A stretch of DNA of 64,000 nt from Felis catus. Taxonomy: Eukaryota. Where the stretch lies: assembly GCF_018350175.1 (NCBI RefSeq), contig NC_058368.1:58096001-58160000 (forward strand). The letters run 5' to 3'. The stretch's first letter is position 1. The number at the start of each line of letters is the position of its first letter. The notes under the pieces were generated by a model, which made no database searches, was not told where the DNA came from, and saw only the letters and a list, made by a program, of their open reading frames with translations. Both the position numbers and the translations under genes were made by a program. Shown in pieces: positions 1-64,000 of this stretch.

Positions 1-3000
1 TAAATTAGTACAGTAACTAAAAAAATGAATTTGTATTATCTAATATGCTGCAGATGTTGGTCTCTAAACCCATAATTTGTAATAGTGGTCTACAATATTT
101 GTTCACATATCTACTGAGTTTTGCACATTTTATATATCTACACAATTTTTTTTACACTAACATCTTAAATTTTCACAGTAAGTATACCTAGTTTTAAAAG
201 ATAAAATTATTCTCCTTTATGCACACTGACATTTTATACTAAAACTATCGATGGCTTTTAAGTAGAGAGATTTGATTTTGTTTTGTTTGTCTTTGAGTTA
301 CGCCTTCATTAAATGACTGGCTGCTGCATGGAATAACGGAACCATATGAGGCAGGATGAAGAATATTCCATTATGTCACCATCATTTAACAATAAGACAC
401 TTGACAGTTGTTTACAAGAATCATATTTTCAGTATATTGAGGACAACATTATTTTTTACATGTCCTCATACCTTTAAAAGTACATATATCAATTTGATAA
501 ATTAATTAAATAAACAGAAAAAAACTTTACTCATCATATTTGGAAATAAACTATTTCAAACTTAAGTGCCTGTCAAGTATGAGGAATTGGTGGACGTTGA
601 CTTAGGTATAAATTTGCTTATATTTGTCAATACCATACATTTTATTTCCTTTTTGATTTTCATTCTATTAAAATTCTTTGGCAGTGTTATTCAAAGAGAA
701 AAATTATACTTTCTGCGAATCTGAAAATTATTTATAGATGATTATCTCAATATATTTTGTTGGAAAATATTTGGGGGTAATTTATGTTTAACTGTTGGAA
801 TGTATTAATAATAAGCCCATGGTGTGTCTCAACCAAATAGCCACAAAGGGGAGCTCTAACCTAGCAAAAGAATAAATCACCTGCTAAACAGGACACCACA
901 ACAATATTTTTCTTCCTTCACAACAGAATTGAAGGAGAGTTTTAACAATTTGTACGTTATTCCAATTACATTTTTTTTTTGCCTCTCAGAAATAGGTTTG
1001 CTTGAAGATTATATAAGGCACATTCAAAATAAATTACAGCAAAGAGCAGCTTTTTTCCCCCTTTTCCAACTAACCAATGTCACATTCTGCATTAGCATGG
1101 AATTACTTGCAATGGCTTAAGATTTAACTTCAAAGCAATTGTGCTTAATGAAAATGACTGTGAATTCAAGCAACTGCACTGATAGGCTGCAGTAGCTGAG
1201 GAAAGGGAGGGCCTGTAAATTGTGTAAAGATGAAAGTAACAGAGCGTATCTTTAATAATGCATATTTAATTGCCTTGGTAAAATTGACTATTTTTTAACT
1301 CTGTCCTATATGGGGTATATATTTTAACAATCCCTGCCGGTGTGGTAATTTTAAATAAACTAGAACATTTGTTTGTTGCATTTTACAATGAAATCTAAAG
1401 TGAGAGATATAACATCCTTATATACATTTATTTTAAATGATTGAAAATCATCTTTTAATGTACAGAACTTTTAAGAATTTAATATTTGTTAGTTTTAATT
1501 CATTTTATTCCATAAACATTTCTAAATGATTTCAGCAAAAAGAAGATAAAAATATGCTATGGAGGATTACTTTCTGAATGGAAATGTGAGATATTCCACA
1601 GACCCTCTCAAGAAAATCAACTATAACTGGTGGAAATTATTTTTAAAAAAACTGTCAAAAGTTTTTGAAATTGTCCTAAGAGCATACAGCCAATGAAGAA
1701 ATATTTATTCAAAACAAATGTAATAAAACTTGATTTAAGAACAGTGAGCGTCTGTGGCATTTAGGCTATAGCCCACCGCTTACTCCTGAATCATCATGAC
1801 TGAAATTTCACTCTGGCTGGATGTGGCTATGAAAAATGTGGCTTCTCCTTGCTTCAGTCTTTATTCAAGGGTTACAGTACCCAATGGGTAGGGAAATTAC
1901 CACCATGATTTATGTAACCCCCAACTCTGTGTTTCAGAGGTGAATTCCAGGTGAGCCAAAGGGCTAGGAGCTCCCTTCTTCTACCCAGCTCCAACTCGTA
2001 TGGCTGAGGCTTTAAATAAGTATAGCAGCCAAAAAATATTGGGGTTAGATCCAATTTCCATTGCTCACCCAAGGGTGGGGATACCATGTCAAAAGACACA
2101 GGCCATAAACATCAGAGACTACAAATAAGCAAAAAAAAAAAAAAAAAAAAAAATCAATCCCCAAAGAGACAGAAGATCATTGTCTAGTTTGATATATTAT
2201 TTAACTTGTCCAGTTTTTGACATCAACAACAAAATTCTAGGACACACAAAGAGAGGAAAGTAGTAACCTTACACAGGAAAAAGAAGGCAAAGAAAAGAAA
2301 AGAAAGAAAAGAGGAAGAAAAAATGGAAACTACCTACCTTACAAGATATATATTTGAAAGCAAATACATTTAAGGAACTAAAGGAAATCATGCATAAAAA
2401 ATAGGGGAATTCATGATGATAATGTATCACCAAATACTGAATATCAATAAGGCAAAATTTTTTAAAAAATGAAAGTTGTAGAGTTTATTAGAATAACAAA
2501 AAATACAGTACTAGAGAGATACTAAAAGTGGATTTCATGAACAGAAGAGTACTCGAACTTGATGATAGATTGTTAGTGATTATGTAAGGTGGACAACAAA
2601 GAGACAAAATACAGAAAGTGAATAAAAATGAAAGACGTTAATCACACCAACATATGAATAAAGTGAGTACCAGGAGGAGAGACAGAAAGGTACACAGAAA
2701 TATTTGAAGAACTGCTGAGAATTTCTGAAATTGGATGAATAAAACTAATTTTCCAAGAAGCTCAGTGATCTAATAATCAGGTAAATGCAAACAGATTCAC
2801 ACCCAGACACATTATATTAAAAATTATCAAGGGCATTGACAAAGTAGAAAATCCTGAAGAAGCAAAAGAAAAGTGAGTCATCACACACAATGGAACCCTC
2901 TAGTAAGATAAAGAGCTGACCTAGGAGAAGCAAGTCAGGCCTGAAGGCAGTGGGATGACATATTTAAAGTGATAACAGGAAGAAAAAAAATACACACAAA

Positions 3001-4193
3001 AAAACTGTCAACCAAGAATCTTAAGCATAAAGTATCTTTCACAAAAGAAGATGAAAAGATAAAGACATTCACAAATAATCAAAAAACCAAGATTATTTAT
3101 TACTAGAAGACTTACATTACAAGATTGAAAATAAGTGACACAAGATAGTAATTTGAACACATGCAAACAGAATAGCAGAATAGCAGTAAAGAAAAATCCA
3201 TAATCATAGAAGACAACAAAATGCATGTTTTTGTTCTCCTGTTACTCAAGTGAAAAGCAATAATATAAACAATATAATTGTATTTTGAGTCCTATAACAT
3301 ATAGAAATGTAACATCTTGATAATAAATAATGCACAAAGAAGGCAAGTGAGAGCACAGCTGATGTGGAGTAAAAAAAAGAAAAATACAGATACTAACTCA
3401 AATTCATAGAAACAAATGTGAAGTAGAAATGGTAAACAAGAAAGTTAATATAAAAAATTCTATAAAACATATATGCTCTCACTTCCTCATTTTCTTTTAG
3501 CTAAAATACATGAAGTTATATAAACTAATAATTATAACAATGCATTGGTGGGTTTATAATATATTTAGATATATTAATTTTTAAATGCTCAAAAAGGGGA
3601 AGGGGGAATATAGCAACGTAAGTAATATTTATCTATCTACTGGAATATAGTCACTATACCTCTGAAGTAGTCTGTGGTAAAATTAAAAAGCATATAGTAA
3701 GACCTAGAACAACCATTTAAGAAAATAACTCAGGAATACAGTGAAAATTCTTAAGGGAATTAAAATGTTAAACTAGAAAATATTCATTTAATGTAAAAGA
3801 AAGCAGTGGAACTGGCTAGAGAACCACAAGACTTGAAGCATACAGAAAGTAAAAAGTAAATTGGCAGGCATAAATCAAATTACTCCAGTGATAACACTCA
3901 AACTGAATGGATTAAAAAAATTCAGATGAATGGATGAGAGGGACTGTCAGTCAGAATTTTATTTTTGTTTTTAAGGTACTGTATGCTCTCTACTGGAGAT
4001 ATGCTTTAAATCAAAAGAAATAAATAATTTGGAAGTAAAAGGATGGAACATATGTATAATGCAAACAGCAAACATAATAAAGCTGGAGTAGCTATACTAA
4101 TATTAGGCAAAACATATTTTAAAACAAAAATAATTACTAGGGACAAATATATAATGATGAAAAAGAGCTAATCCATAAGAAAGATATAATAAC

Positions 4194-4273
4194 TATGTAT
4201 TATATGTACATATATACACATATATGTACACATATATACACATATACACATATGTATAACTGTGTATTATATA

Positions 4274-4320
<47 letters not shown>
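4194..4320. repeat. (TA)n / TATG-TACA microsatellite
   Basis: Directly visible alternating TA tract. Confidence 0.95.
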
Positions 4321-4620
4321 CTAGGGAGAGATTACACAAATATAGGAAAAAAAGGAAAGAATTGAAGGGGGAAATTGGCAATTCAAAAATAATAGTTTAA
4401 TAATAGTTAATCTCACATTAAGTTATAAGTAGAACAAATTGGCACAAGATCAAAAATGAAATTGAAGATCAAAACAAAAACTAATTTAAAACTATGAGAC
4501 CTTACAGACATCTATAGAACATTCCACTCAACAAAAATAGAATACCAATTCTCCAGTATACATTTAATATTCTCTAAAATAGACCACATGCTAGGCCATG
4601 AAATAAGCTTCAGTGAATTT

Positions 4621-4830
4621 ATTTATTTTTTATTTATTTTTTAAAGTTTATTTATTTTGAGAAAGAGAGAGCAAGGGTGGGTCAGAGATGGAGGGAGAGA
4701 AAGAATCAAAAGCAGGCTCTGTGATGTCAGCATAGAGTCTGACAGGGGGCTTGACCCCATGAACTGTGAAATCATGATCTGACCCGAAATCAGGAGTTGC
4801 ATGCTTAACCGCAGAGACACCAAGGCACCC
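4621..4830 (-). mobile_element. CanSINE (older felid/carnivore type)
   Basis: Poly-T tail, GA tract, tRNA-derived head ending ggcaccc; TSD taagcttc(a/t)gt(g/a)aattt at 4604-4620 and 4831-4847. Confidence 0.9.
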
Positions 4831-5139
4831 TAAGCTTCTGTAAATTTAAAAGGATTTAAATTCTTCAAGAATTTCCTCTAATCATAATGAAATTAAATTA
4901 GAATTCAATGACAGAAGAAAGTTGAAAAATTCACAAATAAGTAGAAATTAACACAAACTGCTAAATAACCAATAGATGAAAGAAGAAATCATAAGGAATC
5001 TAAAAAATACTTTGAGATGAAAAAAAAAATGAAAGGAAAACATAACAAAACTTAAGGGATACAACTAAATTAGTGTCCAGGGAGAAATTTATAAATTTAA
5101 TATAAATTTTTAAAATGCCCATATTAAAAAAAAGAAAGA

Positions 5140-5595
5140 TGGTTACTATGCTTAATAATACTGTATTGTGTACTAGAAATTTGTTAACAGACTACATTTT
5201 TTAAATTTATTTCAGTATGACTGATACATAAGGTTACATTAGTTTCAGGTATACAACATAGTGATTCAACATCTCTATATGTTATGCTATGCTCACCACA
5301 AGCATAGCTACCATCCATCACCATACAAGGCTGTTACAATATCATTTACTACATTTCCTATGCTGTGCCTTTTATTCCCATGACTTCTTCATTCTATATC
5401 TGGAAGCCTATATCTCCCACTCTCCTTTACACATTTTGCACATCCTCCTGCCCCCCTTCCCTCTGGCAAACATAAATTTTTGCTAAGAGAGTAAATCTTA
5501 CGTATTCTCATAACACACACATATTTTTAAAAAGACATTTATTATACATTTTTTGTATATCTTACATATGTACAAATTTTATTTGTCAATTATAA
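5140..5595 (+). mobile_element. L1MA/L1MB-type 3' end fragment, itself interrupted by an antisense L1 3' end
   Basis: ggttactatgcttaataatactgtattgtg ... ttgctaagagagtaaatctta ... caataaatctggaaaaaa. Confidence 0.6.
5197..5475 (-). mobile_element. Carnivore L1 3' end, 5'-truncated
   Basis: T-tail followed by ttagtttcaggtatacaacatagtgattcaac, typical antisense L1 3' UTR. Confidence 0.75.
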
Positions 5596-5851
5596 TTCAA
5601 TAAATCTGGAAAAAAGACAAGATTTCAAATTAATAACCAACCTTCCATCATAAGAAACTAGAAAAAGAGAGCAGAATAAACTCAAGGTAAGCAGAGGAAC
5701 AAAATAATGATTACAGAATAATGTACAGAAACAACACAAAAAAAGATAAGTCAATGAAACCAAAAATTTTACTTTGAAAAAAAAGTAGCAGAAAAAAATG
5801 GCAAACCTTTAGCTCTCTAGACCAAGAAAAAAAGGTTCAAATTACTACATT

Positions 5852-6100
5852 TATATGATGCCATTATATATGAAATGTTCAAATTAGGCAGTTATAAACT
5901 TGATTATTTTACCTAGAACCAGGTAGAAGAAGGGTTATCAGGAAATGGGGAACAACTGCTATTGGGTACGTGTTTTGGTTTGGAGGACGATGAAAATGAT
6001 GTTCTAAAATTTACTGTGGTGATAGTTGTGCAACTGTATGACTATACTAAAATTGCACACTTTTAATGGGTGAATCATATCTCAGAGTTGGATATAAAAA
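5852..6100 (+). mobile_element. Old L1 (L1MC/L1ME-class) 3' end
   Basis: gatgaaaatg..ttctaaaatt..gtggtgatagttgtgcaactgtatgactatactaaaa. Confidence 0.65.
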
Positions 6101-6252
6101 TATCAACATGTAACTATCCACCCCAGGCATAATTATTGAGTGTTATATTATTTCAGAGAAGATATGGCTATACTTTATCTGAAATAGAATAAATGAATTC
6201 CAATCCAGCAAGGCAAAAAATGTACATATTTTATCAAGAATAGCTAGGGGGT

Positions 6253-6442
6253 GGGGCAGCTGGGTAGCTCAGTTGGTTAAGCGTCCAACTTCGGTTCAGG
6301 TCATGATCTCAAGGTTCATGAATTCAAACTCCGCTTCAGGCTCTGTGCCGACAGCTTGGAGCCTGGGGCCTGCATCAGATTCTGTGTCTCCCTCTCTCTC
6401 TGTTTTTCCCCCACTCATGCTCTGTCTCTCTCAAAAATAAAC

Positions 6443-6470
<28 letters not shown>
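6253..6470 (+). mobile_element. CanSINE (felid type), first of a tandem pair
   Basis: ggggcagctgggtagctcagttggttaagcg head, CT tract, long A tail. Confidence 0.95.
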
Positions 6471-6473
<3 letters not shown>

Positions 6474-6480
6474 TATTCAG

Positions 6481-6702
6481 GGGGCGCCTGTGGGTCTCAG
6501 TTGATTGAGCACCGAACTTCAGCTCAGGTCATTATTTCGTGGGTCATGAGTTCAACCCCTGCATCGGGCTCTGTGCTGGCTGGCAGCTCAAAGTCTGGAG
6601 GCTGCTTTAGATTCTGTGTGTCTCTCTCTCTGCCCCTCAACCACTCGCACTCTGTCTCTCTCTCTCCTTCAAAAATAAACAAACTTTAAAAAAATTTAAA
6701 AA
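6481..6702 (+). mobile_element. CanSINE (felid type), second of a tandem pair
   Basis: ggggcgcctgtgggtctcagttg head, CT tract, aataaa plus A-rich tail. Confidence 0.95.
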
Positions 6703-7824
6703 GACTATATATATTATCAAACTAATTGCTTGGTGATGGCAATGCAATTGAAGCAACAATCACTGATCTTTCAATTCTGAGAGTCCAAAATGAAAATGGT
6801 GTGCTGTATAATAAATGCACATTATAGCTCTTTTTACCTCATGCAAAAATTATAAATAATTTTTTGTAGGTAAGTATGCAATAAAAATTTCAAAATATTT
6901 GAACTTCAAACTAAACTGATATATAACTGAATGCCTTGAGTTCTAATGCATCACGAAATTGAAGGCCCAATTGTGTTCAAATCTAAGATGAAAATATTCT
7001 AACTGCTAACATATTTTATAATCTGTGTATATATATATATATGTCATAATAAATTATAGATAAATGGGTGATTTAAAACTTAAAACCCACAGTAATTAAT
7101 GCAGGGAGTGACTACTTTTTAATGGTATCTGGAAATGCCCAAATAACTTATAAATATTTAATATGTTTTCGATAATATAATCAGTCTTACATGAAAAGTA
7201 CCATTTGTTTACTGCACTATAAATGGAAAAAGAAATATAATCACATTACACTGATGTTTCAAACTATCACAATGAGTTGTTTACAGCATTTTAATATTAA
7301 GTTATATCGTTTAGAAATGAAACAATTTTATGAAGAAAACAATATCATTATTTGAAAAAAATGTTTTCATATGAATTGCTTGCATGAAGATTACTACATA
7401 CTGGACATTGGTAGTTTATAAAAATGGATCAGGTCTGAATGTCAGGCAGAAAATATAATTCAAGGGAACTGCCTCCCCTGTAGTTCTAACTTTTCATTGG
7501 CTCATTTCCAGCACTGAGGAGTAAATCAAAGCAAAATATTGTTTTTGTTTGTTTGTTTAGTTTTGTTTAATGAAATCATTGTCTTAGCTGATTGTAGGCA
7601 CCAGGAGAAAAAGCAAAGAGCAGAAGTTCATCAACACATAAATGATACAAGCAAAGACAGATACAAATCCGGTCAAGGCCTACCTAGGCATTCTATTATA
7701 CATAACAACTATAAACTTGTACTGAGATTTGCTGATGTTATTCCTCACCATGCCTATCTCCTAATGACTATTCTAATCTGAAAGATTAATTTTTGTGCCT
7801 TATTTATAGCTGATATATTGGGAT

Positions 7825-8475
7825 TTCCCTTTCCTGTCAAACAGAGGAGTCCCTTTGCTCCCCCTGTGATTTTTGGCTTGGGTATTTGTCATTTTGGTAA
7901 GATTCTCCTTTGTTCTTATGTTGCTGTATAGAAATTTGACATTTTGTTTTTATTCCCACGGATGAATTGTCACCTGAAATTCCTATACCTATCCAGGTTC
8001 CCAGAACATGGTCACAGTACCCAGACTCTGAGTTCAAACTGGTGTTCTCCATATAACGATCTTGGCTTTCTCTCCAGATAATAAAAGGTCTAGATGTCTG
8101 TAAAGAGAGGAGCAACAGCAGCTGTAGGACAGAATGGGATCATCTCAGGTTATCAAGTCCTCCTGTGATTCTCTTCACCATTAGTTCCAAAGTATAAATG
8201 TTTCCAGTTCCTATGCATTTTGAAAGTTTCTTTATTGAAATCCTGTTCTCATCTTTTTCCACTCATAGCTTGCGTGTTTGAATTTTTTTTCATCCAAAGT
8301 GTTTGAACATTATTTATTTACTTTGCATATGAGAAAATTTGTGGCTCTTTCTTCCTTCCTTGCTTTTGCCATCTTTGAGGTTTTTTGGTATTTAAAAAAA
8401 GCCTTTAGTTTTGTGGAGTTTTGAGAAGGAGCACATTGTTATATATTTTTAGTCTGCTTCCTTAACCCAGAAATC
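7825..8475 (-). mobile_element. Ancient L1/HAL1-type 5' end relic
   Basis: Ends tctgcttccttaacccagaaatc, the reverse complement of a degenerate gacttccggtt..aagatggcgga L1 5' start. Confidence 0.4.
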
Positions 8476-8649
8476 ACCAAATCCTATTTCTCTCCCCTCT
8501 GGCTTATTTTTAAATTATACTTCCTACATAAATAACACAGTAACTCATGATTTTCTCTTTACTTGATCATTATATTCGTTGTTCATCTGCAGATATTATG
8601 TCGTACCTGATTATATATATTTATTTTTCTACACGTCTTCCTAGTTGTT

Positions 8650-8786
8650 GCTATTATCACCTCCACCAACTGGAAATTTCATGAATGTAGGGTATATACA
8701 AACTTCTTTATTTTTTAAACTTAAACACGTGTAGCAGTGTTTTCATAAATAAATGACACTCATGGATATTTATTATTTATATGAAT
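8650..8786 (+). mobile_element. L2 3' end relic
   Basis: ttcatgaatgtaggg ... cactcatggatatttatt..tgaat resembles the L2 terminus. Confidence 0.45.
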
Positions 8787-9136
8787 ATTAACAATAAAAG
8801 GAGCTAAGTTTTATACTGTCAGGTTATAAATATTAAAAATCAGTTAAGGCAATTTAGCAAGTAAGTATATTATAATGGTTATATTATTCATTTTAATTAA
8901 TGTAATTTAGAACACTATATTAAGGTTCTTGATATTTTACAAAGATAATATTTTCCCATGATATTACAGAGCAAAAATACTATACCCAATTTCTTAAAGT
9001 GTCCTCTAATAAATTGGCTGTTTTAGTTTTGCTATCTCATTACAACCTTCAATAATCTGTGACAAATTCAAAATAGAGAAAAATAATTATATATCATTAA
9101 CAAATTTGCTCAACAACAGTTAAATTTGCTTTGGTA

Positions 9137-9329
9137 GGGCCACCTGGATGACTCAGTTGGTAAAGCTTTCAACTCTTGGTTTTGACTCAGGTCATGATCC
9201 CAGGGTTTTAGGATCAAGCCCTGCATTGGGCTCCTTGTTGAGCATGAATCCTGCTTGGGATTCTCTCTCTCCCCTCTGTCTGTCCCTCCCCCACTCATGC
9301 TCTCTCTCCCCCCAAATAAAATTAAAAAA
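9137..9329 (+). mobile_element. CanSINE (older type)
   Basis: gggccacctggatgactcagttgg head, CT tract, aataaa tail. Confidence 0.9.
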
Positions 9330-9809
9330 GGATTTTTCTAAGTATGATGTTATTTAAAAATTTTAAAAAGAAATTAAAATTAATGTGTTGAGATTTTAAT
9401 ATGTACAAAGCTCACACATATTATATTCAAGAATCTTTTAGAGGTAAAAGCACCTGTATATTAGGATATATGTACAATCATATGCATATTCATTGCAAAA
9501 TATTTTTAACTGAAAATTAAAAACACATAATATCTATCAGCAATAGTGTCAATGTGGTGATGATTTAAAATGTATGGTGCACTATTTAGCATCTCTAATA
9601 ATATGTAACTAATAGTTTTCAGAATTTATCTATTATCTATCTGCCTATGTAAAGTGATGATTTAGAGTGATGATTTTAAAAAGGAAGGTATATCATTAGT
9701 ATTCATACTTGTATAGTCCAATTGTTTGTTGAGAAAAACTAATTTTACCATGGAAATTTGGAAAACAAAGTTAAAATATTTTGTTTTCTCAAAAAAAACC
9801 AAAGATCTT

Positions 9810-10048
9810 TTTTTTAATGTTTATTTATTTTTGAGAGACAGAGAGAGAGAGCGTGAGCAGGGGAGGGGCAGATAGAGAAGGAGAGACAGAATCCAAAGCA
9901 GACTCCAAGCTCTGAGCTGTTAGCACAGAGCCTGACCCTGGGGATAGGGGGTGGGAGGGAGGGCTCAGTGCAGGGCTAGAACTCACAAACCACAAGACTG
10001 ACCTGAGCCAAAGTCAAATGCTCAACTGACTGAGCCACCCAGGCACCC
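9810..10048 (-). mobile_element. CanSINE with a ~33-bp G-rich internal insert
   Basis: T tail, GA tract, head gagccacccaggcaccc; TSD aaagatctt at 9801-9809 and 10051-10059. Confidence 0.92.
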
Positions 10049-11261
10049 AGAAAGATCTTAGAAGTAGCTTAATGATGGTTTTCAGTGGGAAACCATGTTA
10101 CCCAGATGGTGAAATTACACTTTTGAAAAGGATTAAATAAATTGGATCTCATTTCTCTAGAATACTTTTACTTTGTATTCATTAAAATATAAATCATTAT
10201 TTACTCTCTTTCATATATAGAACTGAAACAAACATCTTTGCTCAGGAGAAAGATACTTCTGTGCTACCATTCTTCATGAAATTAGATCACATTTGATGAA
10301 GATCTGTGTTCCGTAGGTATCACTAAACCATATTCTCATGTGAAGACACTGAACATTGGGTTTGCTAGGGTACTTAATGTATCAAGAAAACCCTTTATCT
10401 ACACTGTTTTATGAGACACAGACTCCATCACTCTCACATAATGACAGAAAATCACTGAAACAAAAATGCTTACTATCCTGCAATAGCAATAAAAAGCACA
10501 TTTACCTTGAACCAATTCATCCTTTATCTTGTAACCTTAAGGATGTAAAGGGGAGATAAATTGAGACTACAAGACTTTTCAGCCTAAGTTATTGGTTCAG
10601 TATTATCCACTGGTATAATTTCAAATCAGCAAGAAGACAAAAAGGGGATTTTAACTCTATTATTCATCATTTCAGCATTCTTTTTTTAGAATTTCCATTG
10701 TTATACCAAATAAAAAAAATATGTGGTATGCTATATGCCACATTCATTGGCATTTATTGTAATCTGAACACAAAGCATAAATTAATTATTTTCTTCAATC
10801 TAAAGAGGAAATGCAAGTGTTAATTCAAAACAAATCAAAACATGAAGATAATAGTTGCATAAGAATTAATGTAATTTTTATAGTAAGTTTACTGTTTTCT
10901 GACCACATTGTTAAATTTTAACTCAGAACATCGTCACAGTATTTCCATAGACTAATAATGGATTGAAATTGACTTACATCACAGTGGCCAAATTCTTTTG
11001 ACTCAGTTCTAGCTGTAATATGGAAACCAAAGCTCCTTTACATGTAATATTTTGAAGTGTTATCAGTCAGTTGACATATAAATGTATATCTTTTTACCCC
11101 AGGTAAAATTGTAAAAATTACTTACCCATATAACTATTAACTGTATGATTAAAATGTTAAGAACTTTCAAATAGCTAAATAAATAAGAAAATGAATAGAC
11201 AGTTACTATGAATAGTTAGTGTAGTTAGCTAAACACCACTAAGAAGAAAGTACTCTCTTAT

Positions 11262-11640
11262 AATTTATGTTTCCCTGAAGGAAGCGAAAGATGCCAGGAT
11301 TGGCTGCAGATACTTTGTATGGGTCATGATCATACGAACCAGGACTGAGGATGAAGGGAGAAGGAAGTAGGTAAAGGAAAATGCAATTCAAAAGTTGTTA
11401 TTGGAATTGCTGCTACATTAATGGCAGCTCACTAGTACCAGGTCTTTTACCACTCCAAATCATGCAATGAAAGGTGAACAGCTGAAGCATTAATCCATAA
11501 CTCTGTTGGGTATTTTCTCCGATTCATTAATGTTAAATACCTTTTAGTTCCAATAAGCATTTGTGGCTGGACATATTTCTGTAATTTCAATGAAGTCCCT
11601 GAGACAGAAATTAGAATTTCATTCTTTTAAGTTAAGAGAT
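11262..11640 (-). mobile_element. ERVL LTR relic (LTR16/LTR33 group)
   Basis: tttccctgaaggaagcgaaagatgccaggattggctgcagatactttg resembles the antisense LTR16/33 terminus. Confidence 0.45.
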
Positions 11641-11669
11641 ATATGTATCATTTACAGAATAGTGCTTTT

Positions 11670-11869
11670 TTATATTGTTTGTACGATGTATCTTTTCCCA
11701 TCCTTTTACTTTCAAACTATTACATTTAAAATGAATTTCTTGGAGCTTTTGGGTGGCTCAGTCAGTTGAGTGTCCAACTCTTGGTTTTGACTCAGGTCAT
11801 GGTCTCGTGGTTTCGTGGGTTCGAGCCCCACATCAGGCTCTGTGCTGACAGTTTGGAGGCTGCTTGGGA

Positions 11870-11904
<35 letters not shown>

Positions 11905-13340
11905 CCACCTCACTCACACTGTCTCTGTCTTTGACTCTCTCATATAAAACTTTAAATTTTTTTTAAATAAAATGAATTTCTTATAAGTTGTATACAGTTG
12001 GATCACGTTTTTCAATCTACCAATCTTTCAATAGTTGTTTAAAACCATATATATTTATTGATAGATACAATTACTGACAGGTTATATCTAAATCTGCCAT
12101 TTTATTTTATTGTTTTATTTTGTATTCTCTCTGATTTTTAGTTCTTTGCTTTCTTTATTCTAAATTAAAGAGGGTTGCTTGAACATTTTTTAAACTTTCA
12201 TTTTAATATACCTATAGGGATTATGTATGTATTGTTTTATAACTTTCATTAGTTACTTCTATGTATTCTCTTATACATACATAACTTATCACAGTCTACT
12301 GGTATTCACATTTTATCAGTTTGAGAAAAGTATAGAAACCTTATCTCATTTATGTCCCTTTAATTTCCCACATTTATGGTATGATTGTCTTAAAAAATTT
12401 CCTCTCCATATATTTAAACCCATATCAGACAATGTCATAATTTTGGCTTCAACTATTAAACATAATTGGGAAAACCCAATAGGAGAAAGAAAATGTGTTG
12501 CATTTAGTGACATTTTTACTTTTTATATTGTTCTTTCTTCTATCCTGATGCTCTAAGCTTCTTCTTTTATTATTTCCTTTAGTTATAGAAATTTAGGGCC
12601 GTTATATTTGAATAGGTCTATTGTTGACTAATTCTCTTAGTTTTCCTCATCTAATAATGCATTGAGTTTGTTTTCATTCTGGAAGAATATTTTTATTCTT
12701 GAAAGGTATAAAGTGTATAAAGTTCTTGGTTAAGGGCCACCTTCCCCCCTCCCCCAGTTTTGTTTGTTTGTTTGTTTGTTTTGATTTGTTTCATTTTCCA
12801 ACAGTGAAAACATTTTGTGGCATTTTTGGCCTCTTGTGTGTCTGATGAGAAATCCACTGTTATTCAAATTGTTTCCCCAGAGTTAAAATTTGATTTCTCT
12901 ATGCTTTCAAGATGTTTTATCTTTAGTTTTCAGAAGTTTGATTATGATGTGTATGGGTGTCAATTTCTTTAGGTTTATCCTACATAGAGTTTCCTCAGCT
13001 ATTTATATCTGTAGATTTATAGCTTTTGTCAAAATTAAGTAGGTGATTCAGTCATTATTTTTTCCAATACTTTTTCAGCACCATCCTTTTCCCTCTCTCT
13101 TCAGAATTCCAATTAACACTGATACTAGATCTTTGCTTATAGTCCAATAGGTCCCAGGTCTCTGCTCATATTTTTTCAATATATTTTCTCTATGTTGTTC
13201 ACATTTTATTATTTCTATTTTTCTACTTCAAGTGCATGGATTCTGTCCTCTGCCCTCACTATCCTGTTGGTAAGTCTGCTTATTGAGATTTTAACTTTAG
13301 TTATTAAATTTTTAATTCTAAAATTCACATTTGTTTTTCA
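11670..13340 (-). mobile_element. Old L1 (L1MC/MD/ME) ORF1 and inter-ORF relic
   Basis: T-rich antisense L1 text, e.g. tctgatgagaaatccactgttattcaaattg, tttagttttcagaagtttgattatgatgtgt. Confidence 0.7.
11742..11968 (+). mobile_element. CanSINE inserted in L1
   Basis: Head gggtggctcagtcagttgag; (CT)n; TSD aaaatgaatttctt at 11728-11741 and 11969-11982. Confidence 0.93.
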
Positions 13341-13344
13341 AAAG

Positions 13345-13510
13345 GGTATACTGAAAATATAACATTAGAAATCCATATGGTGTTTGGAATGTTCTTTCCC
13401 TTGATTGTATCAATGCCTCAATGCCATATTCTGGTTGTAAAATTGTAATATATAGTTTTAAGATGTAATTACAGGGTGGAACTGAGTAAAGAGTTTGAAA
13501 GATCCCTCTG
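13345..13510 (+). mobile_element. L1MC/MD 3' end fragment
   Basis: tattctggttgtaaaattgt..tagttttaagatgt..gggtggaactgagtaaagagtttgaaagatccctctg. Confidence 0.5.
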
Positions 13511-13539
13511 GGTTAGTAGTTCAAGAAGGGCCAAGCCAT

Positions 13540-13937
13540 GTAATTCTTGCTTGTGGTCTAATAGATTTGCAGATAGATGCACAGTCATTTGAGGCTTGAA
13601 GAAGGACTGGAAGATTCACTCACATAGCTGGCAAACTGGTATTGATTTTGTCTAGTGTCTAGTTTCTCTCTATTTGCACCTCTCAGGATATTTGTGTGTT
13701 TGTTTGTTTGTTTTAACTGAATGGTGGTTGACATTCTCCAGGACAAGTGATCCAAGAGACCAAGATGGAAATGATAATGTCTTTTATGATGTAGTCTAAG
13801 AGGTCATTTTTCATTACTGCTTCAGTAACCGATTCATTATACAGGGACAGCCCTGTATTTTGCAGAAGACTATGTTAAGTGCATGAATATATCATTAGCC
13901 CAGGACCATTCAGGCCTGTGTAGAAACCGGCTAATGA
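13540..13937 (-). mobile_element. MaLR LTR (MLT1-type)
   Basis: cactcacatagctggcaaactgg ... caagtgatccaagagaccaagatggaa ... tagaaaccggcta. Confidence 0.65.
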
Positions 13938-14546
13938 AAATATGGTAATTTCACTAAAAATACCATATAATTCTATATCTATAATAAAATATGTTTTAAA
14001 GCTTAATTGCAATGAGTCTTTACCTTCAAAATTTAGATTTCAAAAAAACAAAAACTAGTATAGATCAGAGGATGCAGTTTGTGAAATCATATTTCTGATA
14101 ACAAAAATAATTAATACATATATAATAACATGTGACTGACACAACAGTTGTGCAGGTTTCTTAATTTATACTAGGAAATTCACTAACAATAATGAATATG
14201 CATAAATTCCAAATTCCAAAAACATATTATTGAATGTCTAGTATGTTCTACACTCTGAATTACATCACTTTCAGGAAAAAAAAAAGGACAAAGTTTTATT
14301 TCTTTGTTAAAATAACTGGTTATGAACAAGCATACAAAATTATAACATGCAAAATAGAATCCCCCCTCCATATCATTGTTGACCCCATTTAGATTTTATG
14401 TTGCTGATTACAGAATAGATATTATTTCCATGAAATTATCATATATCCATACACAAATAAAATAGAAAAACAACATATGCAATGCTAAATACCCAAGAAA
14501 ATTTATTACATGAGGATTAGATTATTCTTTTAAAATGATGACTTTT

Positions 14547-14838
14547 AGACAGATACCATATGGTTTCACTCTTATGTGGATCCTGAGAAACTTAACAGAA
14601 ACCCATGGGGGAGGGGAAGGAAAAAAAAAAAAGAAATTAGAGTGGAAGAGAGCCAAAGCATAAGACACTCTTAAAAACTGAGAACAAACTGAGGGTTGAT
14701 GGGGGGTGGGAGGGAGAGGAGGGTGGGTGATGGGTATTGAGGAGGGCACCTTTTGGGATGAGCACTGGGTGTTGTATGGAAGCCAATCTGACAATAAATT
14801 TAATATATTGGAAAAAAATAAAAACTCATCCACATAAA
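14547..14838 (+). mobile_element. Feline L1 3' end, 5'-truncated (~290 bp)
   Basis: ctcttaaaaactgagaacaaactgagggttgatggggggtggga feline L1 3' UTR; TSD aaaatgatgactttta at 14532-14547 and 14839-14854. Confidence 0.92.
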
Positions 14839-15785
14839 AAAATGATGACTTTTATATCATGGCTTTAAACATAATAGAGATTATTTTTTCCATAACATCT
14901 GGTCCCAGATGTCTCAAAAATCCACTAGGATATGGTTATGAAAACATCATTCAGATTTTTATTCTGTGTTCCCTTGTTTATCAAAATTGTTTATTTAAAA
15001 ATATGTGTGGCCAAATATTACAAGAGTACCTAGTTTGGAAATTTAAAAAATAATCACAATATAATGTTGTTGATAAAATCCACATTATTATTCAGTACTG
15101 AATTACAGAGAAATTTATATTCAAAGTTTCAGGTGACAATAGCACACTTAAATAGTAATGGCTGTGGCAAAGACTCATAATTATGTAACTGGTGTATAAA
15201 GAATATTTTATTAAGTTCTTCCTTTAGCAATAATCTATGCAGAGCCTCCTCTAGGGAGGACCAGCTTCTATTCTGAAAGTTTAAGTTTAATTGTTAATTA
15301 TCATATACAATCCTCTGTAATAATGCTAATTAGTTTCTCAGTGGCTGTACAACTATCCTCAGAACTGTCACCTTGCCAGTTGACAAGAAAGACTGTGATA
15401 TTTTTAATGTTCTATGAGTGCATTACTGCAGAAGACATAGTGAAGACAAAGACTGTTGAATGGCAATTGGTAATTTGGAACCAGACGATCTTTTCACTTC
15501 TGCTCCATTAAAATCCTCAATACTGTTTAATTAAAATTAAATTTAATAAAAATTTTGGAAATGCCTCTGTAAAAAAGTATTCAGTACTCTATTATAATTT
15601 TGTATTATATTACACTTTATTATTTAACTGCTTACTTTTCACATTTGTTTTATTTTTGTAAATTTTTATTTTAATCACCCAGTGAGCATCACAAGTACAC
15701 TTAATCCCCATCACTTATCACCCATTCCCCTATTCACCTGGTAGCCATTATTTTTTTCTCTATAGTTAAGAGTCTGTTTCTTGGT

Positions 15786-15788
<3 letters not shown>

Positions 15789-15835
<47 letters not shown>
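15789..15835. repeat. (CT)n microsatellite within the L1 3' UTR
   Basis: Directly visible. Confidence 0.95.
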
Positions 15836-15840
<5 letters not shown>

Positions 15841-15999
15841 TCTTTTGCTCATTTGTTTAGTTTCTTACATTTCACATTTGAGTGAAATCATATGATATTT
15901 GTCTCTGACTTATTTTGTTTAGCTTTATACTCTCCAGATCAATCCATGTCAATTGCAAATGGCAAGATATCATTCTTTTTTATGGTTGAATAATATTCA

Positions 16000-16087
16000 C
16001 ATATATGTATGTATACACACATTATATATATTATATATATAATTATATATTATATATAATTATACATACATATATATATATATATAA
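16000..16087. repeat. (TA)n-rich microsatellite within L1
   Basis: Directly visible. Confidence 0.9.
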
Positions 16088-19076
16088 TCTTCTTTATCCA
16101 TTCATCTATTGATGGACACGGGTTGTTTCCATAATTTGGCTATTATAGATAATGCTGTAATAAACATGGGATGTATGGATCTCTTTGAATTAGTTATTTT
16201 GTATTTTGGGGGTAAATAGTAGTGCAATTCCTGGATTGTAGGGTGATTCTATTCTTAACTTGTTTTGATAAATCTTCATACTGTTTTCCACAGTGGCTAA
16301 GTCAGTTTGCATTGTGTGCAAGAGTGTTACTTTTTCTCCACATCCTGACCAACACTTTTTTCTGGTATTTTTGTTTTTAGCCATTCTGACAGGGGTGAAA
16401 TGATATCCCATTGGAATTTTGATTTGCATTTCCCTAATGATGAGTGATGCTGAGCATCTTTTCATGTGTCTGTTGGCCACCTGTATGTCTTCTTTAGAGA
16501 AATGTCTATTCATGTCTTCTGCTTATTTTTAATTGAATTATTTGTTTTTTGGATGTTGAGTTTTATAAGTTATGTATTTTGGATACTAACTCTTTATCAA
16601 ATATGCCATTTGCAAATATCTTCTCCCATTCTGTAGGTTGCTTTTTAGTTTTGTTGATTGTTTCTTTCACTGTGCAGAAGCTTTTATTTTGATGTAGTAC
16701 AGATAGCTTATTTTTGCTTAGTTTCCCTTGTCTCAGGGGACTTACCTAGGAAAAAAAAAAAACTTGCTCTAGCTGATTCCAGAGAAATTACTGCCTGTGC
16801 TCACTCTTAGGACTTTTATGGTTATAGGGCTCATATTTAGGTCTTTTATTCTTTGAGCTTATTTTTGTGTATGGTTTAAGAAGGTGATCCAGTTTCATTC
16901 TTTTGTATGTTGCTGTCCAGTTTTCCTAACCATTTGTTGAAGAAACTGTCTTTTCACATTGGATATTCTTTCTGCTTTGTCAAAGATTAATTGGCCATAC
17001 AACTGTAGGTTTATTTCTGGATTTTCTATTATTTTCTATTGATCTATATTCCTATTTTTGTGCCAGTCATACTGTTTTGATCACTACAGCTTTGTGATAT
17101 AAATTGAAATCCAGAATTGTGATGCCTCCAGTTTTGCCTTTTTCTTTTTCAAGATTGCGTTGGCTATTCAGAGTACTCTGTGGTTCTATACAAATTTTAG
17201 GATTGTTTATGTAGTTCTGGAATTCTGTGAAAAATGCCAGTGGTATTTTGATAGGGATTCCATTAAATGTGTAGATTTCTTTGGGTATTATAAACATTTT
17301 AACAATATTTGTTCCTCCAATCTATGAGCATGGAATGTCTTTCCATTTTTTTTTGTCACTTTCAAATTCTTTTATCAGTGTTTTATAGTTTTCAGAGTAC
17401 AGGTCTTTCAGCTCTTGTTTAGGTTTATTCCAAGGTACCTTATTATTTTGAGTGCAGTTGTAAATAGGACTGTTTTCTTAATTTTTCTTTCTGCTGCTTC
17501 ACTATTGGTATATAGAAATGCAACAGATTTCTGTACATTGATTTTGTATCCTTTAACTTTACTAAATTGTTCATAAGTTCTAGCAGCTTTTCTTCTCTTT
17601 TCTTTTGCTTTTTTTGGCAGTCTTTCAAGTTTTCTATGTATATAGGATTATGTTATCTATGAATAATGAAAATTTTACTTCTTTCTTACTAGTGTGGATT
17701 TTTTCTTTTCTTGTCTGATTTCTTAGGATAGAACTTCCAGTACTATTTTTAATAAAAGTGGTGAAAGTGGACTTCCTTGTCTTGTTCCTGACCTTAGGGA
17801 AAGGGCTCTCAGTTTTTCACCGTTGAGGATGAAGTTAGCACTGGGGTTTTCACATATGGCCTTTATCATGTGGAAGTATGTTCCCTCTAAAATGATTTTG
17901 TTGTAGGTTTTGATTATGATAGATGTTACACTTTGTCAAATGTTTGTCCTGCATCTATTGAAATGGTCATATGGTTCTTATCTTTTCTCTTACTGATGTG
18001 TTATATCACACTGATTGATTTGAGAATATTGTACCACCCAACCAAGGAATAAATCCCACTTGATCGTGGTGAATGATTTTTTAAATGTATTGTTGGATTT
18101 GCTTTTGTTTTTGTTTTTGGTATTTTGTTGATAGTTTTTGCATTTATGTTCATCAGAGATATTGGTGTGTAGTTCTCCTGTCTTTATCTGGTTTTGGTTT
18201 CAGGGTAATGCTGGCTTCATAGAATGAATTTGGAAGTTTTTCTTCCTTTTCTATTATTTGGAATAGTTTGAAAATAATAGGTCTTCACTCTTTTTTTTTA
18301 ATACTTGATAGAATTCACCTGTGAAACCATCTGATCGTGAATTTTGTTGGTTGGGAGTTGTGTGATTACTGGTTAAATTTCTTTGCTGGTTATCCATATG
18401 TTCAAATATTCTATTTCTTCCTGTTTAATTTTTGGTAGTTTTTATGTTTCTGGGAATTTGTCCCTTTCTTCCAGGGATAGGGAATGTCCAATGTGCTAGC
18501 ATATGGTTTTTCATAATATTCTCTTAATTTTTTATATTTCTGTAGTGTTGGTTATTTCTCCTGTCTCATTTGTGATTCTATTTCTTTGAGTCCTTTCTCT
18601 TCTTGATAAGACTGGCTAGATGTTTATCAGTTTTATTGATTTTTTTTAAACAAGCAATTCCTCGTGTGATTTATCTGTTCTTTTGTATATTAGTTTCTGT
18701 ATCATTTACTTCTGCTCTAATTCTTATTATTTCTTTCTTTCTGCTGATTTTAGGGGTTTTGTTGTTGTTGTTGTTCTTTTTCTAGCTCCTTTAGGTATAG
18801 TGCTAGATTTTTTACTTGAGAATTTTCTTGCTTCTTGCAGTTGGCCTGTATTGCTATAAACTTCCACTTACAACTGTTTTTGCTGCATCCCCCAACCATT
18901 GTTTTCATTTTCACTTATTTCCAAGTACTTTTTTATTTCTTTTTTTATTTTGTACTTGACCTATCCATTGTTTAGTAGCATGCTATTTAACTTCCAAGCA
19001 TTTGTGATCTTCCCAGAATTTTTCTTTTGGTTGACTTCTAGTTTCATAATGTTGTGTTCAGAAAAGATGCATAGTA

Positions 19077-19321
19077 GGGGCGCCTGGGTGGTTCAGTCGG
19101 CTAAGCATCTGACTTCGGCTCAGGTCACGATCTCACCACTTGTGAGTTCGAGCTTTACATCAGGTTCTGTGCTGACAGCTTGGAGCCTGGAACCTGCTTC
19201 GGATTCTGTATCTCCCTCTCTCTCTGCCCTTCCCCTACTTGCATTCTCTCTCTCTCTCTCTCTCTCTCAAATAAATGTTAAAAAAATTAACGAAATAAAA
19301 TAAAATAAAATAAAATAAAAT
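19077..19321 (+). mobile_element. CanSINE inserted in L1 ORF2
   Basis: ggggcgcctgggtggttcagtcgg head; (TAAAA)n tail; TSD aaaa(g/t)atgcatagta at 19062-19076 and 19322-19336. Confidence 0.95.
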
Positions 19322-20198
19322 AAAATATGCATAGTATGACTTCAATCTTTTTTAATTTGTTGAGGTTTGTTTTGTGGGCTAATATGTGATCTATTCTGGA
19401 TAATGTTCCCTATGCACTTGAAAAGAACATGTATTCTGATACTTTAGGATGGAATTTCCTAAATATACATGTGAAATCCATTTGGTCAAGTGCATTATTC
19501 AAAGCCATTGTTTTTTTGTTGGTTTTCTGTTTATATGATCTGTCTGTCCATTGATGTAGTAGGGTGATATAATACCCTACTATTATTTGTATTATTATCA
19601 ATTAGTTCCTTAATGTTCTGTATTAATTGTTTTACGTGTTTTGGTATTCTCAGGTTAGGTGCATAAATATTTACAATTGTTTTATCTTATTTTTCGATTG
19701 CCCTTTTGTTATTGTTCACCACGTGAACAAAGGCCTTGCAAAACTCCTGGGCCAGGAGACACAGTGTCAGCTAGTGTCAGCAAGGGTTTGGGCAGGTCTT
19801 CTGGGAGATGGAGCCCACCAAGTTGGGACTGAGTCAAACATTACTGGGAAGGGCAAATCCACCAGAGCATAGGGGGTGAGGTGTGGTGGGACTTGATGTA
19901 AGCAATTTAGGTGGCAAGTGTCCATGCCATGCTGGCTTTAACAGGTGGTTCTGCATTTATGCTGAAGTTAGAGGGGGAAAATGGTGCCTGCCAGTTCCTT
20001 TATTCCTGGAGGGGTCTCTCTGTGATTGATGCCTCTCTGGGACATGCTCTTAGATGAGCAGCTAACCTCCCCATCACCAGATTGCTGTTTCAATGCTATG
20101 TCTTCAGTATGTTTGCCCTGCCTTTTCTCCAAGAGCAGCCTCAATACCTTCTGAGCTTTTTCACAGCCAAGCACTCTGATCTTTACGACTCCAGACTT

Positions 20199-20418
20199 GG
20201 GGCACCTGGGTGTCTCAGTTGGTTAAGCATCTCTTGATTTTAGCTCAGTTCATGATTTCTGGGTTTCTGAAACTAAGCCCTGCATCAGGCTCCACACTGA
20301 CAGTGCAGAGCCTGCTGGGGATTCTATCTCCTTCTCTCTATGACCCTATTCTGTTTGCATGTGCACTCTCTCTCTCAAAATAAACAAATAAACTTAAAAA
20401 AAAAAAACCAAACTATGA
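20199..20418 (+). mobile_element. CanSINE inserted in L1 5' UTR
   Basis: ggggcacctgggtgtctcagttgg head; TSD actccagac on both sides. Confidence 0.92.
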
Positions 20419-21699
20419 AACTCCAGACCTTAAGCCCTGTTGGTTTCAAGAATTTGAAATCAGACTGCTCCCAAGCCAATTGCTATGGGGATTCCTCCTC
20501 ACTGTGTGGGCTCCTCTGTGTGTTAGTCTGTCTCTTGTCCTTCTCTGTGACTGTAGCTCCCTCCCCACAGCTGCCGTGATAGGTTCTATCCCAAACCATA
20601 TCTCTGCATTTCTTACCTTCTTCAATGTGCTCTCTTCCCTACTTTTAGTTGTGGAGTTTGTTCTGCCAGTCTTCAGGTGAATTTCTGGGATATTCAGGAT
20701 GATTTCAAAGCTATCTAGTTGTATTCTTGTGACAAGATGAGCCTATCGTCCTCCTACTCTGCTGCCACCTTCCCTCCAAACTCCTTACTTTTCACATTTT
20801 AAACATGGCTTGCATTTATTTTTCAAGAAATTTACCTTATAAGAAAAGTCTAAGCCTAATACTTTTATATACTTTTATATAATGTGAATATAAAAATGCT
20901 TATTGTTTATTAGAAACAAAATAGATTTAAAAATTGATAAATTATTTTATAATTATATATTAAATCACAAGAAAGTTAAGGGCAAGTTACATAGACATCT
21001 AAACTGACGTAACTTTCAGAATTTATGTTTTTAATAATTTTATGCTTAGCCTAGAACTATAATTCAAACACAATATAATATTGATTAGGATGATAATGAA
21101 TAATTGAATTAAATGATGATAAGGAACCAAATAAATGTTCAGATGCTAGATACTGCACTATTAAACTGAAATCTAATTCACTTGGACTTTGTTGGGACAC
21201 AAATAATGGGCTAGATATGTAGTAATCCTGTACATTCTAGGCCAAAGAGGTGAGCCTGAAGTTAAATGACAATGTGTTTCAATTAAAAAATTGCTCCTCT
21301 TTCAATTCTACCATCCATATGTCCTGGAATCAATTAGGAATAGAGAGAGACACTCCAGCTATGATAATTTAATTTATAGTTCAGCTACCACTGGACACCT
21401 AATGTTTGCTAAGTATGGACACTATCTGTTTCTTTTCATATAAGCATATGAACATCTATTTAAGTGGTAAATTGAGGATAGTCCAAAAAATTTAGAAGTA
21501 TTAAAGCTGGGAAATAATATAGTCAGATTGTTTTAATTTACAATAGACAAAATTGGAAACTCCATTTGTGTCAAAATTTCATGAGATATGGCCCAGTGTT
21601 GATAGATATACAGCTGGAAATCTCCTAAATTATGTTCTCCTATATTTCATAAATCCAAATCCTTTCCTAAAAATGATCTTCATTAGGGTACCATTTAAA

Positions 21700-23293
21700 T
21701 TTATTAAAATTCACCAACTTCTTTAGGGTTGACAAATATATACTTCATACTATATGACAAATATAATATTTCCATAACCTTAGAAAGTTCTTTAATATAC
21801 CCTGAGAGTTAATTTGCCATCTACCAACCAGGGGCATCCATTGATCTGCTTATCATAATAATATTTTTACATTATGTATATTCTATAGTATATAATCTTT
21901 TTGTTTAACTTCTCTCGCTTGTCATAATTAGAGATTTATCCACACTGATATTATTGTATGTACGGATTTATATTTTTGTTATTTTTGGAAAGCATTTAGC
22001 CATTATTTATTTTAATTTTTTGGCTCCTCAGTTTACAATACGAGAGCCTGTATGATATTGTCACATAAGTCACTGAAGCTCTTGTGTTTTCAAACTTACT
22101 TCTGTGCTCTCTTTTCAAGTTTACTGTTATTTTCATTTGGCATGTTCTAATATGTTTTTCATTTCATCTATTATGTTTTTTGCAAATATTTTATTTTTCT
22201 TCTCCAGAATTTCAATTTGCTTTAAAAAAATTTTTTTAATGCTTATTTATTTTAGACAGAGAGAGACACAGAGCACGAGCAAGGAAGAGCCAGAGAGAGA
22301 GAGAGACACAGAATCCGAAGCAGGCTCTAGGCTCTGAGCTGTCAGCACAGAGCCCGACGCAGGGCTCAAACCCATGAACCACTAGATCATGACCTGAGCG
22401 GGAAGTCGGACACTCAACTGACTGAGCCACCTAGGAGTCCCCCAATTTGATTTTTAATAAATTTTCTTTATCAAAGCCAGTTTTTCTAACATATTAAACA
22501 TATAAGGAATATTTATAATATCTGCTTTAACATCCTTGTCAGTTATATCATTGCTTCATTTTTAGGTTTCTAATGATTTTTCTTTATTTTTTTCTTGATC
22601 ATGGGTCATATTATCCTGTTGCTTTGTGTGCCTGATAGTTCTATATTGGATGCCAGGAATTGTCAATTTTATATTGTTCAGATGCTAAATTTTGTTTCAT
22701 TCCTTCAAATAACATCAGACATACAATACAAAGTTATTTGACTGCTTTTTTGCATGATTGGTTTTTAGGTTTTATTACAGTGAAGTCTTAGAATTCTTAG
22801 CTTAAAGTTTTAGCTTAAAGGTATTTTAGTCCCACTACTAAGCTTAGACACATTTGACGGTATATAGCTAACGCCCTTTGTATTACAAACTCTCTCTGTT
22901 TGAACTGTGAAAGCACAGCCTCTTAAAAGACCTGTGAAAATCTAGGAATTATTTGGCTTACTACTTTCCTTTGGTTTTATACCTGGTCTCAGGTAGTTTC
23001 CCCTTACACGTGCCCAGATGCATGCATCCACCTTGGCATTTCTGATGCTAATCTTTTTCCTCTTTCATTTATTGTCACTGTCCTTGTGTGTTGCATGGAA
23101 TCTACAGCTAGATGCTAAGCTTGAGCAGAGAGATCACATATGTTTTCTTTTTTTCATAGATTATTGCCATGTACTGTGTGTTGTCTAATATGTGACAACA
23201 TTGATTCATATTTTTCCCTGCTTAAGAAAAAAAATTAAGGCAAGAGTTTAAATCTTATCTCATTTATTCCATTATGGCTGGAAGTAGAAGTCA
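21700..23293 (-). mobile_element. Ancient L1ME-type relics (3' end, ORF1, 5' end)
   Basis: Ends ccattatggctggaagtagaagtc, the reverse complement of an L1ME-type 5' start; T-rich antisense ORF1 text. Confidence 0.55.
22224..22442 (-). mobile_element. CanSINE (felid type)
   Basis: T tail, GA tract, head gagccacctaggagtcccc; TSD caatttg(c/a)ttt. Confidence 0.93.
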
Positions 23294-23862
23294 AGTTAAT
23301 ATTAGGAATCTATTTATTTTCTAATTGCATAGTTCAACAATTCAAAAACAATATGTATAATTGTTATGCATCTAGTATCCTATCAATTTATGAAATGTGA
23401 TATTTTGGGTTATAGCATTCTTAGTGAACTTCATCTGATTTCTAAAAATCAGCATGTTCTTTAAAAAAGGATTTAAACGAGGCTATTTTAAACTTTTCTC
23501 AGATCTTGCTGGATAGTAAATATTATCTTTACTAATTTTTAATTTGATAAATTCACATGGTTTTCTCTTTTAAAAGATAGAATTGCAGTTGCTTACTATT
23601 GTTTGTATCACTATTATTTTCAGCAAGTATCTAAAAATTAATTGGATAGTGTGCCCATTTTATTTATATTTCCATTCATTATCTAGTAGGAATATTTTCT
23701 GCAGGGAACTATATTAAATTCATATTCAATATGAATATTTAATTGATATGTATGAATATTCAATTCATATGCATTAGTCATATGTTCTATCTAATCTTGT
23801 TATCTGATTTGCACTTAACATATTTCATAGTATTACTTGTTTTATCATATATAGGTCAATAA

Positions 23863-24062
23863 TTATTTTTCTAATGTTTATTTATATTTGAGAGAGAGAC
23901 AGAGAAAGTATGAGCAAGGGAGGGGCAGAGACAAAGGGGAACAGAGGATCCAAAATGGGCTCTATGCTGACAGCAGCAGGTCAGATGCAGAGCTCGAACT
24001 CAAGAACCTGTGAGATCATGACCTGAGCCAACCTTTAACCAACTGAGCCACCCAGGTGCCCC
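23863..24062 (-). mobile_element. CanSINE with an internal deletion
   Basis: TSD ataggtcaataa at 23851-23862 and 24063-24074. Confidence 0.93.
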
Positions 24063-24209
24063 ATAGGTCAATAAATACTCTTGAGAGCAAACACAGAATC
24101 AACACAAACAATGCATAATTCCCTATTCTCAATGTTATATGCTGCTATAATACCTTTTCCTAAAAGAGGTAATTTCTTTTTTTAAAAAATTATTTTTCTT
24201 TGAACATAT

Positions 24210-24583
24210 ACTTTTTAAAATTTTAATTAAAAAGTTTTTTTAAATTTACATCCAAGTTAGTTAGCATATAGTGCAAAAATGATTTCAGGGGTAGATTCCT
24301 TAATGCCCCTTACCCATTTAGCCCATCCCCCCTCCCACAACTCCTCCAGTAACCCTGTTTGTTCTCCATATTTAAGAGTCTGTTATGTTTTGTCCCCCTC
24401 ACTGTTTTTATATTATTTTGATTCCCTTCCTTGTGTTCATCTGTTCTGTGTCTTAAAGTCCTCATGAGTGAAGTCATATGATATTTATCTTTCTCTGACT
24501 GATTTCGCTTAACATAATATCCTCTAGTTCCATCCACGTAGTTGCAAATGGCAAGATTCCATTCTGATTGTTGAGTAACACTC

Positions 24584-24620
<37 letters not shown>

Positions 24621-24641
24621 ATCTTCTTTATCATTCATCCA
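24210..24641 (-). mobile_element. Feline/carnivore L1 3' end, with (TA)n at 24587-24617
   Basis: tttgttctccatatttaagagtc, gagtgaagtcatatgatattt, ccatccacgtagttgcaaatggcaag. Confidence 0.88.
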
Positions 24642-24764
24642 ATTTTAGACTGCAGATGCAGAGGCTTATTTATCTTACCATTAAGCTCACAATATATCAC
24701 ATTCACAGAATCAGGTAAAACCCTTTATGATTTTAATTTTTTTTTTCTATTTCATTGTTTCCCT

Positions 24765-24972
24765 TTTTCTTTTAAATGTTTATTTTTTTATTTTTGAGAG
24801 AGGGACAGAGCACAAGCAGGGGAAGGGTGGAGAGAGAGACACAGACTCTGAAGCAAGTACCAGGTCCTGAGCTGTCAGAGCAGACCCCAATGCAGGGCAC
24901 AAACCCACGAACCATGAAATCATGACCTGAGCCAAAGGTGGACGTTCAACCAACTGAGCCACCCAGGCACTT
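24765..24972 (-). mobile_element. CanSINE
   Basis: T tail, GA tract, head ctgagccacccaggcac. Confidence 0.92.
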
Positions 24973-27147
24973 CATTCTGATTTCCTTTTATTTTCACTCT
25001 ACCCCTCCAGGGCTTCTATAGACACTTACTCTGACATCTCTGACAAAGTTCCTTAAGTACGCATTTGTCTATGCTAAATACATTAATGGTGTTTTTGTTT
25101 CATAATTTTACTTTTGCATATTTGGTATTGTGTATTACATTTAAAGATATTTCTATGTTTCTCTATGGACATATATGATATTTTACTAGATGCTGATTAT
25201 TCCTTAGTGATGGTCACTATGTTACCACTGTGCTAACATATATAACATGGGATACTGCATACGTATACCTTTTTGGAGCAGGATTGGCTCATCAGGTCAA
25301 AGGGCACATCATAATTAGCTTAATTAAATATTTCAAAATTGTTTTCCAGATTGACTGTTCCAATTACTAACTTTCTAAGAGTTTGCTGTCTTCCTAAAAA
25401 TTCTATATTTCTTAACTGTTCATATCCAAAGCAACATTTTGATAATGTTTACAACTGTCTATATTTTGATTGATGGAATTATATATACCGATTTAATTTG
25501 CCTTCTGTATTACAGTGATTTGGACTATCTCTTTAAGTTGCTGCAGTTATTTCAGAGTTCATATTCTGTGATGTGAATATACTATTGGATTTCCTGAACT
25601 ATCCAATTAGAATTCTATTCAATTTATTCACTCAGTTTTCATTTCTGTGGTCAATATTTTTATTTAGTACTTCTTCAATCCTATTGTTATTACTTCGTTT
25701 CCAGTTTTATAGCATCATTCTGGGTTTTAAAATATGATTATGCATTTCTGTTCAATTGGTTTCCTCCATTTTTGTTTCATTGGTATATGTTATTTTATTT
25801 ATTTTACCACTTTCATTTTATGTCCTTCCTAATTGTCTTCTAAGTTTTCCCATGTGAACTCATCTTGATTTGCTTAATATCCTCCTTCCTGTAGCTATAG
25901 GTAGAGATAAAAATCTTAGTAAGACCCTAAAATGTGTTCTTCACATTAGTGGAGGAGGGGTGTAAATTTAAGATTTTAATGAGTCCCACCATTCCAAGCG
26001 AACCCTTCCTTGGATTACTTCCAAATCACTGCATCAAAGACCTTGTTCTTAATTTTAAGTGCTGCTATCCTTTTAATAATTCCCCATATCCTGGGTAGGG
26101 TAAGTGAATTTAGAGACCTACAGTACAGCCATCCTCAAACTTGTTTTTTCAGCCTAGTAATAGTCCAGCATCCCCTTAATATTACCTTACCTATTCACTT
26201 TATGGGGTTGCTGCCTTCTTGATATGAATGGATCTGGCAAGATTCTAGGATTATGAGATCTGGGCCAGTGGTGCATAATAATGAAATCATTTTTTATTTA
26301 TATATTGTGCTATCTCTTAGAGGGTTTAGGGTAGCATGAACATCCCCAGTGGCTTGAAAGTGTGAGTACAATCTGGGACAGATGTTCAGCTCTAACCTCA
26401 TAATGACTCTGTCATACCTTTAGCTTTGGGCTATCAGCGTCACATTAGACAGAAGGGAAACAATCCAGACTTTTCTCCCCCGAATATTCCTAACAATCTG
26501 ATCTCCTAGTCCTCTGCAGTTGTAAGGTTCCATTTCTTCCAACAACTGTTATTCTGTTTCCCATTATTTGGATCTGAATTTCATCAGAGTTAAAATAGTT
26601 GTTTTGTTTTTTGTTTTTTGTTTTTTTTTTTTTTTCATTTCTAGGTTTTTAGTCAGCAATTGGACTGACTAGCTAGTTCCTATTTGCTATTTCTCTTATT
26701 GCACTAAACATTTCCATTCTAAATTAACCAATAAATAACTCAAAACTTTGGCCTTTACCAGCCAATGCTAAGAATTAAATAATAGTCTTAAAAATCTAAA
26801 TCAGTTATACCTGATGGGCCACTACATTGGTCATTAATTTTATTTTCTTCCACTCAAACTCAGGAACTGATGGGCCTTGGAGTTATTATATACTGTCAGG
26901 TCATGCTTAAATTTTCTCAGAGATAAATTTCTCACATAGTTCTTGTCTTTTGATTAAATGTGTAGGGCTAAACTTTTATCCTTTTCCTTAAGTTCTCTTT
27001 TATTTCCCTTGAAAATTGTATTTTACTCAGCACAATATTTTTATCTCAAGTCAACTAGAATGATTTTTTATGGAATATGTTTACATTCTCTCTCTGTTTA
27101 AAAAAATGCCTCATATCTGTTATACAATTTACATGGTTAAGAAATCA

Positions 27148-27596
27148 TTTTTTTATTTTTTTAATTTCTTTTATTTTTACCTTTTTAAATTTATTTTAGA
27201 GAGAGAGAGAGTAAGAGCATGTGTAGGAGGGGGTAGAGGGAGAGGGAGAGAATCTTATTTTTTTTTAAGTTTTATATTTTTGAGAGACAGTAGGCACATA
27301 AGCAGGAGAGGAGAAGAGAGAGAGGGAGAGAGAGAATCCCAAGTTGGTTCCAATCTGTCAGAGCAGAGCCTGATGTAGGGCTCAAAGTCACAAACTGTGA
27401 GATCATGACCTGACTAAGATCAAGAGTTGGATGCCTAACTGACAGAGCCACCCAGGCACCCCAAGAGAGGGAATCTTAAGCAGGTTCCATGGCCAGCATG
27501 GAGCTTGTCATTGGGCTCAATCCCACAACCCTAGGATCATGACCCGAGATAAAATCAAGAGTCTGACGTTCAACCCACTGAGCCACCCTGGCACCC
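27148..27596 (-). mobile_element. Older CanSINE (outer) split by a nested SINE
   Basis: Tail and GA tract 27148-27256, body 27463-27596; TSD tggttaa(g/a)aa on both sides. Confidence 0.88.
27257..27462 (-). mobile_element. CanSINE nested within another CanSINE
   Basis: Own T tail and head; duplicated target gaga..gaatctt on both sides. Confidence 0.9.
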
Positions 27597-28957
27597 TGGT
27601 TAAAAAGTCTTTTTAATTTCCTTCAATATCTTTGTCTTATTTTTAGTCTAAGTTTGCATTCCCTTCTGGCTTGAAAGAATTGTTTATTTTTTAAAATACA
27701 GTTATATTCCATTCAGTAGATTCCATTCAATTGATTCAGTAGGTTAAAGTTACACTTGAGGAACTGACCTATTTCATGGATTTCAAGGAGCAAGGACAAT
27801 GGAGCATAAGTTATATGTTTGATTCATGGTCCTAAAGGAATATGAGCATCTAGAGTAATCAGTTGGATATAATTTGGCTGGAACAAGGAATAGTTATGAT
27901 TATACTTCAGTCAGTAAAACAACTAAAATATTGTTACAATAAGTATCATGTGATTTAACATTAGCATGTAAAAAATAAACCTTCTGGCTGATAGAAGGTC
28001 CATCAGTGCATTGTAATTCCCAAAAATATATGCAATTTTTACTCTTCACTCAATGTGGAGAATAAGGAAGATTATGGTACAGCTTTAGTTTGTTTCTTTC
28101 TGTGAAGAGTTGTCTGCCAAGGATAATGTGCCAAAGGTAGTGAAGATCAAAATATATGTCTAAAAGCAGAAAATTCAAAGAAATGAGATTTAGCACAGAA
28201 AAGGAAAAAGTCATGTAAATATAATGCCTGTTTTCAAATATATGAAACATTATTTGGTAACAATAACTTTTATTTCCTCAGTAAAAACAGTCTAAAATAC
28301 ATTTTAAAAATGTAAGAAAATTAGACAGGATCCTGGAAAAGAAGCAACCAAATCAGGAATTCAGTCATATAAAATGGGATAACAAGGGATGACATGTTTA
28401 GAAATCAGGCACAGAAACTTCAATATGGAATGGATAATGGGTCTGTTGCCCAAATGCTACTTCTGACTAGGGAAAACAACAACAACAACAACACAGGTAT
28501 AAATCTAGAGGTCAGTCATGTGGCATTGTTTTCAGCAAGTCAAAATTTGAAAGGTTTAGATCAATTTGTGTCATCACAAAGGAAAAAATAATCTATGACA
28601 TGTTGGTCACGATTATATGAAAAGAGACATAAGATCAATGTAAAAGAATGCTTTTTTTTCCCTCCCCATTGGAACAGTCAGAAAATTATATGGATGTCTT
28701 TGGAGTCTGTGAATTCTTCCTGCCTAACTGGAGGAGGAGAAAAGGAGAACTAGAGTTTCAGTAATACTTTGCTTTGTGTCTACACTGCCTTAAGAACTAG
28801 AGGGGAGAGAGCCTGCAGTAGGAACTTCTGTGAATCCACTTCTTTGAAAAAGAGGTAAGGAAAATGACAGGAATTTGAAAACATGTGTCGATTTTAAGTA
28901 AAATTTAATAAAAATACATTGTATTTGGTAAATGTATTAGTATTTAGTAAATGTATT

Positions 28958-29175
28958 TTTTTTTAATTTTTTAATGTTTATTTATTTTTGAGACAGAGAG
29001 AGACAGAGCATGAATGGGGGAGGGTCAGAGAGAGAAGGAGACACAGAATCTGAAGCATGCTCCAGGCTCCGAGCTGTCAGCACAGAGCCCAACAAGAGGC
29101 TCGAACTCACAGACCATGGGATCATGATCTGAGCCCAAGTTGGAAGCTCAACCGACTGAGCCACCCAGGCGCCCC
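28958..29175 (-). mobile_element. CanSINE (felid type)
   Basis: Head gagccacccaggcgcccc; TSD gtatttagtaaatgtatt at 28940-28957 and 29177-29194. Confidence 0.95.
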
Positions 29176-29839
29176 GGTATTTAGTAAATGTATTAGTACC
29201 TATACTAAATACAACGTATTTAGTAAAAAATACATTGATTTAGTAAAAATACATTGCAGTATTTCAATATCTTTGTAGCTGTAGTAATCTGATGACTCTA
29301 CCACACTCAAGGTTACTTTTCCAAATTAGTTTGGGCTCCTGTGTGACACTTTTATTCCAATTGACTAACCTGCAATCATCCTTCCTGATGTCAAGAGCTG
29401 TAGGCAGCCTATTAAACCTGGCCTCACAAATCCTTAAATTAATTCACTGAAGCAATTTTCATTACAGTCCACTTTAACTTCATATCCCATTGCCACACCA
29501 ATACATTATCATAATCAGAAATATACAATCTTTGAACTCTTAAACTGCAATATTCTAAGTAATTTAATATTAATCCATTCTCATCTAAGCCCCTTAACTT
29601 ATTTCCCTTTCTATGCTTACTTCTTCAATGCTTTTAGTGGACTACACCATATATAAAAATATGTATAATGTAAATTAACAATTTAAAGAGTAATAATATG
29701 AAAACTCAAGCACACAAGAACAAGTGTGTATGTACGTGAGTAATCAGTATTTTATGCATACATGTATAGCATTTTGTATTTAAAAAGCGTATTTTGTACA
29801 CTTAATATATAGTAATATGTAAATAGAAATAAAATATAT

Positions 29840-29922
29840 AATGTGTATATATATGTATGTGTGTTTGTATATGTATGTTTATATATATGTATATGTACAT
29901 GTACATACACACATATGTGTAT
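29840..29922. repeat. (TATG/TA)n low-complexity repeat
   Basis: Directly visible. Confidence 0.85.
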
Positions 29923-30039
29923 CTCCAACATTCTGGAAAAAACTTATACTTTACCTAATCACATAACTTTCTCCACTGATAATTGCTAATTTACACAGTA
30001 CTTTCTATATTCCACGCTCTATTCTAGACCTAAAAGGAA

Positions 30040-30275
30040 AGAAAAATAATCAGTAGAAAAACTGAAGAAATACTTTGCCTTTGTTGATCTTACATTCAAA
30101 TGTGTACCTTTTAGAGCATGGGAAGCATACAACAGTTACACAAGAACACTGTTTCTTAAATGTCAATAAATACTATGCAGAAAATAAAGCTAACAGTGTC
30201 ATAAAGATTGCTGACTGGGAAGGACTTGTAATTTTAAATGTATTATTCAGAGACATTTCACTGAATGTGAAATGT
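30040..30275 (-). mobile_element. L2 relic
   Basis: aataaatactatgcagaaaataaagc ... tgtaattttaaatgtattattcagagacatttcactga. Confidence 0.5.
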
Positions 30276-32171
30276 ACACTTCCACTTTTCATTCATTAGA
30301 GAGAAAAACTTGCCCACTCAGTTAACAAAAAGACTAGGAAGAAAAGTATTTGTAATATAAAATGCTAAACACTAAATTAAATACAATAGATTATTTGCCT
30401 ATAGGATATAAAAATTGAAATTGAAAGAGAGACAACACAAAATCATTTGCTGTAAATTGGTATTTGACCCAACCAAACATTCCGATGTGCTCTGTTTATA
30501 CTTATCCTATTTAATTATCTGGTTTTTAGTTTTGCTTAATGGGATGTTACAAATGATTTTTAGGGACAGAACCTAGTATCATTTCTGAAATGTAGCAAAG
30601 AATAAAAAGAAGTTATTAAATCGATAGACAAACAGATGAACAAATTTATATTAGTGATATATGAAACTAGGGTTTTGAGGAATCTTCCTCACATTTCATT
30701 TTGAAATCGTGAAATAATGAAAAGTTGTTCCTTTTGAATTCTGTGTATATGTGAAAGAGAAAACATGAAAACTATTTTTTTTATTTTCTCTAGACTTCAA
30801 TTCTGGAAAAAAAAAAGTCTACCCCTTACATATGTGTCATGTAAATTCTTAAGTGGATTATTAAAGTAGGTTAATAATTTCTATTTAGAATTCAAACTTT
30901 CTTTAGCTACAGTGAAACACCTTTGAGTCTTCAGGAGTTTTAGATGAAGATATTTGCCACAATTCACCACCAAAAAAAAAAAAAAAGGTAAAGAAAAAGA
31001 GGATAACTGCCTAGCTTTGACTTGTGAGTGGAAATTGCTCTGACCACTCAGTGACACAGAATGCAATTGCTGAAATATTAACAATAAGAAAGGCAGCTGG
31101 GAAAATTACTAGAGTGGACAGTCACAAAATGCTTTTCCAGTCCATTAGACCACAGCATATTCAGCTAGATTTTAACAGATGTTCTGAGATTCCTGTAAGA
31201 TATTAAAATGTTCTTTAATTCAATCATAGCATTCCAACTGAGGAAACAGCCGGATTTATTGCACCTTTTTAAGCTAATACCAAAGATCCATTGAAGAAAT
31301 AGTGAAAGCACAAGGAAGCTCAGGGCAGCTCAGCCCCTTTGGCTCCAGGCCAGAGCCTACTAGCTTGCCACTTGGAGTTATTGCGATGCAAATGCCTGGA
31401 AGCCAGGCACTCACTGAATCTGAATTAATACTGAAGGAGAGAGGGGAAGAAACAACAACAACAACAGCAAACAAAAACATAAGCAGACTCACTGTGTGGA
31501 AAAAAAAATCTTCACATGTGCAATGTGGCATTTTGAGCCTATAGTAAGAATCTAAATTGATTCATCTGGCAGGACTAAAGAAAAACAGGGCATACCAAAT
31601 CTACCTGGAGGGATTCTTGAGGTGATGCTGACTTGAAAAATGTCTGAAAGAATAAAAGGAATATTTATTTCTCCTTTACTTCAAATAGCTCACATAACAG
31701 ACTTTTTAAAACATTAAGAGTGCTAAAAAGTCTATTGGTGGGATATATCTCAAAATACAAGAACTATGCAAATGAAAATGGAAACATATCAATGATTTCA
31801 AAGGAAACTTGATTACGGTATTCCAAGTAAATCAAAATATAATTTTTTAAAAATTGTATTGACCTGGTTTAACTTTATATCCCAGGAGAAAATATTTAAT
31901 TATTTGTGTTTTTAAAATTTGTAAGGATATGTGTTCTAACCTTTAGGGATGTGATAAAAGGAAACTCTTGCAAATTTACAAATCTTATTCCTCACTTTTT
32001 GACTAAATACTCAAAATAATATCACAAAATTAAAATATTTGAAAAGCTTTATTAAAAACACTCAGTGAAAGAGAATATCTATTGTCAAAAAATGATGCTG
32101 AATAAATTCTAGACATTATTTTTTATGTATAGATCTTCATACTTTCCTTTGTGCTATTTGTATATAAACAA

Positions 32172-33329
32172 TGTGTTAGACATTAGTGCCGTTCACCAAA
32201 ATTTCTGGATCATCACTTTATCGAAACATATGATAGTGTTTCTCTGTCCTTTTAAAGTTAGGAATCGACCTGTGACTTGTTTTGGCCATGGTATAGTAGT
32301 TTAGACGGGAGACAATTCTGGACAGAAGCATCAATAGCCTTAGCAAAGCACTATTTATCTTGTCCCTTTCTCCTGCCTTGGTGATCTTTGAAGCATCGTC
32401 AAGATGAAAATGGGAATTGGTTTATGTCCCCTCATAACGCTAATATTGAATAAAGCAACTCTTTTTGGAAAAATGGGTGTGAATATGTAATAACTTGTTT
32501 TACTAAGTCACTGAAATGTGGAAGCAGTTTGCTAACTCAGTGAAAGTAACCCCATCCTGATATGGAACAGAAATAGGTGTAACAGAAGGAGATGCTGGTG
32601 TTATAGATAAGTACAATGTGGGACATATTCTAAAAGTCCTACAGTGAGCAAAATGGGAGAAATTGTTATTGCAGCATGAAAAAATAGTGATTCAAGCAAT
32701 ACAGTGACAATGAAACATATAGCTATTATCTTGGGTGATATCTATCATCAAAAAATAAACATAAATCCAATTAAGTTTTAAGGAAAGTTATACTGATCAG
32801 TCTGTATTAATGAAGAGGTTAAGAATTTTTGAGATTTGAAGCTGCCTAGGGCCCCCCATAATCTAGTGGCAGGAAACAGGATCAATATGGCTTTTTCTTT
32901 ATCAAGATACTAAGGCCAAAACTATAAGTGAAGGATATCACAGTAAGTGGAAACAGTGATTCTGGAGAATAATAGACATGTGAGCTTCTTTCAGAAAGCA
33001 GAACTAAGTTTTTATCAAGCGTCCCTCTTCTCTCATGAAGACACAAAGCATCATTCAGAGATTCTGGACTCTGAGTTCAGTCTCAAAACTGAATAGGAAA
33101 TTTGTCTTACTTGGGAAATTTGTGGGTAAATTGTTTACAGGGAAAGCAGATTAATGAGTGTTCACCAGCCTAGATCTTGGACTGACTACTATGAACAGAG
33201 GCTCTTGCTAATATATACACAGCAGTAGTGTGAATAATATGCCCTTAGTTATGTTACATTACTGTAATTTTGGAGTTTCTTTATTTAATCCTAGCAAATT
33301 TACAAATCTAGCCTTTAGTATGTGATACA
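32172..33329 (+). mobile_element. Degenerate MaLR (MLT1) provirus: LTR 32172-32569, internal relic, partial 3' LTR
   Basis: ttaaagttaggaatcgacctgtgacttgttttggcca and taagtcactgaaatgtggaagcagtttg LTR motifs; gaaataggtgt internal start after the LTR; second LTR terminus ctagcctttagtatgtgataca. Confidence 0.6.
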
Positions 33330-34209
33330 GAACAAATATTTTTTAGTTTTCTATTTAAAAAATAAAATAATAATAAAGAATTGTGTTCTATACAAATGGT
33401 TATTGTATAAATGGGCTAATGACCAAAGCTAAAGCATAAAATATAATATCGGGCACTTTAAATTGACCCTTTAGTTCTACTCATTAATTCTTGTAACAAA
33501 TTGCATTATCCAGTTTTCTCTCTTTCACTATAGATTGGGACAAAACGAGTGCACAATATAGTTAATAATAGAATACATCATAAAAAAATGCAAAGTGCTA
33601 TTGAGAGTATGAGGGGCTCTGGTTCTAACACCATAACAAAGTAGCTAATCTGAAATTCCTCTTTCAAGCACCTAAAATCTGGGGGTTAAATAACCAAGCA
33701 GTCTTTAAATATCCAGGTTAGTTTGCAAGAAAATAAGTACAAGCTTCAAATGCATAATTTTATGATGTGGCACTTAGGGGAGTTTGCCCATCTTATTAAC
33801 AAAAAAAGCTTGTATTGAATACCTATGTGTGCCAGGGGTGGGGATGCAAGGCAAGACATAAAGCCTTGGGACAATCTATTATAGGGAATTGTGTAACAAG
33901 GGTGGGAATTATAAGAAATAATAACAAAATATATATCCCTCAATTAAGGAGTCGTTTAGGGAAAGGAAACTTGCCTGTCTGCCTTGATTCCATGGGAGAA
34001 AACAAGAAATCATGACTAAGCAGGCATGCCTATTCAGATTCTTGTAACGGAGCAATTAACATACAAAGTAGTTATATCCTAGTGATGCACTAGATGTTGC
34101 AAGTGATGCACTTGACAGCAGAAGCTGTCACAAATGCACTTAAGTAAAATGTTAAGCATCTCATGATACAAGAATGCATCTGTCAGCCTGACAAATACAT
34201 ACATACATA

Positions 34210-34349
34210 GGTGTTGGGTATTAAGGAGGGCACTTGTGATGATAACCAGATGTTATATGTTAGGGATGAATCACTAAATTCTATACTTAAAACTAGTATC
34301 ACACTGTATGTTAACTAACTTAAATTTAAATAAAAACTTGGGAAAAAAC
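34210..34349 (+). mobile_element. Very short carnivore L1 3' end
   Basis: gggtattaaggagggcacttgtgatga ... gatgaatcactaaattcta ... tgtatgttaactaac; flanked by tacatacatac. Confidence 0.85.
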
Positions 34350-34486
34350 TTTACATACATACGTAAAAATAAACAAAATAAAGGAAACAAAGTACACAGG
34401 TTTAGACATCCAAGAAATAAAGTATGTATTTCTAAAATATTTAAATTAATTTAAAAACCAGAATATAAACAAAAAAAGTGTCTCAG

Positions 34487-34544
34487 TAAATAAATAAATA
34501 AGTAAATAAATAAATAAGTAAATAAATAAAAATAAATAAATAAT
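34487..34544. repeat. (TAAA)n microsatellite
   Basis: Directly visible. Confidence 0.9.
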
Positions 34545-35199
34545 ATGGATTTGAAAAAGACCAAATCAAAATTAAATGTGCAATAGTGCACTAAATAGCA
34601 AATCAGGTATAATTCAGTAGAGAATTGGTCAAATGCAGAAACCTCACAGAAACATTATGAAATAGTATAAGAAAAGATTATGAGAAATGTAGTATGTAAT
34701 AGAAGTTCCATCAAAAGAATGAGTAAAACCATCTTTAAACTGAGCTAAGCATATTCTAGATATAATGAAAGCATGTATTTTCAGATTCAGGAAGCACAGT
34801 TAAGTATGAGCATCTTAAAAATAAACTAGCACCTAGACATCCTCATAATTAAATTACAGAAACACAAATGGAATAAAAGACCAAATGGTATGCAAGTAAA
34901 AAAAATAATAATAATACATATTATCTCCAAAGAATGACAGCTTGGCTGACAACTTTCTTGAACAAACAAAATAAGCAGCTAAAATACAATTAAAAAATCT
35001 CTTAAAATTCCTGGAAGATAATCAATGCTATCTCACATTTCTATATAAATATCAACTCTAATTAAGAGGAAATTAATACCAAAATAGAAGGTTTAGCACT
35101 GACAGAATCTCATTTTAAGAACTAGCAAAAAGTGTGCAGGCAGAGAAAGAAAAGATACCATATAGAACTACTAAGTAATAAATGCTCCCTTTACAAGTA

Positions 35200-35830
35200 A
35201 TAGTTGAGGGGTGTATGAATAAAAGATCAGATTAGTCAGGTGGAAAGACAATGAGGAATAGAGAAGGCATGAAAAAAATCATATTTCAGATATACGAAAG
35301 GTTTATCCTGAGGTTGAGAAATGGGATCATAGGGCAGACCTAGAGGATATATGTAGATTCAGGATCAAGAGCAACATAGCAGCCATATTACAATGTCTTA
35401 CATGTTGTTCAGGAAGGTGTACTATTATTAACCAGGTGATGGACAGGTAGGAAAAGGTCTTAAATAGAATTCTGACATCCAGGTTGTTACCAAAATATAA
35501 TATTACAGCAGGTACTGTAGCAATTTTATGGATAGATTGTAAGGGGAAGCAAATACCCATGCAAAGGAAACTTTCAAAAAAAAATCCTGATCAAGAATAA
35601 TGGAAGTGGGCATGAAAACTTTATAAAGTTGAAAAAGTAAAGTTTTGTGAATCAATTTGTAAAAAAAAAAAAAAAAAAAAGAAGAGGAGGAAAATATAAT
35701 GTCATTCATTTGGCTTGAGTGTCTGAGAGGATATTAATCAAATTTATTGTGGTAGGAATTAAACAAAAGGAAAAACAATGTGGGATGGTTGAATAGGAAT
35801 GGGGAAAATGCTTTACTGTTTTAAGGGGTG
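35200..35830 (-). mobile_element. L2 relic
   Basis: Purine-rich antisense L2-like text (atttggcttgagtgtctgagagga, gggaaaatgctttactgtttt). Confidence 0.4.
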
Positions 35831-36639
35831 AGCATATAAAAACAAATGATATGATCCCTGTGTTTTGCAGTAAAAATGACAAGCACCAAATTTATATATC
35901 ATAGAGCATAAAAGGCTAATTGTTTTATGCAAAAAGAGCAATGACAGCAAGAGTCTGAATAACAGTAATTTGACAAAGTAAAGCCTCATTAGGTTTGTAT
36001 TCTTATTAAAACCATTGAGAGCTCAAAGTTTTCTTTTCTGCTGTTACATACATACAATCTTGGCAAAACCTAAACATAGTAATGATATTTTTTATGTTTT
36101 TATTTTTAACATTTTAATGATGGCATGATATAAGATAGAATATTTCATATAAAGAAAACAATCAAATAATTAAAAATTATTTTCTTCTCTACAGATGTCC
36201 TGTGACAAATATAGCTTTAAAATTTTTTATTTAGCATCATTTCAAATAATTCACTCACACAGAAACCACCAAGGAAAATGATTTAGGGTTTTGGAGGCTG
36301 TGTATACACCTTGGTTACCACTTCTTTGCAAAGTTTAGCAGTACTAATTCCATGTCCTAGGCAGTGACAACAGAAATGAAACTCTTTGAGTCTCTTATCT
36401 CTCTAAAATGTAATCTCTATCTTACATGCACTGAGGGATGCTCAAGTGTTAACTGAGGTCTCTCGGGACCTGTTGGGACTTAATTTGGCTGAGCTCACCT
36501 TTACTGAGGTATACTGACTGCTAAGCAACAAACAAACAAAATGGTGGGCCATGTCCAAAATAAAAAAAAAGAAACTGGGAGAAAAGCATCTCTTTGTAGG
36601 GAAATTGACACATATATAAGCTAGTAAGTATCAGCTCTA

Positions 36640-36998
36640 AAAGGAGATGCTAGTGTGATTTCCCTCCTCCCACTGTTAATGTTGCCTAATACATACTTAG
36701 GTTTCCTACTTAAGAATGGAGCATGGTCAAATGGGAGCTACCTTACCCAGACCTTCCCTAATGCCTGATTGACAGAGGGATCCCAAAGGGCAGTCCCTTG
36801 CCTCAAGGTGGGAAAAATGTTACAATTTGTGTTCCAGAATTTGTATGTTTCTATAGCTAAAAACACATTCTTGTTCAACTTTCTTCTTGTATCCTTTCTT
36901 GCTTTTTCAATTCTCCTTCTCCCGAAAGCATTCCCCGAATAATATTTGAACTAGAACCCCTGCCTCAGGATCTACTTCTAGAAAATAACTGACTTAAC
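36640..36998 (+). mobile_element. ERVL LTR16-type solo LTR
   Basis: Terminus aataatatttgaactagaacccctgcctcaggatctacttctagaaaataactgacttaaca. Confidence 0.6.
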
Positions 36999-37464
36999 AA
37001 AGGTTTTTTTTTTCCCCCTATAAAGTGAGCAGTCTTATTTAACATTATCACATTTAAATAAAATCCTTCTAGTCAAATAGGACAGCTTCCTGGGTTAAAG
37101 CTCTTTGGGTTTTCTCATTCACTTCCTTACATAAGCAATTATATTTCTCCAGACTGCTGTCATTTCCTTTAGGACTGAATAGACATTGGTGCACATGCTT
37201 CAGAGCTATGGCAATGTCTGAATACCTCTGAGAGAGCAAATATTTCAGGGAAGTAACATCTATGCACCAACTCAAGTAACCCCAAATTTATATATACAAT
37301 TATTCATCTGAAGCTAAGGAAGTCTTTTGGTATATCCCGTGCAGTGAAAGATTGAGTGTTAACCATCGCATTTTTTTGTGTGTTTAGAAGAAACATCTCT
37401 TGAGTTAATTTTATGACTGTAATAAAATCCATTATGTTTTAGAAACCTAAGTATTAGTCAATAA

Positions 37465-40012
37465 TGTAAAAATAGCATTTGACAATATCCAACACCTATC
37501 CATAATAAAAAACTGTCAGTAAACTCTTTTCTCAACTTGATAAATAATATTTCTAAAAACCTTCAGCTAATACCAAATGTAATTGTGACAAACTTGAAGC
37601 TTTCCCACTAAAATCAGGAAGAAGGCAAAAATGTTCCCTCTTACCCCTGCTTTTCAACATCATATTAGAAGTCCTAGCTAATATAGTAAGAAAGATTTGG
37701 GAAGGAAGAAATACAACAGTATTTCTAGGTAACAGAATGCTCAGTGTGTAAAATCCAAAAGAATCTACAAAAAATCTCCTGGAACTAATTGATTATAACA
37801 AGGTTGCAGGATACAAGGCTAATCCAAAAAGTTAATTGCTTTCCTATATATCAGCAGTAAGCTGGTGGAATTTGAAATGGAAAACACAATAGCATTTACA
37901 TTAATAGCCTAAAAAACCAAAGCACTTAGGTATAAATCTAACAACATTTGGGCATAATTTATATGAGAAAAAAGATATAACTTTAATAAAAGAGAATAAA
38001 GAAGAAGTATATAAATGAAGAGGTATTGCACATTCATGTATAGAAAGATTTAATGCTGTCAATATGTGAGTCCTTTCAGCTTGATGTATTAATTCAATGC
38101 AATTCCAATAAAAATCTCAGCAAGTTATTTTGAGGATATAAAAAAAAAAATGATTCTAAAGTTTACATGGAGAGGCAAAAAACCAGAGTATCCAAAACAA
38201 TACTAAAGAACAAAGTTGGAGGGCTGACAATGCCCAACTTCAAGTTATACTATAAATACACAGTAATCAAGACCAAGTGGTACTGGAAAGAGAATAGACA
38301 AAAAGATCAATAGAACATAATAGAGAGCCCAGAAATAGGTCCACATCAATAGGGTCAACTGATTTTGACAAAGCAACATACAGTGGATCAAAGATCATCT
38401 TTTCAACAAAAGTCACTGAAACAACTCGACATCTACATGAAAAGAAAAAAAAAAAAGAAAGGAAAGGAAAGGAAAGGAAAGGAAGAAAGAAAGAAACAAA
38501 CAAACAAACAAACTAGACACGGACTTAACATCCTTCATAAAATTAACTCCAAATCAATCAACAAACCTAAATGAAAAATATCAAACTATAAAAGTCCTAG
38601 AAGATAACAAAGGAGAAAACCTAGATGACATTGGGTATATAACATTAAAGACATAATCCATGAAAGAAACAATTGATAAGCTGGAGTTTATTAAAATTAA
38701 AACCTCTAGTCTACAAAAGAAAATATCAAGAGATTTAGGAGACTAGCTAAAGACTGGAAGAAAATATTTGTAAGAGACAAATCTTATAAAGGACTGTTAT
38801 TCAAAATATACAGTGAACCCATAAAACACAACAAAAAGAAAACAACCTGATTAAAAATGGACCAAAGACCTTAACAGACACTTACCAAAGAAGATATAGA
38901 GATGGTAAATAAGTATATGAAAAGATATTCCACATCATACACTACCAAGAAATATAAATTAAAATAACTATGAAATAACCTATTATAATGGCCAAAATCC
39001 AAAATAATGACAATATCAAATGCTGGCAAGGATGTAGAACAACAGGAACTCTCATTCATTAGTAACACGAAAACAAAATGGTATAGCCACTTTGGAAAAC
39101 TGTTTGGAGGTTTCTTACCAAACTAAACATACTCTTACCATAAGATCTATCTATTGATCTCTTGATATTTAACCAAAGAATTAAAAACTTATGTTCACAC
39201 AAGAACATCAAGATGTCCTTCGGTAGGTAAGTAGATAAGCTGTGGTATATCCAGACAATGGAATATTATCCAGAATTAAAAAAAAATGAGCTATCAAGCC
39301 TTGAAATGATATGTAGAAAACTTAAATGCACATTAGTGATTGGGAGAAGCTTATGTAGAAAGGCTACATACTGTATGATTCCAACTATGTAACACATAGA
39401 GACAATAAAAAGATCAGTGATTGCTAGGGACTGGGTGGGGTTTAAGAGGTAAATAGCTGTGGTGCAGAAAAATTTTACAGCAATGAATTACTCTGTATGA
39501 TATTGTAATAAAGAATGTTGAAAAAAAATATATAGCTCCATATCTATATCCATAGCCTGTACCAAACCTAGAGGCAGTCTGAAGTGATAATGATGTATCA
39601 ATGTAGATTCGTTAATTGTAACAAATGTACTACACTGGTGGGGGGATGTTGATAATGGAGAAGACTATGCGTGTAAGGGCAGGGGATATGTGGGAAAACT
39701 CTATAACTTCCTTTAATTTTATAATGAACCTAAAACTACTTTAAAAATAAAGTTTAGGGGCGCCTGGGTGGCGCAGTCGGTTAAGCGTCCGACTTCAGCC
39801 AGGTCACGATCTCGCGGTCCAGGAGTTCGAGCCCCGCGTCAGGCTCTGGGCTGATGGCTCAGAGCCTGGAGCCTGTTTCCGATTCTGTGTCTCCCTCTCT
39901 CTCTGCCCCTCCCCCGTTCATGCTCTGTCTCTCTCTGTCCCAAAAATAAATAAAAAACGTTGAAAAAAAAATTAAAAATAAAATAAAATCAAATAAAGTT
40001 TATTAAAATAAA
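37465..40012 (+). mobile_element. L1MC-type ORF2 (RT to C-terminus) and 3' end; a young SINE sits in its tail
   Basis: gcatttgacaatatccaacacc (AFDNIQH), ttcaacatcatattagaagtcctagc (FNIILEVLA); terminus gaacctaaaactactttaaaaataaagttt. Confidence 0.85.
39757..39990 (+). mobile_element. Very young felid CanSINE
   Basis: CpG-intact; A box tggcgcagtcgg, B box gttcgagcc; TSD aaataaagttta. Confidence 0.97.
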
Positions 40013-40705
40013 TAGGAAGATAATATATATAAATAGGAGGCTAATCTTCTTGGTTTATTATAAAATTTAGATTTGTGGAAGGCATAAAAAATATATTAAA
40101 CTATTTAAAATGATCAGTGTAGTAATATGGCAGCAAAGAGAAAGTGGTTATCACAGAAAACCAATATGTGTTAAATGCAGATAATATATTGAATGAACTG
40201 TAGAGTGAAACTTGTTATTAAATTAGCATAGTGGAGATCACTGGGCTTCCTTCTACTGTATGATAAACTCAAGGATCTGGCCTGGATTCAATACATTTCA
40301 ATAGAAGAAAAAGAAAGACTACATGAGTAGAGCATTCTTTTTGATGATGTACTACAACACAGAAGCACAGAAAAGGATACAGTGGTAACTGGAGGAAGAT
40401 GTTGAGTTAAAAGTGACATTTGTTCATTTGTTTTGTGTGATATATAATACAGTGTTTCCTAATGTTGATATGAATTGCTGTTCAGGAAGAAAGGGAAACT
40501 TGAAAATGGGAATTTTTTGTATAGATGCACCAGTGGGATTCAATGCACATGTGGAGAGCCTAATCTTGGATGGAAATATTTATGATTCATCCACTGTAAT
40601 AGGGAAAAAGATAGAAAAAAGAAGTTTAATGAATTTGGCACTGGGTAGATGTGGGAAAGTTCTTGATTGCTTGAATTAGCTCACTGGTAAAAGAAACAAA
40701 ATTTC

Positions 40706-40931
40706 TTTTTTTTTTTTTATTTTTTTTTCAACATTTATTTATTTTTGGGACAGAGAGAGACAGAGCATGAATGGGGGAGGGGCAGAGAGAGAGGGAGACA
40801 CAGAATCGGAAACAGGCTCCAGGCTCTGAGCCATCAGCCCAGAGCCTGACGCGGGGCTCGAACTCACGGGCCGTGAGATCGTGACCTGGCTGAAGTCGGA
40901 CGCTTAACCGACTGCGCCACCCAGGCGCCCC
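40706..40931 (-). mobile_element. Very young felid CanSINE
   Basis: Perfect 18-bp TSD taaaagaaacaaaatttc at 40688-40705 and 40933-40950. Confidence 0.97.
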
Positions 40932-41065
40932 ATAAAAGAAACAAAATTTCAACTAATTTATGACTGGGAAGTAGATTTGGAGAATTAGTTTCACAGAAAA
41001 GTAGAAAAATGAATTCATAGGACAAGTATAGGAGTGCCCACTTGAGAGTTACATCGGTTAAAAAA

Positions 41066-41067
<2 letters not shown>

Positions 41068-41099
<32 letters not shown>
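41068..41099. repeat. (GT)n microsatellite
   Basis: Directly visible. Confidence 0.95.
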
Positions 41100-41102
<3 letters not shown>

Positions 41103-41518
41103 CAGTTATATCTACATGCTGCTTTACAGAGGAGAATGTTTAATTCAAGTGTAGTTGTAGTACACATACCCCAGTTTGAAGAGTTTAATCAAGAGAGATA
41201 GAGCAAACTGGAGGATATATGCAAGGGTATAATTAAACACGTGGACAATTGGTGCTAGGACCTCTCTGCAGAGAAGTGAGGATGTGAGAGGTTGATGAAA
41301 AGTGAAAAAGTCAGTAGTTTGTAGGTCATGGAAGTCTATAAAGATTTTAGAGTCAAGGTATTTGAATGATTAAACTATAAAAAGAGAAGGTGACAGGGAG
41401 ATAACTGAAATCGAGATTCAGCAGGTGGTTCTATTGTTGTTAATTAAAAATCTAGGTATGACAATTAGAATGTCTGAGGTAAGAGAGAAGAAAAGTTCGA
41501 TAGAAGACAGGAAGTCAA

Positions 41519-41657
41519 GGGTTGCCTGTGTGGCTCAGTCAGTTGAGCATCTGACTTTGGCTCAGGTCATGATCTCATAGCTTATGAGTTTGAGCCCTGC
41601 ATCAGGCTCTGTGCTGACAGCTCAGCCTGGAGTCTACTTTGGATTCTGTGCCCCCCT
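41519..41657 (+). mobile_element. CanSINE lacking CT tract and tail (3'-deleted)
   Basis: Head and body to ggattctgtgccccc, then unrelated AT-rich sequence. Confidence 0.85.
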
Positions 41658-43299
41658 ATTATTTATCTATTAATATATTTACCTATTTAACATTGAATGA
41701 CCATAAATGAGAAAATATACAATTGGTGAAATACAATGAAATGCACTAAAATCCTCACTGAATGAAGAGAAATATGAAGGAAGTAGATGACTGCAGATAG
41801 GGATAGATCACGTTATATTATGTGAAGGCATAGAGATCAACGTGTTGGTCATTTTAAGTGCCCAGATATTAAGGAATTTGGGGAGGTTGAGGTGTTTGTG
41901 GGAACTCAGATAACCTAGAATGTAGGGCATAATGAGTCTAACTCTCTTGCTAAATTAGAGACTTAGTCATGTTGATCATGTTCATATGGGTAACACTGCC
42001 CTTTATAGTTTCCTTTATGGCAGTGGCTCTTAGGCAGAACATTTAAGTGGAAGTAAAGTATAAGTCTCAGCAGGAACATAAGGAGTTCTCTGGGTCTTAG
42101 TTCAACCATGCTATCTTACTATATGAAGGAAGGCAAGAAATGAAGAGGCTTAGAGTAAATGCTAGAACTTGAATGAAAGCAATGACAACTCATGCCACCC
42201 CATCAATTATTTAACAGAACAAAGTATAATGACAAGTCTTTCTTAAGCTAGTATTATATATGTCATAGTGTTATGTCATGGCTGCATGTTATTTTTATCA
42301 ATATTTTTGAATGTAAAAATAACCCTGAATACTCACTGATGCATTATTTCAGAGATATCCCGATGGTATAGACATGTCCTCCTTTGGGGGAACCAAACAA
42401 CTAAAAATGCAAAACAAAAATTTCAAAATTATTGAACATTCATAAGTGAAGGATTGAACTTATCAAATATCTTTCATTGCCTAGGAAAGTATTTTTTTTG
42501 CACTAACTTTTTACTCTTCTCAATCACCTGGACAATTTTTAAAACAAGTATGTATTCCTTTTACTTCTTTTTTTTTCAGAAACTCAAAATTTTATGATTA
42601 TTACTTTAGTATAAATAAATCAAAGAAGTTTGTGTTTATCTAGTAAGAATTCAGATTTTTTTAAAAAAAGTGGTTGAACAGTTTCAATATTTAGGAAAAG
42701 AGAAATGTGTGGAAGGATATCAAATGGAAGAGCAATAGAAGTTGGACCAAATTTAAAATTTATCTGAAAGTCATTCAAATGAAATGTTGTACAAATAATT
42801 GATTTGGAAATACAACAGCAAACTGTTCTTGGTAGAATAAAAACAGTTACTAGCTCGGCCAAGCTAGGAATGTGACAGGTTAATTTATTTTCAAATAGTA
42901 TAGCTTTTCTGTTCCCAGTTCCTCTTGTAAACAAGAGTAGGGATGCGTGAAAATTTTATAGAGTATGAAATAGAAGATAAAGGAGATTTTTGAGGATATG
43001 AGTCTAAATAAAATTTCAATTTAAGTGAAATAGTATTAAAATAATTATTTATTAAATTAGCATCATAGCTTTTGCTACATAAATAACTTATAAAAGAGAA
43101 GGATTTAATATGACTGGTGAAAGTGCAACAAGGGTCAAGTAAGTATGAAACAATATTATAAGAAAAATGAATAGAACCATGTGTTCCTGTTTAAAATATT
43201 TTTGATTCTATACCTTTTCATAAACATTGCAGTATTGGGGTATAGGAACCAAGCATACTCACTGTATCTTAATTCAATTTAGGGGGTTCACTTCACTTA

Positions 43300-43513
43300 T
43301 TTTTTTAAATGTTTATTTATTTATTTTGAGAGAGAGAGAGAGCGCGTAAGCCCTGGAGGAGCAGAGAGAGAGATGGTGAAAGAGAATCCCAAGCAGGCTC
43401 CGCACTGTCATCATAGAGCCTGACACAGGGCTTGAACACATGAACCATGACATCAGGGCCTGAGCTGAAATCAAGAGTCGCACCCATAACTGACTGAGCC
43501 ACCTAAGCACCCT
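43300..43513 (-). mobile_element. CanSINE
   Basis: T tail, GA tract, head gagccacctaagcaccc. Confidence 0.92.
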
Positions 43514-43608
43514 ATCAGCTATTCTGAATATAGGAAAGTTGATTGGCCAAGAAAATAAGTTTGTTACCAAACAGTTATTTTTACTCTTTTTTAAATATTA
43601 CATCATAT

Positions 43609-43848
43609 GGGGCGCCTGGGTGGCGCAGTCGGTTAAGCGTCCGACTTCAGCCAGGTCACGATCTCGCGGTCCAGGAGTTCGAGCCCTGCGTCAGGCTCTG
43701 GGCTGATGGCTCGGAGCCTGGAGCCTGTTTCCGATTCTGTGTCTCCCTCTCTCTCTGCCCCTCCCCCGTTCATGCTCTGTCTCTCTCTGTCCCAAAAATA
43801 AATAAACGTTGAAAAAAAAATTAAAAAAAAAAAAAATAAATAAATAAA
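43609..43848 (+). mobile_element. Very young felid CanSINE
   Basis: TSD taaatattacatcata at 43592-43607 and 43849-43864. Confidence 0.97.
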
Positions 43849-44204
43849 TAAATATTACATCATAAAAAGTATGTAAAATACTTTACAGTACATACATAAA
43901 GTACATAAAAATACTTTACTGTTACTAGAATAAAAAAAAAAAAAATTCCAGAAACTGAAAAATAAAACCTTCGGTTACTGTGTAGATTAGTTTCATAAAA
44001 TATAGGGGGAATTTAGTTTCAAAAAAACATTTGAGAGGCTGGCCTTATAGTTTTAAAACTCCATGTACTGGGGAGTTTAGGGGCTTTAGAAACAACACAC
44101 ACGTGCATACAGGCACATACTTCTTGGGTAGATTTTTATACTGTACAACATGTATCACTAATGCATTTATTATAACATGGGCTTTATTAGTACAAACATA
44201 CCAA

Positions 44205-44345
44205 ATTATAACTTGGGAGACTTGGGTCCTATCTCCTACTCTTGCTAGTTCAGTTATAACCTTGAACTGACCATTACCCTTTGAATATTCTTTTCTATAG
44301 CAGAGATAATAACGATGCCCTCATCACATGCATATTGTGATAACT
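44205..44345 (+). mobile_element. MIR relic
   Basis: acttgggtcctatctcctactcttgctag..ataaccttgaac...ctatagcagagataataa. Confidence 0.45.
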
Positions 44346-44497
44346 TGAGCTTGGGAATTGTCTACAGTATAAAAATACAAGACAATATTTTAGTAATTAT
44401 GAAAGGCAATAGAAGTTCCAAAAGAAGGCCTTTGCCTTCTCCTGAATCGCCAGCATTCCTCCGGAAGGCTTTATTAAATGCCAAGACTTTAGGCATT

Positions 44498-44556
44498 TAA
44501 GTTTTATGTAAGCTTTGTGGTAACCACAAAGCAATAACCTATCATCGATACACACA
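44498..44556 (+). mobile_element. Short L1 inter-ORF-like fragment abutting the RPSA retrocopy
   Basis: ttttatgtaagc..tggtaaccacaaagcaa(t)aacctat..gatacaca matches recalled L1 inter-ORF consensus text. Confidence 0.55.
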
Positions 44557-45334
44557 AGGTCTGTATGGAGTTGTTCTGGATTCCCGTCCTAACTTAAAGA
44601 GAAACATTTACAATATCTGGAGTCCTTAATATCCTGCAAATGTAGGAGGATGTCCTCAAATTCCTTGCAGCAGACACCCACTTACGTAGCACCAACCTTG
44701 ACTCCGAAAGAGAGCAATAATCTACAAAAGTAAACGTAAAGGCGTCTATATTTTAAGTCTGAAGAGAACCTGAGAGCAGCTCACGGCGGCAACTGGTGCC
44801 ATTGCTGTCGCTGAAAACTGGGCTGATGTTAGTGTCACATTCTCAAGAAATACTTGCCAGCGAGGTGAGCTGGAGTTTGCTGCGACCACTCGAGCCAGTC
44901 GTATCATTTGGCCGCCTCACTTCTGGAAACTTCAGTAACCAGTTCCAGGGAGCCTCCTGTGCTGCGACTTCTGATGGTTACATATCTAAGGGCTGACCGC
45001 TATCCTCTCAGAGAGGCTTCTTATGTTAACCTGCCTATCGCTGTTCTGGGTAACAGGGACTCTCCTCTGCATTATTTGAACAGAGATCTCCCGCGCAACA
45101 AGGGAGCTCCCCAGGCGGGTCTGTTGTGATGGATGCCACCTCCGAAGTTGTGCACATGCGCAACACCGTCTCCCGTGAGCGCCCACGGGAGGTCACGCCT
45201 TCTCTTTCGTTCGCCAGAAATTCTGAGAGGATTGCAAAAGGAAAAGCAGGACCCGGGTGATGGGGCTGTGACAAAGGAGGAATTTCAGGGTAAGTGGACT
45301 GCTTCAGCTCCCGAGTTTACTGCAACTAAATCTG
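44551..45334 (+). pseudogene. RPSA: Processed pseudogene of 40S ribosomal protein SA (uS2 / 37-kDa laminin receptor); 5' UTR plus about codons 1-243 of 295
   Basis: 5' UTR gttgttctggattcccgtc..aacttaaag; ATG mutated to ATA (44613); TAG at 44643; peptide relics [14 protein letters not shown] and [21 protein letters not shown]; intronless; frameshifts; no 3' UTR or poly(A). Confidence 0.96.
44581..45320. promoter_or_regulatory. CpG-island-like segment over the RPSA retrocopy
   Basis: About 30 CpGs counted by eye in ~740 bp, against near absence in the unique flanks; NRF1-like tgcacatgcgca at 45151-45162. Confidence 0.5.
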
Positions 45335-45360
45335 TTACACAGAGTTTTTAAAACAGATAT

Positions 45361-45495
45361 TTGTCTGTTTGTTTTTGTTTATTTTTAAAGTTGGCTTCAC
45401 GCCCAGCTCCCGGCTTAAACTCACGACCCTGTCAAGACCTGAGCTGAGGTAAAGAGTCAGTTAGAGGCTTAAATGACTAAGCCTCCTTTCGCCCC
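45361..45495 (-). mobile_element. Short old-type CanSINE
   Basis: T-rich tail, aagacctgagctgaggtaaagagtc, ends ttcgcccc; flanked by acaga(ta/c)ttt. Confidence 0.75.
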
Positions 45496-45537
45496 CACAG
45501 ACTTTAAAGACTTTTTTCCTGAGGGTTGGGGGGGGGT

Positions 45538-45551
45538 AATTTTTTTATTTT

Positions 45552-45582
<31 letters not shown>

Positions 45583-45738
45583 AGGGCCAGAGAGAGAGAG
45601 GGGGAGAGAAACCTAAGCAGACTCTACTGGTAGCACGGAGCTCAACATGGGGCTCCAGCTCAGGAACCGTGAGATCATGACCTGACCCAAGCCAAGAGTC
45701 AGACGCCTAAGGGACTGAGTCACCCAGGTGCCACCCCT
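45538..45738 (-). mobile_element. CanSINE
   Basis: T tail, (GA)n, head gagtcacccaggtgcc. Confidence 0.9.
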
Positions 45739-45844
45739 CACCCGCAGCCAGACATTTAAACAGAAAGGAGAAAAAAGGTTGCTAGAAAATACTTTCTAAA
45801 AAAAAAAAAAAACCCACAAACAAAACCTGTTTCCTTGATAGGTA

Positions 45845-46210
45845 TAGTGCTGTGCAACTCGTCAAATGCCAGCCATGTTGGCTTTCACAGCGTGGCATTT
45901 TGGGGTCTCATCCCTCAAATAAGTCTTACAAATTGGGGCACTAGCTGTATGGTTCAAACATTTTGCTTCCCAGAAAGAAGCTGGGAGTTGGGACTTCCCT
46001 ACCGGTTTATGACACTGTGTCCAGGTGGAGTTTATGGTAAACCTTTCCTACCTGTTGCCAAGTGGGTATGTTCGCACTTGCCTGATGTGAAGGGCTCATT
46101 CATCTAGTTCCTGGATTTCAGATTGCACCCTGTGTAGCTGTACATTCAGTTTATTCTTGGAGTAGAGGGGAAGTTCAAGAGTCTTTGATGTCACCCTCTT
46201 GGTCCCTCCC
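45845..46210 (-). mobile_element. L1 5' UTR fragment
   Basis: gtgtagctgtacattcagtttattcttggag ... tcaccctcttggtcc, resembling the reverse complement of an L1 aagatgg start. Confidence 0.6.
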
Positions 46211-46269
46211 TCTTACTCTTTTATTAAAAATAGATAATTCATCAATCCTGGATTTTATGTCCAAGATTT

Positions 46270-46381
46270 TATTTTATTTTTAAAAATATTTTAAGTGATC
46301 TCTAAACCCGACATGGAGCTCAAATTTACAACCCCGAGATAAAAGTTGCATGCTCTATCAACTGAGCCAGCTAGGTGCCCC
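46270..46381 (-). mobile_element. Short old-type CanSINE
   Basis: TSD tccaagattt on both sides; head ctgagccagctaggtgcccc. Confidence 0.88.
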
Positions 46382-46430
46382 TCCAAGATTTGAGATGTTG
46401 TCTTATTTGTGAAAATATTTTGCTGGCCAA

Positions 46431-46617
46431 GGGCACCTGGGTGGCTCAGTCAATTGAGCTTCGTCTTTGGCTCAGCTCATGATCTCCCTGTTCATGAGTT
46501 AAAGCCCCTGACAGCTCAGAGCCTGGAGCCTGCTTTGCATTCTGTGTCTCCCTCTTTCTCTCTGCCCTTCCCCTGCTCGTGTTCTGTCTCTCTCAGAAAT
46601 GCATAAAAACATTAAAA
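46431..46617 (+). mobile_element. CanSINE with an internal deletion
   Basis: TSD aaaatatt(t/a)tgctggccaa at 46412-46430 and 46618-46636. Confidence 0.93.
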
Positions 46618-47427
46618 AAAATATTATGCTGGCCAATAAACAGACATCTGGCAAACCTGTCATTCTTGGATCCCCTTAGATCTCTTAGAATAAAATCTGC
46701 TTGGAAAAGTAATACTAAGTCTAAAGGTTGCAGGAATAATAAACATTTTGTTCAGGGTGTGATCTTCTGTCCTAGGACTACAATTACTTTTTGGTGTTAT
46801 ATTTTGTCCTTGATAATTAAGATTCCCTAAAAGTTCATAACTTCCTTGCTTAGCAAGCTCTTATCTACAAATCAAATTATTTTAGACCATTCTCCTTTTT
46901 CATAATTTCCAAGGATAAAAGATCAAAGATGTGAGCTAAGTAAGCATTTGATGCATAAAAGTAGTTAACTTCTTAGATATAAAGTAGAAACATATTACTT
47001 ATAAACTAATCAGTCAAGTAGCAAGTTACCTGAAAAGTGATGCTTGAACTCAAATACCTCACTGACCCCAAGAAATTCAAGTTTTTCATACTTCTTACGG
47101 TTTTTAAAAATAATGTCAATCATACTTTATATTAGAAATTGCTGTTTTAAGCTTCCACATGGGTGCAAGGTGATGAAGAAATAAGGAAGACTGCTAATTT
47201 GAAATTTTCTCCAAAAAACCTTGTATATACTTAAGTGCACTTAAGAGAAAATCCAAGCATCCATCAAATTCTTTATTATCCTGAAAAAGGAAATATAGAA
47301 CTAGAACTCCTTGAGGAATTAAGTAACCTTCCAAGACTTGGCAAGAGTACCAAAATGTTAAGAAAAAAAAAAATAGAACTGGGATGGTCTACTGGAAATC
47401 AAAACAAAATATACACATACTGACTTT

Positions 47428-47640
47428 TTTTTTTCAACGTTTTTTATTTATTTTTGGGACAGAGAGAGACAGAGCATGAATTGGGGAGGGGCAGAGAGAG
47501 AGGGAGACACAGAATCGGAAACAGGCTCCAGGCTCCGAGCCATCAGCCCAGAGCCTGACGCGGGGCTCGAACTCCCGGACCGCGAGATCGTGACCTGGCT
47601 GAAGTCGGACGCTTAACCGACTGCGCCACCCAGGCGCCCC
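47428..47640 (-). mobile_element. Very young felid CanSINE
   Basis: CpG-intact; TSD taca(c/t)atactgacttt at 47412-47427 and 47641-47656. Confidence 0.97.
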
Positions 47641-47696
47641 TACATATACTGACTTTAAAGTTAAGAAAACCTGTGGTAAATATCTACTTTGAAATT

Positions 47697-47918
47697 AAAA
47701 AAAAATTTTTTTAATGTTTTTTATTTATTTTTGAGACAGAGAGAGACAGAGCATGAACGGGGGAGGGGCAGAGAGAGAGGGAAACACAGAACCGGAAGCA
47801 GGCTCCAGGCTCTGAGCCATCAGCCCAGAGCTGGACGCGGGGCTCGAACTCACGGACTGCAAGATCGTGACCTGAGCTGAAGTCTGACGCTTAACCGACT
47901 GAGCCACCCAGGCGCCCC
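47697..47918 (-). mobile_element. Young felid CanSINE
   Basis: TSD tctactttgaa(a/g)tt at 47683-47696 and 47919-47932. Confidence 0.96.
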
Positions 47919-48177
47919 TCTACTTTGAAGTTAAATAGCTGTATACTTATCTTCATTTTTTTGAAACTTTATTTTTTATTAGTGAATTGAGTAAAATAGC
48001 AAACAAATCAAATAATTATTCTATTAATTTATATTACATTATTGAAACAATCATCATCCTTTAGGATAACTCATTTGTAAAACTTTATTGATGAAGAAAT
48101 CTTGACTGAGATAAATATGCTATTTCAGGTCATTCTATTGATTTTTAAAGCCTGAAGGAAAGCATATTGTAAGAATT

Positions 48178-48207
48178 TGTGTGTGTGTGTGTGCGCGCGC
48201 GTGTATG
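48178..48207. repeat. (GT)n(GC)n alternating purine-pyrimidine tract
   Basis: gtgtgtgtgtgtgtgcgcgcgcgtgtatg. Confidence 0.9.
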
Positions 48208-48344
48208 AAGTTGCTTACTAATATTTCACTTAACTGCAAGTTTTGGAACTTAACATCATTCAGTTAGTATATAAATAGATTGGATTGTTTCATTACATAT
48301 ATTATTCATGTTCAAAACAATTACATATGTATTGATACCAAGCT

Positions 48345-48440
48345 AAGTATCATCTTCATTTTACAGAGGAGAAAACAGTGGCTCAGAGATTCAAGCTTAA
48401 TATCCTGCTTTTCATAAAGTCAAAATAGCACCAAAACAGA
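48345..48440 (-). mobile_element. MIR core relic
   Basis: cattttacagaggagaaaacagtggctcagaga. Confidence 0.65.
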
Positions 48441-49464
48441 ACTCAAAGAACACAGGACTGAACTCCAAAAAAAACCATACAACTCTTCCCAGACCATTAC
48501 CTATTCACACAGCAGACTTGATAAGAAGAAAAAAATGAGACACTATCAAATTTCCATTTATGTAAGTATGAGATTTAACTGCTTCAGACGTAAAGAAATT
48601 TGAGTAAGAAAATATAGTTCTTTTTTCTTATAAAGCATTTTAAAAAACTTCATTGTTCACAGTGCTTGAATTTAAATTTGATGTGGACTCTTGACTTTTG
48701 TTCACTGAAGCATTTCCTATTAGCATTCTAATTACATCAAACACACATACTGGAACTGTTATTCTGTGCTTATTATTTCCATATAGACTTCATTGAAAAT
48801 TAAGCTCTAACTTACGTTATCTCAGTGGAGTTCCAGAACATGACATTTAGTACTTGAGAAATCAAAGTTGCATTATTTTTTTTATGTTGTAACCATAGCA
48901 GTTATATGTGTGCTTCTTGTTTTTCAAGCCTGAAATTAACTACTTGAAATGTGCATTTTAACTATATGATAAGCATTGAGTTCCAAAGAAAGAGTTTGCT
49001 TCGGTGAAGAATAACTAAGCTATGGGCATTGCTTTCAATCTTTAATAAAATGCAGATTACCCATTAAAAAGCAAAGCTTTCATTTCATAAATTGAATAGA
49101 AAGATGATTGAAATAATTATAACTGGTTAAAGTAGGTCACTTTGAAAAGTCAAATATAAGTATCTCTCTAGAGGGCTTGTAGTGTTTTTATTTAATTTTG
49201 AATAGAAAATATTTTCACTTATTTTAAACATTGAGTGTTTTGTTTTCTTCCCTTAAAACTAGAATTGACTGGTATGAATATTTCAACATAAAGTCTTTAT
49301 TTAAAAATAAATCCTGAAATTTTTATTAATTTTAGATAAACACATCTTCAGTATTCATTGAGATTAAAATTCTTACAGAAGATATTTATTCTTCTACTTT
49401 GCTAGCAACTCAACCTTATGATAAGTAGTATGGTCTAATAGTCACTCTTGAAATAAGATAAAAG

Positions 49465-50012
49465 TCTAGTGAAATATGTTAAATGTTAAAAGGAAAAGAA
49501 ACAAAGGCCAACCTAAAAGTCTGTATCTAGTGAAATTATCATTTAAATAATGAGTAAATATTAAGACAAATAAAAATTGAGGGCATTTTTTCCCAGTAGA
49601 CCTGTCTTAAAGGAAATTTTAAAAGAAGTTCTTTATAGAAAAGGAAAATGATACAGTTCAGAAATATGGGTCTATGTAAAGAAAACAGTAGTGTTATAAA
49701 GGGACTATTATAGGTAAAATAAAATATTTTATTTTCTCCTTTTTAATTTATCAGCTAAAATTTTATTTAAAATAATGTATGAGGTGGTTATAGTGTGTAG
49801 ATAAAGTAAATGACAGGTATGTTAGACAGGTGGGAAATTTTGGGAATATTCTGTTATAAGGTGTGTGCACTACACATCAAGTGGTACAGTGCAATATGAA
49901 GGAAGATTTACATTAATTGTAAATTATATTTCCAAATTCAGGCAAACACTAACAACAAAAAAGGAAGTATAATTAACATGCTGAGAGAATAGAAAATGAA
50001 GTCATGAAAAAC
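49465..50012 (+). mobile_element. Old L1 ORF1 end and inter-ORF relic
   Basis: ctgtatctagtgaaattatc..., ccagtagacctgtcttaaaggaaattttaaaagaagttc. Confidence 0.7.
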
Positions 50013-50139
50013 TATACTTCCAGCTGTTCAGAATTTGTTGTCTATTGTTTGTTTTGTTTTGTATTATTGCCAGCTCTTTTTTGCGGTGTTCAACAAATGA
50101 GGACAGTTTTATTCATTATTTTATATCTTTGTGCACTTT

Positions 50140-50643
50140 TAAAAAATTTTATTTGACTAGCTAGACCCTTCTAGTACTATGTTGAATAGAGGTTGTTAAG
50201 AAGAGGTATCATGGTCTTTTTCCCAATATGGGGAGGAGAGACACTCACTTATTATTAACTATGACATTAGCTATAGGTGTTCTGTAACTGTCTATTACTA
50301 GTTTGAGAAAATTCAATTCTGTTGGTAGTTTCCTAAACGCTTATAACAGGAATGGATGTTACATTTTATCAAATGCTTTTCCTGCATTTATTGATATTAT
50401 CATGTGTAAATTTTAGATTTGTTTGCTTGTTTTGTCTTTCCTATCCTATTATATGTAGAAGTAGGTAATGTTATTTATGTTCATTGATTTATGGTTTTTA
50501 AACTACCAAATTTTCCTTAGATAAACCCCACTTGGTCATGGTGTATAAAGGTTTCTATGTTTATAGATTCAGTTTGTTAATATTAAAAAAATTGTGTGTA
50601 TATTCATGAAAGATATTTTTCTGTGGTTTTCTTTTTTTTCTTC

Positions 50644-50709
<66 letters not shown>

Positions 50710-51030
50710 AATCTTCATCCTATATCCATGTTGGGGTAATATAAAGAGTTGGAAAGTTAGGGTAGGATTAGGATATCTTTACCTTAGGTGTTTGATAAAG
50801 TTAACTCAGTTTCATTTATGGGAAGATTTTTTAATTAGTTCACCTTTACTACATGATCTATTTACAAATTTGATTGATTCTTAATTCAATTTTGGTGATT
50901 TTTATCTTTCTAGGAATTTGTTGATTTCATCTCATTTGTCTTATTCTGTAGCATACAGCTATTCATAATATTTCTTTATAATTATTTTAACATCTTAGGA
51001 TCTATAGAGGTGCTCTCTTTAATTTCTATA
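50140..51030 (-). mobile_element. Old L1 ORF2 relic, with (TTTC)n at 50641-50709
   Basis: ttctagtactatgttgaataga, tttatcaaatgcttttcctgcat, ataaaccccacttggtcatgg. Confidence 0.75.
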
Positions 51031-51347
51031 AATTGAATTGTAATGACCATCTACACTGAATATATGTTTCCCTTACACTGCTATTAGAAAAATTCATAAT
51101 AAGTGCATTATATGAAAATGAGATGCTTTTAATACCATACAGAGAAGTTCTTTATCTTCATGTAATTCAAGGAAGATTTCTATTTTTAAAATTTTATCTC
51201 ACTGTTTATATTTCTGAAGGTATACTAATAACCTATTTACTCATTCAGTAACACTTAACCTTTCATTCTGCTTTAAAATAAATTAGGTAAATGATAAAGA
51301 AAAAATTAGAAAAAACAACTCTGATCTTTAAGAGTATCTCACTACAG

Positions 51348-51612
51348 GGTGCCTGGGGGGCTCAGTCATTAAGCATCTGACTTCAGCTCAGGTCATGATC
51401 TCACAGTTCTTGAGTTCAAGTCTCACATCAGGTGTGCTTGAGCCCTGCTTCAGGTGAACATGCTCATCACTTCAGATGAGCCCCAGTTCTCTCTTCCTCT
51501 CCCTCTCTTTCTCCTGGGATTCTCTTCCTCTCCCTCTGCCAATCCTGGGATTCTGTCTCTCTTTCTCTGCCCCTCACTCAATTGCACACACTCTCTCTCA
51601 AAAAAAAAAAAA
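51348..51612 (+). mobile_element. CanSINE variant with internal tandem duplications
   Basis: Normal head, repeated gagccc..cttcaggtga and cctgggattct units; degenerate TSD ..tct(c/t)actaca. Confidence 0.85.
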
Positions 51613-51769
51613 TTTCTTACTACATAAAGGATTCTTAGAATTTTAGCAGCCATCTTAATTTTAATGGCAATTCACACTTCAACCCTAACATTGTCCTACT
51701 ATCCCATATGTTATATGTAATGTATAGCATATGACATATTCTCATATGTGGCATAAGATAATGTTTCTT

Positions 51770-51982
51770 GGGGTGCCTGGGTGGCTCAGTAGGTTAAGTG
51801 TCCAACTCTTGGTTTCGGCTCAGGGCATGTTATTACAGTTCTTGAGTTTAAGCCCCACATCGGGCTCTGTGCTGATAGGATGGAGCCTGCTTGGGATTCT
51901 CTCTCTCTCTCTGACCCTCCATGCCTTTTCTCTCATAAATAAAAATAAATAAAATAAATGAATAAAACTAAAAAATATATAT
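51770..51982 (+). mobile_element. CanSINE
   Basis: TSD ataatgtttct at 51758-51768 and 51983-51993. Confidence 0.93.
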
Positions 51983-51983
51983 A

Positions 51984-52104
51984 TAATGTTTCTCAAACTG
52001 CAGATTTTTAAGAACCATGGGGTCTGCACAAATTCTGACTCAGCGCCTGTCAGTAATTTCAGGTGATTCTGATGTAGTGATCTTAAATACTCTTAGTGAA
52101 CACT
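51984..52104. mobile_element. MER5-type hAT-Charlie MITE relic
   Basis: tgtttctcaaact ... caggtgattctgatg ... gaacactg TIR-like ends. Confidence 0.55.
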
Positions 52105-52800
52105 GTTCTAAGAGGACTGTATAACACTGATATCTATGCAGATCAGTATAGTTTCTTTTTATTATTGTCCCAAGTAAAAACTATGTGTTAACCCATACTT
52201 TGTACAGTCAAGCAAATGTTTGATAAATACCACTTGACATAACATCAAAATCTGGTTGAATTTAATTTTTATCTTCCTATTTGTTATGCAGCTTATTGTT
52301 TTATAATTCTTGAAAAAATACTGAATTTTATAGAAAAATAGAGAAGTTTCCAATGTAATATGATCTTTAAAAGTCTGTAGTGGTATAGCACAATTTTCAA
52401 GATAAAAAGGCATACCTGGATTGTTGTATGCATTTTTCTTCATGTGTAAACTTTATTGACTGACATACCCCCCCTCACAGACCTCAAAGCAGACTTTGTT
52501 TCATTCCATCTTTGAACTGTGTTATTACACAAATATGTGTTTCAAACTTAAATTGTCATTTGTGTAAGTTAATATTCAAAATGCTGTTTTTGTTTGGTGT
52601 ATTTGCAGCTTGATTGTTGATCAATAAATATAAATAAATTTCTAATAACATTTTTCACTAAAAATTAATTTCAGAAGTAATGATTAAGACTGTAATGTGA
52701 TTTCTATAAAAATGATGACTCAACATTTCAAAATTGTGAAATACATGTCAAAACAAAATATTGTTTTAAAAAACAAAACTGCCAAACCACTTGATGCCAC

Positions 52801-53297
52801 TGATAGATATGATAGAATCATGTCTCCAAATAAATGTATGTCCTAATTCCTAGGATTTATGAATGTTACCTTACATAGTAGAAAAGACTTTGCAGATTTG
52901 ATTAATTTAAGGGGATTATGTGGGTGTGTCCTGTGACATCATTAGGATTCATAGAAGTGGAAGAAGAGATAGGCAAGTGAGAGAGACAGGGAAATGTGAC
53001 CACAAAAGAATGGTCAGAGAGATGCAATGGTGTTGATTTTGAAGATAGAGAGGCTGCAAGTGAGGGATTAAGCTGCCTATGGAAGCTAGCAAAAAAAAAA
53101 AAAAAAAAAAAAGGATTTTATTTTAAAGCCTCCAGGGATAAAGGCAGTCCTGCAAATAGCCTGCTTTTACTGATTTTAAGCCAGCGAGACTTACATCAGA
53201 TTTCTAGCCTATACAACTACAAGATAATTAATGTGTGTGTATTAAGCAACTACGTTTATGGTAATTTATTATGCCAGCAGTGGAGGACTAAATAACA
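52801..53297 (+). mobile_element. MaLR solo LTR (MLT1D-like)
   Basis: tgaatgttaccttacat..aaaagactttgcagat; aagataattaatgtgtgtgtattaagcaact..tttatggtaatt. Confidence 0.8.
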
Positions 53298-53789
53298 TGA
53301 GGAAATATTGTAAACATGAACCACTAGTGAGTGACCTATAGACCAAACTTTGCAGAACACTGGAAAGGTCTTAAATTTTGACAGCAATCAGAACCATTAG
53401 AGACGGTCATTTTAGCAAGGTCTAATGAAATAGAAGTAGGACAATCATTAAAATTAAAAAATACTTGAGTTCATCCACTCAAGTCCACAAAAACATCATG
53501 CTTTTATTTACCGTCATCATTACTGCAGTGTAAGCAAAAGTAAGCCTTACTTACAAGCAGGGTTAATGTATCTACTAAATCTGATTTTAAGTGATTTTTA
53601 TTAGTGATGCATTCTAATCAGAATATTAAAAGCTTATATGACTTCAGATATAAATATGTGTCAACCAAGAAGTCCACAGCTGATTGTGGGGTTAATATTT
53701 TTAAAGCATTATAAAACTTGTGAAATGTTTTTACTGTACAGAAAATCTTATTGCTAGATATTATTTTTTGACGACTAATGTATGCAAGT

Positions 53790-53950
53790 ACTCTTCAGAT
53801 ATTACTTAATTTAATCCTTGCAAAAGTCCTGTGATATAAATTATATTATTCCCATTTTAAATAGAATCTGAGATAAAATGCTTTATTTACGTTTCAAAAT
53901 TCACCTTTGCTAAGCTTCAGAGTTGTAATAAAATCTAGATGAAGCCTACA
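53790..53950 (-). mobile_element. MIR relic
   Basis: atttaatccttgcaaaagtcctgtga ... tattattcccattttaaatagaatctgag. Confidence 0.55.
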
Positions 53951-54697
53951 CCTCTGTCCTAAATTAATATACTATATGCAAACCCCAACCCCATTTTCAA
54001 TGTTGAATCACTTTATTATTTTCTTCCTCCTGCACACTCATTTTTGACTGTACTTATATACCCATGTGTGGTTAAATATTGTATTTTGTTTTAATGAATT
54101 TAAATATTTAATAACTTTATGTATTGATTTTTAACTAACATCAAATTTTCATTTCCTGAATGGGTATGCTTCTACAAAATAAAACTAGAGTTGGGCCATA
54201 GTGAGGATAAGAAGACATAAAACAAGTTTAATTACAACTAAAGAAATTAATATATAGTGACGCACACCTTTGTACATTGTGGATATTCTTTTAATAGAAA
54301 AATACTCTAAATGTTACTTAATGTGGTATAAACATCACTGAAGTACGTTTAAAACAGATAATTTCCCATATCTTCCATTGGGTGGCAGCATAGGGTCATT
54401 ATTTGAATCTCCATTTGCACTTTTAAGTAGCCAACTTAAATGGTAAAAACACAAGAACAGAATATTTTAGAAACATTTTGTGGGGGTTGTAAAATATCTT
54501 TCTTCATGAGGAGTATTATAACAAAAGCTCATTGTTATTTATGACTGTAAATTATATTTAAGTTTAGGAAAGATAAAATTCAAAATTGTGGTTAGTTACC
54601 CTTCAAATTATAACTTTTCCCATAACATCTTCAGCATATAATAATTTTCTTTGAGAGAATATTATTACTGTTTAATAAATTATTACTATTTAATAAA

Positions 54698-54897
54698 TTT
54701 TTTAATGTTAATTTATTTATTTTTGAGAGAGACCGAGTGCAAGCGGGGGAGGGGCAGAGAGAGGGAGACACAAATCCTGATATGGGGCTCAAACTCACGA
54801 ACTGTGAGCTCAGAACCTTACAAGGGGCTCATGTTCGGTGAGGTCATGACCTGAGCTGAAGTCAGACGCTTAACCGACTGAGCCATCCAGATGTCCC
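54698..54897 (-). mobile_element. CanSINE with a rearranged body
   Basis: TSD tact(a/g)tttaataaa; ggggctca occurs twice and the usual gcaggctccaggc segment is missing. Confidence 0.88.
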
Positions 54898-55109
54898 TAC
54901 TGTTTAATAAAAAATAAAATATGCTTTAAAAATCTGTCATAATTAATTAGTGAGACATAGATTATTTATTGTATATAATTCTAAAAACTATATGAACATT
55001 TAAAGAATTTAAAGAATGAAACATGGCATTATGAACTGTCTCTAGAATGTCTATTTCTGTGCAGCATAAGGGCAAAGAAAATATTCCTATCATCCAAACT
55101 GGCTGTTCT

Positions 55110-55450
55110 CTGTTTTCTAACTTAATGTCATCACTGTCCAACTGAGTTTATCAATCCAGTAAAGTCAATTTTTTCAAGCTGGCCATCTCATTTTACCTTA
55201 TTCCATGCATCAACTCTTACTCTGTCTTACCAATTTACCACTTAAATATTTATGGGATCTGTCCAATCCTCTCAATTCCCATCATTTCCCTGGTCTGAGC
55301 CACCATTCACCTAGATAACCCCACAAGCCTTATAAAACACCTACCAGACTCAAGATCCACGGTTACTAGGTATCAGCATGAGAGAATTCTCTAAGACACA
55401 AATTGCAATATACCATAACTTTTTAATATTCATTTAAAGGTTTCTCCTTC
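55110..55450 (+). mobile_element. L2 relic
   Basis: ccctggtctgagccaccattcacctagataaccccacaagcctt. Confidence 0.5.
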
Positions 55451-55601
55451 CTCCGATATGTATAATACAACAAATGAAGAGAAACCCGTTAGGTGGTTGA
55501 GATTAAGTATTAAATAAAAGAGAAATTAACTTTCAAATGTGGAGTTTGAATATTTCAGAGAAAATAAATAGAAAATAAATAACATTAAAATCATGACTTG
55601 A

Positions 55602-55761
55602 GGGGTGTCTGGGTGGCTCAGTCAGTTAAGCATCCTACTTCTACTCAGGTCATGACCTCACCACTCATGAGTCCCGTGTAAGGCTCTGTGCTGACAGCTC
55701 AGAGCCTGGAGCTTGCTTCCGATTCTGTGTCTCCTTCTCTCTCTGTCCCTCCCCTGTTTGT

Positions 55762-55811
<50 letters not shown>

Positions 55812-55843
55812 AAAAATAAATAAACATTAAAAAAATTAAAAAA
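55602..55843 (+). mobile_element. CanSINE with long (CT)n
   Basis: TSD taaaatc(a/g)tga(c/t)ttga at 55586-55601 and 55844-55859. Confidence 0.95.
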
Positions 55844-55873
55844 TAAAATCGTGATTTGAAAAAATTGTGTTTT

Positions 55874-56097
55874 GGGGCGCCTGGGTGGCGCAGTCGGTTA
55901 AGCGTCCGACTTCAGCCAGGTCACGATCTCGCGGTCCGGGAGTTCGAGCCCCGCGTCAGGCTCTGGGCTGATGGCTCGGAGCCTGGAGCCTGTTTCCGAT
56001 TCTGTGTCTCCCTCTCTCTCTGCCCCTCCCCCGTTCATGCTCTGTCTCTTTCTGTCCCAAAAATAAATAAAAAACGTTGAAAAAAAAAAAAAAGAAA
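55874..56097 (+). mobile_element. Very young felid CanSINE
   Basis: Perfect TSD gaaaaaattgtgtttt at 55858-55873 and 56098-56113. Confidence 0.97.
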
Positions 56098-56391
56098 GAA
56101 AAAATTGTGTTTTGATAGTGTTAGAAAAATACAGGATATTATGGGAACATAAAATAAAAGGATATAACCACAGAAATTTTCCCTCAGAAATGACATTTGT
56201 TTTTAGGTAGATGATAAGATCAAGGTGGAAGAGAAGAAACAATGAGAAAGTAGAGTGTTTGGAGACCATGGAACTATCTGGGGGTTCTCTGTTCTCCCGT
56301 ATACACTGAGGAGATTCTAGACTGTATTTGAACAGAGATAGGAGAATAAAAGATAAACATGGAGGTAAGTGAATAGTGATTTTTAAGGCCT

Positions 56392-56612
56392 GATTCAATC
56401 TCCTTAATCATTACTGGTTGAACCAATTTTCTGTTTCTTCATGATTCAGTCTTAGTAGGTTGTATGTTTCCAGGAATTTGTCTATTTCATCAGGGTTACC
56501 AATTTGTTGGCATATAGTTGTTCATAGTAGTCTCCTATGAGCCTTTGTATTTCTGTGACATCAGTTGTAATATCTCCTCTTGCATTTATGCTTTTTATTT
56601 GAGTTCTTTCTA
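56392..56612 (-). mobile_element. L1 ORF2 internal fragment
   Basis: ttcttcatgattcagtcttagtaggttgtatgtttccaggaatttgtctatttc. Confidence 0.8.
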
Positions 56613-56934
56613 GCATCATATAAAAATATGAAAATTCCTGTTATTTTCTATTTTAATCTGCTTTCCATATACAGCGAGGTCCATGATCTAGACTTCACTG
56701 GTCAAGCACACCTACCATAGACTTGAGTTAGTGTCTAATAATATGAGGAATCAAGGACTGCAATAGGACATCAATAGTTATATCTAGGTCCTGTAACTGC
56801 AGTTATTAGAGTTGTAGCTGTTTATAGTGACAGCATCAGCGCTCATTGTGGATTCAGTGATGCAATCTGTATTGTCTGTTTCAGTAAAAATGAGAAGGAA
56901 AATAATTTAAACACAAGAGAACACCAAAGTGTAG

Positions 56935-57290
56935 CATGCAGTGGCAATACCTAACCCATACCTCTTGGACCTTTTATATGCTCCAGGTGATTTCCACCAG
57001 GTAGTATCTATATCCCTGATACTGAAGGTCCTTTTATATTGGGTTTTGGAAAGGCTAGCTTCCTACACAGTGCTGGCAGCAGGCTGGACATGCCAAGTGA
57101 TTATAGCACCCTGGAGCAGCACTCAACCAATGATGCTTATCCCATGAGTAGAATAAATAAGATGGAAATGTGCATTTGCACTCTTTCCCAGAATTTTCCC
57201 AGAAGATTAAGCCTGAATAGCATTTTATGGTAGCTGGCTTAATACCACACTCATTATTGATAATTATTCCTTGTCTTATCAATCTCCTAC
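56935..57290 (+). mobile_element. ERVL LTR16-type LTR
   Basis: gagcagcactcaaccaatga ... ttcccagaattttcccagaagattaagc. Confidence 0.55.
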
Positions 57291-57334
57291 TTCTTGAATA
57301 ATTTAATTTTACAACTAAAGAATTTCACTTGAAA

Positions 57335-57964
57335 GACTCTGAGTCTTGTTCTTAGTTAATGCAAATGGAGACACTTGTGATGTTATATCAAAGGGTATAC
57401 CTTAAGGAAAACGTGGCCATTTTATACAGGTAGGACCAACAAAGACTCAGATCCCCTAAAAATGAAGATATGGGTTACCTTACAGGGCAGGAACTCTTAA
57501 CACTTAAGTTGCTTGCTGAAATTACCGGACGCATGATATGATTAATGAAGTAGAGGATTTGTCAAAACCAACTGTGATTTGTTGACATGTTAAAAAATGG
57601 GTACTCTAGCATCTACCCATGTTCCCTTACTTGCTCTGGCATATGCATATGTGTACAATGTAAATAATTCCCTTTCATTATATATTTCTTTTTTCTTTTA
57701 TTGATAAAGGGTGTGTGTAATTGGCAATATCAAAATGAGAATTTTGACAGAATAAAATTTTAATGCATATGATTGTGGTCTTAAATTTGTATGCCATAGT
57801 TCATGATAATTTGGTTTAAGCTTTTTGATGGGAATGTTTAAATGTATTTGATTGTATAAAATATAATTATATTATGTTGGGAAAATGGATAATTTGGGGG
57901 GGGTTATTTTAGAAATGAAGATAAGGGAAGAGATAATTATACTAATATTGGACAACCGAAGGTG
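57335..57964 (+). mobile_element. ERVL internal 3' relic
   Basis: cagatcccctaaaaatgaagatatgggttacc ... gttgcttgctgaa resembles the ERVL pol 3' region. Confidence 0.6.
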
Positions 57965-58560
57965 TTGTTGTTGAAGGTTTTTATAATTACTTTTTGTTCC
58001 TCAGTAAATTAATGCCATATATATGTTTGAAGAATCTTTTATGCTACAAAGAAGTCCCTGCTTTAAACAGAAGAATTTGATATTTTCAGATTCTTGCTTT
58101 CCAAATCTGTCTTGTAGGTAGTATGTGCACTTACTTGGAAACCAGACTGATCAATCCCATGCACCTATTCCGGACACTGAGGCAAAACCAAATAAAATAA
58201 AGAGCAGTGTCACGTGGGATTTATGGTGAGGTTCATGGAATCAGTAGAATCCACATCCAGTTTACGGGATTAGCAGTGGCAACAGGTTCATATGGGGGCA
58301 TCTTCGGTCAAGAGAATGATGAGGTCAGCATAGTCTACAGTGTCTGTGCCTGGTAGCAGTGGCAGTGACGTTTTTTTCACTAACCAATCCTTTACTTGAC
58401 TGAGATTACTCTTCTGGACTATCAGGTATTCAAGCCAACTTCTCTTGTCTTCCTGGAGGTCCTGTGAGCTGTCCAATAAACCCTTAGGTAACACCATTAC
58501 TCACTTATATTTAGCAGACAGAATTATGTTTCATTTAACAAGTAATTCTCAATTAGGACA
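57965..58560 (+). mobile_element. ERVL LTR (LTR33-like)
   Basis: ttcctggaggtcctgtgagctgtccaataaaccc ... tttagcagacag ... aggaca terminus. Confidence 0.5.
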
Positions 58561-59917
58561 ATTTTTCATTATCATGAGCTTAATCTGCTACTTCATTCAA
58601 AGGATAGTTATATTTTACAGGAAATCCATTGAAAATGTGGTCAAATATAATACCATATCCTGATTTCTAATGAAACTCTAACATTTACTTACGTGACAGA
58701 ATTCAGAAATATTTTCACCACACTTCAATTCCCAGTTTCTTCAAACCACATTACGCAGACAGTAGTCTTCCATGGCTACATATAAATGTTTTTATAGGTA
58801 CTGAAAAATATATATATTATAACTGGTGTATATATATATATAATAACATATAATATAGGTAATATATAGATATTAACAGATACAGATAACCAATTTTTTT
58901 CTAATGGTAAACTTCTATCAAAAGTATTTGCATTTATTAGTTTTTCAGATGAAAATATAAATTAACAATCCTCCATGTTTATATTCTATTATTTTATATA
59001 TTACACAAGCCTAAAATAGCTGAAATAATAATAATAATCTAGGTTTTCAAAAGTAATTCAACAACTGGAATTTTCAATTGCTACGCTATGTGAAAAACTA
59101 CAGTTCTAGATGTTGCCATTTTTTTTTTTTTTAGAATGAGTTGACAAGGCCAACTTGTCATCTGTCAAATAGCAATAGAAATTTAGGAGGAAGTGAGTAA
59201 GGTTTTCTTATAACAATAATAATTTATTGTTTTAGGACAACTCTGTTTTTGCCTGACTGTTCACCCCACCAGTCCCCTGTCAGAATTATCTATCTGAAGC
59301 CAAAACAAGGGGGTTGGGGGGAGATGTGAAACTAACATATAATATACATAACGTATAGTTTTTATTAGATAATTTTGAAACAGTTCAAATTATATCTTTC
59401 TTAGTAAGCGTGGTTTACCCATATTGAAAATTGATATTGTAGCCATCAGTCTTCCTGCTTCTATCTTTACCTCAAATATTGATATTGATGAAATTAGTCT
59501 CTACTGAATCTTAAAGACAGCTTCCACTACTTTCTCTGATTTGAAAGTATGTGAAAATGGGCTCAGGATAACCTAGGTGAGAACAGACATTTTTACACAA
59601 TCCACATATCCTGGAGCACTTTAGATTCAGGCCGTTCTAGACAAAAATCTATTGGTATTTTGTATCTTTATACCCTTCATAATGGGAAGAATAAAAATGT
59701 TTCTATTATAACTTTTTAAGTCAGTTCCCATAGATCTATCCTATTTACTGATACTTTACAAAAATTATTTTGGTTTTGACTGGAGTACTTATCTTTCCTC
59801 AGCAGAGAAGGATCTCTGTACTACTATTCATATTTATGTTTTGCTGTTTTTCATGAATATCTTTTTTCAAAAACCATAACTTAGAGAAGCAGTTTGTTTA
59901 TTAGAAATTCATCTTTA

Positions 59918-60120
59918 GGGGCGCCTGGGTGGCTCAGTCAGTTAAGCATCCAACTCTTGATTTTGGCTCAGGTAATGATCTCATGGTTCATGAGATCGAG
60001 CCCCGTGAAGGGCTCTTGGCTGACATTGTGGAGCCTGCATGGGATTCTCTGTCTCCCTCTCTCCCTGCCCCTCCATCGCTCACAATCTCTCTTTCTTTCT
60101 CTCTAATAAATAAATTTGAA
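59918..60120 (+). mobile_element. CanSINE
   Basis: ggggcgcctgggtggctcagtcag head; TSD ..aat(t/g)catcttta. Confidence 0.93.
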
Positions 60121-61031
60121 AACAATGCATCTTTAAAAATCATATCCACGTCTTAACAATGTATCACATGACATTTTCAAGCTATTGAAAATGAAACATT
60201 TAAATATATAATCAAGTATACTAATTGATGACAGATCCATGGGGTTATGCTTTTAAAAATCATAAATATAAAATAAACAAATATAAACATGTTAAATAAG
60301 ATGCTTATTTTCAAAGCATATTACATTATGCTATTCTGTTCTTTCATCAAACCACCTAATGTTTATATGGTATGTTCCTCATTTCATGCCATGCATGGTA
60401 ATTGAAAAGAGGTTAAATAACTTGTCCTAAATCACAGGAGTAATGAAAGGAGTGAGAGCCTAATTACTGAATTTTTTTATTCATATTTGCATTTCTTGGC
60501 CATTTTGTCAGTGAGTCCAACATAGTGCATTAAACCTGAGTTTAGATATCAAGTTTCATGTTATTAAAAGGTTAGTGAATCTGTTACAGCTCTAAATAAT
60601 AAAAACTATTGGGGTTATGTACATGTATATACACATATGATTCATTTCTAAGTAAAATTCCAAACAAAATTAAAAATAATACAGTGGTAAATCTCAAAAC
60701 CAGAGAAGAAAAAATAGAGAAAAGGTAAGAAAAAGGAAAGAAAAATTCTTACTCAGGGAAAAATTGCCACAGATATACTTAATTAATCAACAAATAGCCA
60801 ATCATTGGATTAAAAGTCAGTAGAAAACAGTTATTTGTATTTCACTCGTGGATATGTATTTTATAACCATTAGCTTCTGAAATCATTTATAGCATTCTGT
60901 GTTTTAAATCTGGTAGGCAAAAGTGACACGAAACAAAGTACTCTTGCTGCCTCCTAACCAAAGGATTTGCCACCTTTTATGGATGCTTCTGTATAATTAA
61001 AGGCTCCTAATATTTTGGTTACTAACATGTA

Positions 61032-62395
61032 CTCACACCAAATGCTGGTGAGGATGTGGAGCTGCGGGAACTCTCGTTCATTGCTGGTGGAATGTAAAAT
61101 GGCATAGACACTTTGCAAGACAGTGGCAGTTTCTTACAAAGCTAAATATATTCTTCACGTTCAATCCAGCAGTTGTGCCCCATGGCAATTACTAAAATGA
61201 GTTGAAAACATATGTATGCTAAAATGTGCACACAAATATTTATGTCAATTTTATTCATAATTGCCAAAATTTGTAACCAATCAAGATGTCCTTCAGGAAG
61301 TGAGTGGATAAACAAACTACAGCACACCTATACAAGGGAATGTTCTTCAGTGATAAAAAGAAATGAGCTCCAAAAGCACAGAAACACCTGTAGGAACCTT
61401 AAATGCATATCTCTTAGTATAAAAAGCCAGTATGAAAATGCTGTATGTTGTGTAATTCTATCTATATGGCATTCTGGAATAGGCAACACTTTGGAGACAG
61501 TAAAAACATCGGTGGTTGGGAGGTTCTGTGAGGAAGGTATGATGAATAGATGGAGCAAAGGGGGATTTTAGGACAATGAAACTTTTTTGTATAATACTGT
61601 AATGGTGAATATATGTCATTAGTCATTTGCCAAAACACATAGAATGTACAAAACAAAGAGTAAACCAAAGGTAACCTATGGATTTTATTTAATGATAATC
61701 AAGTCAGTCATAAAAAAATGAAATCTTGTTATTTGTGACAAGGATGGACTTTGAGGGCATAATGCTAAAGTGAAGTGAGTCAGGGAAAGGTAAATACTAT
61801 ATGATCTCACTCATACGTGGAGTCTGTAAACAAAACAAACAGCAAACAAAAATAGAAGTTCATGGATGCAGAGAACAGAGTTGCTAGTTGCCAGCAGTGG
61901 GATGGCAGGGTAGGAAAAATAGATGAAGGGGAGCAAAAGGTTCAAATTTCCAATTATAAAATAAATAATTCATGGGGATGGAACGTACAGCATGGTAACT
62001 ATAGTTAATGATGCTAAGAGAGTTGATTTTAAAAGTTCTTAATCACAATAATTTGTTTTGTTACTATTTAAGGTGATGGATGTTAACCATACTTATTGTG
62101 GTGATTATTTTGCAGTGTGTACAGATATCAAATCATTATGCTGTACACCTGAACCTAATATAATATTGTATGTCAGTTATACTTCAATTTTTTAAAAATG
62201 CTAAAATTTAAAAAAATAATGTATCAAAATTGGTTTATTAATCAAAACAAATGTACTACATGAAGGAAAGTTATGATAACAGGGGAAATTCTGAATGGGG
62301 AGGAGCATGTATATGGGAACTCATGGTACTCCTCATTGATTTTTTTCTGTAAATTTGTAAATGACCTAAAACATAAGCTCTGTGAAGTAAAAAAA
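61032..62395 (+). mobile_element. L1MC-type ORF2 end and 3' UTR, interrupted by a younger L1 3' end
   Basis: caccaaatgctggtgaggatgtggag ... aacatagaatgtacaa ... aatgtatcaaaattgg. Confidence 0.85.
61705..62215 (+). mobile_element. L1MA9-like 3' end nested in L1MC
   Basis: ggatggactttgagggcataatgctaaagtgaa ... tcaaatcattatgctgtacacctgaa. Confidence 0.8.
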
Positions 62396-62729
62396 CAACA
62401 TAATATAGTACTCTGTTGAATATAGTACTAAATACATATAATTGAAATTGTAGGCTGGATGCAGTGTCAGTTTCTGGCTGTCTCTAATCTCTGCATAAAG
62501 CTAAAAGGCAAGGTTTAATTAAATATTTAAGTTAGTGTGAAATTTTATCAAATTAGTACTTAAACATATTTTAAGACCTCAAAAGGCACTAACAGGTATT
62601 AGGAGGGGAAAAAAGCATTTGTCTGTCCCAAATCTAGTTGTTCCTTAGACTAATACACCAGAAACAGCAACTCTCCAGTCACTTAGTATTTAACTGTATA
62701 ATTGTAAATACAATTTTATTTTGCTATTT

Positions 62730-62786
62730 AAAAAAATAATGTTTATTTATTTTTGAGAGAGAGAGACAGAGTGTGAGGGAGGGAGG

Positions 62787-62825
<39 letters not shown>

Positions 62826-62950
62826 TGAAGCAGGCTCCAGGCTCTAACCTGTCAGCACAGAGCCCAACGCGGGGCTCAAACTCACTAACTGCGAGATCAT
62901 GACCTCAACCAAAGTCAGATGCTTAACTGACTGAGCCACTCGGGCACCCC
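62730..62950 (-). mobile_element. CanSINE with (GA)n
   Basis: TSD ttgctattt on both sides; head gagccactcgggcacccc. Confidence 0.94.
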
Positions 62951-63364
62951 AATCTTGCTATTTTTTTTAATTTAAAAAGTAAGCACTACTTATTTTCATA
63001 TCATAGAAAATAATGGTTTATCTTTTTAACACTTTTTAGCATTTCAAACAAAGAGACACATATGTGCACCTACACAGATATACACAATGCTCTTTCCCAA
63101 TCATTTCATGAAATTGTTATTTATTTTCACATTTACAAATATATAATAGTTGGCAGAATTAATTCTTTATAGTTACATCTCCTTTTTTCTTTTTTTTAAG
63201 TTAATTTTAATTTCCAAACTTACTTATGTATTTCTCCACTTGCTTAATTTATTAGGTAACAGATTGTTTTCTTCTAAAATTTCTAAAATAATGTCAATAC
63301 ATATAAATATGTTTAAATATAAAATCATCTAGATGTTTTATTTCTTGGAGTTATCTTTCACAGA

Positions 63365-63551
63365 TAAGGTAACTTAGATTTAGCAAATAAAAATAAAAGA
63401 TACTCAGTTGAACTTGTATGTCAAATGAGTAGCTATTTTTTAGTATAAATATGTCCAATGAATTATTTGGGACATTTTATACTAAAAAAGTAGTTTATCT
63501 GAAATTGAAAGCTCACTGGAATCCTCTGTTATTTATCAACTGTACCCCCTG
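63365..63551. mobile_element. MER53-like palindromic MITE
   Basis: agatttagcaaataaaaata ... ttttttagtataaatatgtcc/ggacattttatactaaaaaa ... tttatctgaaatt. Confidence 0.8.
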
Positions 63552-63835
63552 GGTGTTTTTGTTTACCTGCTTTGATATGAAGTTTTGTTACCGGTACTGC
63601 TCACTTAAGTGGTATCTTCCAATTTTGTTTTACTGTCTTCTTGATGATTATCTTTATGTGTCTTTTGTCATGAACTCTCTAACTTCTGCATTCAATATTT
63701 TCATTTTTCATGATTTCATTGAAAACATCGTCTGGTAGTTCCATGGCATGGCAAATGGGAGTCATTTCTGAGAGTGCATATTTAATCTGTATTTGATTAA
63801 TAGTTTGGCCATATACAGAGTTCTAACTGTATATG

Positions 63836-63837
<2 letters not shown>

Positions 63838-63872
<35 letters not shown>

Positions 63873-63882
63873 GCACACACAC
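63838..63882. repeat. (CA)n microsatellite
   Basis: Directly visible. Confidence 0.95.
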
Positions 63883-64000
63883 ATCCCCTATAGAATTTTA
63901 ATGTTTTCAATATAGCTTCCAGTTCTGCTGTTGAAAATTTCTTTACCATTCTGATATTTGATCATTTATTGAACTTTTCCCGCGTTTTTTTTCTTTTAAA

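Follow-up and report, generated by a model that had tools for sequence, protein, structure and literature searches.

The locus analysed here lies within a 64-kb stretch of the Felis catus genome (hereafter the window) that is AT-rich, with a GC content of 33% and a CpG observed/expected ratio (O/E) of 0.20, and that is rich in carnivore-type tRNA-derived SINEs. Positions 44581-45320 of the window are a processed, coding-dead copy of RPSA. Two fragments of the copy match uS2/40S SA in PDB (E values of 1.5e-11 and 5e-8), and a frameshift-aware alignment shows that 44613-45325 is colinear with codons 1-240, preceded by 5' UTR, with no intron-sized insert. As a stand-in for the parent we used the protein P0092, which represents a mammalian RPSA cluster with 771 members and carries the majority residue everywhere except at positions 241 and 264 when compared with 119 homologues among the matches listed. 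The 5' UTR was placed using an RPSA mRNA contig (L001) that is fish-like by its protein. The parts of the insertion are as follows.

44524-44550, plus strand: left copy of what may be a target-site duplication, decayed, compared with 45814-45840
44560-44612, plus strand: RPSA 5' UTR remnant, from DNA alignment to the mRNA contig, starting at about 44560
44613-45325, plus strand: intronless, coding-dead RPSA coding sequence remnant, codons 1-240, with 29 CpGs (PDB matches and protein alignment)
45340-45500 (approximate), minus strand: old decayed carnivore tRNA-derived SINE with 4 CpGs (HMM hit at 45412-45486)
45540-45745 (core 45557-45732), minus strand: second old SINE, 15% diverged from the consensus of its group and retaining 1 of 7 ancestral CpGs
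45760-45812, plus strand: probable RPSA 3' UTR end and poly(A) tail; the A-run is seen directly and the UTR is a probable assignment
45814-45840, plus strand: right copy of the possible target-site duplication, directly after the poly(A), compared with 44524-44550

The original prediction described this copy as coding-dead on account of an ATG to ATA change, a stop at 44643 and frameshifts, and the alignment bears this out. The start codon reads ATA at 44613, there are in-frame stops at codons 11 (TAG, 44643), 55 (W55 to TGA) and 175 (W175 to TGA), and five indels are frameshifting and two are in-frame deletions. Any coding function was rejected. None of seven ORF products was present in the protein collection, and two word-based protein searches with fragments of the pseudogene returned no match. 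A 23-nt RPSA pattern had no matches in viral, genome and metagenome contigs and none in plasmids, and a metagenome protein scan for RPSA found no mammalian mRNA, the best of at least 80 loci (92%) being fish-like. A Pfam scan of 81 of the 110 long stop-to-stop ORFs of the window, which is a weak test for short exons, found no host exon above the curated cut-off. A weak reverse-transcriptase (RVT_1) remnant at 17726-17935 on the minus strand (E value of 5e-4, under the curated cut-off) is probably old L1 ORF2.

The coding sequence breaks off where the SINE at 45340-45500 sits, and RPSA codons ~241-295 are absent between the coding part and the tail. This gap (45325-45760) is exactly where the two old SINEs stand in tandem. 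The loss of these codons suggests an insertion-associated deletion. If the SINE at 45557 is inside the retrocopy, it sets a minimum age for the insertion. The tail ends in a run of 15 A at 45798-45812, and the sequence from 45760 to this run is what we take to be the end of the RPSA 3' UTR; a protein-level test of this assignment was not significant (score of 31 versus 46 for the best random tile). The candidate target-site duplication is suggestive, its two copies sharing 22 matches over 29 columns (3 mismatches and 4 gap columns), a score reached by 1.3% of 3000 random 60-mers. A 21-bp near-perfect palindrome at 44512-44532 lies just left of the retrocopy and overlaps the left candidate copy; each of its arms resembles a RUNX site, and the neighbouring bases would fit a putative ORF1-ORF2 spacer of an old L1. 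The window's six young SINE copies, which are CpG-rich and 92-99% alike, all fall within 39757-56055, 16 kb around the retrocopy, and the first 39 kb of the window has none. At 48186-48203, purines and pyrimidines alternate over a short stretch that has a (CG)n core and is a possible Z-DNA-forming microsatellite.

The retrocopy was originally singled out for having about 30 CpGs in about 740 bp of an otherwise CpG-depleted window, and the count is exact: 44581-45320 (740 bp) contains 30 CpGs, with a GC content of 50.3% and an O/E of 0.64 versus 0.20 for the window. The densest 500-bp window at the locus holds 24 CpGs, compared with a maximum of 9 and a mean of 1.9 in 500-bp windows starting outside 44100-45400 and free of overlap with the six young SINEs. 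The Gardiner-Garden and Frommer definition of a CpG island asks for at least 200 bp, GC of at least 50% and O/E of at least 0.6, while that of Takai and Jones asks for at least 500 bp, GC of at least 55% and O/E of at least 0.65. The copy is an island under the former, with 242 passing 200-bp windows, but not under the latter, for which no 500-bp window at the locus passes and GC peaks at 54.6%. Three features can be placed on the CpG map.

44727-45359, no strand: Gardiner-Garden-passing 200-bp windows (242, window scan)
45092-45213, no strand: densest CpG cluster, 12 CpGs (CpG map)
45151-45162, no strand: NRF1-like palindrome formed by codons L183-R184-M185-R186, 11/12 to the NRF1 consensus

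The 12-CpG cluster is marginally denser than predicted by a uniformly unmethylated model (P ~0.09, scan-corrected). The retrocopy flanks have CpG O/E values of 0.28 and 0.19 and the SINE at 45557 has kept 1/7 of its CpGs, suggesting that any unmethylated domain is narrow. The right flank with the lower value (45840-46210) is GC-richer and resembles what is presumably the 5' end of an old minus-strand L1 pointing into the retrocopy. Its CpGs have decayed, so it is an unlikely source of hypomethylation.

The RPSA protein hardly varies, so no outgroup is needed to polarise any non-synonymous change of the copy. With the parent represented by its protein sequence, gains were scored only at sites that this sequence fixes. 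Of the 432 fixed sites, 95 (22%) have changed, by 59 transitions and 36 transversions. For 19 of the 29 CpGs in the coding part, no synonymous codon of the parent could have supplied the dinucleotide (obligate gains), and 17 of these 19 are separated from the nearest gap by more than 9 columns. These include the changes to which the original prediction drew attention: the CpGs replacing conserved codons in the EHPWEVMP region are W195>R (TGG>CGG), M198>T (ATG>ACG) and H193>R, and the atcccatgc>ctcccgcgc and accatt>accgtc gains correspond to T>C at C163 and A>G at I189 relative to P0092. A parental origin of the CpGs was rejected, since these 19 are impossible in the parent whatever its codon usage. 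Hypermutable positions of CpG type number approximately 16-17 in control RPSA copies, in agreement with the earlier estimate of ~15 parental CpGs from the human mRNA.

An ordinary methylated pseudogene, its CpGs being parental, accidental or assembly errors, has next to no probability as an account of the locus, even allowing that the locus was chosen for its CpG count and that its felid parent was inferred from protein. In addition to the 19 impossible CpGs, the observed 29 CpGs are more than 5 SD above simulations of a methylated copy. The simulations used rates tuned to the copy's own substitution spectrum and an ancestor with an assumed low prior for wobble CpGs. CpG hypermutability of 1-2x produced 23-36 CpGs, which fits the observed number, whereas hypermutability of 8-15x produced 5-13 CpGs, and none of the 150 runs at each setting attained either 29 CpGs or 19 gains. 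A value of 4x was marginal and required a doubled creation rate. The transition-rich spectrum (59:36) and the near-identical young SINEs nearby argue against sequence error. Chance and assembly error were rejected.

To compare the balance of gains and losses with that of other RPSA copies, as the original prediction had proposed, we used mammalian RPSA-like proteins chosen by name or appearance from 120 matches listed of 3510, together with four others, leaving out fish, birds, amphibians and marsupials as well as proteins that looked like isoforms of the genuine gene. There were 49 controls for the gain:loss count, and 47 for codon rates after removal of two near-duplicates. The controls are younger (mean amino acid divergence of 8%), weighted towards primates and not independent of one another, and losses reach saturation as copies grow older. 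Scoring W>R, M>T, H>R and C>R as gain-type changes and R>H/C/Q/W and T>M as loss-type changes, the ratio is 4:3 in the copy and 10:158 in the 49 controls (P=0.0008). In the 47 controls, nine arginine codons change at 8.2 times the rate of the remaining codons, which marks them as sites of parental CpGs. In the copy, 4 of the 8 that can be scored still begin with CG, while the expected survival is 2% for a copy 7.4 times more diverged than the controls, scaled like the controls without back-mutation. Likewise, the ratio of CpG-creating to comparable non-CpG transitions is 0.62 in the 47 controls and 2.9 here (4/26 vs 4/76), although these counts are small. Within the window itself, two groups of old SINEs (~11% diverged, half as much as the copy) have kept 5/79 and 15/86 of their ancestral CpGs.

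Parental CpGs were nevertheless lost by deamination-type changes at R117, R155 and R184, and probably at G3, V87 and P119; three of the four lost arginine CpGs went this way. When the hypermutable positions outside arginine codons are included, retention is approximately 4/15, below the ~60% expected without methylation. This suggests that protection was partial or began after insertion, and that the copy was not always or not fully unmethylated. Taken together, the substitution record of the copy is one of reduced CpG deamination.

A recombination hotspot with GC-biased gene conversion (gBGC) could in principle have fixed the CpGs, as gBGC is reported to create new intergenic CpG islands in dog (PMC4350167). 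The high divergence of the copy would fit, as would the SINE at 45557, which is the most diverged of 10 and has W>S changes at 7/49 sites versus 28/426. CpG-creating transitions (12/64) are also approximately 2-fold more frequent than other W>S transitions (13/149; P=0.06). However, the W>S excess and raised GC* at non-CpG sites by which a gBGC hotspot is recognised are absent from the copy. Across all fixed sites, W>S changes number 35/213 and S>W changes 41/219 (P=0.61), and at the 284 CpG-free fixed sites the corresponding numbers are 18/143 and 26/141. GC* at the CpG-free sites is 0.41 (95% interval of 0.28-0.54), compared with 0.42 in the SINE controls, and 75 of the copy's 132 four-fold sites are A or T. 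Furthermore, some felids have a recombination deficit at PRDM9-independent hotspot loci (PMC11161765). We therefore rejected gBGC as the main driver, and regard fixation of the CpGs at such a hotspot as very improbable. The original prediction had left open either an unmethylated germline state or strong gBGC at a hotspot; the first is supported as a reading of the sequence, with gains far beyond the methylated expectation, and the second is not supported, GC* being 0.41.

The substitution spectrum of 44613-45325 has some further features. S>S transversions at fixed sites are asymmetric between strands (C>G 10/87 vs G>C 4/132, post hoc P=0.02), and several of them occur at CpT. T>C changes number 14/88 and A>G changes 11/125 (P=0.13). 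The S>S asymmetry could hint at minus-strand transcription or 5hmC-linked changes.

At non-CpG sites the copy is 18.7% diverged (53/284; 0.21 corrected), compared with 11% for old SINEs (P=0.001), and this is approximately twice the cat branch since the split from dog, taking half of the cat-dog divergence of 18.3% (PMC4350167) as the cat branch. The copy would thus either predate Carnivora or have accumulated changes at a higher rate. Sperm hypomethylated regions (HMRs) of recent birth are reported to undergo faster substitution even outside CpGs (PMC5793779). The same divergence could be read as the sign of re-copying, whereby an older RPSA pseudogene gained its CpGs in an unmethylated region elsewhere and reached this position by secondary retrotransposition or duplication too recently for them to decay. 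A divergence about twice that of the old SINEs and of the cat branch, combined with a clean 15-A tail and a possible target-site duplication, would be accommodated in this way. We consider this improbable. In two-phase simulations, no more than 1 of 200 runs reached 29 CpGs when the final methylated phase was 20% or longer; the data tolerate an early methylated phase of up to ~30% of the divergence and a final one of up to ~10% (~2-2.5% divergence). The candidate target-site copies differ, within 29 columns, by their 3 mismatches and 4 gaps, the old SINEs lie between the coding sequence and the tail, and re-copying would still require germline hypomethylation, at another place.

A recent local burst of substitution in DNA that stayed methylated, with new CpGs yet to decay, is very unlikely. 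It would account for a divergence exceeding that of the nested SINEs, for the frequent transversions (36/95) and for the asymmetry between C>G and G>C. However, a methylated first phase of 50% left at least 4 parental arginine CpGs in only 3-4% of runs and 29 CpGs in 2.5-16%, there is no obvious mechanism, and the young SINEs at a distance of 1-5 kb share 92-99% identity with one another. Equally doubtful is the preservation of germline-methylated CpGs by purifying selection for a regulatory role, for example as an enhancer, imprinted DMR or lncRNA promoter. Methylated CpGs inside CpG islands are reported to decay approximately 2-fold more slowly than those outside, for which the authors invoke selection (PMC4804638), and imprinting control regions gain CpGs (PMC2987832). 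Against this, the copy shows no constraint, being more diverged than nearby neutral repeats, and a 2-fold effect is too small for a drop in hypermutability from ~10-15x to 1-2x.

We conclude that the locus, a dead processed copy of RPSA, acquired 19 or more CpGs without GC bias, and that it has likely been unmethylated in the germline, probably the male germline, for most of its history. An mRNA copy of RPSA would have inserted before or near the root of the carnivores. At most a short methylated phase would have come early (~30% of the divergence or less), with little or none at the end (~10% or less), and the copy would have become and stayed unmethylated in the germline. The male line is the most likely since sperm methylation tracks, and is reported to predict, CpG>TpG rates (PMC4804638). 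CpGs arising by ordinary neutral substitution would then persist, escaping erasure by deamination of 5-methylcytosine, and the outcome would be a weak orphan CpG island whose O/E has drifted up from ~0.3. The approximately 2-fold excess of TpG/CpA>CpG changes may reflect a bias reported for CpG islands. A DMR methylated on the maternal side and unmethylated in sperm would be expected to leave a similar record.

A methylation-sensitive factor may hold the unmethylated state, and a speculative candidate binding site is the palindrome at 45151-45162. It is the only site in the 64 kb with one mismatch or fewer to the 12-nt NRF1 consensus, and it falls inside the densest CpG cluster. The inferred parental form of codons 183-186 would match this consensus 12/12, and the site has lost one CpG in the copy. 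It is common to all RPSA copies and confers no protection in the controls, where R184 has changed in 17/43 and R186 in 19/43. An E2F-type TCCCGC at 45089 is a weak signal (4 in the window vs 1.6 expected). NRF1 is reported to bind unmethylated retroelements in male germ cells (PMC12420836), and its motif to be enriched at promoters of expressed retrocopies (PMC4772013). It is conceivable, but unlikely, that a perfect NRF1 palindrome in RPSA codons 183-186 was bound after the unmethylated cDNA had inserted at a permissive site and blocked male-germline methylation for tens of millions of years, so that relaxed decay by itself, without an inherited island or gene conversion, made the CpG-poor coding DNA into a new CpG island and a promoter active in the germline.

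The start of orphan CpG islands is debated, being put down to an escape from methylation, to biased gene conversion or to selection. The answer at the RPSA copy is that CpG decay was lost without GC bias, and it provides a clean single example of an island forming in coding sequence poor in CpGs. As one locus with only a putative function, it has a modest direct importance for biology. In any mammal, the protein-anchored test could be applied to the many ribosomal-protein retrocopies, which would serve as a record of germline methylation in the past. We found no report of a CpG-gaining RPSA retrocopy in the literature covered, mostly open-access papers.

Among known systems, the closest are lineage-born distal sperm HMRs and orphan CpG islands. 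Births of distal sperm HMRs are common and older HMRs have a higher CpG O/E (Qu et al. 2018, PMC5793779). As in the cases described there, the RPSA copy is a small intergenic CpG-enriched patch with slowed CpG decay, an intermediate O/E and possibly faster non-CpG substitution. Unlike in that study, where hypomethylation was measured, here it is deduced from substitutions, and the substrate is a retrocopy of a near-invariant protein in which each gain can be polarised; the word "pseudogene" does not occur in the study's main text. The original prediction also drew a parallel with PPP1R26P1, whose CpG85 island in RB1 was inherited from a CpG island in exon 4 of its parent; retro-RCC2 and retro-OTUD4, as well as retro-KIAA2013, are other retrocopy-derived islands described in the same papers (PMC3839921, PMC4122923). 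The parallel holds insofar as a processed copy was spared the usual loss of CpGs that its sister copies underwent, but not for the origin of the CpGs. The PPP1R26P1-type islands are inherited from parent islands, intronic and of measured methylation (RB1 being imprinted), whereas the parental RPSA stretch is CpG-poor, at least 19 of the 29 CpGs are new and the evidence is the sequence itself.

The gBGC-generated islands at PRDM9-independent hotspots (PMC4350167, PMC11161765) are likewise new, intergenic, unmethylated (presumptively so here) and fast-evolving. Their defining W>S excess is absent from the RPSA copy, and this, with a GC* of 0.41, sets the locus apart from dog-type gBGC islands. 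The bias towards TpG/CpA>CpG changes in CpG islands has been ascribed to aberrant TDG repair in a proposal based on in vitro work (PMC4041421). The RPSA copy resembles this in its approximately 2-fold excess of CpG-creating transitions over other W>S transitions with no general GC bias, but its excess is borderline (P=0.06). Imprinting regions that carry maternal methylation likewise retain CpGs and acquire new ones (PMC2987832). Retrocopy islands are known, and so are births of distal sperm HMRs; the RPSA copy is an island made mostly of new CpGs on CpG-poor coding DNA, apparently through relaxed decay and not through conversion.
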